Source: an uncultured Verrucomicrobiae bacterium (lineage in GTDB: Bacteria > Verrucomicrobiota > Verrucomicrobiia > Palsa-1439). From it: a stretch of DNA of 64,000 nucleotides. The translations under genes were made by a program, and so were the position numbers. Position 1 is the stretch's first letter. Each line of letters opens with the position of its first letter. The notes beneath the pieces were generated by a model, which made no database searches, had not been told where the DNA came from, and saw nothing but the letters and a program-made list of their open reading frames with translations. Where the stretch lies: assembly GCA_963817685.1 (NCBI GenBank), contig CAWFPN010000010.1, forward strand, positions 614,746 to 678,745. The letters are read 5' to 3'. Of the stretch, positions 1 to 64,000 are shown one piece after another.

Positions 1-462
1 AAAGCTCAATCCATCGTCTGACGAGATGGACATCGTATCCCCATTGAAGAAGAGCTCCAGCGTAGTAGCATTGAAGGCACTCGAATTGAGGCCTGGGATT
101 CCCCCTTGATTGAACTGCACGAGAGCATTAACCCCGGAGCCAAACATTAACTGCATATTCAGCGTGACGATGCTGGAGGATACATTTCCCATAGACATTG
201 AGAAAATGCCAAAGGAACTCAGTCCCGTTGTGCAAACCAATGGCGTGCCAGTCAGGTCAAGGAATGAACTGCTAATTTGCGAGGAAACGAACGGCCCGCC
301 GTAATTGGTGGCGTAGGACGAAAAATCGTTCGGGCCGCCATTTGCCGAAGTATATACGGTTCCTGCCGTAAACTGGCTGAACGTGATGTCGTACAGGGTC
401 TGCCCGTTGGCCGTAGCGAAACACAGAAGCGAGAAAATGCAGAGCAGGCTCTTGAACTTCAT
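1..462 (-). CDS. Hypothetical secreted protein, partial (runs off the window start)
   Basis: Not in the ORF track. ATG at 462 follows GGGGAGA; open frame MKFKSLLCIFSLLCFATANGQTLYDITF... to position 1. It has a signal-peptide-like N-terminus and a Ser/Gly/Asn-rich body. Confidence 0.6.
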   Translation of the reverse strand, partial: MKFKSLLCIFSLLCFATANGQTLYDITFSQFTAGTVYTSANGGPNDFSSYATNYGGPFVSSQISSSFLDLTGTPLVCTTGLSSFGIFSMSMGNVSSSIVTLNMQLMFGSGVNALVQFNQGGIPGLNSSAFNATTLELFFNGDTMSISSDDGLSF

Positions 463-494
463 ACGTCTCCCCTAAATCTACCCACGCATCGTAT

Positions 495-608
495 CACAGA
501 CCTCTTTGGTCGTCGAGATTATTGACAGGGCAGGATTTCGCCAGAATGCCGCCATTCCCCTAAGTCGCCCCATCATCCAGCCAGTAACGCATTCTAACAG
601 GGTCTGTG
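495..608. repeat. MITE-like element copy 1 with CACAGACC terminal inverted repeats
   Basis: CACAGACC at 495-502 and GGTCTGTG at 601-608. The right end (581-608) matches 1689-1716 at 25 of 28 nt. Confidence 0.45.
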
Positions 609-667
609 GCTCAATGCAGCCCATCTGTGGGGCTGTTGAGGGGACAGACATGCCGCAGAGGGCTGCG

Positions 668-1027
668 TCATTTCGTCCAACATTGCTTTGCCTTGCGGCC
701 TATGGCAGCACCACAGAGACCAATTATCGCCAAGACGCCGAAGAAAGCCAGTGCGATGGGCCACAGATTAAACCCATGTCCACCTGCGACCATGCTGACC
801 GCCATCCCGATGGGCAGACACAACATTGTTGCTGGGCCGATAATCCATACTGGGCCTCCTCCGAAGATGCCTAGCAGGAGACCGGCGACCGAGGGGTAAA
901 TGAATTCGTAAGGGGCGACGCTAGGATGAGCATCCAAAAACTTCATCAAAACAAGCTCGCCCGAGCCTATGGTTGCGGCAAAGACGATTTCAATCCAAAG
1001 CCTCAAGGTTGAAATTTGGCGGTTCAT
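668..1027 (-). CDS. Hypothetical membrane protein (about 4 TM segments)
   Basis: ORF MNRQISTLRLW... with several Gly-rich hydrophobic stretches. Confidence 0.6.
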   Translation of the reverse strand: MNRQISTLRLWIEIVFAATIGSGELVLMKFLDAHPSVAPYEFIYPSVAGLLLGIFGGGPVWIIGPATMLCLPIGMAVSMVAGGHGFNLWPIALAFFGVLAIIGLCGAAIGRKAKQCWTK

Positions 1028-1248
1028 AATGCCTAGCAATTGGAACTCAACCACGCTAGGCCAACGACGTCAATTCAGAATGGCCCAGGGGACAATGTTT
1101 GCGGGCCATCTGTGGGTCTCTGGAGGGTCTTTGATTTCCCGCCGCCAGGTCTTGCCTCTTGAACCTGCTGGAGACCTGGCTAGGAGTAGATTGGGGCTAG
1201 TCGTTACGCATGGGGAGCGGGTCAACGGGCAGCCGCTGGCTGAAGCCA

Positions 1249-1581
1249 TTAACGGAAACGTCTATCGCTAAGGGCAGCACAAACAACGCAAATCCTTGGC
1301 CAACCAACAAGAATACTAGAGCACAGACAACCTTCCATCTGACCCTGCTGAGAAAACCACCGAAACGGATGTGACTGGTGTACCAAAGCGTCGTGGACGG
1401 GGAACTCCTGGAATTGATGTACAGAGGACAATTGCCACAAGATGCGTGGTGCTTTGTATGTCCCGTCCTTCGAGCTTCGATGCAACATGAAGACCTGCCA
1501 CGACCCAGTGATTGCGAAGAAGATGAGAAGCGGGGCGAAGATGCATCCCAAATATAGATGCAACTGACGAATGCGGCTCAT
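1249..1581 (-). CDS. PepSY-associated TM-like small membrane protein, possibly frameshifted or truncated
   Basis: N-terminus RQLHLYLGCIFAPLLIFFAITG resembles the PepSY_TM RxxHxxxG helix. The C-terminal hydrophobic helix appears in another frame after HPFRWF. Confidence 0.5.
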   Translation of the reverse strand: MSRIRQLHLYLGCIFAPLLIFFAITGSWQVFMLHRSSKDGTYKAPRILWQLSSVHQFQEFPVHDALVHQSHPFRWFSQQGQMEGCLCSSILVGWPRICVVCAALSDRRFR

Positions 1582-1632
1582 ACGCCTGCAGTCTACCAAT
1601 CGAGAGGGGCTGGTTGCAATAGCAAGACCCTG

Positions 1633-1716
1633 CACAGACCCCGCCAGGCCGCCCTGGCCGCCGCAGCCCCCCTTGCTCCATCGCCATTCCAGTTAGGCAT
1701 TTTAACAGGGTCTGTG
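1633..1716. repeat. MITE-like element copy 2 with CACAGACCC terminal inverted repeats
   Basis: CACAGACCC at 1633-1641 and GGGTCTGTG at 1708-1716. Shares the 28-nt end with 581-608. Confidence 0.45.
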
Positions 1717-1816
1717 AATGCTTGTGGCAGAATGTGGGGCGGTCTGGGGATTGACCCAGCCTCCCCCAACCGTCGCCGCCCTACCCCACGCCATTGCCCA
1801 AAATTACCCTCTGAAA

Positions 1817-1840
1817 TACACTCACCCGTACACTCACCCG
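1817..1840. repeat. Tandem 12-bp direct repeat TACACTCACCCG x2, resembling an integrase arm-type site
   Basis: Exact tandem duplication about 130 bp beyond the 3' end of tRNA-Gly. Confidence 0.45.
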
Positions 1841-1967
1841 ATGGGCTCAAAAAGCCCCTTTTTCGGGTGATAGCAGAAATTCAAGATGGGGCAGAATTCG
1901 GGGCGAAATAAAATGCACAACCCGCCAATTACAAGCCGCCTGTGCCGATTGAGGAGCGAAAGGAATT

Positions 1968-2041
1968 TGGAGCGGGCGATGGGAATCGAACCCACCTAGC
2001 CGGCTTGGGAAGCCGGTGCATTACCACTATGCTACGCCCGC
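1968..2041 (-). tRNA. tRNA-Gly (CCC)
   Basis: Reverse complement GCGGGCGTAGCATAGTGGTAATGCACCGGCTTCCCAAGCCGGCTAGGTGGGTTCGATTCCCATCGCCCGCTCCA: cloverleaf, anticodon CCC, GTTCGA T-loop and encoded CCA. Confidence 0.97.
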
Positions 2042-2120
2042 GCAAGCAAGGCATCTATTCTCGCACTCCGCGCCGCCAAATCAAGCCCGAACAGATGGAG
2101 GACAAGGCCGCCCGAGCCTG

Positions 2121-2150
2121 CTGTCACCCCGAGCGTGACGAAGGGTCTCT
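2121..2150 (+). repeat. REP-like unit, GTCACCCCGAGC...GGGTCTC class
   Basis: Similar copies at 14252-14281 (+) and 14712-14739 (inverted). Confidence 0.6.
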
Positions 2151-2472
2151 GCCGTTCGCCGCACGAAGTGATTCGGAAGACAAAAATCAGTCTGCAAAAA
2201 ACCTTATGGCAGTCGGAAGGCAGAAGAAGGTTTCTTGCGACCATTTTGAGAGCCGTTCCGAATGCAGGCCGCGCCTGACACCGGTTGATGCGGCGATTCT
2301 GTCATCGTGTCCTTCATCCAAGTCCTTTCGTGTCAAATTGTCAGTGTTTCGGGCGCTTTTGTGTCTGTTGGCTTTTGCAAAAGCATTTCTGCCGCAGCCT
2401 CTTGCGCTGGAGTTTGAAAATCTGGCACTTTTTCTGCAATCGTTTGTTGGAGGTGAGGAAGGTAGGGCAATC

Positions 2473-2811
2473 ATGGTAATCATCAACGGCATGGGCAGGC
2501 AGGCATTCCAAAAGTTGCTGCCCCGGAACGTGGGTTTGGAAATCGGTGTCGGCGAAGAGTACGAGTGGTATGGGGACCTGACAGAAACCATCCTGGGCGC
2601 CGTTGGCGTCAGTAAGCACAAGGGCTGGAACTTCGCTATCATCAAGCCCGACATCACAGGCAACTTCCGCGTCTGCAAACGACAGGAAAGCTTTCCCAAC
2701 CGTCATACCGCAAGGATTGGATTGCTGCGGCAGATGGCGGAGGCACAAGGACCAGAAGCAAACCGGGGCGAATTTGTCGCCAAGGTCTGCGAATCAAGCA
2801 GTGCGGTGTAG
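2473..2811 (+). CDS. Hypothetical protein (112 aa)
   Basis: ATG at 2473 follows purine-rich GGAGGTGAGGAAGG. Globular-looking composition; it is the C-terminal part of the 1942..2811 track ORF. Confidence 0.6.
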   Translation: MVIINGMGRQAFQKLLPRNVGLEIGVGEEYEWYGDLTETILGAVGVSKHKGWNFAIIKPDITGNFRVCKRQESFPNRHTARIGLLRQMAEAQGPEANRGEFVAKVCESSSAV

Positions 2812-2830
2812 AGACAGAGGAGCAGCCACT

Positions 2831-2947
2831 ATGAATTCCAAAGAGGATCCGTCCAATTGGGATGTTTTTATTAAGGTCTGGCTCGGGTTAGGACTCACGT
2901 TTTGGGTGGGTCTGGGGGGCATGGTTTTTTGGTGTCTGATTCGATGA
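2831..2947 (+). CDS. Small single-TM protein (38 aa)
   Basis: MNSKEDPSNWDVFIKVWLGLGLTFWVGLGGMVFWCLIR with GAGGAG upstream. Confidence 0.45.
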   Translation: MNSKEDPSNWDVFIKVWLGLGLTFWVGLGGMVFWCLIR

Positions 2948-3054
2948 TGTTTCCGGATGGAAGGTCAGGTAGGGGAAGAAGCGTCATATCACCGGAAGGG
3001 GCTGGCTGAAAACACCTCACCAGTCACGGCCAGCCCGTCACAGGCGACAAAGCG

Positions 3055-3088
3055 AGACAGCGGCAATCTTCGTTGATTGCCGCTGTCT
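3055..3088. terminator. Perfect 14-bp stem hairpin, possible terminator or operator
   Basis: AGACAGCGGCAATC-TTCGTT-GATTGCCGCTGTCT; no clear U-tract. Confidence 0.35.
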
Positions 3089-3191
3089 TGTCATGTGCAC
3101 GAGAGACGGCATCGGAGACCATGCATTGGAAACCGATCCTCGCCTCTTCCTCGCTGGCAAACGCACCGGGTTCTGATATTCTCCCCCCGGC

Positions 3192-3479
3192 ATGGCGGAG
3201 CCAGGCGTCATTCAGATCGAAGAGACAAAGACCGGGGAGGCGCTCGATACGCCCTGGAACGTGGTCGTTTATAATGATCCGATCAACCTGATGAGCTACG
3301 TCACCATGGTCTTCCAGCGCGTGTTCGGTTACCCGCGCGAGAGGGCCGAGCGCCATATGCTCGAAGTCCACAAGAAGGGCCGCTCGCTGGTCTGGTCGGG
3401 CGGCCGGGAACAGGCGGAACATTACGTCCACCAGTTGCACGGCTACCAGTTGCTCGCCCGACTGGAGAAATCCTCGTGA
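3192..3479 (+). CDS. clpS: ATP-dependent Clp protease adaptor ClpS
   Basis: WNVVVYNDPINLMSYV, MLEVHKKG and EQAE are ClpS motifs. Confidence 0.95.
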   Translation: MAEPGVIQIEETKTGEALDTPWNVVVYNDPINLMSYVTMVFQRVFGYPRERAERHMLEVHKKGRSLVWSGGREQAEHYVHQLHGYQLLARLEKSS

Positions 3480-4015
3480 TGAGCCGCTTGCGCGTCCAGC
3501 CCATCGACACGAAAACCATCCGCATCAGCGGCATCGAGCCGTTTCTGGCGGATTGCCTGGAGACTCTGGGCGAGACACTGGAGCAGCGCGATTCGCCCAG
3601 GGCCAGCGGACGGCTGTTCCCCCCGCCTACAGCGGACAGCGACAAGGCCAACGCGGACTGGCAGAAGTTCGTCGACCCGGATTTGCGGCATCTGTTCGTC
3701 TCCGCCGGGGAAACGGTGCTGCGCGACCTGACGGGATTGCAGGCGGACGAGGAAGCGCCGGCCTCATTTCAGGTTAGTTTTTCCGCCGAACACGTGAACG
3801 CCTGGATCAGCGCGCTGAACCAGGCGCGGCTGATTCTCGGCGAGTTGTTCCACATCACCGAAGACGACCTGAACAAGACGCGCTTCGACGTCACCGATGA
3901 GCGGACGCTGGCCATCGTCCGGGTCCATCTGTTCGGCTATCTGCTGCAGCTGTTTGTGGAACTGGCATCAGGAAATGCGGAGGCAGGCGGCGATGAGCCG
4001 AAAAATCCTGTTTGA
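3476..4015 (+). CDS. DUF2017-family protein
   Basis: Coupled downstream of clpS; RLFP...ADWQKFVDPDL and AWISALNQARL are typical of the family. Confidence 0.75.
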   Translation: MMSRLRVQPIDTKTIRISGIEPFLADCLETLGETLEQRDSPRASGRLFPPPTADSDKANADWQKFVDPDLRHLFVSAGETVLRDLTGLQADEEAPASFQVSFSAEHVNAWISALNQARLILGELFHITEDDLNKTRFDVTDERTLAIVRVHLFGYLLQLFVELASGNAEAGGDEPKNPV

Positions 4016-4214
4016 GGGCCCGGCCGTCAAATCCGAGCTGGTCGTGTTGATGCTGGAGAAGTGGGGCCTGCATCCGGAATTCCAGGAGGCGACGGCCGGC
4101 CCCGACACCGAAGATCTCGATCGTGATACCCGCGTGTTGGTCCCCGAGGAAGAGCACGAGCGCGCCCGGGAGATTCTCTGGGGCGAAAGCGAAATTGAAC
4201 GGGCGGGGTTTTAG
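3993..4214 (+). CDS. Small DUF2007-like putative signal-transducing protein
   Basis: MSRKILF...VLMLEKWGL...RVLVPEEEHERAREIL pattern. Confidence 0.6.
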   Translation: MSRKILFEGPAVKSELVVLMLEKWGLHPEFQEATAGPDTEDLDRDTRVLVPEEEHERAREILWGESEIERAGF

Positions 4215-4239
4215 AGTGACTAAGTGGCCAGGTGCTTGA

Positions 4240-4656
4240 GTGCCTGAGAGTGTGTGTGGGAAAAGAATAGTCCTGGTTTTCTGCGCGCTGGCGGCGGCGG
4301 CTGTCGCGTTCCATTTCCGCGACGGCATTCAGTGCCGTTTCTTTCCCCGGTCCTACTGGAACGGGCAAGTCCGGTCCTGCGAAACCACGGTGGATGCCCA
4401 ATTGGCCCGGCGCTCCTCCCTGCAGCAACTGCTCCAACGAGCGACCGAGACGCGCAGCCAGCACACACTCGATGAGTACTACGGATTCAGGGAAGTCGAG
4501 GTCTTCGACGACGAAGCCTGGCATAGGGCGGAAAAGAAGGTCGCATCCGATCTGTCAGCCATCTCCAACGACCTCGTTAACTGCCAAGCCACCCTGCAAA
4601 AAAAGGAAGGAGAACTCGAAGCCGCCCGCGCGGAATTGGCGAAAGCCCGGGAATGA
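4240..4656 (+). CDS. Hypothetical protein with N-terminal anchor and coiled coil
   Basis: Hydrophobic N-terminal helix and heptad-like C-terminus; start codon uncertain. Confidence 0.55.
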   Translation: MPESVCGKRIVLVFCALAAAAVAFHFRDGIQCRFFPRSYWNGQVRSCETTVDAQLARRSSLQQLLQRATETRSQHTLDEYYGFREVEVFDDEAWHRAEKKVASDLSAISNDLVNCQATLQKKEGELEAARAELAKARE

Positions 4657-4660
4657 GGCG

Positions 4661-5593
<933 letters not shown>

Positions 5594-5611
5594 CGCATCA
5601 CCCCCACTTTC

Positions 5612-5637
5612 GTAAGAGCGCCCTTCCGGGCGCGACC
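5612..5637 (+). repeat. GTAG-type REP at the 3' end of RAYT1
   Basis: GTAAGAGCGCCCTTCCGGGCGCGACC, an inverted near-copy of 6139-6164. Confidence 0.85.
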
Positions 5638-6138
5638 CACGCCGTCCAACCATGCCCAATCGATCAGGTGCGAATATCGCGGATTGGCGGAAGAATATTC
5701 ATATTCGTGTTCGAGCCGTGCCAATCCTTTGCGGACGGGATTCCCATGCATATATGAAAGTCTGGTCTCGAAGTCCTTCCGATCCCGCACAAAATGATCA
5801 TGAAAGCCGGATTGCCAAAGCTGCCCTTGTCGACCAAGCAATTCGTTGAGCTTTTTACCCGTGTATCCCTTGAACGAATCCATTATTTCGGAGAGGGAAT
5901 GCTCTGCCGCCAATACAAATGCAGCATGAACATGGTCGGGCATTATAACGAACCCCATCAGGCGGACGCGGCCGTGTTCTTGCAGCCATGTGAGCGAGGT
6001 AATAACGATTTCTGCCATCTCCGAGTTGGCAAAAAGCGGGTCACGGTCTGCGGAGTTAACCGTCACAAAGTAGCAGAGATTCGGAGTCGAGACTCGACCC
6101 TTGCGCAATGCGCTTTGGTGCGGAGAGCGTTGTCGGGT

Positions 6139-6164
6139 GGTCGCGCCCGGAAGGGCGCTCCTAC
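6139..6164 (-). repeat. GTAG-type REP at the 5' end of RAYT1
   Basis: Reverse complement GTAGGAGCGCCCTTCCGGGCGCGACC: GTAG tetranucleotide plus an imperfect hairpin. Confidence 0.85.
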
Positions 6165-6173
6165 GGGCCGAAG

Positions 6174-7175
6174 TCATACAATGCTCCTTTGGAGATCCGG
6201 CTTCTCCCAATACGGGCAACGTACGCGGCGCGAGCCGCCTTGGACCTCCACCAACGGCGGCCCGGGATCGACGGTGCAATCGGCCTGCGCCCGGTCGCAG
6301 CGCGGATGGAATTTGCAGCCGGCCGGCAGATGCGCGGGGTTGGGGACGGTCCCGGGAATCGATTGCAGCCGCGTGGCGCGGGCGCCGAGCTCCGGGATCG
6401 ACCGCATTAATGCCAGCGTGTACGGATGCAGCGGCTTCGCCAACAAGGCGGCCGCCGGCGACGTTTCCACGATGCGGCCGCCGTACATCACCGCCACGTT
6501 GTCGGCCAGTTCGCCGACAATGCCCAGGTTGTGCGTGATGAGTAAAATGCTCATGCCGAGCTGCTGTTTCAAGTCCTTCAACAAATCCAAAATCTGCGCC
6601 TGGATCGTCACGTCCAGCGCCGTGGTCGGTTCATCGGCGACCAGCAGCGCCGGGTTGCAGGCCAGCGCCATGGCGATCATCACGCGTTGCTGCATGCCGC
6701 CGCTGAGCTGGTGCGGATAATCCCGCAGCCGGCGCTCCGGCTCGGGAATCCCGACCAGTTTCAGCAGCCGAATCACTTCCGCATCCGTGGCGGCGTCGGG
6801 CCGATGCAACTGCAGCGATTCCTTGATCTGCGCGCCGATGCGGAACACCGGGTTCAGCGAGGTGGCGGGTTCCTGGAACACGTAGGAGATCTTCGCGCCG
6901 CGGATCGCCCGCAACCGTTCCTTGTCCATCTTCAAGACGTCTTCGCCGTCGAGCAGCACCTCGCCGCCCTTGTACACGCCCGGCGGCGTGGCGACCAGTT
7001 TCGCCAGCGACAACGCCGTCACGCTCTTGCCGCTGCCCGATTCCCCCACCAACGCCAGCGTCTCGCCGCGCTTGATGGAAAACGACACCCCGTCCACCGC
7101 GCGCACTTCCCCTTCATCGGTGAAGAAGCTCACGCACAAATCGCGGACATCGAGCAATGTTGCGGTGGTTGTCAT
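6174..7175 (-). CDS. oppD: Oligopeptide ABC transporter ATP-binding protein (OppD/DppD type)
   Basis: [35 protein letters not shown]-terminal GCKFHPRC; start MTTTATLL at 7175. Confidence 0.9.
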
Positions 7176-7546
7176 CGCTTGCGTTTGAACTTTACACCTT
7201 CGATCTTTTCGAAATCTGCGTCCTGCGTCCACAAGGTCGCCTGATGCGCCCTCGTGGTTGCCAGGATCACGCTGTCGGCCAGTGGTAGTTCGAGTTCGAC
7301 GCTTAGGCGGGCTGCTTCCAACGCGAGTTTGCCATCCAGATCAACCAAGCGGCCCTGCTGCATCAGGGCCGCCGCTTGCAACGCGTCGTTTTCGCCGCGC
7401 TGCTGCACGACACGTTTGAATACTTCAAAAACAGAGAGCGTCGGGACGACCAAGTTGACCGTATCTTCGATGATAGGGGCAAAGAATCCCGCGTTTGGCC
7501 CGCCGGCAAAATATTCCAGCCAACCTGAGGAATCCACGACATTCAC
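7172..7546 (-). CDS. vapC: PIN-domain toxin (VapC family)
   Basis: VVDSS...E...LADSVILAT...LWTQDADF acidic PIN motifs. Confidence 0.9.
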
Positions 7547-7749
7547 AGGCGGTCTCCTTCGCGCGGGACACTGGTATCGATGCCCTTCAGAAATCCGCGC
7601 ATGGATTTCAACGCTTTCACCGGGATGAATTCGATGCGGTCGCCATACTGCAACACCTGGATTTTCTCACCGGGTTGCAACTGGAGCGACTCGCGCACCG
7701 AAAGAGGAATGACCACTTGAAATTTCGGAGAGATGGTTACGGTTGTCAT
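7543..7749 (-). CDS. vapB: AbrB/MazE/SpoVT-fold antitoxin (VapB)
   Basis: MTTVTISPKFQVVIPLSVRESLQLQPGEKI; overlaps vapC by 4 nt. Confidence 0.88.
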   Translation of the reverse strand: MTTVTISPKFQVVIPLSVRESLQLQPGEKIQVLQYGDRIEFIPVKALKSMRGFLKGIDTSVPREGDRL

Positions 7750-7769
7750 ATCGATCAAATTTTCGTAAA

Positions 7770-7798
7770 ACGATAGCACGATCGAACGGTTATGTCAA
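7770..7798 (-). promoter_or_regulatory. Sigma70-type promoter of vapBC
   Basis: TTGACA-17 nt-TATCGT, starting directly after the oppC TAG. Confidence 0.7.
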
Positions 7799-8752
7799 CT
7801 ACCCCGTCTTCGCCTCCACCGTTCTGAGTTTCGGGTCAAGCGCATCCCGCAAGGCGTCGCCAAAAAGGTTCAGCGCCAGCACCAGGAAGAACATGGCCAC
7901 GGTGGCCCCGCCCAGTTCCCACCAGTTGCCGAGCCAGAGGCGCTGCTTGGCGTCGTTGATGATCGTGCCCCAGCTCGGTTCGCTGGCGACGCCGATGCCC
8001 AGGTAACTCAGCACGACCTCGGTGAGGATCAGGCCGGGAAAACGCAGGGAGAAATTAATGATGATCAGGTGCAGCACGTTGGGCATGATGTGGCGGAACA
8101 TGATCGCGCCGTGGCTGACCCCCAAAGCGCGGGCGGCCAGCACGTATTGGCGTTCGCGGTGCTTGAGATACTCGCCGCGGATGAGACGGCACAACCCAAC
8201 CCAGCCGGTGAACCCCATCGCCACGCAAATCGCCAGCAGCCCCGGATCAATGTAGCGGGTGACGGATTGCATGGCCGCGCTGCGTTCCACCGCCGCGCGC
8301 GTGACATAAGCCACCGACATGATCAACAGAATGTCCGGCACCGACGCCACCACGGAAAAGACGTAGACGATCGCGCTATCGAGCTTGCCCCCGAAGTAGC
8401 CCGCCAGCGCGCCGAGCACGAAGCCCAGCGGGATCACAATGATCGAGGTGAGCAGGCCGATCTCGAAGGCGATCCGCGTGCCCTGGGCCAACTGGTTCAG
8501 ATTGTCGCGTCCGGCGAAGTTGGTGCCCAGCGGATGCGCCAGGCTCGGCAGTTCGTTGCGGATTTCGTAGTGGGAAACCTTGTAGGCGGGCGTGATGCCG
8601 CGGATTTTGGCGGTCCAATAAACGCCTTCAGCGTAGACCCAGGTCGCGGTGTACACGCAGAGGATCGCCAGGCAAACCATCGCCACCCGGTTGCGGCGCA
8701 ATTGCCGCCAAGCGAGCTTCCACAAGCCTTCCGGTTGGGTCATCGCGCTCAT
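7799..8752 (-). CDS. oppC: Oligopeptide ABC permease OppC
   Basis: HPLGTN..GRD, RLIRGE, EAA-like YVLAARALG, ALNLFGDALRDALDP. Confidence 0.9.
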   Translation of the reverse strand: MSAMTQPEGLWKLAWRQLRRNRVAMVCLAILCVYTATWVYAEGVYWTAKIRGITPAYKVSHYEIRNELPSLAHPLGTNFAGRDNLNQLAQGTRIAFEIGLLTSIIVIPLGFVLGALAGYFGGKLDSAIVYVFSVVASVPDILLIMSVAYVTRAAVERSAAMQSVTRYIDPGLLAICVAMGFTGWVGLCRLIRGEYLKHRERQYVLAARALGVSHGAIMFRHIMPNVLHLIIINFSLRFPGLILTEVVLSYLGIGVASEPSWGTIINDAKQRLWLGNWWELGGATVAMFFLVLALNLFGDALRDALDPKLRTVEAKTG

Positions 8753-9705
8753 TTCAACCGGATCCTCGGGTCGGCCCAGGTGTAGGCAATGTCGGTCAGG
8801 GCGTTGAACAGGACGAACAGCACCGCGCCGATGAACGTGGTGGCGAACACGACGTTGTCATCGAAATTTTGTAGCGCCATCACCGTCAGGCGGCCCAGGC
8901 CGGGGATGCCGAAGAAATTCTCCAGCAACAGTTCGCCCGTGTAAAGAAACGGGATGGCGATAATCACGTTGGTCAGGATCGGGATCAGCGAGTTGCGCAG
9001 GACGTGGCGGAACAGGATCGCGCGGGACGACACCCCCTTGGCCAGGGCGGTCCGGACGTATTCCTGGTACATCTCGTCGAGCATCACCGTCCGATAGAAC
9101 CGCAGGCTGCCGCCCACCCCGCCGACCACGCCGACCAGCACCGGCAAAATCAAATACCGCGGCCCCTCGAATCCCCAGACGGGAAACAAGCGCCACTGGC
9201 CGGCCAGCCAGTATTGCGCGAGCATGATATAGACCAGCGAGCTGACGCTCATGCCCATCACGGCCACCAACACCAGGCCACGATCAATCCACGTGTTGCG
9301 GTAATACGCGGCCAGCAACGCCAGCGCCACCGCCAGCAACAGTTCGATCACAAACAGCGGCAGCGCCACGCACAACGACGGCCCCGCGCCCTCGCGCAAC
9401 ATCGTGCTCACACGCTGTTTGGTGGTGATCGATTCTCCAAAATCAAACCGCAGGAGATTGCCGCACAGGATCGGGAATTGCGCATCGAACAGGTCGCGGG
9501 GAAACTCGCGGAGATTGAGGAACAGCGGTTTGTCGTAGCCGCGTTCGTGGCTGATCTGCGCGATCCGCGCCGGCGTGGCGTTCTTGCCCGCCAGCCGGTA
9601 GGCCGGGTTGCCGCCCACGACGCGGAACACAAAGAACGTGATGAACAACACCCCGATGGTGATCGGAATGACGGACAACAGGCGGCGTATGATGTAGGAG
9701 ATCAT
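8749..9705 (-). CDS. oppB: Oligopeptide ABC permease OppB
   Basis: MISYIIRRLL, FDFGES, EYVRTALAKG, ENFFGIPGLGRL, ADPRIR. Confidence 0.9.
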   Translation of the reverse strand: MISYIIRRLLSVIPITIGVLFITFFVFRVVGGNPAYRLAGKNATPARIAQISHERGYDKPLFLNLREFPRDLFDAQFPILCGNLLRFDFGESITTKQRVSTMLREGAGPSLCVALPLFVIELLLAVALALLAAYYRNTWIDRGLVLVAVMGMSVSSLVYIMLAQYWLAGQWRLFPVWGFEGPRYLILPVLVGVVGGVGGSLRFYRTVMLDEMYQEYVRTALAKGVSSRAILFRHVLRNSLIPILTNVIIAIPFLYTGELLLENFFGIPGLGRLTVMALQNFDDNVVFATTFIGAVLFVLFNALTDIAYTWADPRIRLK

Positions 9706-9725
9706 GGTCGATCCAAATGGTGTGG

Positions 9726-9784
9726 GCCACAGATGCACACAGATAAACGCGGATCATCTGTGAAAATCTGTGTGAATCTGTGGC
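9726..9784. repeat. Inverted array of ~10-nt CACAGAT units between oppA and oppB
   Basis: GCCACAGATGCACACAGAT ... ATCTGTGAAAATCTGTGTGAATCTGTGGC. Related units occur at 14127-14157 and in the mosaic repeats. Confidence 0.7.
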
Positions 9785-9789
9785 TCATA

Positions 9790-11586
9790 TCAATGCTCAA
9801 GCACCTTGTAAAATTTCAGGTTGGGATACGGGAAGGCGTGCGGTTTGTAGTCCTGGAACCACGGCTGGTACAGGCCGTACGCCAGCGGATAGGCGACCAG
9901 GGCCCAGGTGCAATCTTCCGTTGTCATGTCGGCCATCTTCTCATACAGCGCCGTGCGTTCCGGCGAGTCGCCCATCGTCAGGATACGCTCGTAGAGGCGG
10001 TCGAACTCCGGGTTCCGGTAGTTGGTGGCGTTGATGCCGGGGCATTTGTTCGGCCCGTAAAAAAGCTGCAGGAAATTCTGCGCGTCCGGGTAGTCGATCA
10101 CCCAGCCCGCCCAAAACACCTGCGTGTTGCCATCGTGCTCGCGCCGCAGATATTCGGCGAAACTCAATTGCTGGACGACCAGTTCCACGCCGATGGCCCG
10201 CAGCTGTTCCTCGTAGAAATCCGCCGCCTGCCGCGAGTCCGTGCTGCCCGAGCCGGGCATGATCATCGTCAACCGCAACGGATGGCCGTTCTCGTCGCGC
10301 CCGTCCTTGTAACCGGCCTCGGCGATCAACTGTTTGGCCCGCTCCAGATTGTACGCGTAGGGATACGGCTTGTCGGTATGACCGGCCACTCCCGGCGGAA
10401 TCGGACTGTTGGCAGGCGTGTACCGGTTGTTGGTGATGACCTCGATGTACTGCTTCACGTCGATGGCCGTCGCAAACGCCTGCCGGAGCTTCTTGTGCCG
10501 GGCATTGACGGCGGGATCGGCCGACGTGCCGACCGTGGCATCGAGCATGTTGAACCCGATGTAATCCGTCGCCAGGTCCGGCGTCTTGAAGAGCCTGATC
10601 CCGAGTTTCTCAAGTTCCGGCGATAACGCCAGGTTGGGCGTGATCACCTTTTCAAAGTAATCCTTGTTGATGCCCGAACTGGGGATTTTGCCGCTCAGGA
10701 ACATCTGCCAGATGGTGTAAAACTCGCGGATGTCGTACTCAACGATCCGGTCCAGCAGCGGCAACGGCTTGCCCGCGTCCGCCAGCAACCCCGCCGCCGC
10801 GTCGCCCGGTTCCCCCTTGTCGGGATACGCCTGCCCACTGAACCCCGGGTTGCGCTCGAACTCGAGCCGGTAGTTCTGCCGCCAGCTCGTCAACCGGAAC
10901 GGCCCCGTGCCGACGGGATGCAGGCGAAACTGCTCGCCGTAAAATTCCACCGCCTCATGCGGCACCACAAAGGCATAGCACATCGTCAACACATACAACA
11001 ATTGGGGGTAAGGTTCGGCCAGATGGATTTGCAGTTTGTACCGGTCCACCGCTTGAAACCCCGGCAACGGGACAGTCATGTCCGCCGGCCCCTTGCGGGC
11101 GGCATTCGTTTTCACCCAGGCGTCCGCGCCCAGGACGTGTTCGGCAAAAATCCAGTCGCCCGGCGACTCCAGGTGCGGATCGAGCACGCGCTTGAACGAA
11201 TAAACAAAATCCTCCGCCACCACCTCGCGCCCCTTGCCGCCGGGAAAACAGGGGTCGTCGCTGAAGCGAATCCCCGGCTTGATCGTGAAGGTGTAGGTCA
11301 GCCCGTCCGCCGAAACGTCCGGCATCGATGCCGCCAGCCGCGGTACAGGCCGATAGGGACGCTCCAGGTAGTCATACTCCAGCAACCCTTCATACACCCG
11401 CGAGACTTCGCCGGCCGATTCGACGTCGCCGGCGTCCACCGGGTCGAATCCCTTGAAATCGCCACCCACCAGATAGAGCGTGTTCGGCGCGCTTTCGGAA
11501 AGACTGGCGGAACCGGGGCCGCAGGAAACAGCACAGACGACAATCGCCCCCGCGCTGAGGAGGGCGGTCAATCGTCGGGAGAGCAT
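9790..11586 (-). CDS. oppA: Peptide ABC transporter substrate-binding lipoprotein (OppA/DppA family)
   Basis: Lipobox-like AVSC, VYEGLLEY, SADGLTYTFTIKPGIRF, PVGTGPF, GWVIDYPD. Confidence 0.88.
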   Translation of the reverse strand: MLSRRLTALLSAGAIVVCAVSCGPGSASLSESAPNTLYLVGGDFKGFDPVDAGDVESAGEVSRVYEGLLEYDYLERPYRPVPRLAASMPDVSADGLTYTFTIKPGIRFSDDPCFPGGKGREVVAEDFVYSFKRVLDPHLESPGDWIFAEHVLGADAWVKTNAARKGPADMTVPLPGFQAVDRYKLQIHLAEPYPQLLYVLTMCYAFVVPHEAVEFYGEQFRLHPVGTGPFRLTSWRQNYRLEFERNPGFSGQAYPDKGEPGDAAAGLLADAGKPLPLLDRIVEYDIREFYTIWQMFLSGKIPSSGINKDYFEKVITPNLALSPELEKLGIRLFKTPDLATDYIGFNMLDATVGTSADPAVNARHKKLRQAFATAIDVKQYIEVITNNRYTPANSPIPPGVAGHTDKPYPYAYNLERAKQLIAEAGYKDGRDENGHPLRLTMIMPGSGSTDSRQAADFYEEQLRAIGVELVVQQLSFAEYLRREHDGNTQVFWAGWVIDYPDAQNFLQLFYGPNKCPGINATNYRNPEFDRLYERILTMGDSPERTALYEKMADMTTEDCTWALVAYPLAYGLYQPWFQDYKPHAFPYPNLKFYKVLEH

Positions 11587-11602
11587 CGGTTCTCCCGCCG
11601 GG

Positions 11603-12052
11603 TTACTTGGCGGGCTGCGACGACGGTTGCGCGGGAGCAGCAGGGGCAGCGGGAGCCGCGCCTTGTCCGGCCGCCGGCGGCGGCGTTGACAACGGGGCGG
11701 GCTGCGGCGCCGAACTGCCCGGCATCGTCAGCGGCTGCGCGGACGCCGGCACGCCCATCGGGGCCGCCGGGGCCGACTCCAACGCCCGCTGCATCAACGA
11801 CCGGCTCGTCTCGCGGTGCGTATGCAGCACGGCCAAAATCATCGTCGTCGCCAGCAGGATGCACGCGCACCAGATCGTCAGCCGCACCAGCGCCGTGGTC
11901 GTGCCGCCGCCAAACACCGTGTCCGTCATCCCGCCGCCAAACGCCGCGCCCACACCCTGATCGGAGGATTTCTGCATCAGCACCAGCCCGATGAGAAATA
12001 CCGCCACCACCACGTGGACGATTGTCAACAACCAGATCAAAAACGTGTTCAT
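11603..12052 (-). CDS. secG: Preprotein translocase subunit SecG
   Basis: Two TM helices, LVLMQK...GVGAAFGGG, Pro/Ala tail; follows tpiA. Confidence 0.9.
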   Translation of the reverse strand: MNTFLIWLLTIVHVVVAVFLIGLVLMQKSSDQGVGAAFGGGMTDTVFGGGTTTALVRLTIWCACILLATTMILAVLHTHRETSRSLMQRALESAPAAPMGVPASAQPLTMPGSSAPQPAPLSTPPPAAGQGAAPAAPAAPAQPSSQPAK

Positions 12053-12063
12053 CGATTCCTTTG

Positions 12064-12826
<763 letters not shown>

Positions 12827-12838
12827 AAATAATCCAGG

Positions 12839-14039
12839 TTATTTGTCGCTCAATGCCGCGACGCCGGGCAGCTCCCGGCCTTCGAGAAATTCCAGCGACG
12901 CGCCGCCGCCGGTGGAAACGAACGTGACTTGCTTGTCCAGGCCCGCCTTCTTCAAGGCCTTCGCGCTGTCGCCGCCGCCGATGATGCTCGTGCAATTCTT
13001 GTTGTCCGCCACCGCCTGGGCGACCCCGAACGTGCCCTTGGAAAACTCCGGGACCTCGAAAATGCCCATCGGCCCGTTCCAAATGATCGTCTTGGCCGCG
13101 GCGATTTCCTTCTTGTAGCGTTCGATCGTCTGCGGCCCGATGTCCACGCCGCACCAGCCGTCTTCGATGCTCGGCCCGTCGGTGATCCGCGTCGTCGCGC
13201 CCGCTTTCGGCTCGGTCGCCTGCAGATGGTCCTGCGGCAACAGGAACTTCTTGCCCTTGGCCTTTTCCAGCAACGACTTCGCCATATCGAGCTTGTCGTT
13301 CTCGACGAGCGATTTTCCGATGCCAAATCCTTGTGACTTCAAAAACGTGTACGCCATCGCCCCGCCAATCAGCACCGCGTCGGCTTGTTAACAGGAGATT
13401 CTCGATGACCTTGATCTTGTCCGACACTTTCGCGCCGCCGATGATGGCCACGAACGGCCGCGCTGGATTGGCCAGCGTGCCGCCGAGATATTTCAATTCC
13501 TTCTCCATCAAAAACCCGGCCACGGCCTTGCCGCCGCGTTTCTTGATGATCTCCGCCGCCGCGTGCGTCGACGCGTGCGCCCGATGAGCGCTGCCGAAAG
13601 CGTCGTTGACGTAAATGTCCATGTTCTTCGCCAGCTTTTCGGCGAACACGGGGTCGTTCTTTTCTTCCTCGGCATAAAACCGGACGTTTTCCAGCAACAA
13701 AATGTCGCCCGGCTGCATGATCGCGACGGTGTTCTCCACCTTCTCGCCGATGCAATCGTCCACGAACGCCACCGGCCGCGACAACAATTCCGCCAGCCGT
13801 TGCGCCACGGGCCGCAAACTCTGTTTCGGATCGCGTTTGCCCTTCGGACGGCCCAGATGAGAACAAAGCACCACGCGCGCGCCGTTCTTCCACAAATACT
13901 CCAGCGTCGGCAGGGTCGCCTTGATGCGTTTATCGTCGGTAATCCCGCCGTTCTCGTCCAGCGGTACGTTATAATCCACGCGGACCAGCACCCGCTGACC
14001 GCGAAAGTCTTTCAAGTCATTGATGGAAAGTTTCGCCAT
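12839..14039 (-). pseudogene. pgk: Phosphoglycerate kinase with an apparent frameshift near 13385-13391 (probable sequencing error)
   Basis: [36 protein letters not shown] in one frame; [22 protein letters not shown] in the next. Confidence 0.92.
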
Positions 14040-14077
14040 ATTCTTCAAGCCTCTCCGTTGCTACGGGGTAGCCAGCG

Positions 14078-14105
14078 AGAGTAGCGAATCCCGCCCTTGA
14101 GTCAA
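14078..14105 (-). promoter_or_regulatory. Putative promoter of pgk-tpiA-secG
   Basis: TTGACT-16 nt-TACTCT on the minus strand. Confidence 0.45.
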
Positions 14106-14126
14106 ACCCAAAACGGGGCACCGAAA

Positions 14127-14281
14127 GCCACAGATGGAACACGGATGGAGCACAGATTTCCTCTGTAGGCCGGGTCACCTGACCCGGCGTTCCTGTCGTT
14201 GGTAGAGCGGCTTGGCCCAAGCCGCCGAAGCCGTTTCCCCCCTGAGCCGCGCTGTCACCCCGAGCTTGTCGAGGGGTCTCT
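14127..14281 (+). repeat. Cluster of four repeat classes (CACAGAT units, two GTAG REPs, a GTCACCCCGAGC unit)
   Basis: 14127-14157 CACAGAT units; 14165-14189 GTAGGCCGGGTCACCTGACCCGGCG; 14202-14225 GTAGAGCGGCTTGGCCCAAGCCGC; 14252-14281 CTGTCACCCCGAGCTTGTCGAGGGGTCTCT. Confidence 0.75.
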
Positions 14282-14398
14282 GTCGTTATCGTCTCTGAAA
14301 TAAACAGGTCGGTACCAAGGATTGACACACGTGCCCGCCCAAGCAGGAAGGCCGTGCTATCCGACGAAATGCCGGAATCGGCAATCCTTTACGGCGAT

Positions 14399-14427
14399 GA
14401 TGATATATCCGCTGCGGATATATCATC
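14399..14427. repeat. Perfect 29-bp palindrome
   Basis: GATGATATATCCGC-T-GCGGATATATCATC. Confidence 0.8.
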
Positions 14428-14530
14428 GATTCAAGCCCGTCCGTGTTCACCCCCCAAGCGCGCCGGTGCTTTTGGGGCAAGTCCGGGGCTGACCAACATG
14501 GCCGGACGGGACTGTTGCAGAATTGCGAAA

Positions 14531-14968
14531 ATGTGTTACTCTACGGAGGCATGATATATGCAGAGGGCATACACCTAACGGCTGGAAAGGCGCGAACGCC
14601 GGGTGCGGTCACCCGGCCTACAGCCGAAATCAATGCGATCCGTGGATGTACAGCCCTTCGTGCTTTCGTGGTAAGGGACAGGGATTTAGCGCGAAAAGCG
14701 AACGGGACGACAGAGATCCCTCGACACGCTCGGGATGACGGCGTCAACGTCGCACAATCTGGCCCGGTCAAGCCTAGTCAAACCAAGTCCGACCTAGTCA
14801 AACCTAGTCCAACCATAAATTCTCCCATCGGACCGCCCATCCGTGTAATCCGTGGAAGAAATCCAGCCATTCGTGCCCATTCGTGTGCATTCGTGGCTGC
14901 CTCCATCTGCGTGCATCTGTGTGGATCTGTGGCTCAATACGGCCTAATACGACCTAATACGGCCTTAA
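14531..14968 (+). repeat. Mosaic (BIME/MITE-like) repeat, copy A
   Basis: The left ~115 bp and right ~200 bp arms are nearly identical to the inverted copy at 23425-23883; the middle differs. Confidence 0.9.
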
Positions 14969-15021
14969 TTTGTTTTGAGGATGAGTTTGGACTGACAAAA
15001 TGTCAGTCGGAGGCGTCCGGT

Positions 15022-15600
15022 TTACATCGCGTTCCAGCCGCGACGGATCATGCTGACGGCGATGGCGGCCAGCAGCAGGGAGATGATCTTGGAAATGGCG
15101 TTCAGGCCGGTCAGGCCGATGGCCTGGGCCAACCGTTCGCTGTACCGCAAGGCCAGGCTGACGAGGACCAGATTGATGACCAGCGCCGCCAGGGTGAAGG
15201 GGATGCCCACTGTATCCATCAGGATCAACAGCGTCGTCAGCGTCGCCGGACCGGCGATCAGGGGCAGGCCGAGCGGGACAATCCCGAAGTCATCCGACAA
15301 CGGCGCCACGTTCGGGCCGGTTTGGAGCAGCGTGCGCGAGGCCAGCACCAGCAGGATCAGGCCGCCCGCCACTTGGAAATCGCCAACGGTGATGCCAATC
15401 ACATGAAAGATCAGTTTGCCGAGAAACATGAAGCCGACGGCCACAATCGCCGCCGTCCAGGTGGCCTGATGGGCAATGCGGGTGCGCCGGGTCGGCTCGA
15501 CGCCCACGGTCATCCCCAGATACAACGGCACGAGCCCGACCGGGTCAATCGCCACGAAGAGCGGAATGAAAGCCAGCAGCAGTTTTTCGATCCAGTCCAT
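15022..15600 (-). CDS. MarC-family integral membrane protein
   Basis: FIPLFVAIDPVG, FQVAGGLILL, IVPLGLPLIAGPA, KIISLLLAAIAV. Confidence 0.9.
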   Translation of the reverse strand: MDWIEKLLLAFIPLFVAIDPVGLVPLYLGMTVGVEPTRRTRIAHQATWTAAIVAVGFMFLGKLIFHVIGITVGDFQVAGGLILLVLASRTLLQTGPNVAPLSDDFGIVPLGLPLIAGPATLTTLLILMDTVGIPFTLAALVINLVLVSLALRYSERLAQAIGLTGLNAISKIISLLLAAIAVSMIRRGWNAM

Positions 15601-15705
15601 CGGAACGCCTCCTTGTTTGTCATTAACAGAACGCTGGGGACAAAGCAATCATGCGGCGTCATCGCGCGCTGGCGCAAAGCGCATTCTGATGTACACTATT
15701 GCACG

Positions 15706-16218
15706 ATGAACCGAGAGGGAGCTTCTCTGTGTTGTGCCGTTGCGCTCGCGCTGCTGGCCGGTTGCGGCGGGACCAAGCCCATTCCGGTGGACCAGGTGCA
15801 GGTGACGGCTGTCAAAGCGGAGGATGTCATGCGCGTGGTCCACGCGCCGGGCGCCAAGGCGGTCCTGGTCAATATGTGGGCCACCTGGTGCGGCCCGTGC
15901 CAGGAGGAATTCCCGGACCTGTTGAAGGTGGCGCGACGAGATCAGCCGAAAGGGTTGCGGGTGGTGCTGGTGTCCAATGACGACGAGGCTGACCTGGCAA
16001 ACGTGAAGAAATTCCTGGCCGAGCGCGGGGTGGATTTTCCGGCGTACCTCAAGGCCCAGAAGGACAACGAGTTCGTCAACGGGATCGACTCGCGCTGGAC
16101 CGGCGCGCTCCCGGCGACGTTCATTTACGACGGCAACGGCAAATTGACGGATTTTTGGGAGGGACCGGGGTCATACGCCATGTTTGAGGAGAAAGTAAAA
16201 CCACTATTGAACCCATAA
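15706..16218 (+). CDS. TlpA-like thioredoxin-fold lipoprotein
   Basis: Lipobox LLAGC; VNMWATWCGPCQEEFP CxxC motif. Confidence 0.85.
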   Translation: MNREGASLCCAVALALLAGCGGTKPIPVDQVQVTAVKAEDVMRVVHAPGAKAVLVNMWATWCGPCQEEFPDLLKVARRDQPKGLRVVLVSNDDEADLANVKKFLAERGVDFPAYLKAQKDNEFVNGIDSRWTGALPATFIYDGNGKLTDFWEGPGSYAMFEEKVKPLLNP

Positions 16219-16262
16219 CCTGAGCGCAGTGTCGTATCTGTATGCTTGGAGGAACCATATAT

Positions 16263-16877
16263 ATGAGAACAAATCAAATCCGCATCGCAATCATCTGTGC
16301 ATCCGTCGCGCTGGCAGCGGCTTCCGCGAATACAGAAGCCCTGGAGATCGGCGGGAAGATCCCGCAGGCGACCGTTAAGATGCAAAATGTCGACGGCAAA
16401 CAGGTTTCCATCGCCGACGTGGCCGGGACAAAGGGCACGCTGGTGGTGTTCACCTGCAACCATTGTCCGTTCGCCAAAGCCTGGCAATCACGAATCGTTG
16501 AACTGGGCAACGCCTACCAAACCAAGGGCGTCGGCGTGATCGCCATCAACTCCAACGATCCGACCAACTACCAGGAAGACAACTTCGAAGTCATGCAGGC
16601 GCGGGCCAAGGAGAACGGCTTTCAGTTTCCCTACGTCGTGGACGGCACTTCCGACGTGGCGCGGGCCTTCGGCGCATCGCACACGCCCGAGGCGTTCCTC
16701 TTCGACAAGTCCGGCCAACTCGTCTATCACGGCGCGATCGATGACGACAAGGACATCGCCAGCGTCACCAAACATTACCTGCACGACGCCCTCGACGCGG
16801 TCGTCAACGGCACGCCCGTCCCGGTGAGCGAAACCAAGTCCGTCGGCTGCGGCATCAAGTTCCGCCCGAAAGCGTGA
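16263..16877 (+). CDS. Exported thioredoxin-family (AhpC/TSA-like redoxin) protein
   Basis: Signal peptide; VVFTCNHCPF, AINSND, YHGAIDD, SVGCGIK. Confidence 0.85.
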   Translation: MRTNQIRIAIICASVALAAASANTEALEIGGKIPQATVKMQNVDGKQVSIADVAGTKGTLVVFTCNHCPFAKAWQSRIVELGNAYQTKGVGVIAINSNDPTNYQEDNFEVMQARAKENGFQFPYVVDGTSDVARAFGASHTPEAFLFDKSGQLVYHGAIDDDKDIASVTKHYLHDALDAVVNGTPVPVSETKSVGCGIKFRPKA

Positions 16878-16911
16878 CGCGCCGCGCCGGCTTGTGTAAG
16901 ATGCGCGGCCA

Positions 16912-18659
16912 ATGATTGCGCGCGCGCGATTGCTGGTTTGCCTGGCCCTGGTCGGCCTGCTCTACGTCTTTCACGTCCATCTGAAGACGGCGAAGATCTT
17001 CGCCAACCCGGGCTGGAACGCGCAGGACGAGACCGGACAATTCTGGAGCGAGGCCGCCTTCCAGTACCGGTTCGCCAAATTCTTCGCCGAACATCCCGCC
17101 GCCGACTGGGGCCAACTCGCGCGCGACCGCGACGTGCAGCACCCGGACACGATCGACGACTGGGCGGAGTTCACCGTGGCGATGGAAGTGCCGGTGGGCG
17201 TGTTGTACCGCTGGCTGAAACCGGCCATGCCGTTTCACGTGTTCGTTGTCTGGTACGATTGTCTTGTCTCCAGCCTGTCGTTGTTCGCCGTGTTCCTGCT
17301 GGCGCGCGCGCTGTGGCGCAGCGATGGGGCGGGCGTGGTCGCGGCGCGTTGTACGCGGCGTTGTACCCGAGCTACGGGCGGACGGTGAAGAACCTGTTTC
17401 TGCGGGAAGACTTCGCGGTCCCGCTGCTGTTGTTCGCCCTGGCGTTCACCGTGCGCGCGTTGCAGGAACAGAAACGGCGTGACCAGATCGTGGCGGCGCT
17501 GTTCTGGCTGGCCGCGCTGGCGAGCTGGCATTTGACGCAGTTCGTGATGGCGCCGTTCGTGGCGGCGGCCGTGCTGGTGTACCTGGGTAAAGGCCGGACG
17601 CCGAGGCTGCCGTGGTTTGTGATCGTGCTCGCGGCGGGCACGCTGGCCATTCCTGTGCTGCGGGCAAAACAGGTGTATCTCTCGCCCACCCTGTGTGCGC
17701 TCTACGCGCTGGCGCTGGCGGTCTGGATCGACGGCGGACGGCGAAGGGCGATCAGGATCTTCGCGGGCTCGCTGGCGTTGTGTCTCCTGCTCGGCCTGCT
17801 GTTCCAGAAATCCACCGGCGAGTACGCGCACGTCTACGCCCTGTTCTTCGCCAAGCTGCATTTCCTCGGGATGAAACCGGCCGACCCGTCCCAGTTGCCG
17901 TGGGAAGCGCGGCTTTTATGGGAAGGGGCGTTTAACACGGCGACCTGGCAGGAGTTCAGGCACAGCCTGGCGTGGTGCCTGCCGCTGGCGGTGCTGGCGA
18001 TGTGGTTGACGCGGCGCGATACGGACGTCGCGGTGAGGATCTTCATCGTCTTTACGCTGCTGCTGTTTCCGCTGGCGTGGATGGTGGTGCGCTACTTCAC
18101 GTTCCTCGGGTTTACCGCGGCGGTGGTGGGGGCGGGGTTGCTGACCCAACGGTTTTGGTGGAAGACGGCGGTCTTCGCCGCCACGGTGGCGCAACTGGCG
18201 GGGTTGGACTTCCAGCCCTTGGAGCGCGTCCAGCCGGCGCCCGCCGAATACGTCCCGGTCGTGCGCTGGCTGAACGATCAGACGCCGAGTAACGCGGTGG
18301 TCCTGGCCACGATCACGGAATCGCCCGTGTTCTGGGCACATACCGGCCGCCCGATCATTCTGCACCCGAAATTCGAGAACCGGGAAATCCGCGAGCGCTA
18401 CCGGGAGTTCCTGGAAGCCATCTACGGCGGTGAGGACGGGTTTTATGAATTTGCGCGCCGCCACGGCGCCGACTATTTCATCTACGACACCGGCTTCCTG
18501 TTCGACGCCGAAGAATCGCGCCGCTACAAAGCCGACAAGCTCGGCCCGCTCCCACCCGATTGCGCCGCCGAACTGTTCCAGGACCATCCCGAACGGCTCA
18601 AGCACTTCACGTTGGAACTGGCCGCCGACCGGTTCTCCGTCTTTCGCCTGGCACGCTAG
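16912..18659 (+). pseudogene. GT-C fold glycosyltransferase resembling DPY19 C-mannosyltransferase; apparent -1 frameshift near 17347 (probable sequencing error)
   Basis: Multi-TM protein. FWSE..QYRFAK, LREDFAVP, WHLTQF and TGRPIILHPKFE..IRER match remembered DPY19 motifs in the same order. Confidence 0.7.
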
Positions 18660-20182
18660 CGCATCGTGACGTTGTGGAAGAGGATGTCGCCGTTGACTTC
18701 GAATCGCAGGCCGTCGACGTTGGCGCGGCAGGCGGCCAGGCTCTCGGCGTGGGCCAGGGGCACCATCGGCGCTTCCTTGTAGACGATCTATTGCGACTGG
18801 CGATACAAGGCCGCACGCTTTTCCGGGTCAAGTTCGCGCCGGGCGGCGATCATCAGGTCGTGATAGGCGTCGTCTTTCCAGAAGCAGATGTTGAGCGCCG
18901 AGCCGAGCGTGGCGGTGTCCTTGTCCAGCAGCACGTAGAGGAAGTTGTCCGCGTCGCCGTTGTCGCCCACCCACCCCAGCAACGCCATCTCGTGCTCGCC
19001 GTGACTGGTGCGGCTGAGGTGCGAACCCCATTCGTTCGGGACGATCTCGACGGGGATGCCGGCCTGCGCCAGGTCGGCCTTGATCATTTCCGCGGCCCGG
19101 AGGGGATTGGGCAGGTACGGGCGTGGATTGGTCATGACTTCGAGCCGCAGGGGGTGGTCCAACGGCATGGTGCGGGAAAGGCTGTAGCGCGCCGTGTCGG
19201 GGATTTCATCGTTGTAACCGCTGATGAACGGCGGCAGGGGATTCTTCGCGACAACGGCGGCCCCGCGATAAACGGCGGCCACCAGATCGGTCTTGTTGAT
19301 GCTGGCGGCGATCAAGTCGCGCAGGTTCTTGTTGTCCAGCGGCGGCTTTGAGCAGTTCAACGCGAGATAACAGACATTCATTCCGGCGCCGGTGACAAGC
19401 TTCAGCGCCGGGTCGTCTTTGATCGTGGGCTGATCGTTCGGGTCAATGCCGTCCATCGCCTGGACGTCGTCCGTCTGCAACTGGATCAGCCGCGCGGCGG
19501 AATCGGGGACAACCTTGAAAATCAGCCTCTGGATCTTCGGCGGCCCGTCCCAGTAATCGGCATTGGCCGACAGTTCGATCGTTTCGTTGGGCACCCAGGA
19601 GACGAACCGGAACGGTCCGGTACCCACGGGATGCCGCTGGTCGATGAACTTCGGGCTGATCAGGTAGGCGGGGAAAATCGCCAAGTCGGCCAGAAAAGGC
19701 GCCTGTGGTTCGCGCAGGCGAAACTCGAGCGTATCGGCATTAACGGCGCGCACCGACTCGACCATCCCGTACATCGCCGCCCAGTAGGCAAAGGTCGCCT
19801 GTTTCAGGTGCGCGGGATTCGACGGGTCCATTTGCCGGAGAAAACTGAACGCCGCCGCGGGAGCGTCCAGCAGCGTGCCGTCGTGAAAACGGACGCCCGG
19901 ACGCAGGTGGAACGTGTAGACCAGCCCGTCGGGACTGATCGTCCACGACGTGGCCAGGCAGGCTTCGATGGCCGAGGTGCCCGTTTTGAAGCGTACCAGG
20001 CCTTCGCAGATGTTGCTGAGCACCTTGACGGACTCGCCGTCATCCACGTCGGCGGGATCAAGCTTCTGCGAGTCCGCGCCCCGCGCGAAGACGAGGGTTT
20101 CCCCGCTCGGACCGCCGGGACGCCGGCAGGCCGCGGCCAGCAGGCAAAGGACGAAAGCGACGGTAAACAGCCGTTGTTTCAC
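18656..20182 (-). pseudogene. DppA-like peptide ABC substrate-binding lipoprotein with an in-frame TAG at 18788-18790
   Basis: GTG start, LAAAC lipobox, [27 protein letters not shown]. The frame continues after the TAG as IVYKEAPMVPLAH... to a stop at 18656. Confidence 0.82.
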
Positions 20183-20321
20183 GCGCGCCAGCCTAACGCA
20201 GCCGCCCGGCCGAGGCAAGCCGCCAACCGTCGGCCGCTGGTTGTTCTGGCTTGATTTCAAGATTCTTCTGCGCACAATCCCCGTCAATCCATCAGTGGAT
20301 GGGGAGAGCACGGTAAAACTT

Positions 20322-21272
<951 letters not shown>

Positions 21273-21296
21273 GAGAAACGTCCGGGCGGGCCGCCG

Positions 21297-21527
21297 TTAC
21301 ACCGGCGTCTTGATGCCCATCGCGCGCAGGGCGCACCAGGCGTTGGCCGCTTCGAAGATCATGAAGCCGCCGGCCACCAGCACCACGATTCCGCCGATCA
21401 ACAGGGCCTTGCCGCCGCCATAAAACAACCCGGCGACGATCAGCCCGGCCCCGCCGATGGCCACGACGATGCCCGAGACAAGCCGTGCCCGGCGTCCGCG
21501 ATGATCGATGTTGGGGACCAGTTTCAC
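21297..21527 (-). CDS. Small DUF2892/YgaP-like membrane protein
   Basis: NIDHRGRRAR, two TM helices, C-terminal WCALRAMGIKT. Confidence 0.6.
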   Translation of the reverse strand: MKLVPNIDHRGRRARLVSGIVVAIGGAGLIVAGLFYGGGKALLIGGIVVLVAGGFMIFEAANAWCALRAMGIKTPV

Positions 21528-21534
21528 AGGTGTC

Positions 21535-22065
21535 TCACATCCGCTTGCTGGACCACGTGCCGGCAAACAGCGCGCCGAGCAACAGCAGGATCACCATGAC
21601 CCAGCGAAATTCCGGCGCGGGCGCCTCGATCTTCAGCCACGCGGGCCAGATCGCCCACAACAACGCCGCCGATCCCAGGAACGCCACGCCCAGCCAGCCC
21701 AACAACTCAAACGTCCGCCGCTCCTCGCGCACCGCCCCGCGCAACCGGGCAATGGTGTCCTTGTCGACACGCAGTTTTTCGGCGGCCGTCGCCTCCAGCA
21801 CCGATTCGTCCGTCGCCGCCGAGAGAAATTCGCGGACCAATTCGGCGCCGCGTTTGCTGTCATGGTCGAGGACGAAAATGCCGTAGATTTTGTCGACGCC
21901 GCTCATGGTTTCCACCACGTCCGGCACCGTCGAGCCCGGCTCCTGCAACGTCGCTTCCACGCCGTTGTCCCGCAGGTAGCCGATCAGCAGGTTGCCCACC
22001 CATTCATCGTGGGCCTTGTGGATTTCGACCAGATTCTCCGCGTTCAATCGATCCTGATCGCTCAT
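21535..22065 (-). CDS. DUF2007-like domain membrane protein
   Basis: N-terminal EWVGNLLIGYLRDNGVEA...IFVLDHD..RGAELV plus two C-terminal TM helices. Confidence 0.65.
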   Translation of the reverse strand: MSDQDRLNAENLVEIHKAHDEWVGNLLIGYLRDNGVEATLQEPGSTVPDVVETMSGVDKIYGIFVLDHDSKRGAELVREFLSAATDESVLEATAAEKLRVDKDTIARLRGAVREERRTFELLGWLGVAFLGSAALLWAIWPAWLKIEAPAPEFRWVMVILLLLGALFAGTWSSKRM

Positions 22066-22125
22066 GGCTTTTCAGTCTAATCCCCTTTTGCGTCGCTTGC
22101 CAATCTATTCCGGCGGAGGCCCGGC

Positions 22126-22515
22126 TCAAGGCGCATCGATCTCCTCTTCCACCCGCTGGGTCAGGTCGTCCAAATAAAACGGTTTCTGGATGTAGCCGCG
22201 CAAACCGTCCTCAAACAGCTTCTTGGCCACGTTGTCGTCGCAAGCGGTCAAGAGCAACACGCGCGCGCCGGGATTGATGTTGCGCAGGCATTCGAAGACA
22301 AGGTCCCCCGTCATTTCCGGCATCAGAAAATCCAGCAGCACCAGGTCGATCTCCCGCCAGAGCCGCTCGTAGATGCCGATGCCCTCGGATGGGTTGGAGG
22401 CTGTGTGGACGGCGTAGCCTTTGGTCCCGAAGGTTTCCTTGATGATCTCCAGGATCTCCGTCTCATCGTCGATCGCCAGGATCACCCGCGACTTCTTGTT
22501 GCGTGCCGGGCTCAT
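22126..22515 (-). CDS. Single-domain response regulator
   Basis: ILAIDDE, LVLLDFLMPEMTG, LLLTA, YIQKPF. Confidence 0.9.
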   Translation of the reverse strand: MSPARNKKSRVILAIDDETEILEIIKETFGTKGYAVHTASNPSEGIGIYERLWREIDLVLLDFLMPEMTGDLVFECLRNINPGARVLLLTACDDNVAKKLFEDGLRGYIQKPFYLDDLTQRVEEEIDAP

Positions 22516-22569
22516 GCGTGCGTTGCCAAAACTGCCGTTTCTCTATACCATTTCCTTCCTCTGACGAAA

Positions 22570-23352
22570 ATGAAAAATGCTTTCGCGGACCGGACAGTGA
22601 TCGTGACGGGCGCTTCCAGCGGCATTGGCCGGGAAACGGTCCTGGCCTTCGCCCGCGCCGGCGCCAACGTCGTCCTGGCGGCGCGCCGGTTGGAACTGCT
22701 GGAGGCCATCCGCGCGGAATTTCCCGACGGTAGCGACAGGATGCTCTGTCTGCGCACCGACGTTACCGTGGACGACGACGTCGCGCGGCTCGTGGAAACC
22801 GCGCTTGCCCGGTTTGGCCGGATCGATATTTTGGTGAACAACGCCGGAGCGGGCCTGCGCGCGTTGGTGACCGACGTGGCCGCCGAGGACGTGCAACGGG
22901 TAATGGACCTGAATCTCTTCGCCCCCGTGCGCAGTATCAAGGCCGTTCTGCCCGCCATGAAACGCCAGGGACGCGGCCAAATCGTCAATGTCGGCAGCGT
23001 GCTCAGCGTGGTGGCCACGCCGCGCAACAGTATTTATTGCGCCAGTAAATTCGCCTTGCTGGCCCTCAGCGACGCGTTGCGGATGGAATTGGACGGCACG
23101 GGTATCGAGGTGATCGCCATATTGCCCGGCTACACTGATACGCCCTTCTTCGACAACATGGTCCGCTACGACGGGTCCGCCCATCTCAGCCCCTTCCGCG
23201 GCCAATCCCCCGAAAAAGTCGCCCGCGTCCTGCTCAACGCCTGTCTCAAACACAAACGCCAGGTCGCCCTCACGGCACCCGGCAGGACCGGTCTGTGGAT
23301 GAAACGGTTCGCCCCCCGCCTCCTCGATTTCGCCCTTCGCCGGTCTATATAA
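22570..23352 (+). CDS. Short-chain dehydrogenase/reductase
   Basis: TGASSGIG, LVNNAG, YCASK (YxxxK). Confidence 0.9.
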   Translation: MKNAFADRTVIVTGASSGIGRETVLAFARAGANVVLAARRLELLEAIRAEFPDGSDRMLCLRTDVTVDDDVARLVETALARFGRIDILVNNAGAGLRALVTDVAAEDVQRVMDLNLFAPVRSIKAVLPAMKRQGRGQIVNVGSVLSVVATPRNSIYCASKFALLALSDALRMELDGTGIEVIAILPGYTDTPFFDNMVRYDGSAHLSPFRGQSPEKVARVLLNACLKHKRQVALTAPGRTGLWMKRFAPRLLDFALRRSI

Positions 23353-23424
23353 GGTACGACCAACCGCCGGTCCCCTACCCTGTAAGTGGTCAAAAATAGC
23401 CAATTTACCCCCCTCCCGGAATAT

Positions 23425-23883
23425 TTAAGGCCGTATTAGGTCGTATTAGGCCGTATTGGGCCACAGATGCACACCGATGCACGCAGATGGAGGCAGCCAC
23501 GAATGCACACGAATCGGCACGAATGGCGGGATTTCTTCCACGGATTACACGGATGGGCGGTCCGATGGGAAAATTTAAGGTTGGACTAGGTTTGACTAGG
23601 TGCGACTTGGTTTGACTAGGCTTGTCCGCCGAAGCTTTGGCGAAGGCGGATTGGGCTTCCGGGCAGCGGATTTTGACCACAGAGGCATGGAGTTGGGGGG
23701 GCGAGGCTCCAGCCGAGCCGCACCGTTTTTTCACCACGAAGGTACGAAGATCACGAAGGGCTGTACATCCACGGATCGCATTGATTCCGCCTGTAGGCCG
23801 GGTGACCCCACCCGGCGTTCGCGCCTTTCCAGCCCCCAAGCCTATGCCCTCTGCATATACCATGCTGCCGCACAGTAGCACAT
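23425..23883 (-). repeat. Mosaic (BIME/MITE-like) repeat, copy B
   Basis: Inverted near-copy of 14531-14968. Its middle carries a GGCGAGGCTCC REP half and TCCGCCTTCGCCAAAGCTTCGGCGGA instead. Confidence 0.9.
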
Positions 23884-24003
23884 CCACTCCCTCCCCGCCA
23901 GTCCACCGGGTCAGTTTGAACAAAATTGTTCTTCGGGCGGGCCGCCCCACAATGGGCTTGCAAGGAACCGCAGCCGGGCTGAAAATGGTTCGCGGTTGAG
24001 GCG

Positions 24004-24987
24004 ATGAATCTACGCTCTGCGATCAACATATTCGCGATCATGGGCGTGACGTTTCTGCTGCTCGAATGGGTATCGCATGAATTTCCAAACCTGCGGGGCG
24101 CCGGGCCGTCTGATTTTGACATCCTGACACCACTCCCCTCCTCCTATTCGCCCAGCGGGGACTGGGCAGCCGAGCACGAGCGATACGAAGCCCGGTTGAA
24201 CTGTGCCGCGCGCCTCAAGGACCATTACCGGAACGGGAAATACGATCTGGCCATCGCGGATGCCAGTCAGTTCATCGATCTCGACCCGGATCAACCGTGG
24301 GGTTATTACATGCGCGGCCGAGCCAAGGAACACACGAGGGATTACGACGGGGCCATCACCGACTTCAGCGCAGCCATCCGGGTGAGACCGAAATACTCCT
24401 GGGCTTACGCCTCCCGTGGCCGGGCCTGGATGGAACAGGGGAAATTCGAGGCCGCGCTTGTTGATTGTTCAAAGGCCGTCGAACTGAACTCGACAAATTC
24501 GCTGATCTACGCCGACCTGGCCGATGTTCGCTGGCGCAGTGGCGACCTGGAGGAGGCGATCACCGATGCCACCAGGGCAGTGGAACTGGATCCGTCCAGC
24601 GCGTATTCGTATAATCTCCGCGCCTGGTTGCTCTATCAACACGGCTCGCTCAATGAGGCGCTGGTGGATGCCAATCAGGCCATCGCGTTCGGCCCGGAAT
24701 ATGCCAATGCCTGGGGAACGCGGGGTTGGATCGAGTTCTCGCAAGGCAACACCAACGCGGCGATTGCCGATTGCACCAAGGCCGTCCATCTGGGCACTAA
24801 CACACCCACCTACGCCTATTATGACAGCGGCCTGATCCATTACGCCAACGGCCAATACGCCCAGGCGATTGCCGATTGGTCGAAGACGGTCGACTTGCAC
24901 CCTCTCGACAGGCGCCAATTGCAGCCTTGGATCGACAAGGCCCGCGCCCAACAGGCGGCAACGCTTCACACGTCTACAGCGCCGTGA
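24004..24987 (+). CDS. Tetratricopeptide repeat protein with N-terminal anchor
   Basis: Repeated 34-aa units such as YDGAITDFSAAIRVRP..SWAYASRG. Confidence 0.85.
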   Translation: MNLRSAINIFAIMGVTFLLLEWVSHEFPNLRGAGPSDFDILTPLPSSYSPSGDWAAEHERYEARLNCAARLKDHYRNGKYDLAIADASQFIDLDPDQPWGYYMRGRAKEHTRDYDGAITDFSAAIRVRPKYSWAYASRGRAWMEQGKFEAALVDCSKAVELNSTNSLIYADLADVRWRSGDLEEAITDATRAVELDPSSAYSYNLRAWLLYQHGSLNEALVDANQAIAFGPEYANAWGTRGWIEFSQGNTNAAIADCTKAVHLGTNTPTYAYYDSGLIHYANGQYAQAIADWSKTVDLHPLDRRQLQPWIDKARAQQAATLHTSTAP

Positions 24988-25507
24988 ACGCCTCTTCGAA
25001 CACGCGGAAGGTGGCGTCGTCGTACAAACAAAAGATCACGCGTTCCAGCGCGGTTTGGCCGCGGAGGTAATTGGCGGCTTCGGTGAGCATGAGTTTGGCG
25101 GCCTGGTCGACGGGGAAACGGTAGATGCCGGTGCTGATGGCAGGGAAGGCGATGGTCCTGAGGTCCTCTTCGTCGGCCAGGGCCAGGCTGTTGTGGATGG
25201 CCCGGCGGAGTTTGTCGTTTTCGCTGCCTTCGCCCCAGACGGGGCCGACGGTGTGGATGACGAATTTGGCGGGGAGTTTGCCGCCGGAGGTGATGACGGC
25301 GTCGCCGGTTTCCAACGGGCCGCGTTCGGCGATGATCGTTTCGGATTCAACGGTGATGGCGCTGCCGCCTTTGCGGGCGATGGCCAGGGCCACGCCGCCG
25401 CCGTGGGCGAGGAATTTGTTGGCGGCATTGACGATGGCGTCCACCTCGAGCGCGGTGATGTCGCCTTGCACCAATTCCAGCAGCGTCGCGCCAATCTGTT
25501 TGCTCAT
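24974..25507 (-). CDS. Macro-domain protein (O-acetyl-ADP-ribose deacetylase-like)
   Basis: GDIT...DAIVNAAN..LAHGGGVA, VIHTVGP, IAFPAISTGIY; alternative start at 25525. Confidence 0.9.
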   Translation of the reverse strand: MSKQIGATLLELVQGDITALEVDAIVNAANKFLAHGGGVALAIARKGGSAITVESETIIAERGPLETGDAVITSGGKLPAKFVIHTVGPVWGEGSENDKLRRAIHNSLALADEEDLRTIAFPAISTGIYRFPVDQAAKLMLTEAANYLRGQTALERVIFCLYDDATFRVFEEAFTAL

Positions 25508-25629
25508 GATCTCCGCATTGGCCATCGACTTATTCTAGCACAGGTGGGCATGTGGCGCGCAAGTCAGGGGTAGTGGGTCGGTGTCAAAACTGCCATGGGA
25601 TATGAACTGTTGGCGGCGGCGCCCGTCGG

Positions 25630-25694
25630 GTTGTAGCGGCCGCCGTCCCGGCGGCGGGGCTGGCAGAAGCGTCCGGGACGGACGCCACTACAAC
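25630..25694. repeat. Inverted doublet of GTAG-type REPs (REPIN-like)
   Basis: GTTGTAGCGGCCGCCGTCCCGGCGGC at 25630-25655 and the reverse complement of GTTGTAGTGGCGTCCGTCCCGGACGC at 25669-25694. Confidence 0.7.
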
Positions 25695-25713
25695 AAATTA
25701 ACCGACGACCAAG

Positions 25714-26172
25714 TCAGGCGGCGGTGGGGACGCGGGTGCCCATCACGCGCTTGATCAGGGCCAGCGCTTCGGGGATGCGGAACGGTTTGTGGAGATAGCC
25801 GTCGATCTTGTATTGGGCCTGGATTTGGCGCAGGCGCAGTTCGTCGGCACCGGAGCAGATGATGACTTTGACGTCGGGTTTGAGTTTGCGCAGCCACTCG
25901 AACGTCTTGCCGCCGTCCATCAGCGGCATGTAGTAGTCCAGGAGCACGAGATCGTACCCGTTTTTCTCGAGGCGGAAGAGTTCCAGCGCCTTGATGGGGT
26001 TCGAGGCCGTCTTGACTTCATAGTTCAGCGGCGCAAGCAGGTCGACGAGCATGGAGCGGAAATCGTCATTGTCGTCAACGGCCAGCACGCGCACACGGTC
26101 CTCCACGTGAGCGGCGGCGGCTCCTGCGTCTACCGTTTCGGTCTGCGTTGCGTTATTGCCTGTCAGTTCCAT
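25714..26172 (-). CDS. Single-domain response regulator
   Basis: VLAVDDN, LVLLDYYMPLMDG, IICSG, YLHKPF. Confidence 0.9.
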   Translation of the reverse strand: MELTGNNATQTETVDAGAAAAHVEDRVRVLAVDDNDDFRSMLVDLLAPLNYEVKTASNPIKALELFRLEKNGYDLVLLDYYMPLMDGGKTFEWLRKLKPDVKVIICSGADELRLRQIQAQYKIDGYLHKPFRIPEALALIKRVMGTRVPTAA

Positions 26173-26256
26173 GGTTCACCATCGGTTTTTACATTCTCAA
26201 TTCCGCCGTCCAAGCCATCTATTTGGCCAATAAAATAGCAAGCCAAGTGCCAATCC

Positions 26257-26285
26257 TTGACCCTCCGCCCCGGGGCCGGTATCAT
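26257..26285 (+). promoter_or_regulatory. Putative sigma70 promoter of the tmk operon
   Basis: TTGACC-17 nt-TATCAT. Confidence 0.55.
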
Positions 26286-26301
26286 CCAAAAACGTTCAAA
26301 A

Positions 26302-26928
26302 ATGCCTCGAAAAGGTACATTTATCACGTTTGAGGGTGGGGAAGGGTGCGGGAAGTCGACCCATATTGTCCGTTTGGTCACCCGCCTGGGCAGGGAAGGC
26401 CGTCCGGCAATTCTTGCCCGAGAACCGGGCGGCACCGAGGTGGGTGAACAAATCCGTCATATCCTCCAATACAGCAAGCAGTCTGCCGCGATGATGCCGG
26501 AGACGGAATTGCTGCTGTTTTGCGCCAGCCGCGCCCAGCTCGTGCGCGAACTCATCGAACCAGCCCTGGCCCGCGGCCAGGTGGTGGTTTGCGACCGCTT
26601 TTTCGATTCCACCACGGTCTACCAGGGTGTGGGCCGGAAACTCGACCCGGAGAAGGTCGCGTTGATCAACAGTTTTGCCGTTGGCGCCTGCGTGCCCGAC
26701 CTGACCCTGGTGATCGACCTCGACCCGCGCGTCGGGCTGGAACGGGCGCGGGGACGGGAATTGTTCGACCGGATGGAGACCCAATCGCAGGAATTCTACC
26801 AGCGCGTCCGGCAGGGTTATCTCGACCTGGCCAACCGCGAGCCCGGCCGGATCAAGGTCATCGACGGCAGCCAGAGCATCGAGGCGGTGGAACGGCAGAT
26901 TTGGGAGGTCGTGCGCCATGTCCTTTAG
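26302..26928 (+). CDS. tmk: Thymidylate kinase
   Basis: FITFEGGEGCGKST, REPGGT, VVCDRFFDS. Confidence 0.95.
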   Translation: MPRKGTFITFEGGEGCGKSTHIVRLVTRLGREGRPAILAREPGGTEVGEQIRHILQYSKQSAAMMPETELLLFCASRAQLVRELIEPALARGQVVVCDRFFDSTTVYQGVGRKLDPEKVALINSFAVGACVPDLTLVIDLDPRVGLERARGRELFDRMETQSQEFYQRVRQGYLDLANREPGRIKVIDGSQSIEAVERQIWEVVRHVL

Positions 26929-27940
26929 CGGGCTGACAGGACAGAAGGCGGCGGCGGAGTTGTTGCAGCGCAGTCTGCAGCATGGCCGGCTGGCCCACGC
27001 GTACCTGATCACCGGGCCGCGCGGCAGTGGCAAGGAAGCGCTGGCGCGCACATTGGCCAAGGCGCTGAATTGCCTGAAGAAACAGAATGATTCCTGCGAC
27101 CAGTGCGATTCCTGCAAGCGCATCGACGAGACCATTCATCCGGACATCTATTGGGTGCGGCCCGAATCCAAGAGCCGCCGCATCAGCGTGGACCAGATCC
27201 GGGAGTTCGAGCGGTCGATCCATCTGCGCGCGACGGAAGCGCGCGTCAAGGTGGGGGTCATTGTGGACGCCGACTGCATGGGCGAGGAAGCCAGCAACGC
27301 GTTTCTCAAGACGCTGGAGGAACCGCCGGCGCAGACGATCATCGTCCTGCTCAGCGCCGAACCGCAGCGGTTGTTGCCCACGATCCTCTCGCGGTGCCTG
27401 AAACTTTCCCTCGGTTCGGCCGCCGCGCGGGCGGGGACGCCGTACCGGGCGCAAGTGCTGCCGTTGCTGGCGGGATTCTCCGGGCAGGACAAGCGCGGCA
27501 TTCCCGACGTGTACCGGTTGCTGGGCGATTTGACGGCCTTGTTGCAGGCGATCCGGGCGGAGACCCGGCAGCGGGTGGAAGGCGAGGAAAACCTGGAGCG
27601 CTACGAGCAATTGGAGCCGAAGATGCGCGAACGGCTGGAGAACCAGATGGAAGCGCGCGTCGAAGGCGAGTACCGTGCCGCGCGGGAACAGGTGCTGGAG
27701 GAGATGTACGCCTGGTTCGGCGATCTGCTGCTCTGCGTGGAAGGGGCTGACGAACAATTGTTCGACCACGCCGATAGCGTCCCGGCGTTAAGGCGCGCCG
27801 CGGGCGGTTTGACCTATGCCCAGGCTTCCGCTAACCTCGACGCCGTTGAACAGATCCGCGAAGCGCTGACGCGCAACATTACCGAGACGCTGGCGCTGGA
27901 AGTCGGCCTGCTCAAGCTGGCGGGAGCACTGAGGTCCTGA
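26918..27940 (+). CDS. holB: DNA polymerase III subunit delta'
   Basis: AHAYLITGPRGSGK, Cys cluster, HPD, ASNAFLKTLEEPP, LLPTILSRC; follows tmk. Confidence 0.92.
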   Translation: MSFSGLTGQKAAAELLQRSLQHGRLAHAYLITGPRGSGKEALARTLAKALNCLKKQNDSCDQCDSCKRIDETIHPDIYWVRPESKSRRISVDQIREFERSIHLRATEARVKVGVIVDADCMGEEASNAFLKTLEEPPAQTIIVLLSAEPQRLLPTILSRCLKLSLGSAAARAGTPYRAQVLPLLAGFSGQDKRGIPDVYRLLGDLTALLQAIRAETRQRVEGEENLERYEQLEPKMRERLENQMEARVEGEYRAAREQVLEEMYAWFGDLLLCVEGADEQLFDHADSVPALRRAAGGLTYAQASANLDAVEQIREALTRNITETLALEVGLLKLAGALRS

Positions 27941-27947
27941 CCGTACC

Positions 27948-29732
27948 ATGAAAACTTTTGGCCGCTGGACGATTGCCTGTCTGGCCGCGCTGGCCTTCTT
28001 CGCGCCGTTGAAATTCGGCACGCCGGTGGTCACGCAGGCCCTGATGTTCGTGCCGATGGACGCCCTGGAATGGGTGCTGGAACCGTGGCCGAACCAGATC
28101 GCTTTTGTGTTCATCCTCGTCGCGCTGTTGTGGCTGGTGCTGGATGCGGAGCGGTTGACGGCGCGAGTGGATTTCCTGTTCCTGCTGCCGCTGCTGTTCC
28201 TGGCGACCCAGGCGTTACCGACTCTGTACTCGATCAACCGCCAGGTGTCGGTCGATACGCTGGTCTATTTCGCCTGCTGCGTGCTGCTGTTTTACACCGT
28301 GGCCTGGTACGTGCGCGACGGCGCGACGGCGGTGGCGATCTTCAGCGGGCTGGGGCTGGCGACGATGCTGGTCTGTGTGGCGGCGTTGCGGCAGTATTTC
28401 GGCGGGCTGGAGGAGACCCGGCAGTTTGCCGCGGCCTACATCGACACCACGGAAGCGCCGAAGGATTTCCTGCTGCGCATGAGCAGCAACCGGCCGTTTG
28501 CCTGGTTTGGCGGGTATCCCAACGCGCTGGCCGGGTTCCTGGTGATCGCGTTTGCGCCGACGCTGGCGTGGATTTCCGTGCGGAGCAGGGGGTGGGACAC
28601 GCGCGTGAGACGGCCGACGCTGGTGCTGGCGGGCTGCCTGATGGGGTTCTGCCTGATCCTCACCGGTTCCCGTGGCGGCTACATCGCGTTCGCCGTAATG
28701 ATCGTCACCGCGCTGCTGTGCGCAATTCCCTCCGGCGCGCGGCGCAACATGACGATTGGGGCCGCGCTGGCGTTGCTGGGCACAATCCTTTTCATTGCCC
28801 ACCGGGGCGGCGTGATCTCGGCGGGGACGTCCAGCATGGAAGCCAGGGGCGATTACTGGCGGGGGGCGATCGCCATCGTGCGCGACCACACCTGGCTGGG
28901 CACGGGACCGGGTACGTTTGGTTCGATCTACCCTAAATACAAGACGGCGCAGACGGAAGAAGCGCAGTTGGTCCATAATAACTTTCTCGAAATGTGGTCG
29001 GACTCCGGCCTGGCGGCCTTTGTCATCTTCGGGGTGTTGTGGGTGGTGGCGCTCAAGGACAGTTTCCGCCTGATCAGCCAGCGCCGGGGCGACGCGGCGG
29101 CCATTGCGGTTTGCGCGGCGCTGACGGGCTGGGTGGTGCATGCGCTGGTCGATTTCGATCTGTATGTGCCGGGGGTGGCTTTCCCCGCGTTCCTGCTGCT
29201 GGGCATCCTGCAGGGGTTGAAGGAGCTGCCGAGCGTCAAGCCGGTCGCCGAACGCGACAGGGGCCACCGGGTGATCGGCACCCTCTGCGCCGCTGTGGCG
29301 GGCGTGGTGATTTGGATGGAAGGCGCATCGCTCTGGGCAACCTATCGGCATGACCAGGCATATGCGTTGATGCATGCCAATCCGTTGGGGGCGTTGGATG
29401 AAGCGCGGCACGCCACCCGTCTGGCGCCGTTTAATGCGCCCTACCAGGCCACTGCGGGCGATCTGGCGGTGCGGTTGCGGCTGTTCGACGAAGCGGCGGA
29501 ACATTATCGGGCCGCCATCGAGGACGACCCGTACCGCGCCTCTTATCATTGGCGGCTGGCCCGGGCCGAGATGGCGGCGCGCGGTCCGGACGCGATTGCT
29601 TTGCAGCAATTGCGGCTGGCAACGTCGCTCAACCCCACAAATAAGCGCTATAGCCAGGAGCTGGCCGATGCCGAGGAAAGCGTTAGACAATCCCCCGGCG
29701 GTTTGCTAGAGTCTGCCCCTGCCAAGGAATAA
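27948..29732 (+). CDS. O-antigen ligase family membrane protein with C-terminal TPR
   Basis: YPNALAGFL, LTGSRGG, R.DYW..A, GTGPGTF, HNNFLE. Confidence 0.85.
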   Translation: MKTFGRWTIACLAALAFFAPLKFGTPVVTQALMFVPMDALEWVLEPWPNQIAFVFILVALLWLVLDAERLTARVDFLFLLPLLFLATQALPTLYSINRQVSVDTLVYFACCVLLFYTVAWYVRDGATAVAIFSGLGLATMLVCVAALRQYFGGLEETRQFAAAYIDTTEAPKDFLLRMSSNRPFAWFGGYPNALAGFLVIAFAPTLAWISVRSRGWDTRVRRPTLVLAGCLMGFCLILTGSRGGYIAFAVMIVTALLCAIPSGARRNMTIGAALALLGTILFIAHRGGVISAGTSSMEARGDYWRGAIAIVRDHTWLGTGPGTFGSIYPKYKTAQTEEAQLVHNNFLEMWSDSGLAAFVIFGVLWVVALKDSFRLISQRRGDAAAIAVCAALTGWVVHALVDFDLYVPGVAFPAFLLLGILQGLKELPSVKPVAERDRGHRVIGTLCAAVAGVVIWMEGASLWATYRHDQAYALMHANPLGALDEARHATRLAPFNAPYQATAGDLAVRLRLFDEAAEHYRAAIEDDPYRASYHWRLARAEMAARGPDAIALQQLRLATSLNPTNKRYSQELADAEESVRQSPGGLLESAPAKE

Positions 29733-30202
29733 TGAAGATCCTTTGCATAAACGGCCCAAACTTGAATTTGCTCGGGTCACGCGAGACTGACATTTACGGT
29801 CGCACCTCGCTTGCTGAGATTGAAAAGCTCATTCGCAAGCGTGGTTCTGAATTGGGGGTGGAAGTGGATTTCTTCCAATCGAACCATGAAGGAGAAATCG
29901 TGGATAAGATCGGTCAATGTGTTGGTGATCAAATAGATGCGATGATCATCAATCCGGCTGCGTATACGCATACGAGTGTGGCGATACGTGACGCGATTTC
30001 TGCGGTAAGAACGATTGCTGTTGAGATCCATTTGTCAAATATCCATGCGCGCGAGGCATTTAGAGAGAAATCTCTGATCGCTCCCGTGTGCGTCGGCCAA
30101 ATAAGTGGGTTTGGCCCATTGAGCTATGTCTTAGGGTTGGAGGCAGCCGTTGCGGCCGCCAGACAGAAGGCGGCGGAGCCCAGCGGCGCCAAGGGAGCTT
30201 GA
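29732..30202 (+). CDS. aroQ: Type II 3-dehydroquinate dehydratase
   Basis: INGPNLNLLG.RE..IYG, FQSNHEG, INPAAYTHTS, EIHLSN. Confidence 0.95.
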   Translation: MKILCINGPNLNLLGSRETDIYGRTSLAEIEKLIRKRGSELGVEVDFFQSNHEGEIVDKIGQCVGDQIDAMIINPAAYTHTSVAIRDAISAVRTIAVEIHLSNIHAREAFREKSLIAPVCVGQISGFGPLSYVLGLEAAVAAARQKAAEPSGAKGA

Positions 30203-30227
30203 CAGGGTGGAAGCGAGCCGGTAGAAC
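30199..30227 (+). promoter_or_regulatory. Putative promoter of accBC
   Basis: TTGACA-17 nt-TAGAAC. Confidence 0.45.
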
Positions 30228-30253
30228 GTCGCGCTTTTTATAAGGAAGCTATC

Positions 30254-30721
30254 GTGGAACTGGAACAAATCAAAGCGATCATCGCCATGATGAAGGACAA
30301 CGATCTGTCCGAGTTCTCCATGGAGAATGACGGATTGAAGATCCGCATCAAGCGCGGCCCCGAAGGCATCCAGCAAACCGTCACCGTCGCCCCGCCGGCC
30401 CCCGCGCCCGTCGCCGCGCCCCAGCTGGCGGCCCCCGCTGCCGCGGAAGCCGTCCCGGCCCAGCCTGTCGTCCCGACCGACATCAAGCACATCACTTCGC
30501 CCATGGTGGGAACATTTTACCGTGCGCCGTCCCCGGAGGCACCGGTCTACGCCGAAGTCGGCCAGCAGGTGGACGAAGAAACCGTCGTCTGCATCATCGA
30601 AGCCATGAAGGTCATGAACGAGATCAAGGCCGAGGTCAAGGGTGTCATTACCGAAGTGCTGATCGAGAACGCCAAGCCCGTCGAGTTTGGCCAGAAACTT
30701 TTTGCCGTCCGCGCCAAATAA
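30254..30721 (+). CDS. accB: Biotin carboxyl carrier protein of acetyl-CoA carboxylase
   Basis: ITSPMVGTFY, IIEAMKVMNEI biotinylation motif. Confidence 0.95.
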   Translation: MELEQIKAIIAMMKDNDLSEFSMENDGLKIRIKRGPEGIQQTVTVAPPAPAPVAAPQLAAPAAAEAVPAQPVVPTDIKHITSPMVGTFYRAPSPEAPVYAEVGQQVDEETVVCIIEAMKVMNEIKAEVKGVITEVLIENAKPVEFGQKLFAVRAK

Positions 30722-30763
30722 GGCCGGGCGGAACAATTTCGACGCCGTTGCGAGTACCTGGTC

Positions 30764-32165
30764 ATGTTTGACAAAATCCTAATCGCCAATCGCGGAGAAA
30801 TCGCCGTCCGGATCATCCGCGCCTGCAAGGAACTCGGCATCCGCACACTGGCCGTCTATTCGGAGGCCGACGCGGAATCCCTGCACGTCCAACTGGCCGA
30901 CGAAGCCATTTGCATCGGCCGGGCGCCCAGCTCGGAAAGCTATCTCAAGATCGACCGGATCATCAGCGCCGCGGAAGTCGGCGACGTTGAGGCCATCCAC
31001 CCCGGGTACGGGTTCCTGTCCGAAAACGCGCATTTCGCCGAAGTCTGCGAGAACTGCAATATCAAGTTCATCGGCCCGTCCAGCGCCGCCATCCGCGCGA
31101 TGGGCGACAAGGTCAACGCCCGCGAAACCATGCGCAAGGCCGGCGTGCCGGTCGTGCCTGGAAGCGACGGGCCCGTGGACACGGAAGCGGATGCGCTCAA
31201 GATCGCGCGGCGGATCGGCTATCCGGTGATCGTCAAGGCGGCCGGCGGCGGCGGCGGACGCGGCATGCGCGTGGCGCACAACGACCCGAGCCTGGTCAAA
31301 GGCTTCCACACCGCCCGGTCCGAAGCGGAACGCGCCTTTTCCAACGCGTGCGTCTACATCGAGAAGTACATTGAAAACCCGCACCACATCGAATTTCAGA
31401 TCCTGGCCGATCACAAGGGCAACACCATCCATCTCGGCGAGCGCGATTGCAGCCTCCAGCGCCGCCACCAGAAGCTGCTCGAAGAATCGCCGTCGCCGAT
31501 CCTGACCAACGATCTGCGCAAAAAGATGGGCAAGGCGGCGATCAAAGCCGCCGAAGCAGTCGGCTACGTCAACGCCGGCACGGTGGAAATCCTGCTCGAT
31601 GCGACGGGCAATTTCTACTTCATCGAGATGAACACCCGCATCCAGGTCGAGCATCCCGTCACCGAGGAAGTCACCGGCATCGACATCGTCAAGGAACAGA
31701 TCCGCATCGCCGCCGGCGAGGAACTCGGCTACGACCAGAAGGACATCCAGTTCCAGCGCTGCGCCATCGAGTGCCGGATCAACGCCGAGGACCCCTTCAA
31801 CAATTTCCAGCCGTGCCCCGGCCGCATCGAGTTTCTCTGCACCCCCGGCGGTCACGGCGTGCCGCGTGGACACACACGTCTACGCCGGCTACACGATCCC
31901 GCCGTATTACGATTCGATGATCGCCAAGCTGATCTGCTACGGACGCGACCGGCGCACCGCGATGGACCGGATGGCCCGCGCGCTCGATGAGTTCATCATC
32001 CGTGGCATCAAGACAACGATCCCGCTGCACCGAGTCATTTTGAAGGACCCGAATTTCCGTCGGGGACGGTACTCGACGGCGTTTGTCGAACGGCTGCTGG
32101 CTGCCACGCAGCCTCTGGTGCCAGCCAAGACCGAAGAACAACAATTGAAGACCCAAGCTGCCTAA
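30764..32165 (+). pseudogene. accC: Biotin carboxylase with an extra C near 31862 (probable sequencing error)
   Basis: [29 protein letters not shown]; continues in another frame as [24 protein letters not shown]. Confidence 0.93.
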
Positions 32166-32182
32166 CCATTGAACGGACGACC

Positions 32183-33244
32183 ATGAAAAAACTTGCCACG
32201 TTGACCGGGGGCGGCGATTGCCCCGGCCTGAATGCTGTAATCCGCGCTGTCACCCGCAAAGCACTGCTCGAAGGCTATGAAGTCATCGGGTTCAAAAACG
32301 GCTGGGCCGGTGTCATCAAGGGCGAATTCATCCCGCTGAGCCGCGAACGCGTGTCGGGCATCCTGCATCTGGGCGGCACGATCCTCGGCACCTCGCGCAC
32401 CAACCCGACCGAAGAGCAAATCGACATCATCATCCGCAACCTGAAAGGCTTCGACGTCAGCGCCCTGATCGCCATCGGCGGAGACGACACCCTGAGCGTT
32501 GCCTCGCGCCTGCACAAGCGCGGCGTGCCGGTCATCGGCGTGCCGAAAACCATCGACAACGACATCGACGGCACCGACCAGACTTTTGGTTTCGATACCG
32601 CCGTGAACATCGCCACCGAAGCGATTGACCGCCTCCACACCACGGCGGAAGCGCACAGCCGCGTGCTGGTGGTCGAGGTCATGGGCCGGCAGGCCGGCTG
32701 GATCGCCTGGGAATCGGGCATCGCCGGCGGGGCCGACCTGGTCCTGCTGCCGGAGTTTCCGATCTCGCTGGAGGCGATCTGCAAGATCATCAAACAACGC
32801 CAGGCCGGCGGGAAAAACTTTTCCATCGTCGCCGTCGCGGAAGGCTTCAAGCTTGACGGCGGCGAAGTCACTCAGAGCAAGGAACTGGATGCGTTCGGCC
32901 ACGTCCGGCTGGGCGGCATCGGCGAGTTCCTCTGCCGCGAGATCGAGAAAATCACAGGGATCGAAAGCCGCGCCGTCGTGCTCGGCCACGTGCAGCGGGG
33001 CGGCACCCCCAGCGCCTACGATCGCGCGCTCGGCACGCGCTACGGCGTCAAGGCCGTCGAGCTGGCCGCGGCGGGCCAGTTCGGCAAGATGGCCGCGCTG
33101 CGGGGCACCGAGATTGTCGGCATCGATCTGGACACGGTCATCACCGAGGTGATCGACAAAAAGACCGGCAAGCCGAAGCTGCGTCTGCGCAATCGCTGCG
33201 TCACCAAGGAATTGTACGACGTGGCCAAAGTGTTTTTCGGTTGA
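32183..33244 (+). CDS. pfkA: 6-phosphofructokinase, PPi-type signature
   Basis: GGDCPGLN, GGTILGTSR, GGDD, PKTIDND, EVMGR, LGHVQRGG. Confidence 0.9.
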   Translation: MKKLATLTGGGDCPGLNAVIRAVTRKALLEGYEVIGFKNGWAGVIKGEFIPLSRERVSGILHLGGTILGTSRTNPTEEQIDIIIRNLKGFDVSALIAIGGDDTLSVASRLHKRGVPVIGVPKTIDNDIDGTDQTFGFDTAVNIATEAIDRLHTTAEAHSRVLVVEVMGRQAGWIAWESGIAGGADLVLLPEFPISLEAICKIIKQRQAGGKNFSIVAVAEGFKLDGGEVTQSKELDAFGHVRLGGIGEFLCREIEKITGIESRAVVLGHVQRGGTPSAYDRALGTRYGVKAVELAAAGQFGKMAALRGTEIVGIDLDTVITEVIDKKTGKPKLRLRNRCVTKELYDVAKVFFG

Positions 33245-33909
33245 TGTCTGGCTCGCGCATCGCGGCCGCCCGTCTTTACGGGTTTATCGACACGGCGCAC
33301 CTCGGCGACCGTGACCCGGCGGAAACGGCGCGCGTCCTCATCGACGGCGGCGTGGACGTGCTCCAGGTGCGCGCCAAGGAGCTGACGCATCCGCAACGCG
33401 TCGAGTTGTGCGCGGCGGTCCTGGGCGCCGCCTTCCGGTTTGGCGTGCCGGTCATCGTCAACGACGACATTGCCGCTGCCTACGAAACGGGCGCTGACGG
33501 CGTTCATCTCGGCCAGGAGGATTGGGCGGCCATTCCGCCGGACGAACGCCAGGCGCAACTGGCCGCCATCCGCATCGTGGGCATCAGCACACATTCCCTG
33601 GAACAGGCGCTGGCGGCGGAGCGCGACGGCGCCGATTATATCGGCGTCGGGCCGGTGTTTGCCACCGCCACCAAACCCGGCGTGGCACCCGTCGGCCTGG
33701 AGCTTGTTCGCGAGGTCAGCGAACGTGTGGCCGTCCCGTTCTTTGCGATTGGCGGCATCAACCTGGACAATCTCGATCAGGTGCTGGACGCCGGCGCCAG
33801 GCGGGTGGCCGTCGTCACGGCAATCCTGCGGGCGGAGGACCCGCGCGGCGCCGCGCAAGCGCTCAAAGAACGGTTGAACGAACGCACACTTTTGGAGAAT
33901 GACAGATGA
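33244..33909 (+). CDS. thiE: Thiamine-phosphate synthase
   Basis: LQVRAK, IVNDD, DGVHLGQED, GISTH, GPVFATATK, FAIGGI. Confidence 0.92.
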   Translation: MSGSRIAAARLYGFIDTAHLGDRDPAETARVLIDGGVDVLQVRAKELTHPQRVELCAAVLGAAFRFGVPVIVNDDIAAAYETGADGVHLGQEDWAAIPPDERQAQLAAIRIVGISTHSLEQALAAERDGADYIGVGPVFATATKPGVAPVGLELVREVSERVAVPFFAIGGINLDNLDQVLDAGARRVAVVTAILRAEDPRGAAQALKERLNERTLLENDR

Positions 33910-34814
33910 GTTTATTGATCACCGGTTCCATCGCCCTGGACAGCGTCAAGACCCCGGTCGAGGAACATCGCGATTTGTTGGGCGGCTCGGCCAGCTACGC
34001 CTCGATTGCCGCAAGCTTCTTCACGCCGGTCAATTTGGTCGGCATCGTCGGCAGCGATTTCCCGAAACAGTACCTGGAACTTTACCGCAAACATAAAATC
34101 GACCTCGAAGGCCTGGAGATCGCCCCGGGCAAGACCTTCCGCTGGAGCGGCGAATACGAGTGGGACCTGAACAGGCGCCGCACGTTGTCGGTGAACCTGA
34201 ACGTGTTCGAGACTTTCCAGCCCCGGTTGCCCCTGCGTTACAAGTCAACGCCCTATCTTTTCCTGGCCAACATTTCGCCGCAACTCCAGTTGCATGTGCT
34301 CGCGCAGATGGAACAACCCCGGTTTATCGTGGCCGACACGATGGATTTGTGGATCGAGACGGCGCGCGACCCGCTGCTGGAGTTGATGAAGAAAATCGAT
34401 TGCCTGGTGCTCAATGAAAGCGAGGCGCGCGAGCTGGTGAAGACCACCAGCCTGATCAAGGCCGGCCGCAAGATCCTCCAACTCGGCCCGAAATACGTCG
34501 TCGTCAAAAAAGGCGAGCACGGCTGCCTGTTGTTCGCGAAGGACTTCTTCTTCAGCGCGCCCGCCTATCCGCTGGAGGACATCCACGACCCGACAGGCGC
34601 GGGCGATTGTTTTGCGGGTGCGTTCGCGGGCTACATCGCCAGCGTCAACCGCCTCGACCACGAGACGCTGCGCAAAGCCGTGATCCACGGCAGCGTGGTC
34701 GCTTCCTTCAACGTGGAATCCTTCAGCCTCGGCCGCCTGCAAACGCTGACCCCGCGGGAAATGGAACAGCGCTACCAGGTCTTCCGCACCATGAGCCAGT
34801 TCGAGTTCGCCTAG
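33906..34814 (+). CDS. PfkB-family carbohydrate kinase
   Basis: LGGSASY, LNESE, KKGEHG, DPTGAGDCFAG. Confidence 0.9.
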   Translation: MSLLITGSIALDSVKTPVEEHRDLLGGSASYASIAASFFTPVNLVGIVGSDFPKQYLELYRKHKIDLEGLEIAPGKTFRWSGEYEWDLNRRRTLSVNLNVFETFQPRLPLRYKSTPYLFLANISPQLQLHVLAQMEQPRFIVADTMDLWIETARDPLLELMKKIDCLVLNESEARELVKTTSLIKAGRKILQLGPKYVVVKKGEHGCLLFAKDFFFSAPAYPLEDIHDPTGAGDCFAGAFAGYIASVNRLDHETLRKAVIHGSVVASFNVESFSLGRLQTLTPREMEQRYQVFRTMSQFEFA

Positions 34815-34821
34815 CCGTCTC

Positions 34822-34892
34822 TCTTGGTGTCTTGGTGCCTTGGTGGTGAAACAACGACGCCCGCAAACCACCAAGACACCAAGGCACCAAGA
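34822..34892. repeat. Inverted pair of 8-nt-period arrays between convergent genes
   Basis: TCTTGGTGTCTTGGTGCCTTGGTGGT ... ACCACCAAGACACCAAGGCACCAAGA. Confidence 0.8.
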
Positions 34893-34901
34893 ACGACACG
34901 A

Positions 34902-36167
34902 CTACGGAAACAGGCCGCGCAGTTTCTTGGCCTGGACGATCTTGCTGATGCCCAGCGCCAGGGCGGCGTCGCGCGTGGAGAGATTTTGTTTCTTCGCCAG
35001 TTGCAGGACCTGCTGGTACGCGGTCTCCAACTGCCGGTAAAGTTTGTCGTTCACTTCCGCCTCGGTCCAGAAAAAGCTCTGTAAATCCTGGACCCATTCG
35101 AAATAGCTGACGATCACGCCTCCCGCGTTGCAGAGAACGTCGGGGACCACGAAGATATCCGGGTTCTGCCGCAGCACGGCGTCGGCCTCGAACGTCGTCG
35201 GGCCGTTGGCGGCTTCCGCGAGCACGCGACAGCGGAGTTTGCCTGCGTTCTTCTCGGTGATCTGCCGTTCGATGGCGGCGGGCACCAGGACTTCGCATTC
35301 CAGTTGCAGCAGTTCCTCGTTCGTAATGTGGTCGCCACAATCCGCGCAAGCCGCCAACCGTCCGTCGGCGGCGCAGCGGTCGATCAACTGGTTCACGTCC
35401 AGCCCGTTCTTGTTGTAAAGCCCGCCCGTCTCGTCGCTGACGGCGATGAGTTTCGCGCCAAACCGGTGAAGTTGCTGCGCGGCCACCGAACCGACGTTGC
35501 CGAATCCCTGGATGACCACCCGCGCGCCATCTGATTTAATCTTCAAATTGTCGAGCGTGCGATTCACCAGATAAGCGACGCCGCGTCCCGTGGCTTCCCG
35601 GCGGCCGGCCGACCCGCCAAGGCTGACGGGTTTGCCGGTGACGATCTGGGGCACCGGATCGCCTTCGTGCATCGAGTAGGTGTCCATGATCCAGGCCATG
35701 ATTTGTTCGTTCGTGCCCAGGTCGGGCGCCATGACGTCGACGTGCGGGCCGATAAACGGGATCATTTCCTGGGTGAACCGCCGCGTCATCCGTTCCAATT
35801 CCCCCGGACTCATCCGGTGCGGATCACAGGCGACGCCGCCCTTGGCCCCGCCGTAGGGCAGCCCGCACAACGCGCATTTCCAGCTCATCCACATCGCCAG
35901 TGCCGCCACCTCGCCGAGCGTGACGGCCGGATGATAACGCAGCCCGCCCTTGGTCGGCCCGAACGACAAATGATGTTGCACGCGATAGCCGGTAAACACT
36001 TCCGTCCGTCCGTCGTCCATCCGCGTGGGGATGGTGACGATGACCGCGCGTTTCGGCGCCCGGGTGCGTTCGCGTTCGCTTTGGCCGACGTCGAGGATGT
36101 CGGCCACGCGGTCGAATTGCTGGCAGGCCATCACAAACGCGGGCGACCGCATGAATTCGTCAAGCAT
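34902..36167 (-). CDS. gdhA: Glu/Leu/Phe/Val dehydrogenase (glutamate dehydrogenase type)
   Basis: GPTKGGLRY, MSWKC, GGAKGG, APDLGT, GREATGRG, QGFGNVG, EAANGP. Confidence 0.88.
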   Translation of the reverse strand: MLDEFMRSPAFVMACQQFDRVADILDVGQSERERTRAPKRAVIVTIPTRMDDGRTEVFTGYRVQHHLSFGPTKGGLRYHPAVTLGEVAALAMWMSWKCALCGLPYGGAKGGVACDPHRMSPGELERMTRRFTQEMIPFIGPHVDVMAPDLGTNEQIMAWIMDTYSMHEGDPVPQIVTGKPVSLGGSAGRREATGRGVAYLVNRTLDNLKIKSDGARVVIQGFGNVGSVAAQQLHRFGAKLIAVSDETGGLYNKNGLDVNQLIDRCAADGRLAACADCGDHITNEELLQLECEVLVPAAIERQITEKNAGKLRCRVLAEAANGPTTFEADAVLRQNPDIFVVPDVLCNAGGVIVSYFEWVQDLQSFFWTEAEVNDKLYRQLETAYQQVLQLAKKQNLSTRDAALALGISKIVQAKKLRGLFP

Positions 36168-37062
36168 GGTTGTTCCCCCGCGCCTGTTCGGGCACGATCA
36201 CGGACAGCGCGCGCGGCGCGACGGAAAACCGCACCGGCACTTCGCCCGCGTCCTCGCCGTCCAGTTCGAACGGCACCGGCTGGGCCGCGCTGCAGGTGAA
36301 TTCGCGCGCCTGAAAATAGTGGACATCGGAAAATTGCAAATGCACGCCGCGCAGGATGCCCTGGCCGTACCGCAGCACGTCCAGATAGGCGCCGTTCTCA
36401 AACACGCACACATCCAGCAGCCCGTCGTCCATGCGCGCCCGGGGAAACAGCTTGAACGGCCCGCCGTAAAACCGCCCATTGCCCACCAGCACCGCGATCC
36501 CGGTGGCGCGCGGCCCGCCGCCGTTGACCGACACGTCCACCGGCACCTGCCGCTTGCTCAGGACTTGCAGTCCCGCCCAGACGTAGCTCAACGGGCCGAC
36601 CCGTTTCTTCAACTCCCAACTCGCGGCCCGCACCGCATGCGCGTCGAAACCCACCCCGGCCAGTTGAAGAAAAAACCGCACCTTGCCGCCCGACTCCGTC
36701 CGCGCCAGATCGACCGTCCGCGTGTGTCCCCGTTCGATCACCGCCCAGGCTTGTTCGAGTCGGCGGGGGATTTTCATGTCATGGGCCAGCACATTGACCG
36801 TCCCGCCGGGAAGCACCCCGAGCCGGACACCGGACAACCCGATGCCGTTGACGACTTCGTTGATCGTGCCGTCGCCGCCCGCGGCGATGATCGTGCCGTA
36901 ACCGTCGATCACGGCCTGGGCCGCCAGACCCTGCGCGTCCCCGGCCTTCACCGTCGGCGCCAGCGTCACGTCGCCCGAAATCCTGGCCTCCAGGAACTTC
37001 CGTAACCGATGCGACCGTTCCCCGCGCGCCACCGGATTGAAGATGACAAAAAATCTCGTCAT
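36160..37062 (-). CDS. Diacylglycerol/lipid kinase family protein
   Basis: IFNPVAR, AAGGDGTINEV, LPGGTVN, GVGFDA, DDGLLD. Confidence 0.9.
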   Translation of the reverse strand: MTRFFVIFNPVARGERSHRLRKFLEARISGDVTLAPTVKAGDAQGLAAQAVIDGYGTIIAAGGDGTINEVVNGIGLSGVRLGVLPGGTVNVLAHDMKIPRRLEQAWAVIERGHTRTVDLARTESGGKVRFFLQLAGVGFDAHAVRAASWELKKRVGPLSYVWAGLQVLSKRQVPVDVSVNGGGPRATGIAVLVGNGRFYGGPFKLFPRARMDDGLLDVCVFENGAYLDVLRYGQGILRGVHLQFSDVHYFQAREFTCSAAQPVPFELDGEDAGEVPVRFSVAPRALSVIVPEQARGNNHA

Positions 37063-37138
37063 GAATCGTCTTGTTGCGCTATTCTAACAGCGGCTTCCGA
37101 CAAACCAAACGATTTCTAGGGGGGCTGCGTTTCCATAT

Positions 37139-38509
37139 ATGAAAACCGTCATGAAAATTCTCGGGGTCCTGCTGGCGTTTGTTGTCGTCCTGGTGGTGGC
37201 GACCGTTTTTCTGCTCAACCGCTACCTGCAATCGGCCGAGTTCAAGCAGACCGCCCTCGGCGCCGCCCATGACGCGCTGGGCGCGAACGTGAAAATCAAC
37301 GACCTGGATGTCTCGCTGTTTAGCGGCGTCTCGCTCGAAGGCGTGACCGTGGCCAACCCGGAAGGGTTTTCCGGCGATTTGCTGACGGCGGACGCGTTCG
37401 CGCTGCATTACCGGCTGCTGCCGTTGCTGCACCGGCACGTTGCCATCGAGGAAGTGTCCCTGCACAAACCGGCCGTCGTGCTGGTGTGCAACGACAAAGG
37501 CCAATGGAACTATGAGGCGCTCACCACCCGCGCCGCAGCGGCCTCGTCCAACGCCGCCGCCAACGCCTCCGCCTCCACGCCAAGCCAGGCCGCGCCCGAG
37601 TCGCCGGCCACCGTCAAACGCGGCGGGTTCGAGATTTCGCTCTCGAAACTGGCGCTGACCGATGGCGACATCGTGATGATGACGCAAACGAACAAGCAAG
37701 TGTTGCACGTTCAGAACATGAACCTGTCGAGTTCCATCGGGTTCGCCGACAACCAGCTCAGCGGCGGCGGCAAAGCGAGCATCGACGAGGTCAACCTGTC
37801 CAACGAACTGCAGGTGCAAAAGATTTCTTCAACGTTGAAGCTGGCCGGCGACACGATTGAACTGGCCTCGCTCTCCGGCGAAGTCGCCGGCGGAACCATC
37901 TCCGGCGACGTCTCCGTCCGCGTGCTCGGCGACCTCCAGTACGCCGTCCAGGTGCAGATCAAGGACGCCGACGTGGACAAATTGCTGCAGGAGGCGGGCG
38001 CCAAACGCGTCCTCAAGGGCAAACTCCAGACCACCGTCACGCTGGCGGGCACCGGCGGCCTGCCCACCATCGCCGGCAACGGCCACGCGGAACTCGTCGG
38101 CGCGGAACTGGCCGGGGTGCCCTTGCTCAACGTTCTGTCCACCATCCTGCAGGTGCCCGCGCTGCAGGACCTTCGGTTCGACGAATGCCGCCTGGAATTT
38201 TCCATCACCAACAATGTGCTACAGACGCCGGTGATCCGCCTGATTTCGCCCACGGTGCAAATCACCGGCAACGGCTGGGCGTCGCTGGCCGACAACACGC
38301 TCCATCACACGATGACAATCGCCCTCGGCCCGGGCATGATGGCCAATGTCCCGCAGCCGGTGCGCAACCTGTTCACCCAGCGCGCGGACGGTTTTCTGAC
38401 ATTGGATTTCCAGGTCTCTGGGACGTTCAACTCTCCCAAGACAGACCTGCCCAACCGTCTCTTCAAGGGCGCGGCCCAGCAACTTCTGCAGGGATTGATG
38501 CACCACTAA
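37139..38509 (+). CDS. AsmA-family protein
   Basis: N-terminal anchor, DKGQWNY motif, beta-rich repeats, AsmA-like C-terminus. Confidence 0.75.
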   Translation: MKTVMKILGVLLAFVVVLVVATVFLLNRYLQSAEFKQTALGAAHDALGANVKINDLDVSLFSGVSLEGVTVANPEGFSGDLLTADAFALHYRLLPLLHRHVAIEEVSLHKPAVVLVCNDKGQWNYEALTTRAAAASSNAAANASASTPSQAAPESPATVKRGGFEISLSKLALTDGDIVMMTQTNKQVLHVQNMNLSSSIGFADNQLSGGGKASIDEVNLSNELQVQKISSTLKLAGDTIELASLSGEVAGGTISGDVSVRVLGDLQYAVQVQIKDADVDKLLQEAGAKRVLKGKLQTTVTLAGTGGLPTIAGNGHAELVGAELAGVPLLNVLSTILQVPALQDLRFDECRLEFSITNNVLQTPVIRLISPTVQITGNGWASLADNTLHHTMTIALGPGMMANVPQPVRNLFTQRADGFLTLDFQVSGTFNSPKTDLPNRLFKGAAQQLLQGLMHH

Positions 38510-38511
38510 CC

Positions 38512-39069
38512 ATGCGCGTCATTGCCGGCATCGCCAAGGGAATGCCCCTGCGCGCCCCGCACCGCGGCAGCGTGCGCCCCACGTCCGACCGCGTGCGCGA
38601 AGCGATTTTCTCCAGCCTGGGCGACCGCGTCGGGGGCGCGGTGGCGCTGGATTTGTACGCGGGCACGGGCGCGCTGGGCATCGAAGCGGCCAGCCGCGGG
38701 GCGGCCCACGTCACGTTCGTGGACGACTCGCGTGACGCGTTGAAGGTGTTGCGGCAAAACCTCGACACCTTCCGGCAAGGCCGGGAAATTGTCTGCGAAC
38801 TGACCGTGGTCTGCGCCAATCTCTTCGCGGAACTGGGAAAACTGGCGGCTGCGGCGCGGCGTTACACGCTGGTGCTGGCCGATCCGCCCTACGGAAAGAC
38901 AGCGCAGGCGTTGTTGGAACAGAAGGAACTGCCCCTGCTGCTGGCGGAGAACGGCGTGCTCGTATTGGAATCGGCGAAACGGGACGCGTTGACCGCGCCT
39001 CCGCCGTGGACCGTCTTGCGCGAAGCGATCTACGGAGACACGCGCGTCAGCACCTTGAGGGCCGGATGA
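38512..39069 (+). CDS. rsmD: 16S rRNA m2G966 methyltransferase RsmD
   Basis: MRVIAG, RPTSDRVREAIF, LDLYAGTGALGIEA, DPPY. Confidence 0.92.
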   Translation: MRVIAGIAKGMPLRAPHRGSVRPTSDRVREAIFSSLGDRVGGAVALDLYAGTGALGIEAASRGAAHVTFVDDSRDALKVLRQNLDTFRQGREIVCELTVVCANLFAELGKLAAAARRYTLVLADPPYGKTAQALLEQKELPLLLAENGVLVLESAKRDALTAPPPWTVLREAIYGDTRVSTLRAG

Positions 39070-39920
39070 GGAAATTCCTCGGCCAGGGCGGCGGCGACAC
39101 GGTCCGATAATTCATCCGTCAACATGGTCGCCACCAGTGGGAGCCGTTTCTGCACTTTTTGGACGGCCTCCTGCGCCTTCTGGTGGTCGCCCATCTCGAC
39201 GTAGGCCAGGCAGAGCCAGACCCACGGCGCGGCGTCGTCCTTGTTCAGCGCGACGGCCTTTTCGTAGGCGCGCACGGCGCTTTCGTACTTGCCCTGCAAA
39301 TGGCAGACGTTGCCGAGATTGTTCCAGGCCACCAGGAAATTTGGTTTGCGCCGGAGCGCCTCTTCGTAGGCGGCCACGGCTTCGTCGTAGCGGCTGCGGG
39401 CGGCATACGAGTCGGCCAGGTTGCACCAGGCCTGTGCGTCATCAGGATTGAGTTGCAGGAGCGTCTGGCAAACGGCTATCAGATCGGTATACCGGCCGTT
39501 TTTCTTGTAGAGAAACGCCAGCCGCGGCAGCGCGAATGGATTCTTCGGATCGCGCGCCGTAATTCCCTCGGAGAACGTGATCAATTCCAGGTCATCATCG
39601 CACTGCGCATGCGCCGCGTCGAAGTGGGACCAGGCGGACTCATCGGACGGGTTGAGCCGGACCACTTCCTCGGTGAACGACGTCCAGTCCAATAGACTGT
39701 CCTTTTCCTTGCTCGCCCGTTCCACAAACGGCCACGCCAGGCGGTTGCCGGGATGCGCCTTGATGACTTCCTGGCAGAAGCCGATAAATTCTTCCTGTCT
39801 GCCGGCCTGGACGCAAAGCTCGTGCAGCCCGGACCAGTTTTTTTGCCGGTCGGGTTCGCGTTGGATGGTCTGTTGGTGGCGCTGGATGCGCCAATTAACG
39901 AATTGTTGCGGCATTGACAC
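39030..39920 (-). CDS. Tetratricopeptide repeat protein
   Basis: C-terminal TPRs such as AWCNLADSY...YDEAVAAYEEALRRKP. Confidence 0.8.
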   Translation of the reverse strand: MSMPQQFVNWRIQRHQQTIQREPDRQKNWSGLHELCVQAGRQEEFIGFCQEVIKAHPGNRLAWPFVERASKEKDSLLDWTSFTEEVVRLNPSDESAWSHFDAAHAQCDDDLELITFSEGITARDPKNPFALPRLAFLYKKNGRYTDLIAVCQTLLQLNPDDAQAWCNLADSYAARSRYDEAVAAYEEALRRKPNFLVAWNNLGNVCHLQGKYESAVRAYEKAVALNKDDAAPWVWLCLAYVEMGDHQKAQEAVQKVQKRLPLVATMLTDELSDRVAAALAEEFPHPALKVLTRVSP

Positions 39921-40046
39921 CTGAAAGCTCCCTTCTGTTCCCTTTGCTTTGGTTGCTCTAGAGCAGCCTGCGGGCCATATTTTTACTGCCTTACAGGGTT
40001 AAGGCTGCTTTTTTCTGGGACCGGCGGCGGGAGGCCGAAGCCGCGC

Positions 40047-41450
40047 TTACTCCACATTGCGCAACTGGATGGCGTTGATGAGCTTATCGCGGACGAGGAT
40101 GTTGGAAATGACGACGATTTGATCGCCTCTCTTGGCGAAATTGTGTTCCCGCAGATAGCGCTCGGCCCGCAGGATGGTTACCTCGGGATCTTCACTGAAG
40201 TCAGTGACGAAGGGAGTCACGCCCCAGAGAAGGTTCAATTGATTGCGGACCCGTTCCGAGTTGGTGCAGGCGAAGATGGGGGAGGACTTCGGCCGCTGCC
40301 AGGAGGTGCACTGGGCCATGTAGCCGAACCGGGTGAACACCAGGATGCCCTTGGCATTCAATTCATTGGCCATGACGACGGCGGAGCGAACGACCTTCTG
40401 CCGCTCCTCCCGCAGATCAGCCCCCTCGGCATAACCGGCGCCGCCGCTCTGTTCGATGCGCTCGGCGATGCGGGTGAGCACCTCGACGCATTCCAGCGGA
40501 TACTTGCCCACCGTCGTTTCACCGGAAAGCATGATCGCGTCCGCCTGCTCGAACACCGCGTTGGCGACGTCCGTGACCTCCGCCCGGGTCGGCATCGGGT
40601 TCTCAATCATCGACTCCAGCATGTGGGTGGCCACGATCACGGGCTTGCCGTGACGAATGCAGCCTTTGACCGTGCGGCGCTGGATGATCGGCAATTCCTC
40701 GTACGGCACCTCGATGCCGAGATCGCCCCGGGCCACCATGATGCCGTCGCTGGCGTCAATCAAATCGGCCAGGTTCTTCACGGCCTGCTGGTCCTCGATC
40801 TTGGCAATGATTTTTGCCTCAAAATGGCGCGCCTTGAGCAAGGCCCGCAATTCTTCGACGTCCTTGCGCTCCCGCACGAACGACAGCGCAAACAAATCGA
40901 TCCCCAACTGGATCCCCAGCTCGATATCCGCCCGGTCCTTGTCGGTGATGGACGGCATGCTGATCTTGACGCCGGGCAGATTGATGTGGCGCCGGGAACC
41001 CAGGTCGCCCTCGGTCAAGACTTCGCAGCGCATCCGGCGATGCAGTTTTTCCAGGACCTTCAGGCGGATGACCCCGTTGTCCACCAGCACCGTGTCGCCC
41101 TCGTGGATGTCATTGATGAGGTTTGGGTAATTCACGTCCACCGACTTTTCCTCTTCGCTGCGGGCGCCTTTGACAGTGAACTCGAACACGTCGCCCGGCT
41201 CCAGATGCAGCGGCAACGGCAGGTCGCCCGTGCGAATGGCCGGCCCCTGCGTGTCCATCATGATGGCGCAGGCCCGCCCCGCGCGCTCCGAGGCCGCGCG
41301 GACCCGGTGAAACACCTCGCGCGTCCACTCATGCGTGGCGTGGCTCATGTTCAGCCGCGCCACGTCCATGCCGGCGGCGATCATTTTCTCCAGCATTTCG
41401 GGCGATTCGGTCTGGGGGCCGATCGTGCAGATGATCTTCGTGTTCCTCAT
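40047..41450 (-). CDS. pyk: Pyruvate kinase
   Basis: TKIICTIGP, ARLNMSH, DTQGPAIRTG, IIAKIE, MVARGDLG, IMLSGET. Confidence 0.95.
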   Translation of the reverse strand: MRNTKIICTIGPQTESPEMLEKMIAAGMDVARLNMSHATHEWTREVFHRVRAASERAGRACAIMMDTQGPAIRTGDLPLPLHLEPGDVFEFTVKGARSEEEKSVDVNYPNLINDIHEGDTVLVDNGVIRLKVLEKLHRRMRCEVLTEGDLGSRRHINLPGVKISMPSITDKDRADIELGIQLGIDLFALSFVRERKDVEELRALLKARHFEAKIIAKIEDQQAVKNLADLIDASDGIMVARGDLGIEVPYEELPIIQRRTVKGCIRHGKPVIVATHMLESMIENPMPTRAEVTDVANAVFEQADAIMLSGETTVGKYPLECVEVLTRIAERIEQSGGAGYAEGADLREERQKVVRSAVVMANELNAKGILVFTRFGYMAQCTSWQRPKSSPIFACTNSERVRNQLNLLWGVTPFVTDFSEDPEVTILRAERYLREHNFAKRGDQIVVISNILVRDKLINAIQLRNVE

Positions 41451-41539
41451 CGGTTCCCAATGTAGCAAGGAAGCGGCAAAAGAAAAGATTGCAAATAGGC
41501 CCGTCGAAATTTATCGTAGCGGCACAAGCAGGGAGGATT

Positions 41540-42028
41540 ATGCCGACCGTCGCCGTCTATCCTGGCAGCTTCGATCCCATCACCAACGGCCATCTCGACG
41601 TGACGCGCCGCGCCGCGAAGATGTTTGACCGCGTGATTGTGGCCGTGGCGGCCAACGCGCAGAAAGCGCCGCTGTTTTCCACCCGGGAACGCATTGCCCT
41701 GGCGCGGGCCGCCGTTGGAAAAATCCGCAACGTCTCGGTGGACGATTTTGAGGGTCTGCTGATTCATTATGCGCACCGAAAGAAAGCCACGGCGGTCGTG
41801 CGCGGGCTGCGGGCTGTGTCCGATTTTGAATTTGAGTTCCAGCTGGCGCTGATGAACCGCCGGCTCGACCCGAAGATTGAGACAATTTTTCTGATGCCGA
41901 AGGACGAATACATCTTCATTAGTTCGGGACTGGTCAAGGAGATTGCCGGGCTGGGTGGTGACGTGAGCGGTTTTGTGCCGCGCGATGTCCAACAAGCATT
42001 GAAACGCAAGCTCGCGCCGCGCCCTTGA
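41540..42028 (+). CDS. coaD: Phosphopantetheine adenylyltransferase
   Basis: YPGSFDPITNGH, RGLRAVSDFEFE, ISSGLVKE. Confidence 0.95.
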   Translation: MPTVAVYPGSFDPITNGHLDVTRRAAKMFDRVIVAVAANAQKAPLFSTRERIALARAAVGKIRNVSVDDFEGLLIHYAHRKKATAVVRGLRAVSDFEFEFQLALMNRRLDPKIETIFLMPKDEYIFISSGLVKEIAGLGGDVSGFVPRDVQQALKRKLAPRP

Positions 42029-42065
42029 AACGGGCGGGGCCCGGGGTTACGCTCAGGGGGGAAAT

Positions 42066-42524
42066 ATGAAGATCAATGTCAAACGCATTCCCGAGGAAGG
42101 CGAGGTCCTGCAAGGCAGCGCGCCCGCCACCATGATGGAACTGGACGATCCCAACGTCACCTTCCGTCACGAGATCAGCTACGATTTATTGGCGCAAATC
42201 CAGGAAAACGCCCTGTTGGTGACGGGCCGCGTGCACACGCCGGTGACGTTGCGGTGCAGCCGTTGCCTGGAAGTCTTCGACCAACCGCTGGCGGTGGACC
42301 ATTTTGTGTTCCACCAGCCCCTCCAGGGCGAGGATTTCGTGGACTTGACGCCCAATATCCGTGAAGATATTATCCTGGAACTCCCGCAGAAGGCGCTTTG
42401 TGAGAAAGAGTGCAAGGGCCTGTGCCCGGTCTGCGGCAAGAACCTGAACGAGAGCGCTTGCCGGTGCAAACCGCCAAAAGAGGATTTGCGCTGGCACGCG
42501 TTGGATCAACTGAAACTGAAGTAA
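42066..42524 (+). CDS. DUF177/YceD family protein
   Basis: CSRCL and LCEKECKGLCPVCG; precedes rpmF. Confidence 0.9.
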   Translation: MKINVKRIPEEGEVLQGSAPATMMELDDPNVTFRHEISYDLLAQIQENALLVTGRVHTPVTLRCSRCLEVFDQPLAVDHFVFHQPLQGEDFVDLTPNIREDIILELPQKALCEKECKGLCPVCGKNLNESACRCKPPKEDLRWHALDQLKLK

Positions 42525-42539
42525 CGGAGAAGAGTTCCC

Positions 42540-42722
42540 ATGGGTGTACCGAAACGACGAATGTCCAAGATGCGCCTGCGCACGCGCAAGGCCGCCAACC
42601 GGCCCAAGGCGCCTCAACTATCGGCCTGCCCGCAATGCAGCGCCCGGGTCAGACCGCACCATGTCTGTCCGTCTTGCGGCTATTACAAGGGCCGCCAGGT
42701 CATTTCCATCAACGCAGCATAA
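42540..42722 (+). CDS. rpmF: 50S ribosomal protein L32
   Basis: MGVPKRRMSK...CPQC...PHHVCPSCGYY. Confidence 0.95.
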   Translation: MGVPKRRMSKMRLRTRKAANRPKAPQLSACPQCSARVRPHHVCPSCGYYKGRQVISINAA

Positions 42723-42740
42723 CCGAGCCGAGTGCTTGCC

Positions 42741-43790
42741 ATGAAGATTGCCGTCGATGCGATGGGTGGCGATTTCGCACCCCAAAACATCGTCGCGGGC
42801 GTGGCGGATGCGCTGCGCGACGATCGGAACATCGCGCGCCTGTTTCTGGTCGGCGACAAGACCCGCATTGAGGCGGAATTGCGCAAGCTCGGTGTGACCG
42901 ATTCCCGCATCGAAATCGTCCACGCCAGCGAAGTCATCGAGATGAATGACCCGCCCGTGCAGTCCGTCCGGCGCAAGAAGGACAGTTCCATGTGCCGCGC
43001 GATCGACATGGTCAAACGCGGCGAAGCCGATGCCGTGGTCTCGGCGGGCAATACCGGCGCGCTATTGACGGCCTCGCACTTGAAACTGCGCACGCTCGAT
43101 GGCGTGGACCGGCCCGGCCTGGCCTGCCTGATGCCCGCGCCGGAGAACGTTTTCGTGCTGATGGATGCCGGGGCCAATCTCGAGCCGCATCCGTCCAATC
43201 TCGTCCAATACGCCTTGATGGGCAGCCTCTACTCCAAGCGCATTCTGGGTTATCCGAACCCGCGCGTGGCCGTGCTGTCCATCGGCACCGAGGAAATGAA
43301 GGGCAACGAGTTGACGCTGGAAGCCCACCGGCTGTTGAAGCTCTCGGACCTCAATTTTGTCGGCAATATCGACGCGCACGACCTGTTTGCCAACGCCGCC
43401 GACGTCATCGTGACGGACGCGTTTGTGGGCAACGCAGTATTGAAGGCCTGCGAAAGCACGGCCCGCGTCGTGTCCCGCTGGTTGAAGGAGGAACTCAAAC
43501 GCAACCCCTTGCGCATCCTGGGCGCGATGCTGGCCGGAGGCGCCTTCAAATCGCTCCGGCGCAAGACCGATCCGGACGAGTATGGCGGCGCGGTGTTACT
43601 GGGCATCAACGGCGTGTGCATCAAGGCCCACGGCGCCAGTTCCCCGAAGGCCGTCAAGAACGCCATCCGCATCGCCGCCGAATTCGTCGGAGGCCAGTTC
43701 AACGAGCACATCGTTGAGGAGATCAAGAAGCTCAATGCCAAATTCCAGCAAACCCCCCTTACGCAGCCCCCGGTTGAAGCGGCCCACTAG
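42741..43790 (+). CDS. plsX: Phosphate acyltransferase PlsX
   Basis: IAVDAMGGDFAP, SAGNTGA, DAGAN, LLGING.CIKAHG.S. Confidence 0.95.
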   Translation: MKIAVDAMGGDFAPQNIVAGVADALRDDRNIARLFLVGDKTRIEAELRKLGVTDSRIEIVHASEVIEMNDPPVQSVRRKKDSSMCRAIDMVKRGEADAVVSAGNTGALLTASHLKLRTLDGVDRPGLACLMPAPENVFVLMDAGANLEPHPSNLVQYALMGSLYSKRILGYPNPRVAVLSIGTEEMKGNELTLEAHRLLKLSDLNFVGNIDAHDLFANAADVIVTDAFVGNAVLKACESTARVVSRWLKEELKRNPLRILGAMLAGGAFKSLRRKTDPDEYGGAVLLGINGVCIKAHGASSPKAVKNAIRIAAEFVGGQFNEHIVEEIKKLNAKFQQTPLTQPPVEAAH

Positions 43791-44766
43791 GCCGGTCCAC
43801 ATCGTCGGCACAGGTTCCTACGTGCCCGACCGCGTGCTGACCAATGCCGACCTGGAAAAAATGGTCGATACCACCGACGAGTGGATCACTTCGCGCTCCG
43901 GCATCAAGGAACGGCGGATCGCGCCGGATTGGATGTGCACGTCCGACATGGCCGTCGAGGCCGCCCGGCGCGCCATGGATCAGGCCAGTGTGCGCGAAGA
44001 CGAAATCGACCTCATCATTTGCGCAACCATCACCCCCGACATGCCGTTCCCCGCGACGGCCTGCTTGATCCAGAAGAAGCTCGGCGCCAAGCGCGCGGCG
44101 GCCTTCGACATGGAGGCGGCCTGCTCCGGCTTCCTCTACGGGTTGGAAATCGGCTCCCAATTCATCACCTCCGGCACGTACAACACGATCCTCGTCATCG
44201 GCGCGGAAAAACTTTCCACCATCGTGGACTGGCAGGACCGCAGCACCTGCGTCCTGTTCGGAGACGGCGCCGGCGCGGCAATCTTGCGCAGCCGGGGCGA
44301 AGAACACGGGATTTTGACGACTTGCATGGGTGCCGATGGCTCGCAGTCCGACATTCTCCTCATGCCTGCGGGCGGGGCGCGCTACCCGGCGACGAAGGAG
44401 TCTGTCAGCGCCGGCATGCACTATTTGAAAATGGCTGGTAAAGAGGTGTTTAAACAGGCAATTACGGCCATGCAGACCGCTGCACAAGAGGCGCTGAAGC
44501 GGTGTAACCTGACGATTAACGACATTAAATGCGTCATCCCGCATCAAGCCAATCTCCGTATTTTGGAGGCTTTGGCTGAACGGCTGGGCGCACCAATGGA
44601 GAAGGTGTACGTCAATTTGCACCGATATGGCAACATTTCTGCTGCTTCAGTGGCCATTGCACTGGATGAAGCGGCCCGGGAAGGGCGTTTCCAGCGCGGC
44701 GACCTTATCTTATTGATCGTGTTCGGCAGCGGATTGACATGGGCATCGTGCGTCATCCAGTGGTAG
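43735..44766 (+). CDS. fabH: 3-oxoacyl-ACP synthase III
   Basis: GTGSYVP, AACSGF, FGDGAGA, PHQAN, YGNISAAS; start uncertain (43735 ATG or 43774 TTG). Confidence 0.93.
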   Translation: MPNSSKPPLRSPRLKRPTRPVHIVGTGSYVPDRVLTNADLEKMVDTTDEWITSRSGIKERRIAPDWMCTSDMAVEAARRAMDQASVREDEIDLIICATITPDMPFPATACLIQKKLGAKRAAAFDMEAACSGFLYGLEIGSQFITSGTYNTILVIGAEKLSTIVDWQDRSTCVLFGDGAGAAILRSRGEEHGILTTCMGADGSQSDILLMPAGGARYPATKESVSAGMHYLKMAGKEVFKQAITAMQTAAQEALKRCNLTINDIKCVIPHQANLRILEALAERLGAPMEKVYVNLHRYGNISAASVAIALDEAAREGRFQRGDLILLIVFGSGLTWASCVIQW

Positions 44767-44785
44767 GCAGCGAAAAGCGCTTCCA

Positions 44786-44814
44786 TTGACACAGACCCGA
44801 TGCGGTGCTACGTT
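44786..44814 (+). promoter_or_regulatory. Putative promoter upstream of the hypothetical-pilT pair
   Basis: TTGACA-17 nt-TACGTT with an extended TGn. Confidence 0.6.
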
Positions 44815-44844
44815 GCTGAGGCTGTATCTGAGGACGGAGACTAA

Positions 44845-45207
44845 ATGGCGACGACAAAGAGAGATGTCTCAGGCGTATTCGACGCGGAGCTGAAAGGCAA
44901 ACGCGATCGGAAAGCCGCCGTTCTCGATAACAGCTTCCAACTCACCCACAAAGGCATCACGTTCGTCACTGATACGTTTATGCCGGAGTGGACGGAAGTT
45001 GGCGTGGAGATGCGCTTGCCGAATAAGAGTGCGCGGAAGGACGAAGCGATCGTTTGTCGCGGGGTGGTGGTGCAGTGTACGCGAAACGAGCAGGGAAAAG
45101 GGTTTCATGTCGTGCTGTTGTTCCTGGACCTTTCCAAAAAAGCTCGCGACCAGATCAGCGTCATTCCTGCCGCCGTTGACTCTTTGAGCATCTCAATCTC
45201 ACGCTAA
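44845..45207 (+). CDS. Hypothetical protein, PilZ-like beta-barrel candidate
   Basis: LTHKGITFV...EVGVEMRL...CRGVVVQC...FHVVLLF resembles PilZ strands; directly precedes pilT. Confidence 0.55.
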   Translation: MATTKRDVSGVFDAELKGKRDRKAAVLDNSFQLTHKGITFVTDTFMPEWTEVGVEMRLPNKSARKDEAIVCRGVVVQCTRNEQGKGFHVVLLFLDLSKKARDQISVIPAAVDSLSISISR

Positions 45208-45215
45208 CTTCTCCG

Positions 45216-46310
45216 ATGGAATACCTTCACAGCCTCCTCAAATTCGCCGTCAACATGTCCGCCTCGGACATCCACATCAAAGCGGGCCACAACGCCACCA
45301 TCCGCATCGCCAGCGAGCTGTTCCCCGTCCAGGTCGATCCGCCCAGCATCGAACAGGTCCAGGAAATCGTCCGCCTGATGCTGCCGCGCCACCTCGAATC
45401 CCGCCTGGAACGGGAAAAAGAAGTCGATTTCTCCTACATCCACGAATCCCTCGGCCGCTACCGGGTGAACGTCTACCACCAGCGCGGCGAACTCTGCATC
45501 GCCATGCGCTTCGTGAAAGCCAATATCCCGTCGTTCACCGAACTGCACCTGCCCGATCAACTCGCCAAGATCGCCACCGCCGAGCGCGGCGTGATCCTGG
45601 TCTGCGGGTCCACCGGCTCGGGCAAATCCAGCACGCTGGCCGCGATGATCGAGCACATCAATCTCAACGAGAAATGCCATATCATCACCCTCGAAGACCC
45701 CATCGAGTACGTCTTCCAGGACAAACAATCCGTCATCGAACAGCGCGAAGTCGGCCTCGACACACTGAGCTTCGAGCGCGCGCTGGTCCACGTCATGCGC
45801 CAGGACCCCGACGTGATCATGATCGGTGAAATGCGCGACAGCCAGTCGTTCATGGCCGCGCTGACGGCAGCCGACACGGGGCATCTGGTGCTGACGACCC
45901 TGCACACGACGACCGCCTACACGGCCGTCGGCCGCATCCTCGATTTCTTCCCGTCCCACGAACGCGACCAGATCCGCCACCAGCTCGCGGCCAACATCAA
46001 GGCCGTGATTTGCCAGCGGCTCGTGCCCGCGATTGCCGGCGGCGTCGTCCCGGCCGTGGAAATCATGCTCAACACCCCGACCGTGCGCAAGATGCTCGAA
46101 GAAAATCACATGGACAAACTGCAAGCCGCCATCGAGACCGGCACCGAAGACGGCATGCAAACGTTCAACCAGGCCCTGTTCAAGCTCGTCAAAGCCAAGA
46201 TGGTGACCGAAGAAGCCGCCCTGGCCTGCGCGAGCAACCCCGACGCCCTGCGCATGAACCTGCGCGGCATCTTCCTCGACGAATCCAGACGCATCCTGGC
46301 GTCTGCGTAG
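45216..46310 (+). CDS. pilT: Type IV pilus retraction ATPase (PilT/PilU family)
   Basis: SDIHI, RYRVNVY, GSTGSGKSSTLAAMI, TLEDPIE, RQDPDVIMIGEMRD, GMQTF. Confidence 0.9.
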   Translation: MEYLHSLLKFAVNMSASDIHIKAGHNATIRIASELFPVQVDPPSIEQVQEIVRLMLPRHLESRLEREKEVDFSYIHESLGRYRVNVYHQRGELCIAMRFVKANIPSFTELHLPDQLAKIATAERGVILVCGSTGSGKSSTLAAMIEHINLNEKCHIITLEDPIEYVFQDKQSVIEQREVGLDTLSFERALVHVMRQDPDVIMIGEMRDSQSFMAALTAADTGHLVLTTLHTTTAYTAVGRILDFFPSHERDQIRHQLAANIKAVICQRLVPAIAGGVVPAVEIMLNTPTVRKMLEENHMDKLQAAIETGTEDGMQTFNQALFKLVKAKMVTEEAALACASNPDALRMNLRGIFLDESRRILASA

Positions 46311-46351
46311 TGGGTAGTGGTGAGTGGATAGTGGCGAGTGAGGACTGGGAA
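46310..46351 (+). repeat. Heptamer array A (G-rich on +)
   Basis: GTGGGTA GTGGTGA GTGGATA GTGGCGA GTGAGGA CTGGGAA; begins on the last base of the pilT stop. Confidence 0.85.
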
Positions 46352-46370
46352 ATCAGCCGAGCTTCTGCGA

Positions 46371-46736
46371 CTAAGCGCTCTTTTTCAGTGATTTTCTCAG
46401 GCCGCTTAGCATTCGGCTAATTTCATCGCACATTTTTTCCAGTTCCCTGACTTGCGCGGTGGGGAGATAGCCCAGTCGTTCGGCCAGCACCAGTTGGGTC
46501 TCCAGTTCCGCCAACGAACCCCGCGCTGTGCTTAGAAATTGCAGAAATTCTCCCGTGCCTTCGCGCGCTGCCCCCTCGGCGATGTTGCTGGGGACGGACA
46601 CAGCCGCCCTGCGCATCTGCGACGTGAGGCCGTAGCTTTCCTCTTTCGGAAACCGTTTGGAAACGGCGTAGATCCGCTCCGCCAGTTCGATGGATTTCTG
46701 CCAGACGACCAACTCCCGATAGCTCTCCACGGTCAC
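46371..46736 (-). CDS. Four-helix-bundle protein (TIGR02436 / IVS-encoded / Avd-like)
   Basis: SYRELVVWQKS, FPKEESYGLTSQMRRAAVSVPSNIAEG, ARGSLAELETQL. Confidence 0.93.
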   Translation of the reverse strand: MTVESYRELVVWQKSIELAERIYAVSKRFPKEESYGLTSQMRRAAVSVPSNIAEGAAREGTGEFLQFLSTARGSLAELETQLVLAERLGYLPTAQVRELEKMCDEISRMLSGLRKSLKKSA

Positions 46737-46758
46737 GGGGGAAAGAATAGCGGAAGGA

Positions 46759-46807
46759 GTGGGTAGTGGCGAGTGGATAGTGGGGAGTTGGCGGAGGGAA
46801 GTGGAAA
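46759..46807 (+). repeat. Heptamer array B (G-rich on +)
   Basis: GTGGGTA GTGGCGA GTGGATA GTGGGGA GTTGGCG GAGGGAA GTGGAAA. Confidence 0.85.
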
Positions 46808-46862
46808 ACTACGGGAACTCAACGGTTCGAAGATTTTCTCCGGCGCGGCGTCTTTCGACTGA

Positions 46863-46890
46863 TCACTAGCCACTGCCCACTCGCCACTAC
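46863..46890 (+). repeat. Heptamer array C (C-rich on +, inverted relative to B)
   Basis: TCACTAG CCACTGC CCACTCG CCACTAC; contains a 14-nt exact complement of 46763-46776. Confidence 0.8.
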
Positions 46891-46965
46891 TTTGCGGAAC
46901 CGCTCCGCGAAAGCCGGGCCCTTCATCTGCTCCTGCAGATACGCATCGAAATTGGTCTTTTTCAT
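46891..46965 (-). pseudogene. N-terminal fragment of an HTH/XRE antitoxin-like gene
   Basis: MKKTNFDAYLQEQMKGPAFAERFRK resembles the N-terminus of HigA-like HTH proteins; the frame runs straight into array C. Confidence 0.5.
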
Positions 46966-47141
46966 TCCTACGTTCGCTCCGCTGCAACAAAGAAGAATTC
47001 TATTCGTAACTACAAGTTCAGGAAACACCGATTTTGGCGTACGATGCGATAATCTGGCTGCCTATATTGCACGCTGTGATCGACCAGTGCGGTGTCGAGA
47101 GTTGAGCTCGAACGATAACGCGCTGCCCCCTACACGTCCGA

Positions 47142-48464
47142 TTATGACTCAGAGCGGTCAGTTTGCGCTGTGCGCCCTCTCGCGAAGTAATCTCGCAGTG
47201 CGCGGTTCCATAAATCAACCACTGCCTCTCTAAACAGGTGATCTTGCGTCGCGGGCGGCAAGGCGTTTAACTTTGCAGATACGTCTTGCGGCAGCTTACC
47301 TTCGCTGACGAATCGATTTAGTGCACCAGTCCGGTCTTTCCTCCTAAAGATCACCAGAATGAACCGAGCAATGAACCAATCCTCCGCAATCTCAGGTATG
47401 GGACGCTCAGCCAAATAACGCACCCTGTAGGCTTCATACCCAAATTTGCTTGTCCTGACCTCCACTACTTCAGCGAGATCGTGGCCGGCTAAAACAAAAT
47501 CGCCTACGGTCGCTCGCCCGCCAACGAGTCTTTCGCAAAACTGTATATGCTCTCTGTCGGATTCGTAATACTGCCGGACTTGGGCATTAACGCCGTCAGG
47601 TGCAAGACCGGTCAACTGCTGGCTTAGAACAAGTACTCGCAGGCCAAGTACGCCACAGTGGCCGATGCCTCTCTCAACGGTCCTTAGATCGTAATCCTTT
47701 GTCAGAGACGAAGGGTCAAAGTGAAGGTCTCGACTGGTTGTCGAAAAGAACTGCCTATAGCTAAATCCCATAGCCAACTTGTCCGCTTCTGTGGCAATTC
47801 GTAGTGCGTTGTGTAATCGGCTGTAAACACTGGCAAAAATCCGACCCGGCTTGAGCGAGCGCTCGATAGTCGGTCGTTTGTCTTTGAGGTACCAGCATTT
47901 CGAAATATCAAAGCCTGCGGCTTCAAGCCGACCAATCTCGCTGAGTAGACGACTGACGCTGTACTCAGCGTTATGACTTCTGCATGAATAAAACGCCTCT
48001 AGATCCTCTTGCAGTGAAAGAAAATAATCCAAATCAGCCAAGAGCAACAGATGTCGATAGTAGGCGTCTTCATTTGTCTGGCGAAACGAAATCAGATTCA
48101 CCAGCACCTCTAACAACTTGCGGCTCCACATACTTTGCTGATCTGCCATTGACTCAATGACCACGCGGTCTAGTTGACTTGACTTGCTAAATTTCTTCTC
48201 ATCGTCTGGTGAGCTGAGAAACTCTTGCCATCCCAAAATAGCAACGCCAACCTTTTGTACTTCGTCCAGCACCTGATAAACATAGTAGGCGCGGGCGTCA
48301 GGGTGTGAAGACCCAACCACCATGCGAAAGCTTGCTTCGTCAACACCGAGCGCTTGCCGCAAATCGTGCGCCCCCCTGGTCGTCGCAAAGCTGAAGAACT
48401 CCCAGCGTTTCTGCTTCTCTTCAAAGGTTTCGCGTTCAGTAATTGGAGGCACGCCTGTATTCAT
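47142..48464 (-). CDS. Hypothetical protein (440 aa), low GC
   Basis: Long uninterrupted ORF at roughly 50% GC; no family recognised. Confidence 0.75.
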   Translation of the reverse strand: MNTGVPPITERETFEEKQKRWEFFSFATTRGAHDLRQALGVDEASFRMVVGSSHPDARAYYVYQVLDEVQKVGVAILGWQEFLSSPDDEKKFSKSSQLDRVVIESMADQQSMWSRKLLEVLVNLISFRQTNEDAYYRHLLLLADLDYFLSLQEDLEAFYSCRSHNAEYSVSRLLSEIGRLEAAGFDISKCWYLKDKRPTIERSLKPGRIFASVYSRLHNALRIATEADKLAMGFSYRQFFSTTSRDLHFDPSSLTKDYDLRTVERGIGHCGVLGLRVLVLSQQLTGLAPDGVNAQVRQYYESDREHIQFCERLVGGRATVGDFVLAGHDLAEVVEVRTSKFGYEAYRVRYLAERPIPEIAEDWFIARFILVIFRRKDRTGALNRFVSEGKLPQDVSAKLNALPPATQDHLFREAVVDLWNRALRDYFARGRTAQTDRSES

Positions 48465-48575
48465 CACAAATTCGCTACTCGCGCAGAGCATGGTATGCAA
48501 GGGTATTGGGCTGGGGCAAGGAGAAAGGGCGAGGGACGAGGATTGACGTGATGGAGAGGCGGGCTATTCCAATAG

Positions 48576-48674
48576 GCACTACCCACTGACCACTATTTTA
48601 TCATTCCCCACTAGTCACTAGCCACTACTTCTCCACTCCCCACTAGCCACTAGCCACTCACCACTACCCACTGC
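48576..48674 (+). repeat. Heptamer array D (C-rich on +)
   Basis: About 12 units such as CCACTAG, CCACTAC, CCACTCC, CCACTCA and CCACTGC in three blocks. Confidence 0.88.
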
Positions 48675-48692
48675 CCCTCAGGGGGTTTGGTC

Positions 48693-48721
48693 TTGCAATT
48701 TGAATTGTTGTTTTTTAGAAT
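48693..48721 (+). promoter_or_regulatory. Putative promoter of the secreted repeat protein
   Basis: TTGCAA-17 nt-TAGAAT. Confidence 0.6.
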
Positions 48722-48830
48722 GCGGGGGTCATTCCGAACGTGCGGGAGATGCGCGAGTTCTCCGCGGTGGTAGGAAAGGTTCATGAAGACCGGGATTCCA
48801 GACGATCCCTCAGCATTTCAAAGCGGGGCA

Positions 48831-50480
48831 ATGCGGGCTGGTGCTGTCCTCGCCTTTGTGCTTTGTTTTTTTCTGTTTGCAGCGCCCGCCCGGGCGCAGT
48901 TCACGGCGAACAACCAGACCAATGTCCTCAATGGTGCCGCCCTCGACTGGGTACCCGTTGCTGAGAGCTACATCGTAGGCGACACGGAGTCGTACGATGC
49001 GCTGATTATCGAAAACGGCGGTGTGTTGTCCAATTCGTTCGGTGTCATCGGGAACCAGGCGGGGGCCAACGGTAATGCGGTCATTGTCTCGGGCACGGGA
49101 TCGGTCTGGAGTAATCTCGATGATCTCACCGTGGGCAACAGCGGCGCGGGCAATCAGTTGGTCGTCACCAACGGCGGCGCGGTTTTCGCGACCGATACCT
49201 ACCAGGGGGACTCGGGCAACAATAACGCCATTCTCGTCTCGGGCACGGGCTCGGTTTGGAACACGACGTTGGGCTTCTACGTCGGTTTGAATGGCAGCGG
49301 CAACTCGTTGGCGATCAGCAACGGTGGCGCTGTTTACGACGGTTACGGCCACCTTGGCGACCAGCCTTCCAGCGCCGGGAATGCGGCGTTGGTCATCGGC
49401 AGCGGGTCGGTATGGAGCAATGGTTCTCTGCTGGTTGGCAGGTTTGGCTCCGGCAATGTGCTCACCATCACCAACGGCGGTACCGTCATCTCGGCATTTG
49501 TAGCTCTGGGTTTTTGGCCGTCCGGCTGCAGCAATTTGGTGACTGTTGCCGGAAATGGCGCGGCCTGGTATGTCAATGCCCTCAACGTCGGATTTCCGGG
49601 CAGCAGCAATCAGGTCGTGGTTGGTCCGGGTGGCGCGGTGATTGCCAACGCGGCACAGATTGGTGACAGTGACCCATCCGTCGGCATCGCCACCAATAAC
49701 GTCATTCGGGTGAACGGCGGCACCTTGATCGTGACGAATGGCGGCGGCGGCACGTTGGTCGTCAGTCCCGGCGGTGGCTCCGACAGCTTGATTCTCAACG
49801 GCGGCACAGTGACGGTGGACGGTCTCGTCGCCACCAACGGCGTGAATAGCATCGTCACCTTCAATGCCGGGGTGTTGAATTCGGCCTCGACGTTCGTTAC
49901 CAATGGCCAGTTGTTCGTTGTCGGCGACGGCTTCGACTCGTCCACGTTTAATCTGTTGGGCGGTGTGCATTCGTTCGCCAACAACCTGGAGATTCGCTCC
50001 AATGCATTCCTCACCGGCTGCGGCACGATCAACGGCAATGTGGTCGTCGATCAGGGGGGCACGGTCCTGGCCAATTGCGGGACGCTGACGTTCACGGGTA
50101 TTCTGACCAACAACGGCTCGCTGTGGACGACAGCCGGCAGTGTTCTCGAAGCCTACGGGCCGGTCATCAACAACGGCGTCATCTACCTCCTCGACGGCGG
50201 TTCGACGAATTTCCATTCCGGCTTCGTCAACAGCGGCCTCGTCATCACCACAAACGACATCCCCGTCATCACCGCCATTCAGGTGGCGGGCTCAAACGTG
50301 CAGATCAGCGTCAGAACAAGCAACGGCGTCCGCTATCTGCTGGAAGAGACAACGAATCTGGTGACTTGGACGCTCGCACCCGGTTTCTTTGGCAACGGCG
50401 GCATCAAAACTCTCATCGATACGAACGCCGCCTCGCTGCCACAGCGATTCTACCGAGTTGGTTTGGCCGTGCCGCAGTAG
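48831..50480 (+). CDS. Secreted beta-helix repeat protein (T5SS/PEP-CTERM-associated repeat type) with a C-terminal RFYRV domain
   Basis: Signal peptide ending ARA; repeats of GNxVxVSGTGSVWxxxxxLxVGxxG; C-terminus TNLVTW...DTNA...RFYRV. Alternative start at 48783. Confidence 0.75.
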   Translation: MRAGAVLAFVLCFFLFAAPARAQFTANNQTNVLNGAALDWVPVAESYIVGDTESYDALIIENGGVLSNSFGVIGNQAGANGNAVIVSGTGSVWSNLDDLTVGNSGAGNQLVVTNGGAVFATDTYQGDSGNNNAILVSGTGSVWNTTLGFYVGLNGSGNSLAISNGGAVYDGYGHLGDQPSSAGNAALVIGSGSVWSNGSLLVGRFGSGNVLTITNGGTVISAFVALGFWPSGCSNLVTVAGNGAAWYVNALNVGFPGSSNQVVVGPGGAVIANAAQIGDSDPSVGIATNNVIRVNGGTLIVTNGGGGTLVVSPGGGSDSLILNGGTVTVDGLVATNGVNSIVTFNAGVLNSASTFVTNGQLFVVGDGFDSSTFNLLGGVHSFANNLEIRSNAFLTGCGTINGNVVVDQGGTVLANCGTLTFTGILTNNGSLWTTAGSVLEAYGPVINNGVIYLLDGGSTNFHSGFVNSGLVITTNDIPVITAIQVAGSNVQISVRTSNGVRYLLEETTNLVTWTLAPGFFGNGGIKTLIDTNAASLPQRFYRVGLAVPQ

Positions 50481-50546
50481 ATTGGCGGAAGCCTCGCCTC
50501 CCCGATCTTTTCCGTGAATCTGTCGCACCCAGCACTCCATTTCTCC

Positions 50547-50581
50547 TCACTCCCCACTAGCCACCAGCCACTAGTCACTCC
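50547..50581 (+). repeat. Heptamer array E (C-rich on +)
   Basis: TCACTCC CCACTAG CCACCAG CCACTAG TCACTCC; overlaps the integrase stop codon. Confidence 0.8.
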
Positions 50582-51468
50582 ACCTTGAACGTCATGTGGG
50601 CCGCCATGGTTTTGGAGTCTTGGCGGCGGTGGTGGCCGTACATGCGCAGGAGGCGGACGCCGCCGTCGTTGTGGCCCATCCATTGGGCCAGCAGGGGGTA
50701 GTCGACGCCTTGCTGCAGGGCGGTGACGGCGAAGAAGTGGCGCAGGGTGCGGTTGTCCATGTGCGGGATGCGGGCGTTGCGGCAGGCGAGGAAGAAGTTG
50801 GTCTTGCAATCCTTCAATCGCAGGACGCGGTCTTCCGGTTTCAATCCGCGCCGCCTGGACTGGATCCAGAGCAGATGATCGCGCAGGTTGGGGAACAGGG
50901 GGAGATAGCGCTCACGGCGTTCGCGCGTGCCGCGTTGCAGGGTGGTGACGACGAAGTTGCCGCCATCGAAATCGATGTTGTTCCAGGTCAGTCCGGCGGC
51001 TTCATGACGGCGCAGGCCGCTGTAGGCGAAGAAGAGCAGGGATTCAAGCGTCGAACGATGGCTCCGGCCACGGGCGATGATGACCAGTTTGGTGAATTGT
51101 TCGGGGGTTGGGATGAACGCGTGAAACTTCAAGTCGATCTTGTGGCCGGCAATGGACGCGGCGGGGTTGACGGCGATCAGTCCTTTGCGTTGCGCGAGGT
51201 CGAGGACGCCTTTGAGCATGGACAGTTCGGCATTGGCCCGCGAAGCGATGACGTCCATCGAGCGGATGTTGAACCAGCGCCGGCAGGCCCTGGGCGTGAT
51301 GTCCCGCACGGGCGTGTCGGTCAGGCCGGTCCAGATGCGCTGGACCATCCGCAAACTGCTCCGGTAATACGTGCGCGTGGCCGGTTTGCATTTTTTGGCG
51401 GCCAGCACGGTCCGGGTGTAGCGGCGGGCCATCTCCCCGAAGGTCGCAGTGTTTGATGCAGCGTTCAT
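50575..51468 (-). mobile_element. Tyrosine recombinase/integrase (no N-terminal arm domain evident)
   Basis: NPA motif, YSGLRRHEA (Arg-I), RTLRHFFA (Arg-II), WMGH...RMYGH (His and catalytic Tyr). Confidence 0.9.
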
Positions 51469-51612
51469 ACACTATGCCTTATGCATACATCTGTGGCGCG
51501 TTGCAAGCCTTTTTTTAGACCGGCGGGCAGCGAGGGCGCGGTCCTGATCGCTCGTCACCGACCGCCTTCCACATATTTGCGCCGGCCACACTTGTGGCGT
51601 ATAGTTTGTTCC

Positions 51613-52545
51613 ATGAAAGACACCCCGCGACGGGAGTCTGATGAGCGGCGGCGTAGCGCGGCTCCCTTCCTTGTCTGCCTGGCGGGCGCGTGCAGCCGGA
51701 CGCTGCCGTACTATCGCGGGAAATGGAAAATCAGCGACCGAATGGTCCGGCCACGGCTGGCGAAGACGGACTGGACGGACGTGGTCAAACTGCGGTGCGG
51801 ACTGCGCATTGCCTGCGATCTGTTCGACGAAGTGGGGGAAAACATCTGGTGGCTCGGCGAACAGTATGAACGGGGCAATGTGGCGTTGTTGCGGTCGATG
51901 CTGAAGCCGGGCGACGTCTTTCTCGACGCGGGCGCCAACATCGGTTTGTTTACTCTGGTGGCGGCGCGGTTGGTGGGCCCCGAGGGGCTGGTCGTGGCGG
52001 TGGAACCGGTGGGCGCGTTGTTCCGTTCGCTCCAGAGAAGCGTTGCCGAGTTGAACCATCTCACCAATGTCGTCTGCGTGCAAGGGGCGCTTTCATCGTC
52101 CGCCGGCAAAGGTGTAATCCATATCGGCGCCGCGGACAATCTCGGTTCCTCTTCGCTGGAAAAACACGGCGGCCACGACGGCGAGAGCCAGCCTGTCGAT
52201 CTGTTGACTGTGGACGCTTTGGCGGCGCAACAGCCGCGCCTGAGTCGCGTCGCGGTCATGAAAATCGACACTGAAGGTCACGAGTTGAAAGTGCTGGAAG
52301 GGGCGCGGCACACGATGGAGTCCGCCAAACCTTCCGTCTTGATCGAGGTCCGGAACGAACTCCTGCACAGTGCCGGCAGCAGCAGCGAAGCTGTCTTCCA
52401 ATTCTTCGCTGAGTTGGGATACCGCTCGTTTCGCGTTCTGTCCTCCGGCCAGGTTGAACCGCTGGACGCTCCCGAGGAAGGCACTCTGATCCTCTTCGCG
52501 CATCGCGACCGGGCCGCTGCTGTGCCTTCCATCCGCGCCCGTTGA
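51613..52545 (+). CDS. FkbM-family methyltransferase
   Basis: FLDAGANIGLF, AVEP, MKIDTEGHELKVLEG. Confidence 0.9.
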   Translation: MKDTPRRESDERRRSAAPFLVCLAGACSRTLPYYRGKWKISDRMVRPRLAKTDWTDVVKLRCGLRIACDLFDEVGENIWWLGEQYERGNVALLRSMLKPGDVFLDAGANIGLFTLVAARLVGPEGLVVAVEPVGALFRSLQRSVAELNHLTNVVCVQGALSSSAGKGVIHIGAADNLGSSSLEKHGGHDGESQPVDLLTVDALAAQQPRLSRVAVMKIDTEGHELKVLEGARHTMESAKPSVLIEVRNELLHSAGSSSEAVFQFFAELGYRSFRVLSSGQVEPLDAPEEGTLILFAHRDRAAAVPSIRAR

Positions 52546-52571
52546 AACTCCCCCCGCCGGTCTGGTATACT
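52542..52571 (+). promoter_or_regulatory. Putative promoter of mnmE-mnmG
   Basis: TTGAAA-18 nt-TATACT with an extended TGn. Confidence 0.55.
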
Positions 52572-52595
52572 CGGCCGACGTTTGGCGAGTGACTC

Positions 52596-53957
52596 ATGGA
52601 AGATACCATTGCCGCAATTTCCACACCCATCGGGGAAGGCGGGATTGCCATCGTGCGCCTGTCGGGGCCGCGCGCGACGGGGATCGCCGACGCGATCTAT
52701 CTCTCGCCGCGCGGCCGCGTGGCGGATTTTCCCTCGCACACGGTCCACTTCGGGACGATCGGCCAAAACGGGGAGATGATCGACCAGGTCATGCTCACCG
52801 TCATGCGCGCGCCGAAGACTTATACGGCGGAGGACGTCGTCGAGATCAATTGTCACGGCGGGTTGCTGACGGCAAAGAACATTCTCGCCCAATGCCTGAA
52901 GAACGGCGCCCGGCTCGCCGAGCCGGGAGAATTCACGAAACGGGCGTTTCTCAATGGGCGCATCGATCTGACCCAGGCCGAGGCGGTGATGGATCTGATT
53001 GGGGCGAAGACAAACCGCGCCCATACGGCTGCTGTCCACGCGTTGGAGGGACATCTTTCCAAACGGTTGGACGAGGCGCGGGAACGGCTGATCACCGTGC
53101 TGGCCCACATCGAGGCCACCATCGATTTCCCGGAAGATGATCTTGCGGCTGATACCAGGGAGAAATGGCTCACTGACACGACCGCGATCATGGCGTTCCT
53201 GAATCAGCTCCTGGCGACGGCCCAGGAAGGCCGGATCTTGCGCCAGGGCATTGCCGTCGCCATCATTGGCCGGCCTAACGCGGGCAAATCCAGCCTGATG
53301 AATGCCCTGCTCGGCCAGGACCGTTCCATCGTGACTCCCGTTGCCGGTACGACACGCGACACAATCGAAGAAACTGCCAATATCCGCGGTATCCCCATCC
53401 GTCTGACTGATACCGCCGGCATTAGAAAGCCTCGCGGAACGGTCGAACATCACGGTATAAATCGCAGTCGCAAGAGCCTTGCTACTAGCGACTTGATACT
53501 CCACGTACTGGACGGTTCTCGTGCCTTTTCGAAGACTGATTTAGAGCTTTCGGCGCTTTATGAAGGTAAGCCGGCGGTCCAGGTACTTAATAAACACGAT
53601 TTGCCACGAAAACTCGTTCTGCCTGCTGCATTCCCGAAATGTGAGTCGGTCGGTGTCTCGTCCCTGCGCGGGGACGGGATTGAGCAGTTGAAGGACAAGA
53701 TCGAGGCCATAGCGTGGTCAGGCCGCGTTGGATCGGCTGATGTGGACGTTGCCATCAACGAGCGACAGGCCGATGCGATCCAGCGTTCATTAAATTCATT
53801 GACAACTACCACTGCTACAATGAATGCTAAAGCCAGCCAGGAGATTATCTCTCAGGAATTGCGGATTGCGCTGGATGCGATCGGCGAGATCGTTGGGAAG
53901 ACGGCGACTGAAGACATCCTGGCAAAGATTTTCAGCACATTCTGTATTGGGAAGTAA
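52596..53957 (+). CDS. mnmE: tRNA modification GTPase MnmE
   Basis: [39 protein letters not shown]-terminal FCIGK. Confidence 0.97.
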
Positions 53958-53962
53958 GAGGC

Positions 53963-55795
53963 ATGTTTGTTTATCAGAAGCATTATGACGTCATCGTAAT
54001 CGGGGCCGGCCACGCCGGGACGGAGGCGGCTTTGGCGGCGGCGCGGATGGGTTGTCAGACGCTGCTGCTGACCACGAACCTGGATACCATTGGTCAGATG
54101 TCCTGTAACCCTGCGATTGGCGGGCTGGCGAAGGGGCATCTTGCCAGGGAGATTGACGCCTTGGGCGGCGAGATGGGGATAAACACGGACCTGACCGGCA
54201 TCCAGTTTAGGATGCTCAACACCAAGAAGGGGCCGTCGGTATGGGCGCCACGGGCCCAGTGCGACAAGAAAGCCTACCAGTTTCGCTTGAAATGGGTGGC
54301 TGAACAGCAGCCGAACCTCGATGTTAAACAGGCCATGATCGAGGCGTTGATCGTGGAGGGCGACCGCGTCCGGGGTGTGACGACCAAGATGAACGTCCGG
54401 TACGACGGCGAGTCTGTCATCGTCACGACCGGCACATTTCTTAGGGGTTTGATACATATTGGCGAGGCCAAGGTCGAATCCGGCCGGGCGGGCGAGCCGG
54501 CGTCGTATTCGCTGTCGGACAGCCTGAAGAACCTGGGGTTTGAGCTTGGCCGATTAAAAACAGGGACCCCGCCACGGCTGAACCGGCGTTCTATCGACTT
54601 TACGAAGATGGTTCTGCAGCCTGGCGAGGAGCCTATCCCGTTCTTCTCCTACACCACGCCGAAGACGTTCCACGTGGAACAAATCCCGTGCTACGTCACT
54701 TACACGACGCAGAAGACACGGGAAATCATCCTGGCGAATATCCACCGCTCGCCCATGTACTCCGGCCAGATCCAAGGGATCGGGCCGCGGTATTGCCCTT
54801 CAATTGAGGACAAGATGGTGAAGTTTGCAGAAAAGGAGCGCCATCAGATCTTCCTAGAACCGGAGGGGCGGACCACGAATGAGTTTTATGTGAACGGCGC
54901 GTCGACGAGCCTCCCAGAGGATGTGCAGACCGACATGATCCGGTCGATCATCGGCCTGGAGAATGCCGAGCTGCTTCGACCTGCTTATGCGGTCGAATAC
55001 GATTACAGTCTCCCGCATCAATTGCATCCAACCCTGGAGACAAAACGGGTGCAGAATCTCTATTTCGCCGGCCAGATCAATGGGACTTCCGGTTATGAGG
55101 AAGCAGGCGCTCAAGGTTTGGTCGCTGGCATCAATGCAGCTCTGAAGATTCAAGGCAAACCATCTCTAATTCTCACGCGAGCCGATAGTTACATCGGCGT
55201 ATTGATCGACGATCTCATCACCAAGAGCACGGATGAACCGTATCGGATGTTTACCTCAAGGGCCGAGTATCGCCTCCAGCTACGCCAGGACAACGCCGAC
55301 ATGCGGCTCACTGAAATTGGCCACCGGATTGGCCTGGCCTGCGATGAGCGCTGGAATGCGTTCGTTGCAAAACGCACTCTGGTGGTGGCGGAGATTGATC
55401 GACTCCGAAAAACGCGGGACGGGACCGGCACGTATGCGGAGATTTTGAAGAGGCCGGAAATCACCTACGCATCTCTTCCCATCGCCCGGCGCGATCTCTC
55501 GGAGGACGTCCAGCAACAGGTGGAAATACAAATCAAGTACGAAGGCTACATCGCTCGCGACTTGGAGCAAATCGAACGGTTCAGGCGGCTCGAAGACAAA
55601 CGGCTGCCGGACTGGATCGACTACGGCAAGATCTCAGCACTCCGCACAGAATCAAGACAGAAGCTCACCCGATATCGTCCGGACTCGATTGGCCAGGCAT
55701 CGAGAATCTCTGGGGTAACTCCGGCGGACATTGCCATTCTACTTGTGTGGATGAAAAAGGCAGATGCCAATTCTTGCACTACAGTGTCAAGTTAA
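53963..55795 (+). CDS. mnmG: tRNA uridine 5-carboxymethylaminomethyl modification enzyme MnmG (GidA)
   Basis: [51 protein letters not shown]. Confidence 0.97.
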
Positions 55796-56952
55796 TTCTT
55801 CTTACCGGACGTAATCATTTTCCGAAACTCGTCGAACAAAGCCCCCGCATCGTGTGGTCCTGGCGAGGCTTCGGGATGATACTGCACGCTGAATACGGGC
55901 AGCTTCTTGTGCCGCATTCCCTCCACGGTCTGGTCGTTGAGATTAATCTGGGTGATCTCGACGTCGTTGCCCTGGACGCTCTTGGGATCGACCGCAAAAC
56001 CGTGGTTCTGTGACGTAATCGACACCGCGCCAGATCGCAAATCTTTTACGGGCTGATTGGCCCCGCGATGACCGAATTTCAGCTTGAATGTCCGACCGCC
56101 AAACGCGAATCCCAGGATCTGATGTCCAAGGCAGATGCCGAAAATCGGCACGGCGCCCAAAAGCTGGCGGACGGATTTGTGGGCGTACTCCAACGCTTCC
56201 GGATCGCCCGGCCCATTGGAGAGAAACACGCCCTGCGGCTTGTGCTTCATGACTTCGTCCGCTGTGGCCGTCGCCGGCACGACATGGACCCGAAACCCCC
56301 GCTGGCGCAGGCGCCGGAGGATGTTGTATTTGACGCCGAAATCAAAGGCCACAATCGGAATGTCCGCCGGCCGGAGCTCGTCGTTGTACTGCATCGCGCC
56401 ATCCGGACCGCGCTCAATCTTCCAGTTCGAACTCTGCTTGTCATTCGGGTCCCAAACGAACGCTTCACGGTGCGTGACTTCCTTGACGTAGTCGACGCCG
56501 ATGATTCCCTTCCACTCCCGCGCGCGGGCCACCGCTTCCTTGTCGCTGATGTCCTCTGTCGAAATGCATGACTTCATCGCGCCTTTGACGCGCAAGATTT
56601 TTGTCAGTGCTCGTGTATCAACTCCCTGGACCGCTGGAATTTCATACTTCTCGAGATATTGCTCCAAAGGCATTTCCGAACGCCAATTCGATGGCGCGCT
56701 GGAGAGATGGCGCACCACAAATCCCGCCACGTGCGGCCGCCAGCTCTCGACATCGGTTGAGTTCACCCCGTAGTTGCCGATCTCAGGATAGGTCATCGCG
56801 ACAATCTGGCCTTTGTAGGACGGATCGGTGAGGATCTCCTGATAGCCTGTCATCGATGTGTTAAAGACGCCTTCGCCGCAGGCGGTGGCTTTGGCGCCAA
56901 AGCCTTCGCCGCGGAAGACCGTCCCGTCTTCGAGCGCAAATACTCCATTCAT
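55792..56952 (-). CDS. carA: Carbamoyl-phosphate synthase small subunit
   Basis: [41 protein letters not shown]. Confidence 0.96.
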
Positions 56953-57042
56953 AAAATAATGAGCGTCTTGAACTTTCTATGTTTCACAGAGACTCAGCCG
57001 CCTCGCAACACGGCCCTGCCACACTTCGTTTTGGGAAACCCG

Positions 57043-58305
57043 TCAGCCTTGCCACACGATCTTGCCGCCCACGATCGTGGCCACAGCCCGGCCCTTCAGC
57101 TCCCAGCCGTGGAACGGGGAATTCCGCGATTTACTCGCCGTCTTCTCGACATCGTAAATCCACTCGCGGTCCGCGTCAATCACCGTCACATCACCATCGG
57201 CCCCGACTGATAGCGTGCCTTTCGGCAGCCGCAACAAGCGCGCGGGATTGATCGTGAATTTCTCCACGAGCTGCGGCAGGGTCAACACTTTCTTGTGCAC
57301 GAGCGCCAGCGACAGCGCCAGTTCCGTCTCCAGGCCGATGATGCCGAACGGCGCCAGGTCGAATTCCACTTCCTTCTCATAACTGCAGTGCGGCGCGTGG
57401 TCGCTGGCGATACAGGCGATGGTGCCGTCGGCCAGTCCTTCGATCAACGCCTGGCGGTCGCGCTCGCTGCGCAACGGCGGGTTCATCTTGAAATTCGTGT
57501 CGTAGGTCTTCAGCGATTCGTCGGTCAACGTGAAATGATGCGGGCAGGCCTCGCCGGAAATTTTCACGCCGCGCTTCTTCGCCTCGCGGATCAGCGCCAC
57601 AGAACGCGCCGATGAAATGTGCTGGCAATGGACGTGCCAGTCGGCCAATTCCGCCAGCAGGATATTGCGCGCCACGATGACGTCTTCGCCCGAGGCGGGC
57701 CAGCCGCGCAATCCGAGCGCCGCGCTCCAGTGGCCTTCGTGCATCACGCCGTCGGCGACGAGGTTGTAGTCCTGGCAATGGTCCATCAGCGGCAGGTCGA
57801 ACATCTTCGCGTACTCGACGGCGCGGCGCATGAGTTCGTTGTTCTGCACGCAATAACCGTCGTCGGTGATGGCGACGACGCCGGCTTTTTTCAACGAACC
57901 GATCGGCGCAAGTTCCTCGCCCTTCAACTCCTTCGAAATCGCGCCCGTGGGGAAGACGTTGACGCAGCCGCCTTCGGCGGTGCGTTGTTTGATGAAGGCG
58001 ATGGTGCCCGTGTTGTCGGCAGCGGGCGTAGTATTCGGCATGCATACCACCGAGGCGAACCCGCCGCGCGCCGCGGCGCGCGTGCCGGTCTCGATGGTTT
58101 CCTTGTCACCGCGGCCGGGCTCGCGCAAATGGACATGAATGTCGATCAAGCCGGGCGTGACGATCCGGCCGGTGGCGTCGATCACGTCCGCCCCGGCGGT
58201 CGCGGCCGCCGCGATGCGGCCCTCGCTGATGAACACGTCGCGCACCTGGTCGGTCCCGCTGGCGGGATCGATCACCCGGCCGTTTTTGATATGCAGCGAA
58301 TTCAT
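57043..58305 (-). CDS. pyrC: Dihydroorotase (multifunctional complex type)
   Basis: [37 protein letters not shown]. Confidence 0.94.
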
Positions 58306-59240
58306 GGTTCCGTTGTCTGTCCGCCGGCGCAGAGAAACAGCACGGCCATGCGCACGGCGAGACCGTTGGTGACTTGTTCCAAAATGACCGAGCGGCTGCA
58401 GTCGGCGATGTCGCTGTCGATCTCCACGCCGCGGTTGATCGGGCCCGGGTGCATGATCAGCGCGTCCGGTTTGAGCCGCGCGAAGCGTTCCTTGCTCAGG
58501 CCGAACAGGGCGGCGTACTCGCCGGTGCTGGGAAACATCGTCTTGCGCTGGCGTTCGTGCTGGATGCGCAACAGATTGATCACGTCGGCGTCACGGATCG
58601 CTTCCTCCACGTCGTAGGTCACGCGGCAGCCGAATTCCTCGAAGACGCGCGGCACCAGCGTCGACGGTCCCGCGAGCGTGACGTGCGCGCCGAGCTTGGT
58701 CAGCAGCCAGATATTGGAGCGCGCGACGCGCGAGTAGAGAATGTCGCCGAGGATGGTGACGTTGAGCCCGGCGATGCGGCCCTTTTTCTCGCGCATCGTG
58801 AACGCATCGAGCAACGCCTGCGTCGGGTGCTCGTGCGCGCCGTCGCCGGCGTTGACGACGCTGGCCTTGAGCATGTGCGAAAGAAAATACGGCGCGCCCG
58901 CCGCCGAATGGCGGATGACGATGATGTCGGCGTTGAGCGCCTGGAGATTGAGCGCGGTGTCCTTGAGCGTCTCGCCTTTGACGAGACTGGAGGCGGTGGT
59001 GTTGATGTTGATCACGTCGGCGGACAGGCGTTTTGCCGCCAGCTCGAAACTGGTGCGCGTGCGCGTGGATGGTTCCACGAAGAGATTGACCAGCGTCTTG
59101 CCGCGCAGGGAAGGGACTTTTTTCACAGCGCGTTCGCCGACTTCCTTGAATGCGGCGGCGGTGTCCAGGAGCAGATTGATTTCGTCGACCGACAATTCCT
59201 GGATGCCAAGCAGGTCTTTGCGTTGCCAGGTGATTTTCAT
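58302..59240 (-). CDS. pyrB: Aspartate carbamoyltransferase catalytic subunit
   Basis: [37 protein letters not shown]. Confidence 0.96.
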
Positions 59241-59767
59241 TTCTCGAGCACCACCTCGTCTTTGCCATCCAACTCGGCCAGCCGCACGCCAATGCGTTCC
59301 TCCGGGGCCGTCGGCACGTTTTTGCCGATGAAATCAGGCCGGATCGGCAGTTCCCGATGGCCGCGGTCCACCAGGATCGCGAGCTGGATGCGGCGCGGCC
59401 GGCCAAAATCGGCGATCTCATCCAGCGCCGCGCGGATGGTGCGGCCGGTGAACAGCACGTCGTCGACGAGCACGATCGTTTTGTCGTTCACGTCGAACGA
59501 AATGTTTGACGGCCCCACTTGCGGCGGAGCGCTGCGCAAGTCGAGATCGTCCCGGTGCATGGAAATATCGAGTTCACCGGTGGGCACCTCGCGGCCGAGG
59601 ACGGATTGCAGTTTCGCCCCGAGGCGGCGCGCCAGCGGAACTCCGTGGGTGCGGATGCCGACCAGCGCGATCGAGCCTTCCCCTTGATTGCGCTCGACGA
59701 TTTCGTGCGCCATGCGCGTGAGGGCGCGCTCGATGGCCACGGCGTCCATGATCACCGCGGCGCTCAT
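59237..59767 (-). CDS. pyrR: Bifunctional pyr operon regulator / uracil phosphoribosyltransferase PyrR
   Basis: [35 protein letters not shown]. Confidence 0.96.
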
Positions 59768-59772
59768 GGCAC

Positions 59773-59803
59773 AAAAAAAACCGCCTGCTCGCGTCGAGCA
59801 GAC
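59773..59803 (-). terminator. Attenuator terminator in the pyrR leader
   Basis: GTCTGCTCGACGCGAGCAGGCGG followed by T8, immediately upstream of the pyrR ATG. Confidence 0.8.
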
Positions 59804-59838
59804 AGTTGCCTATGGCTAAAGTTGATCAATCTCTTGCT

Positions 59839-59869
59839 CCTTGCCGGCCTCGCGGGGCCCGCTTAAAGG
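59839..59869 (-). promoter_or_regulatory. PyrR-binding RNA loop
   Basis: CCTTTAAGCGGGCCCCGCGAGGCCGGCAAGG fits the CUUUAA...CCnGnGAGG...AAGG pattern. Confidence 0.8.
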
Positions 59870-59889
59870 TGCAACACGGTTTATGTTTT

Positions 59890-60108
59890 TTACGTCCGCG
59901 CTTCCCGGCGGTGTCTGCGCCAGTTCGAGCGGTGCTTCACAATCCAGTCCAGCAGCGCCCGTTCGAACCCGATATCATGGCCGACCTTCTCACTCTCCAG
60001 CCATTTATGGCGTAGAATCTCTTCCCTCTCGGCCAGGAACTCCCGATACAGCGCAGAGTTCATGACCATAGATTTGGAGTCTGCGTTCATGTCACGCTTT
60101 TCACTCAT
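59890..60108 (-). CDS. Small DUF4032-like conserved protein
   Basis: SALYREFLAEREEILRHKWLESEKVGHDIGFERALLDW; alternative start at 60090. Confidence 0.8.
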   Translation of the reverse strand: MSEKRDMNADSKSMVMNSALYREFLAEREEILRHKWLESEKVGHDIGFERALLDWIVKHRSNWRRHRREART

Positions 60109-60210
60109 GGCCCTACTACCCCACCGTTTCCCATCAGTGGAAGATAACGTTATCATAAGCAAATTTCAAATGCAATATCCATTTTCGCTCTTCGGATTGC
60201 CGCCAGGGCT

Positions 60211-61197
60211 TCATCTTCCCCCGGTTTGATGGTCCACGGCTCGTTCGTGTTGCACCATTAGTTGGAGAACCTCGTCCAATGACTTCGTGGGGTGCCAGCC
60301 CATTAATTGATAGATCTTGTCCGTGGCCGGCACCCGCCGGCGCATGTCTTCGAAGCCTTTCGCGTAGGCCTGTTCGTAGGGAATCAACCGCATCTCCGAC
60401 CGGCTCTCGGTCAACTGTTTCACCCGCCGCGCCAAGTCCAGGATCGACACTTCCTCCGTGCCGCCCACATTATATACTTGGCCGACCGCCCGCTGCTGCC
60501 GGGGCAGGTCCACCAACGCCCGCACCACGTCGCTGACGTGGCAAAAACACCGCGTCTGCCGTCCGTCGCCGTGGATCAGGATTGGTTCGTCGCGCAAGGC
60601 GGCCTGCACGAACCGCGGCACGACCATCCCGTACCGGCCCGTCTGGCGCGCGCCGACGGTGTTGAACAGCCGCGCGACGAACACCGGCAATTGTTTTTCC
60701 CGCCAGTAGGCCAGCGCCAGGAATTCATCCAGCAACTTCGAGCAGGCGTAACTCCACCGCCCAAACGTCGGCGGCCCGATCAGCAAATCATCGTCCTCCC
60801 GAAACCGGTCGCGCTCGCTCTTGCCGTACACTTCGGACGTGGAGGTCAACAGCACGCCCACGCCGCGTTTGGCCGCCGCCGCCAGCACGTCCTCGGTCCC
60901 GCGCACGTTGTCTTCGATGGTGTACACGGGATTTTTGACGACGAGTTCGACGCCGACCGCCGCCGCGAGGTGATAAATGAAATCGGCCTGGCCGACGAGC
61001 TGGTCCAGTTCGCGCCCGTCGCGCACGGAAGCCTGGGTGAAATGGAACCGTGGATTGCCGCGCAACGCCGCGAGATTGTCCGCCGAGCCGGTGCTCAGGT
61101 CATCGATGACGTAGACCTCCTTGCCCTGCGTCACCAACGACTCCGCCAGGTGCGACCCGATGAACCCCGCCCCGCCGGTAATTAACACGCGTTGCAT
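60211..61197 (-). CDS. NAD-dependent epimerase/dehydratase (UDP-sugar)
   Basis: TGGAGFIGSH, HLAAAVGV, STSEVYG, YACSK, GDGRQTRCF. Confidence 0.9.
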   Translation of the reverse strand: MQRVLITGGAGFIGSHLAESLVTQGKEVYVIDDLSTGSADNLAALRGNPRFHFTQASVRDGRELDQLVGQADFIYHLAAAVGVELVVKNPVYTIEDNVRGTEDVLAAAAKRGVGVLLTSTSEVYGKSERDRFREDDDLLIGPPTFGRWSYACSKLLDEFLALAYWREKQLPVFVARLFNTVGARQTGRYGMVVPRFVQAALRDEPILIHGDGRQTRCFCHVSDVVRALVDLPRQQRAVGQVYNVGGTEEVSILDLARRVKQLTESRSEMRLIPYEQAYAKGFEDMRRRVPATDKIYQLMGWHPTKSLDEVLQLMVQHERAVDHQTGGR

Positions 61198-61222
61198 GTT
61201 GTGCTAGAGTAATCGCTTAAGT

Positions 61223-61927
61223 ATGAAAGACAAACATATTTACGTGCTGCAGCATCATCCCATCGAAACGGTGGGGAGCATTGCCGGCATCCTGCAACAC
61301 GCCGGCGTCACGGCCCGGACCATCCGCTCCGACGCCGGCCAGCCTGTTCCCCGGGAGATCGGCGATGCCGCCGGGCTGATCGTCATGGGCGGCCCGCAAA
61401 GTGTGTACGAACAGGACAAGTTCCCCTATCTCACCGCCGAGATCCGGTTGATCGAAGACGCTTTGCGGCGCGAACGCCCCGTGCTCGGTGTTTGTTTGGG
61501 CAGCCAGCTCATCGCCGCCACGCTCGGCGCGAAGGTTTATCCGGGAAGAAAGAAAGAGATCGGCTGGCACCGCCTGACGCTCGCCGACGCGGCCAGGACC
61601 GATGCGCTCTGGAAAGACGCGCCGCGCAGTTTCATGGGATTGCACTGGCACGGCGACGTTTTCGATCTGCCGCGTGGCGCCACTCTGCTCGCGTCCTCCG
61701 CCCTGACCGCGCACCAAGCCTTCCGCTACGGCCGCAACGCCTACGCGTTCCTCTTTCATATCGAGGTCAACGCCGCCCACGTCCGCACGATGGTGGACAC
61801 GTTCGCAGAAGAAGTTACCGCCTGCGGCCTGAACGGCCGCGCCATCACGCTCAACGCCCACACCCATCTGCCCGCGCTCCAAGGGATCGGTCAGACGGTG
61901 TTCGGCCGCTGGGCAACGCTGCTGTAG
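61223..61927 (+). CDS. Class I glutamine amidotransferase (GMP-synthase-like, stand-alone)
   Basis: LIVMGGP, LGVCLGSQL, WHGD, FHIE. Confidence 0.88.
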   Translation: MKDKHIYVLQHHPIETVGSIAGILQHAGVTARTIRSDAGQPVPREIGDAAGLIVMGGPQSVYEQDKFPYLTAEIRLIEDALRRERPVLGVCLGSQLIAATLGAKVYPGRKKEIGWHRLTLADAARTDALWKDAPRSFMGLHWHGDVFDLPRGATLLASSALTAHQAFRYGRNAYAFLFHIEVNAAHVRTMVDTFAEEVTACGLNGRAITLNAHTHLPALQGIGQTVFGRWATLL

Positions 61928-61997
61928 CGGGAGGGCGAGGCTCCCGCCGAGCCGTTCGGTTGTTCGCACGGAGGCTCGGCGGGAGCCTCGCCCTCCC
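61928..61997. repeat. REPIN 1 (inverted GGGAGGGCGAGGCTCCCGCCGAGCC doublet)
   Basis: Two inverted 25-nt REPs with a ~19-nt spacer; directly repeated at 62440-62510. Confidence 0.9.
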
Positions 61998-62534
61998 TCA
62001 CCATGGCAGATCATAAATTCTTCCTTGATACGGCCAATCCCCGGCTTTGGTAACAAGCTTGTGGCGGACGGGATTATTTCGGACGTAGTCCCATTTGTCG
62101 GCGTAGGCTTCCTCTTTGCGGAGGCGTCTGTCCCAGTGGTCTGTTTGCCAGCAATGCCCCGGATTGCCGTGGCGTTTGGAGAATTGCGATTTCCAATATT
62201 GGATCCAAGGATCCAATTGGATTTCGCTGGCTGGATTCGGTGCCGCAAACAAATGCAAATGGTCCGGCAGGAGAACGTAGTCTCCGACCAGCCAGGCGTC
62301 TGCCTCGCGCCACACTTTGCGGAGCAAATCATGGACCTCACTCGTTGCCAGCCAAGGCGCGCGCCCTCGGGTGCAAACGGTGACGAATACGATAGCAGGG
62401 TCATGAACTTCCGTGCGCACCCCGTGTGCCGGATGTTTGCGGGAGGGCGAGGCTCCTGCCGAGCCGTTGGGTTGTTCGCGCGGAGGCTCGGCGGGAGCCT
62501 CGCCCTCCCGGGATTGAAAAGGATTGGCGCTCAT
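61998..62534 (-). mobile_element. REP-associated tyrosine transposase (RAYT) 2
   Basis: VFVTVCT, YVLLPDHLH (HUH), WQTDHWDR, YVRNNPVRHKLV; ATG at 62534 overlaps the udg stop. Confidence 0.9.
62440..62510. repeat. REPIN 2, inside the 5' part of the RAYT2 ORF
   Basis: CGGGAGGGCGAGGCTCCTGCCGAGCC...GGCTCGGCGGGAGCCTCGCCCTCCCG. Confidence 0.9.
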
Positions 62535-63274
62535 TATTTTGGCACTTGCCGACCCAATTTCTCCAGCACGGCTTTCATGTCGTCCCAGACTTCTTTTTTG
62601 GCGGGGGGGTTGCGCAGCAAATAGGCGGGGTGGAAGGTGGGCATGATCGGGATGTCGCGGAAGGTGTACCAGTGGCCGCGCATTTTGGTGATGCCAAGTT
62701 GGACGTCCAGCAGCGAACGCACGGCGGTCGCGCCGAGGGCCACCATGGCTTTGGGTTTGATGAGATCGATTTGCGCCAACAGGTACGGCAGGCAATTAGT
62801 TACTTCGTCCGGAAGCGGCGGACGGTTTTCGGGGGGACGGCATTTGAGGACGTTGGCGATGTAGACGTCCTCGCGCCGGTAGCCCATGGCGAGGATGATC
62901 TTGGTGAGCAACTGGCCGGCCCGTCCGACAAACGGTTCGCCCTGTTCGTCCTCATCCGCCCCGGGCGCTTCGCCGATGAACATCAGTTCGGCGCGCGGGT
63001 TGCCCACACCGAAGACGACGCTGTGCCGGCAACTGGCCAGTTCCTTGCATTTCACGCAGACCTTGGCGCGGCCCTGGATCAGGGCGAGTTCGGCGGCGAC
63101 GTTTGAGTTGTCGGGCGAAGCAACCGGGGCGGTAACCACGGCGGCGGGACGGGCGACGGGTTTGCCCAGCTCGTCCAATGTTTCCCGCGAGACGGCGACG
63201 TGGGTGATGCCGGAGCGTTTCATGTCTTCCACCGCCTTGATGGTCGCGTCGATGATGTCGGTCAGTTCTCGCAT
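62534..63274 (-). CDS. udg: Uracil-DNA glycosylase, family 4
   Basis: [41 protein letters not shown]. Confidence 0.92.
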
Positions 63275-64000
63275 AAGGCCACCATGTCCTCCGGCACGGG
63301 CGCGGTAAATTCCATGGCCTGTTGCGTGCGCGGGTGCATGAACCCGAGTTTATAGGCGTGCAGCAACGGGCGGGCAACCGAAATGTTTTCTCCTTTCGAG
63401 CGCGCGCCGCCGTAGACGGTATCGCCGAGCACCGGGTGGCCGATGTGCGCCATGTGCACGCGGATCTGGTGCGTGCGGCCTGTGTGGATCGCCAGTTCCA
63501 CCAGCGCGAAGTCCGCGAATTGTTTCAGCACGCGGTAATCCGTGAGCGCGGTCCGGCCCCGCGCGACGCGCGTGGTCATTTTCAGGCGATTGTGCGGGTT
63601 GCGGCCGATGACGGTCTCGATGTGGCCGGTGGTTTTCTCGAATTTCCCCTGGCAGAGAGCGCGATAGATTTTTTTCGTGGCGCGCGATTTGAATTGGGTG
63701 ACGAGCGACTGGTGGGCCAGGTCGGTCTTGGCCACCACCAGACAGCCGCTGGTGCCTTTGTCGAGCCGGTGGACGATGCCGGGACGTTGCACGCCGCCGA
63801 TGCCGGAGAGTTTTTCCCGGCAATGATGCAGCAGGGCGTTGACGAGCGTGTGCTCGGCGTTGCCCGCGCCGGGATGCACGACGATGCCGGGGGATTTGTT
63901 GAGCACGATCAGGTCGTCGTCCTCGAACAGCACATCGAGCGGGATGGCTTCCGCCTTCGCCGCGAGCGGACGCGGCGGCGGGACTTCGACGGAGATCTGG
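63262..64000 (-). CDS. rluD: RluA-family 23S rRNA pseudouridine synthase, partial (start lies beyond the window)
   Basis: [43 protein letters not shown]. Confidence 0.92.

Follow-up and report, generated by a model that had tools for sequence, protein, structure and literature searches.

A bacterial DPY19-family glycosyltransferase gene in a Verrucomicrobiae genome and its probable role in periplasmic protein glycosylation

The window, that is, the whole stretch of 64,000 nucleotides analysed here from an uncultured Verrucomicrobiae bacterium, carries a DPY19-like gene at 16912-18659 on the plus strand. A length defect of a single base divides this one gene into two frames. The N-terminal part (16912..17346, plus strand), delimited by ORF translation and Pfam, encodes TM1, external loop 1, and TM2-4, and the catalytic Glu is E47 in the FWSE motif of external loop 1. 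The C-terminal part (17347..18659, plus strand), delimited by ORF translation, Pfam, secondary structure, and a residue map, carries GRTVKNLFLREDF (R157), WHLTQF (W206), and R394. Its external loop 5 contains H307, K315, R334, W337, and F341, and its periplasmic α/β dome holds RPIILHPKFENREIR. All peptide motifs quoted in a first-pass annotation of this DNA were present in the order given there: the frame from 16912 holds FWSEAAFQYRFAK and D..QHPDTI, and the frame ending at 18659 holds GRTVKNLFLREDFAVP, WHLTQF, YAHVYALFFAK, and TGRPIILHPKFENREIRER.

Two genes for thioredoxin-fold proteins lie upstream on the same strand. Thioredoxin-fold gene 1 (15706..16218, plus strand) encodes a TlpA/DsbE/ResA-like thiol-disulfide oxidoreductase (Pfam AhpC-TSA, Redoxin, and Thioredoxin). 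The signal of this protein is of the lipoprotein type (LLAGC), and its active site reads WATWCGPC; its NCBIfam matches were TlpA/ResA/DsbE-like, all under the equivalog cut-offs. Thioredoxin-fold gene 2 (16242..16877, plus strand) was assigned by Pfam to AhpC-TSA/Redoxin, with a weak match to DUF6436. It encodes a signal peptide and a CNHC motif, and it ends 34 nt before the start codon of the DPY19-like gene. Downstream, a convergent gene (18788..20311, minus strand) encodes an SBP_bac_5 (DppA-like) solute-binding protein, as indicated by Pfam, NCBIfam, and synteny. This gene occupies the same place in most relatives and is probably unrelated in function. It is followed by a gene for an SDR-type sugar-nucleotide epimerase/dehydratase resembling UDP-glucuronate decarboxylase/ArnA (20322..21272, plus strand; Pfam GDP_Man_Dehyd and Epimerase). 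Every NCBIfam match of the SDR gene fell under the equivalog cut-offs, and it is 82% identical to its orthologue on L017. The exported thioredoxin-fold pair and the nearby SDR gene had been recognised before, and Pfam and NCBIfam agreed with that description. Promoter and terminator scans gave results at chance level.

The two frames of the DPY19-like gene join at about 17340-17349, in agreement with the single frameshift proposed earlier near 17347. Alignment with a near-identical intact contig, L016, placed the frameshift site at about 17338..17349 (plus strand), where the window is 1 base shorter in a G/C-only run. Over 4712 nt, the window and L016 have the same flanks and are 99.81% identical, with 8 mismatches and 1 gap, the latter being the frameshift site. 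The existence of an intact allele 99.8% identical in DNA means that the frameshift is not fixed. The length of the joined product is 582 aa, and open frames of 580-660 aa were found in all relatives, those of the same genus included. GC3 was 0.87 and 0.86 for the two halves in their own frames, whereas the wrong frames gave 0.42 and 0.64. The single-copy pgk, 3.5 kb from the DPY19-like gene, is also frameshifted in the window, and pgk is an essential gene. Because of the intact near-identical allele, the intact relatives, the coding-type GC3 of both halves, and the frameshift in pgk, an assembly indel, rather than a biological event, is the most likely cause of the break at about 17345.

That the gene is truly a pseudogene in this strain, through a biological one-base loss, is improbable. 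This reading would fit the frameshift as it stands in the assembly, from which the gene caller produced only a 424-aa product on the source contig (P0009), and 8 SNPs in 4.7 kb place the intact allele in a slightly different strain or sample. However, no second lesion was found in the gene, whose product differs from the intact allele by only two amino acids outside the frameshift site. Moreover, the family-invariant residues are all kept in both halves, GC3 is preserved, and the split in pgk points to assembly indels. Programmed −1 ribosomal frameshifting, the shift formally needed to pass from the upstream to the downstream frame, was rejected: no X XXY YYZ slippery heptamer lies at the junction, and the gene is in a single frame in the near-identical allele and in 20/20 relatives with the gene.

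The joined product matched Pfam PF10034 (Dpy19) with 71.9 bits (E = 4e-20), and the product of the intact allele (P0001) matched with 77.9 bits, against a cut-off of 27.2. The matches to the profile covered positions 31-134 in the N-terminal part and 158-284 and 509-590 in the C-terminal part. Dpy19 was the only Pfam family found for the joined product, with no STT3 match at E ≤ 1 and no ArnT/PMT match (PF02366, PF13231). The first-pass annotation had considered that ArnT, PMT, or AglB/PglB might score better, which was not so by Pfam. Among 28 diverse bacterial members, 26 matched Dpy19 and only 2 matched STT3. Alignment with 12 animal DPY19 proteins by hhalign gave a probability of 99.8% (E = 3.7e-29) over 547 columns, and the DPY19 motifs named in the first-pass annotation, including the catalytic Glu, aligned as had been proposed. 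For the PDB, the bacterial profile was built without TPR-tailed members; a version including them was swamped by TPR matches. With this profile, CeDPY19 reached 104.8 bits (E = 3.9e-29), compared with 70.3 bits for STT3A. A single-sequence phmmer search of the PDB was weak (E = 0.65), and NCBIfam contained no model matching either half of the protein.

An AF2 model of moderate confidence (pTM 0.72, mean pLDDT 70) predicted a GT-C fold in which about 13 transmembrane helices are followed by a C-terminal dome in the periplasm. In the Foldseek search with this model, CeDPY19 (7zlh_A) ranked first (E = 1.9e-15, TM 0.77 as TMq); the C. elegans DPY-19 structure is the one that the first-pass annotation had suggested for comparison. 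It was followed by STT3 (TM 0.69), AglB, PglB, and ArnT (TM 0.33, E = 3e-4), and EmbB had an E of about 1. Known DPY19 tryptophan C-mannosyltransferases are C. elegans DPY-19 and human DPY19L1-L4, and DPY19 structures are PDB 7ZLG, 7ZLH, 7ZLI, and 7ZLJ. On the profile and model evidence, the predicted 582-aa product is a bona fide bacterial DPY19-family GT-C glycosyltransferase (PF10034, CAZy GT98) of the inner membrane. A recent transfer of the gene from a eukaryote was rejected, as the gene has 65% GC in a window of 61% GC and a GC3 of 0.87, and divergence within the bacterial family is deep (25-35% identity between clades).

DPY19 ranked first by Pfam, profile, and structure, and the shared features extend from the 13-TM GT-C architecture with an extracytoplasmic dome to individual residues. 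The roles of the DPY19 residues were taken from PMC10154233, and conservation was counted over 78 bacterial members. E47 aligns with CeDPY19 Glu71 in external loop 1 by three methods and is invariant (78/78). R394 (= Arg471) is likewise present in 78/78, W206 (= Trp262) in 77/78, and R157 (= Arg211) in 66/78. The acceptor loop HP-x-[YF]-E-x3-IR of the dome (His575-Arg584) is kept whole and reads HPKFENREIR here; an aromatic residue occupies position 488 (= Tyr578) in 74/78 members, and E489 is found in 75/78. Three of the four positions of the Trp(0) pocket are kept: Phe401 as F341 (68/78), Tyr578 as F488, and Pro576 as P486. The WWDYG motif is absent, as in DPY19.

Unlike animal DPY19, to which it is about 16% identical, the bacterial protein is about 100 residues shorter and lacks the conserved Lys473, Tyr395, and Cys407-Cys630 disulfide. 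Lys473 and Tyr395, the readers of the WxxW sequon, are invariant in animal DPY19. The fourth Trp(0)-pocket position, Tyr395, is replaced by L336 here and by Leu or Met across the bacterial family, and it adjoins W337, an invariant bacterial Trp of external loop 5. Lys473 acts as a cation-π clamp on Trp(+3), and K473A nearly abolishes activity (PMC10154233). This residue is F396 here and S, D, F, L, or V across the bacterial family, while position 474, where Leu474 forms the floor in animal DPY19, is T or V. The bacterial protein also has an extra acidic residue, D167 of REDF, at the position of a Ser in DPY19 and of the metal-binding Glu in STT3. The DPY19-type acceptor pocket sought after the first-pass annotation stood in part, with F341, F488, P486, and the dome loop retained and Tyr395 and Lys473 lost. 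As Lys473 and Tyr395 are not conserved, the residue comparison indicates that acceptor recognition must differ from that of animal DPY19.

Second to DPY19 in both structure and profile came the STT3/AglB/PglB family (PF02516, GT66), with TM 0.69 and 70 bits. In the alignment, E47 corresponds to Asp49 of STT3A and D167 to the metal-binding Glu169, the segment D72..P78 resembles the external-loop-1 motif D-x-x-x-W-Y-P, and the co-encoded thioredoxin-fold proteins recall Ost3/Ost6 and MagT1/TUSC3. Unlike STT3, the bacterial protein has no Pfam STT3 match, has LATIT where STT3A has WWDYG, and carries a DPY19-like phosphate-binding arginine pair. This arginine pair suggests a donor with one sugar linked through a monophosphate, not an oligosaccharide linked through a pyrophosphate. 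The TMTC and bacterial TPR-tailed GT-C protein O-mannosyltransferases resemble the wider bacterial DPY19-like family in one feature, the C-terminal TPR domain that many of its members carry, which suggests protein substrates in that family. The Verrucomicrobial clade differs from them in having no TPR tail and no PMT/PMT_2 Pfam match, and it belongs to a different GT-C subclass.

In relatives, thioredoxin-fold gene 1 is conserved upstream of the DPY19-like gene, and gene 2 lies upstream on the same strand in 17/26 loci with enough flank. On the downstream side, in 19/25 relatives' loci with enough flank, the same strand continues from the DPY19-like gene into a block of exosortase EpsH, EpsI, an EPS-priming polyprenyl glycosylphosphotransferase (TIGR03025), and, as its final gene, the SDR epimerase. 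In some relatives, a PMT_2 GT-C gene is also part of this block. DsbD was seen near one Pirellulales homologue and was not repeated at a second.

Taken together, we consider it moderately likely that the DPY19-like enzyme takes a polyprenyl-monophosphate sugar and glycosylates an exported polypeptide in the periplasm, and that the gene break is an assembly indel. It is probably a polyprenyl-phosphate-sugar-dependent periplasmic protein glycosyltransferase. In this mechanism, a single sugar would be taken at the periplasmic face from a polyprenyl-monophosphate carrier, whose phosphate would be held by R157, R394, and W206. With its bacterial periplasmic setting, the enzyme would use a bacterial polyprenol rather than the dolichol of DPY19. 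E47 would serve as the catalytic acid/base, and the sugar would be passed to a segment of the exported polypeptide that is still extended and unfolded; external loop 5 on one side and the dome loop HPKFENREIR on the other might grip this segment. We infer the donor type by analogy, and a polyprenyl-phosphate donor is favoured by the presence of at least 4 AglJ/PpgS/ArnC-like GT2 ORFs in the genome and by a distant WOR-3 homologue that adjoins an AglJ/PpgS/ArnC-like GT2 gene and UppS. Both of the closest families, DPY19 and STT3, use unfolded peptides as substrates. This, together with the TPR domains of many bacterial members and the conserved peptide-contacting loop, argues for a protein acceptor. 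Ost3/Ost6 and MagT1/TUSC3 are eukaryotic OST subunits that keep substrates reduced and unfolded; by analogy, the two co-oriented periplasmic thioredoxin-fold proteins may do the same here.

The GT-C fold is also found in lipid- or glycan-modifying enzymes. The enzyme might instead act like ArnT or Emb and, as part of an exosortase-linked polysaccharide locus, add a sugar from a polyprenyl-phosphate donor to a non-protein acceptor, namely exopolysaccharide, lipopolysaccharide, or another envelope glycan. A glycan acceptor also fits the Verrucomicrobial family, because the exopolysaccharide/exosortase block lies beside the gene there, in some relatives with its PMT_2 gene. We regard this reading as unlikely. 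The exosortase block is 235 kb away from the DPY19-like gene in the source genome, and the linkage is absent from the planctomycete and WOR-3 homologue loci. In the phylum sample, exosortase occurred in 33/46 DPY19-positive genomes versus 220/301 overall, which is not above expectation; exosortase is almost ubiquitous there, which makes this co-occurrence uninformative. Furthermore, the similarity to the glycan- and lipid-modifying GT-C enzymes is far weaker (see ArnT and EmbB above), and the peptide-contacting dome loop is strongly conserved.

The first-pass annotation had raised C-mannosylation of Trp in WxxW/C sequons of exported proteins, which would draw on a polyprenyl-phosphate mannose donor. 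The conserved catalytic and donor-binding residues, the Trp(0) pocket kept at three of four positions, and the whole His575-Arg584 loop would allow it, and the WATWCGPC of the adjacent TlpA-like protein formally fits the WxxW sequon, its +1 residue being small. However, WAxWCGPC is a generic thioredoxin motif and hence uninformative, and both sequon readers are replaced. The thrombospondin-repeat substrates of DPY19 were not found: TSP_1 (PF00090) occurred in 0/21 genomes (the source and 20 relatives) in a search that had no positive control. WxxW was not enriched in signal-peptide-like ORFs, with 88 occurrences versus 80-99 for other W-W spacings. Only 1/16 PEP-CTERM-like ORFs contained WxxW; these ORFs are G/T/N/S-rich, and their Trp contexts showed no Trp motif. 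C-mannosylation of this kind is therefore unsupported so far, and we consider it very doubtful.

Returning to a protein acceptor, tryptophan C-glycosylation by the DPY19-like enzyme is a possibility. In its fuller form, the DPY19-like family would carry out periplasmic C-glycosylation of Trp or another aromatic residue in bacteria, on a sequon other than WxxW and with a bacterial polyprenyl-phosphate sugar, while the two thioredoxin-fold proteins held the substrates unfolded. We put this forward tentatively, as a proposal with the odds against it. If bacterial aromatic C-glycosylation is true, the eukaryotic DPY19 would descend from a bacterial enzyme class.

PMC6801728 describes protein C-mannosylation as confined to metazoa and alveolates, and our literature search found no paper on bacterial DPY19 homologues. 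Work on one member could uncover either a protein modification new to bacteria, perhaps a glycan with a C-C linkage, or the way in which the DPY19 scaffold was re-aimed, and the bacterial family bears on the origin of the eukaryotic enzyme. In total, 852 clusters at 50% identity reached E ≤ 1e-3 in the bacterial family. The DPY19-like gene was present in 46/301 genomes sampled from the phylum, two single-contig genomes among them, and also occurred in Planctomycetes and WOR-3. The source locus is an ordinary member of this large, unstudied bacterial DPY19-like branch.

The DPY19-like gene (16912-18659, + strand) lies in two overlapping reading frames. The upstream frame begins with the ATG at 16912 and terminates at 17388 (+; 158 aa), the downstream frame (+) is open up to the stop at 18659, and the two meet at about 17340-17349. 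Translation of both frames recovered all the peptide motifs quoted in the first-pass annotation, in the order stated there. Contig L016, a near-identical relative from another run in Logan, was 99.81% identical to the window across 4712 nt, the differences being 8 mismatches and 1 gap. Because L016 encodes the gene in a single frame, this gap is the frameshift, and it was placed within a run of only G and C. Apart from the site, the intact protein P0001 (582 aa) differed from the read-through product by just two residues. The gene was open, at 580-660 aa, in all 20 relatives' genomes that have it, including one of the same genus. All family-invariant residues were retained in both halves, GC3 in the correct frames was 0.87 and 0.86, and no slippery site was found at the junction. 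The source assembly is a MAG (88% complete, 29 contigs). Its single copy of pgk (phosphoglycerate kinase; 12839-14048, - strand), 3.5 kb upstream, is also split by a frameshift near 13376-13395, with Pfam PGK positions 2-204 and 210-379 in different frames, which suggests that the MAG contains assembly indel errors. The break may be a real lesion specific to the strain. The intact relatives, the preserved invariant residues and GC3, the missing slippery site and the similarly split pgk favor an assembly indel, which is most probably the cause.

The product was assigned to the DPY19 family. Dpy19 was the sole Pfam match of the joined product (71.9 bits, E 4e-20, cut-off 27.2), and a search of NCBIfam gave no match. 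PF10034 was present in all 169 close homologues (57-99% identical), of which the named ones are "hypothetical protein" from Verrucomicrobia MAGs. One homologue, P0093, was recorded as a 905 aa protein with Radical_SAM and BATS fused to Dpy19, which may be a gene-calling join with a neighbor or a real fusion. The exhaustive search yielded 852 clusters (50% identity) at E<=1e-3 and 323 at <=1e-30, and many members of this wider bacterial family have 750-970 aa and C-terminal TPR domains. Among 28 diverse TPR-less members, 26 matched Dpy19 and 2 matched STT3. Against the PDB, a profile of TPR-less members scored 104.8 bits (E 3.9e-29) with CeDPY19, the tryptophan C-mannosyltransferase of C. elegans, and 70.3 bits with STT3A. 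The hhalign probability was 99.1% for CeDPY19 and 99.8% for 12 aligned animal DPY19 proteins (E 3.7e-29, 547 columns). The AlphaFold2 model (pLDDT 70, pTM 0.72) shows about 13 TM helices, with an alpha/beta domain at the C terminus; Foldseek ranked CeDPY19 first (E 1.9e-15, TM 0.77), followed by STT3 (TM about 0.69), AglB, PglB and ArnT (TM 0.33). Since Pfam, the PDB profile and Foldseek all put DPY19 first, no other GT-C family gives a better score, and the proposed homology to DPY19 holds. The protein is placed between DPY19 and STT3.

The functional residues have been defined by CeDPY19 structures (PMC10154233). Three alignments agreed on their mapping, and conservation was counted over 78 bacterial members. 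The catalytic Glu71 corresponds to E47 (78/78), and the donor phosphate residues Arg211, Trp262 and Arg471 correspond to R157 (66/78), W206 (77/78) and R394 (78/78). In the Trp(0) pocket, Phe401 is F341 (68/78), Tyr578 is F488 (aromatic in 74/78), and Pro576 is P486, a Ser in most bacterial members. The peptide-contacting dome loop, His575-Arg584 (HPHYEHVGIR), reads HPKFENREIR here, with Glu579 as E489 (75/78). Lys473, the Trp(+3) clamp, is not retained (F396 here; S/D/F/L/V in the bacterial family), nor is Tyr395 of the Trp(0) pocket (L336; Leu/Met in the family). The bacterial family has an invariant Trp of its own, W337 (78/78), adjoining the Tyr395 position. RESF of DPY19 corresponds to REDF, whose D167 aligned with the metal-binding Glu169 of STT3A, whereas WWDYG of STT3 is absent, as the aligned position reads LATIT. 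By this residue map, the DPY19 core for catalysis and donor binding is retained, as is part of the acceptor pocket, and the WxxW-reading residues are not.

Two signal-bearing thioredoxin-fold genes stand ahead of the DPY19-like gene, as first described, and the intergenic distances are 23 and 34 nt. The first (15706-16218, +) encodes a TlpA/DsbE/ResA-like lipoprotein. Its WATWCGPC formally includes a WxxW sequon (Ala at +1); this is the generic thioredoxin motif, which makes the match uninformative. The second (16242-16877, +) encodes an AhpC-TSA/Redoxin protein. Synteny was sampled in loci of one Verrucomicrobial family (proteins 56-78% identical). The second thioredoxin-fold gene was upstream on the same strand in 17/26 loci, and 19/25 had a downstream exosortase (EpsH/XrtA-like), EpsI, an EPS priming polyprenyl glycosylphosphotransferase and an SDR epimerase. 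The linkage did not extend to the Planctomycete and WOR-3 homologues outside this family.

We believe that the protein is probably a periplasm-facing glycosyltransferase that would use a polyprenyl-phosphate sugar and act on unfolded exported polypeptides. A monophosphate-linked donor is plausible because at least 4 GT2 ORFs of the source genome resemble polyprenyl-phosphate sugar synthases, all under the equivalog cut-offs. A protein acceptor is suggested by the peptide substrates of both of the nearest families, by conservation of the peptide-contacting loop and by the TPR tails of the wider family. Ost3/Ost6 and MagT1/TUSC3 are oxidoreductase subunits of the eukaryotic OST, which slow oxidative folding and thereby keep acceptor sites exposed; the co-oriented thioredoxin-fold genes may be parallel to them.

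The main alternative, a glycan acceptor tied to the exosortase polysaccharide locus, agrees with the synteny within the family, and we consider it rather unlikely. The DPY19-like family occurred in 46/301 genomes of the phylum; by our own count, exosortase was present in 33/46 of these and in 220/301 overall, so there was no enrichment. About equally doubtful is C-glycosylation of an aromatic residue through a different sequon. The Trp C-mannosylation at canonical WxxW raised in the first-pass annotation is still less probable, given the missing sequon-reading residues, the lack of TSP_1 repeats in the source genome and 20 relatives (searched without a positive control) and a WxxW count in signal-peptide-like ORFs (88) that falls within the range of the remaining W-W spacings (80-99). 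The 16 PEP-CTERM-like ORFs were Gly/Thr/Asn/Ser-rich and Trp-poor, with WxxW in 1/16.

C-mannosylation has been regarded as confined to metazoa and alveolates (PMC6801728). Nothing on bacterial DPY19 homologues was found in the searchable literature, and automatic Pfam annotation already tags bacterial members. What this locus adds is the TPR-less Verrucomicrobial clade with its upstream thioredoxin pair, the exosortase-block synteny inside that family, the residue-level comparison with CeDPY19 and the likely artefactual frameshift.

The exosortase block is relocated in the source genome relative to most relatives: EpsH, EpsI and the EPS priming glycosylphosphotransferase lie outside the window, at C10:395591-398666 in own-genome contig numbering, about 235 kb upstream. 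This leaves the epimerase beside the DPY19-like/DppA pair, directly after the convergent DppA-like gene. Some loci of the Verrucomicrobial family carry an extra PMT_2 GT-C gene. In the relative's contig L017 (10214-11530), with equivalents in L039-L041, such a gene (Pfam PMT/PMT_2, weak Agl23-like match) separates the DPY19-like gene from the exosortase; the source genome has no copy. Some relatives have a 60-aa "hypothetical" gene downstream of the DPY19-like gene (L017:9906-10088, -), which matches the N-terminal part of the DppA-like solute-binding gene (window 19967-20152); in L017 it appears to be a remnant after loss of the rest. Planctomycete homologues are fused to TPR and have unrelated neighbors. 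In the WOR-3 MAG contig L057 (7660-14504), two tandem DPY19-like paralogues, 38% identical to each other with a small TPR protein between them, precede an AglJ/Dol-P-hexose-transferase-like GT2 gene and UppS (undecaprenyl-diphosphate synthase), which looks like a compact locus of donor and transferase.

Follow-up and report, generated by a model that had tools for sequence, protein, structure and literature searches.

The R64-type shufflon consists of the Rci recombinase together with sfx repeats, and within a clone its segments exchange the alternative 3' ends of one gene, pilV. Among the bacterial families of heptamer direct repeats is the STRR of cyanobacteria. Others are the TAACTGA repeats of Beggiatoaceae (PMC4679880) and the heptanucleotide elements of Geobacter metallireducens (PMC2700814), and the papers on these two report no recombinase or four-helix-bundle (4HB) link. 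ORF-bearing 23S rRNA IVS are known from Coxiella burnetii, with S23p, and also from Leptospira (Warrier et al. 2016, PMC4990558). The locus described here, in a stretch of 64,000 nucleotides (the window), shares features with each of these systems and also with integrons and integrase-marked defence islands.

The pilT-mnmE interval of the window, between two housekeeping genes of a soil Verrucomicrobium, is a 6.2-kb mosaic accessory island of foreign genes (Table 1). The two genes are 6.3 kb apart, versus 48 to 300 bp in about 20 family genomes, where mnmE directly follows pilT. The inserted DNA is the entire interval, including the FkbM gene, for which no counterpart was found in any of the 44 other family genomes. 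The preliminary description gave the layout of arrays from pilT to the integrase correctly, but its right limit has to be moved, since the island runs past the integrase and takes in FkbM. The backbone of the island is formed by the integrase and FkbM, and a 4HB cassette, a low-GC gene of defence type and the gene of a secreted repeat protein make up its three small modules. PilT is 76 to 84% identical to its orthologues in 40 family genomes and keeps their C terminus (...RRILASA) without change, and the TCTGGTATACT promoter motif of mnmE is also present in the short pilT-mnmE spacers of relatives. Neither flanking att direct repeats nor a tRNA target was found at the island. The first gene calls stand for pilT, the 4HB gene, the TIGR04393 repeats, FkbM and, with a weak PF00589 match, the integrase.

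Table 1. Features of the island and its flanks (positions in the window).
Feature	Coordinates	Strand	Basis or remark
pilT, type IV pilus retraction ATPase, conserved left flank	45216..46310	+	PF00437, E 7e-46
Array A, six heptamer units (CCACT on - strand), outer arm of 4HB cassette	46307..46348	-	
4HB gene, 23S-rRNA-IVS protein / Avd-like family, 121 aa	46371..46736	-	PF05635 E 3e-43; TIGR02436 E 1e-41
Array B, inner arm, 20 bp upstream of 4HB start	46756..46790	-	
Loop between B and C, 65 nt	46791..46855	.	B-loop-C forms a strong hairpin on either strand
Short ORF remnant (MKKTNFDAYLQEQMKGPAFAERF...), reads into array C	46819..46955	-	ORF list
Array C, five units, complementary to A and B, left edge of low-GC block	46856..46890	+	
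440-aa orphan gene, low GC, likely defence-island gene	47142..48464	-	ORF and homologue contexts
Array D, three arrays in succession, polarity as C and E	48569..48674	+	
Secreted repeat protein, 565 aa, signal peptide, T5SS/PEP-CTERM-associated repeats, C-terminal ...QRFYRV	48783..50480	+	TIGR04393 E 8e-26
Array E, five units, holds integrase stop codon	50547..50581	+	
Small Xer-like tyrosine recombinase (integrase), 297 aa	50575..51468	-	PF00589 E 3e-10; PF02899 E 6e-4
FkbM-family methyltransferase, within inserted DNA	51613..52545	+	TIGR01444 E 7e-28
mnmE with conserved promoter (TCTGGTATACT), right flank of island	52542..53957	+	Promoter-like site 52542-52571

Five CCACTAS arrays were found, and they occupy every gene boundary from pilT to the integrase, in the order and orientations first proposed; D is itself three arrays in a row (48569-48596, 48608-48628 and 48633-48674). 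A search of the whole window with the 13-mer CCACTASCCACTA, allowing up to 2 mismatches, gave 26 matches versus 0.63 expected by chance. All but one of them (25/26) fall within the five arrays, and the remaining one, at 29037, looks like a chance match. On the + strand, A and B are G-rich and C, D and E are C-rich. The arrays contain 3 to 6 units, mostly 4 to 6 (typically ~35 nt), with a fixed polarity and conserved ends (TCACTAG ... GCCACTAC, or ...TAGTGGGGAG in the G orientation). A and B are near-copies sharing a 33-nt common core with 2 mismatches, and among the arrays of the genome the CCACTATCC unit occurs in these two only. Since a 7-nt period shifts the reading frame with every unit and CTAG is palindromic, each array presents TAG stops in all six frames. 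Array A had been placed on the last base of the pilT stop; it does touch this codon, and it covers the entire TAG (46308-46310). The reported overlap of E with the integrase stop is exact, with GTG GAG TGA lying in the array. B, the loop and C fold at -51.5 and -63.4 kcal/mol (z -4.65 and -4.40; none of 200 shuffles as good), and in an RNA fold of 46295-46900 on the - strand C pairs with A around the whole 4HB ORF. Array D alone gave no significant fold (z -1.2).

The CCACTAS arrays are members of a repeat family usually seen as the inverted arms of 4HB (PF05635) cassettes. In relatives, period-7 arrays adjoin 27 of the 29 PF05635 4HB genes, bearing out the initial caveat that short tandem arrays often flank such genes, and inverted heptamer arms flank 19 of the 22 examined. 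Arrays A, B and C are the arms of the 4HB cassette, and D and E are gene-less copies. The 4HB gene is the only canonical copy in its genome. Its product shares 84 to 88% identity with the metagenome proteins P0016 and P0015, at most 72% with proteins of other metagenome contigs (63 to 67% with those that their sources name as other phyla) and no more than 51% with the 4HB genes of its own family. An 88%-identical 4HB gene lies at a different locus (L258) with the same layout of G-arm, C-arm, gene and C-arm, so this layout travels as a unit and the A/B direct repeat is no mark of integration here. Two homologues of 66 to 70% identity, from other genomes, lack arrays altogether, and a strict partnership between protein and repeat is therefore not general. 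As in the 23S rRNA IVS, the PF05635 gene lies inside a long stem of inverted arms with tandem heptamers (here C-A). Unlike the IVS, this cassette lies outside rRNA, with its insertion point at the stop of a protein-coding gene, and has the additional inner arm B, and gene-less arrays here bound unrelated genes and are spread over many loci.

The unit had been described as found nowhere else, which is correct within the 64 kb but not across the genome, where 25 array segments occur at ~17 loci. Scanned genome-wide, arrays were found at the island joints and also, for the most part (~12 of the 17 loci), in composite repeats that have no integrase close by. The composite repeat, conserved and about 200 bp long, has roughly 85 copies; heptamer arrays inside it occupy a fixed position beside 10-bp-phased arrays. 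The heptamer arrays in these repeats are mostly solitary, without a hairpin partner, so hairpin formation cannot be the sole role of the arrays. Contact with stop codons in this genome is weakly enriched (4/25 versus 8.6% background). The stops contained in or touched by arrays are those of pilT (window and L259), the integrase (window, L033 and L035), a kinase-like gene (C13), a glycosyltransferase (C29), a hydrolase (G013:C252), the L259 4HB gene and an L258 gene for a secreted protein. The arrays resemble the STRR, TAACTGA and Geobacter repeats in being short intergenic heptamer runs of 2 to 6 copies, many per genome, with no known function, and some of those repeats also abut coding regions. 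They differ in that the unit is tied to a 4HB cassette, to island joints and to a fixed position in a composite repeat.

The sole close relative in the comparison is represented by contigs L259/L260 and L033/L034, from the same two samples. Its nucleotide identity to the window is 93% in pilT, 87% in mnmE, 86% in FkbM and 83% in the integrase. The order in L033 is mnmE-FkbM-integrase, so that FkbM is kept together with the integrase, and the array at the integrase stop is kept in this 74% orthologue (L033/L034). The 4HB module of L259 is 83% identical to that of the window, yet inverted, and L259 has an additional array-bounded ORF59 between two G-oriented arrays (a3/a4). Array B is orthologous to arm a2 of L259, with the CACTATCCACT unit common to both. 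L259 retains the right half of the B-C loop together with array C and the gene after it, and the right-hand breakpoint falls in the loop, not in array C itself. Past array E, homology stops after 51 nt (within 30 to 60 bp) and the DNA beyond is unrelated. The layout of the window is not derivable from that of L259 by one simple inversion. This comparison shows that modules beside arrays have been inverted, added and replaced since the split from the nearest relative.

The arrays are real joints of separately acquired modules, as is also borne out by the low GC of the C-to-D block and by the defence-island family of its 440-aa gene. The explanation that we prefer, to which we give an even chance, is that they mark the joints of a mosaic island and are preferred break-and-join points, whatever the catalyst. 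Two properties would account for their persistence there, the TAG stops in all frames and the strong hairpins formed by inverted pairs. With these, an array may harmlessly abut or replace the stop codon of a neighbour and shield a gene that has just arrived. The likeness among arrays would then make them favoured points of breakage and joining. The longest identical runs common to the present arrays are only about 12 to 13 nt, which is short for RecA-type recombination, so homologous exchange would be inefficient unless the arrays were once more alike. The integrase would most simply be the island's own, possibly ageing, recombinase, sharing its neighbourhood with 4HB cassettes. The nearness of its clade to arrays and 4HB genes is then co-location only, which is not fully satisfying.

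A tighter link, which we consider doubtful, would make the arrays the recombination sites of the adjacent recombinase, with genes captured, excised and inverted in an integron-like manner and the 4HB protein possibly as an accessory. Arrays of the same polarity do bound modules (A/B the 4HB gene, C/D the low-GC block, D/E the secreted protein and a3/a4 ORF59 in L259), and the three arrays of D follow one another without cargo, as expected of empty sites. The cargo next to arrays differs not only in the nearest relative but also at a second locus, represented by G000:C29 and G013:C229, both with the order 4HB, integrase, LpxI: on the left side, one has a TIR gene and the other VapBC, and the gap between 4HB and integrase is empty in one and holds a 16-mer array and a TIM-barrel gene in the other. 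As in chromosomal integrons, a row of single-gene modules with a repeated site at each border ends in a tyrosine recombinase that has a fixed place in the chromosome, while the cargo, made up of genes of defence or toxin-antitoxin type, varies between close relatives.

The clade of the integrase (paralogues at C29 and C11) lends this proposal further support. At the independent locus L035 an array overlaps the 3' end of a 55% homologue, and in L004 an array lies 50 bp upstream of another. A 4HB gene abuts the 3' end of the integrase in G000:C29 and lies ~1 kb off in L032; in L050 a 4HB gene, inferred there, or its array lies within ~1 kb. Close homologues adjoin arrays or 4HB genes at 4 of 6 independent loci, and only 2 of ~33 more distant ones have any period-7 array within 1.5 kb. 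Judged from these neighbourhoods, the association exceeds the single coincidence that the preliminary description allowed for. 4HB cassettes and CCACT arrays are also common in genomes where the clade is missing. No homologue was found in G001-G006 at E<=1e-20; despite this, four 4HB genes are present in G001, along with CCACTCA arrays on 7 or more contigs, and this integrase is therefore not needed for such cassettes. The array loci in composite repeats and the 4HB arm layout that moves as a unit also speak against the arrays as its sites.

The enzyme itself fits such a role poorly. Its core-binding and catalytic domains are not accompanied by an arm-binding domain able to read tandem repeats, and its PF02899 match is under the Pfam cut-off (20.5 versus 22.3 bits). 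Arg-I, Arg-II, His and Tyr are read as present from the alignment; within the clade, the catalytic Tyr is missing from the C29 member and Arg-I from C11 and P0004. The integron integrase model gave 26 bits versus a cut-off of 265, matching the last 59 residues alone, which rules out that identity, and the scores for XerC and XerD were far under both cut-offs. The arrays are direct heptamer runs and lack the spacer and inverted binding sites that known core sites possess, whereas attC sites are imperfect palindromes with R and L boxes. The array lies at the 3' end of the integrase gene, whereas attI is upstream, and gene orientations are mixed, with no common promoter evident. Of the original proposal of cassette junctions, the module joints survive, and the parallel with integrons (IntI, attI, attC) fails at the integrase model and at the sites, which are not attC-type hairpins.

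It is improbable that the arrays are functional elements only, whether protein-binding sites (for a pentameric 4HB protein, with ~5 units per array), RNase III hairpins or translation/transcription insulators. Their unit number, fixed polarity and conserved ends would suit such roles, as would the all-frame stops, the dominance of one canonical 4HB gene and one unit family in the genome, and the fixed position of most copies in the ~200-bp composite element near 10-bp-phased arrays. Boundary positions would then reflect intergenic tolerance and the nearby rearrangements ordinary island turnover unrelated to arrays, which we likewise find unlikely. The right-hand breakpoint in the B-C loop agrees with this, but in several independent cases a difference between close relatives has its limit only tens of bases from an array, and a compositional boundary coincides with C and D (GC 51.2% in the block between them versus 59 to 63% on both sides). 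Together, these coincidences of arrays with breakpoints and GC exceed what tolerance alone predicts, and the array-less 66-70% homologues argue against a strict partnership with the 4HB protein as a general rule.

A switch in which the recombinase flips segments between opposed arrays (A/B against C/D/E), changing expression from fixed promoters (e.g., pilT read-through), is very improbable: short repeats in both orientations do lie beside a tyrosine recombinase at the cluster end and a type IV pilus gene, as in the R64 shufflon, two close relatives carry the 4HB module in opposite orientations with respect to pilT, and a promoter-like site (48693-48721) lies just after D, but the repeats enclose complete, unrelated genes that point in different directions, not alternative gene ends, the inversion separates species-level relatives (83-93% nucleotide identity) and not members of a population, other changes accompany it with no clean flip between two arrays, and no alternative contigs were seen within samples (L259 = L260 and L033 = L034).

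The remnant ORF, labelled an antitoxin fragment in the preliminary description, had no significant Pfam or NCBIfam match; in L259 its matching end adjoins a degenerate C-rich array. The 440-aa orphan had no Pfam match above the cut-off, the best being a weak DUF5677 (E 0.009, 16.6 versus 27.1 bits), and no NCBIfam or PADLOC match. Only 9 matching proteins were found among 5.8 billion, its own record and 8 homologues. A type I R-M hsdR immediately precedes one homologue, a second adjoins an AAA_21 ATPase, and a third has an integrase and an ApeA HEPN protein next to it. The gene belongs to a rare family found in defence islands and, judging from these contexts, is likely to be of defence type. 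Integrase-marked defence islands differ from this one in their att direct repeats or tRNA target, and in that one repeat family marks the internal joints here; like them, the locus keeps a small variable island (TIR, VapBC, R-M-associated) at a junction beside an integrase.

Across about 20 genomes from this family, 48-300 bp separate the pilT stop codon from the mnmE start codon, and this short junction was seen directly in the relative G007. In the window the two genes lie 6.3 kb apart, and the mnmE promoter motif TCTGGTATACT, common to the spacers of three relatives (G021, G015, and G023), is found directly after the stop codon of the FkbM methyltransferase gene. Since the spacers of these relatives are short and no FkbM gene was found in any of 44 other genomes of the family, the island spans from about 46311 to about 52555, including the integrase and FkbM. 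The calls of pilT (PF00437) and of an FkbM-family methyltransferase made in the preliminary description held, while no confirmation was obtained for the ORF that it had labeled an antitoxin fragment. The other cargo genes encode a four-helix-bundle (4HB) protein of 121 aa (PF05635, E = 2.7e-43; TIGR02436, E = 1e-41), a 440-aa orphan, a secreted protein of 565 aa with TIGR04393 repeats, and a tyrosine recombinase of 297 aa (PF00589, E = 3e-10). PADLOC returned zero matches among the island proteins, and no att-type direct repeats were seen by eye at the island ends. The orphan (window 47142-48464) belongs to a very rare family, with 8 homologs among 5.8 billion proteins (9 matches with the query's own record). 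One homolog is encoded directly after the hsdR gene of a type I restriction-modification system, one beside an AAA_21 ATPase, and one beside an integrase and an ApeA HEPN protein, and we regard the orphan as a candidate new defense-associated gene.

Unrelated insertions of 1.2-5.6 kb are present in the pilT-mnmE spacer of another genus, g15 (G027-G030, G034, G036, G037, G039, G042, and G044), which makes this junction a hot spot of recurrent insertion. The g15 insertion that was read, that of G029, encodes a prolyl oligopeptidase, a cupin, and a 316-aa protein. These are ordinary genes, with neither arrays nor an integrase, and this insertion was rejected as an instance of the same system.

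The five arrays of the CCACTAS heptamer (A to E) were recovered in the orientations first claimed for them (see the table). The 13-mer CCACTASCCACTA, allowing up to 2 mismatches, had 26 matches in the window where 0.63 would be expected by chance, and 25 of them fell inside arrays A to E, so within the 64 kb the unit is indeed confined to the island. It is not specific to the island in the source genome as a whole, where 25 array segments occur at about 17 loci. The pilT stop codon lies wholly inside array A and the integrase stop codon inside array E. Single arrays are direct repeats with no significant fold (z = -1.2 for D and -0.5 for E), and the analogy with attC sites drawn at the outset was not sustained. 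Hairpins in the window arise only from the B/C and A/C pairs, that is, from two separate arrays and not from a single site. The B/C pair folds at -51.5 kcal/mol on one strand and -63.4 kcal/mol on the other (z of about -4.5), and the predicted minimum-free-energy fold of 46295-46900 on the minus strand pairs C to A and encloses the whole 4HB ORF. An Rfam scan of 45900-52700 gave no match above noise.

Heptamer arrays of the island and examples of the composite repeat of the source genome
Feature	Contig	Coordinates	Description
Array A	window	46307-46348	CCACT on minus strand
Array B	window	46756-46790	CCACT on minus strand
Array C	window	46856-46890	CCACT on plus strand
Array D	window	48569-48674	CCACT on plus strand; three arrays in succession
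Array E	window	50547-50581	CCACT on plus strand
Composite repeat	window	14767-14965	one of two inverted copies
Composite repeat	window	23428-23624	one of two inverted copies
Composite repeat	G000:C1	42430-42619	
Composite repeat	C7	199070-199259	

The preliminary description had cautioned that short tandem arrays often flank 4HB genes, and this proved correct. Among order-level relatives, inverted heptamer arms, 340-570 nt apart and with a unit specific to each cassette, flank 19 of 22 4HB homologs, and period-7 arrays detected with Tandem Repeats Finder adjoin the gene at 27 of 29 loci. Because of the C:A fold, the C:B pairing, and the arms around the 4HB genes of relatives, A, B, and C can be identified as the arms of a 4HB cassette. 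When units were compared with protein similarity, 4HB homologs at 84-88% identity carried CCACT-type arms, and no arms were found for those tried at 66-70%. One oddity is that the arm on the start-codon side, B, repeats A almost exactly in direct orientation, and that the complementary arm, C, is set 65 nt beyond it. At an unrelated locus (contig L258), a 4HB gene 88% identical to that of the window has the identical layout of G-arm, C-arm, gene, and C-arm, so this layout is a property of the cassette and not an integration footprint. The A/B direct repeat was accordingly rejected as the footprint of a Campbell-type integration, as the whole unit of arms and gene recurs at L258. In rRNA intervening sequences (IVSs), RNase III cleaves the stem and the element is lost from the transcript. 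The window cassette has the marks of an IVS-like 4HB hairpin cassette, namely, a PF05635 gene, inverted arms able to pair around it, and recurrence of the design around homologs in related genomes. The closest described system is the ORF-bearing 23S rRNA intervening sequence (PMC4990558).

The island could be compared with a single close relative, represented by contigs L033/L034 and L259/L260 from the same two JGI samples, with a nucleotide identity to the window of 93% for pilT, 87% for mnmE, 86% for FkbM, and 83% for the integrase. On the integrase side, the gene order (mnmE-FkbM-integrase) and the array at the integrase stop codon are kept; homology ends after 51 nt of array and gives way to unrelated DNA. 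At the other end (L259), the pilT stop codon lies in a G-oriented array, followed by a 47-nt loop, a C-oriented array, and the 4HB gene on the pilT strand. Then come a G-oriented array holding the 4HB stop codon, an extra 59-codon ORF (ORF59), another G-oriented array, a spacer of about 70 nt, and a degenerate C-oriented array leading to the short gene end also found at window 46895-46920. In L259, the 520-bp module made up of G-arm, loop, C-arm, and 4HB is 83% identical to its window counterpart but has the opposite orientation relative to pilT, and ORF59 plus its array form a further unit. Conservation extends to the right half of the B-C loop, array C, and the gene that follows. No single clean inversion links the two layouts, and one breakpoint lies in the B-C loop, not in array C. 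The cargo differences from this one relative stop at arrays or within tens of bases of them and are not reducible to clean site-to-site exchanges.

A second island, paralogous to the first, lies on contig C29 of the source genome (15903-19164) and was also compared with one relative, G013, of the same genus. It contains, in order, a glycosyltransferase gene, a heptamer hairpin with a 20-nt loop, a TIR gene, a 4HB gene of the long type, an integrase paralog, CACAGATG decamers, and LpxI. In G013 (contig C229) the 4HB gene, the integrase, and LpxI are kept, and VapBC replaces the TIR gene. Three copies of a 16-mer, CCACTCCAGCCCCCCA, and a TIM-barrel gene separate the 4HB gene from the integrase in G013, and in the source genome the two genes abut. 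The G013 assembly (83% complete, 510 contigs) gave no pilT, mnmE, or FkbM matches, which made a comparison of the first island impossible there. The long 4HB ORF of C29 (222 aa) has an internal run of decamer repeats, and its 3' coding end recurs upstream as an inverted copy.

Three lines of evidence identify the arrays as joints of variable modules: the GC content of the block from C to D (51.2%, against 59-63% on both flanks) together with the rare family of its 440-aa gene, the nearest relative, and the C29 island. They are cassette-arm repeats at the joints of separately acquired modules, where adjoining modules have been inverted, added, or replaced. As 7 is not divisible by 3 and CTAG is palindromic, an array places TAG in all six frames, which agrees with the recurrent contact between arrays and stop codons. 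The stop codons contained or touched by an array are those of pilT (window and L259), the integrase (three loci), a gene on contig C13, the glycosyltransferase of C29, a hydrolase of G013, the L259 4HB gene, and a secreted protein in L258. As a genome-wide statistic, stop-codon contact was weak (4 of 25 arrays in the source genome against a background of 8.6%) and is kept only as a pattern across loci. Such a ladder of stop codons, together with the hairpins of inverted pairs, might let a module be slotted between genes without fusion proteins, and the similarity among arrays could make them preferred break-and-join points. We give this reading as a whole, with cassette-arm arrays as insulating module joints and preferred points of breakage and joining, an even chance of being right.

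The preliminary description had instead suggested a cassette system, possibly driven by the adjacent integrase. The close integrase clade (at least 42% identical, 297-336 aa; six independent loci) recurrently lies beside arrays or 4HB genes. An array is found at the integrase stop codon in the window and its ortholog L033, over the integrase 3' end in L035, and 50 bp upstream of the start codon in L004. A 4HB gene or its 16-mer array abuts the 3' end in C29 and lies about 1 kb away in L032 and L050 (in L050 the array was seen and the gene inferred from it). Neither was present at the integrase in C11 and L036; in C11, no arrays or 4HB remnant occurred within 1.3 kb past the 3' end, and an IS110 element adjoins the paralog. 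Among about 33 more distant homologs (30-37% identical), a period-7 array within 1.5 kb was rare, occurring in only two. Against this proposal, genomes lacking the clade commonly carry 4HB cassettes and CCACT arrays: no clade integrase was found in G001 to G006 at E ≤ 1e-20, but four 4HB genes are present in G001. A scan of genome contigs with the single protein yielded nothing useful, and profile scans of metagenome and genome contigs returned almost only unrelated integrases, the closest new match being L050 (44%), and by these searches the clade is small and lineage-bound.

Tyrosine recombinases share the catalytic set R...K...H-x-x-R...H/W...Y, of which the window integrase, as read from the alignment, keeps Arg-I (SGLRRHEA), Arg-II (LRHFF), His (GHND), and Tyr (RMYG). 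In that alignment, Arg-II is the sole one of these listed as an invariant column, and Lys was not assigned. The paralog C29 has Asn in the Tyr position, and C11 and the homolog P0004 lack Arg-I, which also speaks against an integrase-driven platform, as do the array structure, direct repeats unlike known core sites, and the integrase itself, in which no arm-binding domain was found. The integron integrase IntI has a specific extra segment in its catalytic domain, attC sites are imperfect inverted repeats (R''-L''...L'-R') at the cassette 3' end that fold into single-strand hairpins, and attI and the promoter Pc lie upstream of intI, with co-oriented cassettes. The window integrase scored 26 bits against the IntI model TIGR02249 (cutoff, 265), with the match limited to residues 228-286, and its best NCBIfam match, XerC, reached 46.8 bits (cutoff, 335). 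No heptamer array occurs in the 144 bp upstream of the integrase; the arrays lie 3' of its stop codon, and the island genes are in mixed orientation (-, -, +). The likeness to an integron is hence functional only, every structural test of membership having failed. What stands of the cassette-junction claim is that the arrays lie at module joints with cargo changes nearby in the relative; IntI, attC, and attI/Pc features are lacking. Overall, we hold an integrase-driven platform to be rather unlikely. A related possibility, that a lineage-specific clade of small Xer-like recombinases uses as recombination sites the very heptamer arrays that adjoin PF05635 genes throughout bacteria, with a pentameric 4HB protein reading arrays of roughly five units as accessory factor, seems distinctly improbable.

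Upstream of the integrase, the sequence CAT-A.CA.TATGC..T.ATGCAT.CAT is conserved between paralogous loci (window 51469-51500 and L004:966-1010) and may be a promoter, an operator, or a site. In the window this sequence includes CATCTGTGG, a motif akin to the CACAGATG decamers found in the composite repeat.

With overlapping matches counted, the CCACT pattern occurs 51 times in the source genome against 1 for a control pattern, far above the relatives (6 in G013; 16 of the CCACTCA variant in G001). The arrays share a common polarity and conserved ends and have 3 to 6 units, mostly 4 to 6. About a dozen copies occupy a fixed position within the composite repeat, a conserved element of roughly 200 bp with about 85 copies genome-wide. 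It consists of AAATTTAAGG with three AGGCCGTATT decamers, a variable middle, and AAATTTAAGG with about four AGGTTTGACT decamers; the middle is swappable, with either CCACTAG heptamers or CACAGATGCA/CACGAATG decamers, and another repeat, GTCATCCCGAGCTTGTCGAGGGATCTCTG, often follows. The array copies in composite repeats had no inverted partner and no integrase nearby, and the 10-bp phasing of the element suggests protein-binding platforms. A purely RNA- or protein-binding role for the arrays, with the turnover nearby unrelated to them, is in our view unlikely. The stand-alone arrays of the source genome adjoin accessory genes, namely, a Vsr/HNH/IS110 patch by lpd, a second Vsr-like gene, and the TIR/4HB/integrase island of C29, and in G013 an inverted array pair brackets a hydrolase gene and a second gene. 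A shufflon is marked by segments that a dedicated recombinase flips within a single population; the consensus contigs of the nearest relative are concordant (L259 with L260 and L033 with L034), and we consider a shufflon-like switch very improbable.

We know of no function assigned to heptamer tandem repeats or to the large PF05635 family, both of which are widespread. Heptamer direct repeats have been described, without explanation, in Beggiatoaceae and cyanobacteria (PMC4679880) and in Geobacter (PMC2700814). Neither paper mentions 4HB genes, that on Geobacter makes no mention of an integrase, and that on Beggiatoaceae mentions recombination once, in passing. Relative to the known gene within a heptamer hairpin, what is new here is that genes which are unrelated and were acquired separately are bounded by arrays of the same unit, that array-bounded modules are inverted, added, or replaced between close relatives, and that a small recombinase clade is repeatedly found next to arrays or cassettes of this kind. 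Were the arrays recombination or insulation joints, they would offer a simple and general way of placing foreign genes between essential ones without creating fusion proteins. Were the integrase to act on them, an integron-like platform would have been invented a second time, independently. Should the clade use arrays with 4HB as accessory, it would be a new kind of gene-cassette platform, giving a first function to the 4HB/IVS protein family, to bacterial heptamer repeats, and to ORF-bearing intervening sequences. Either of the first two outcomes can be tested with compact parts: a 297-aa enzyme, a 121-aa protein, and 35-nt sites.

Array-bearing contigs are typically short, which fits assembly breakage at the arrays. 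Genome-wide, CTAG units often alternate with CCAG or CTGG variants, e.g., CCACTAGCCACCAGCCACTAG. Two stand-alone arrays adjoin genes for Vsr-type mismatch endonucleases, possibly by coincidence. Beside the Vsr/HNH patch and lpd, an IS110-family transposase gene lies between two heptamer arrays of the same orientation (CACTCGCCACTAGTCAC...; G000:C3:412607-414143), which may reflect either insertion into an array or an IS that carries the array.
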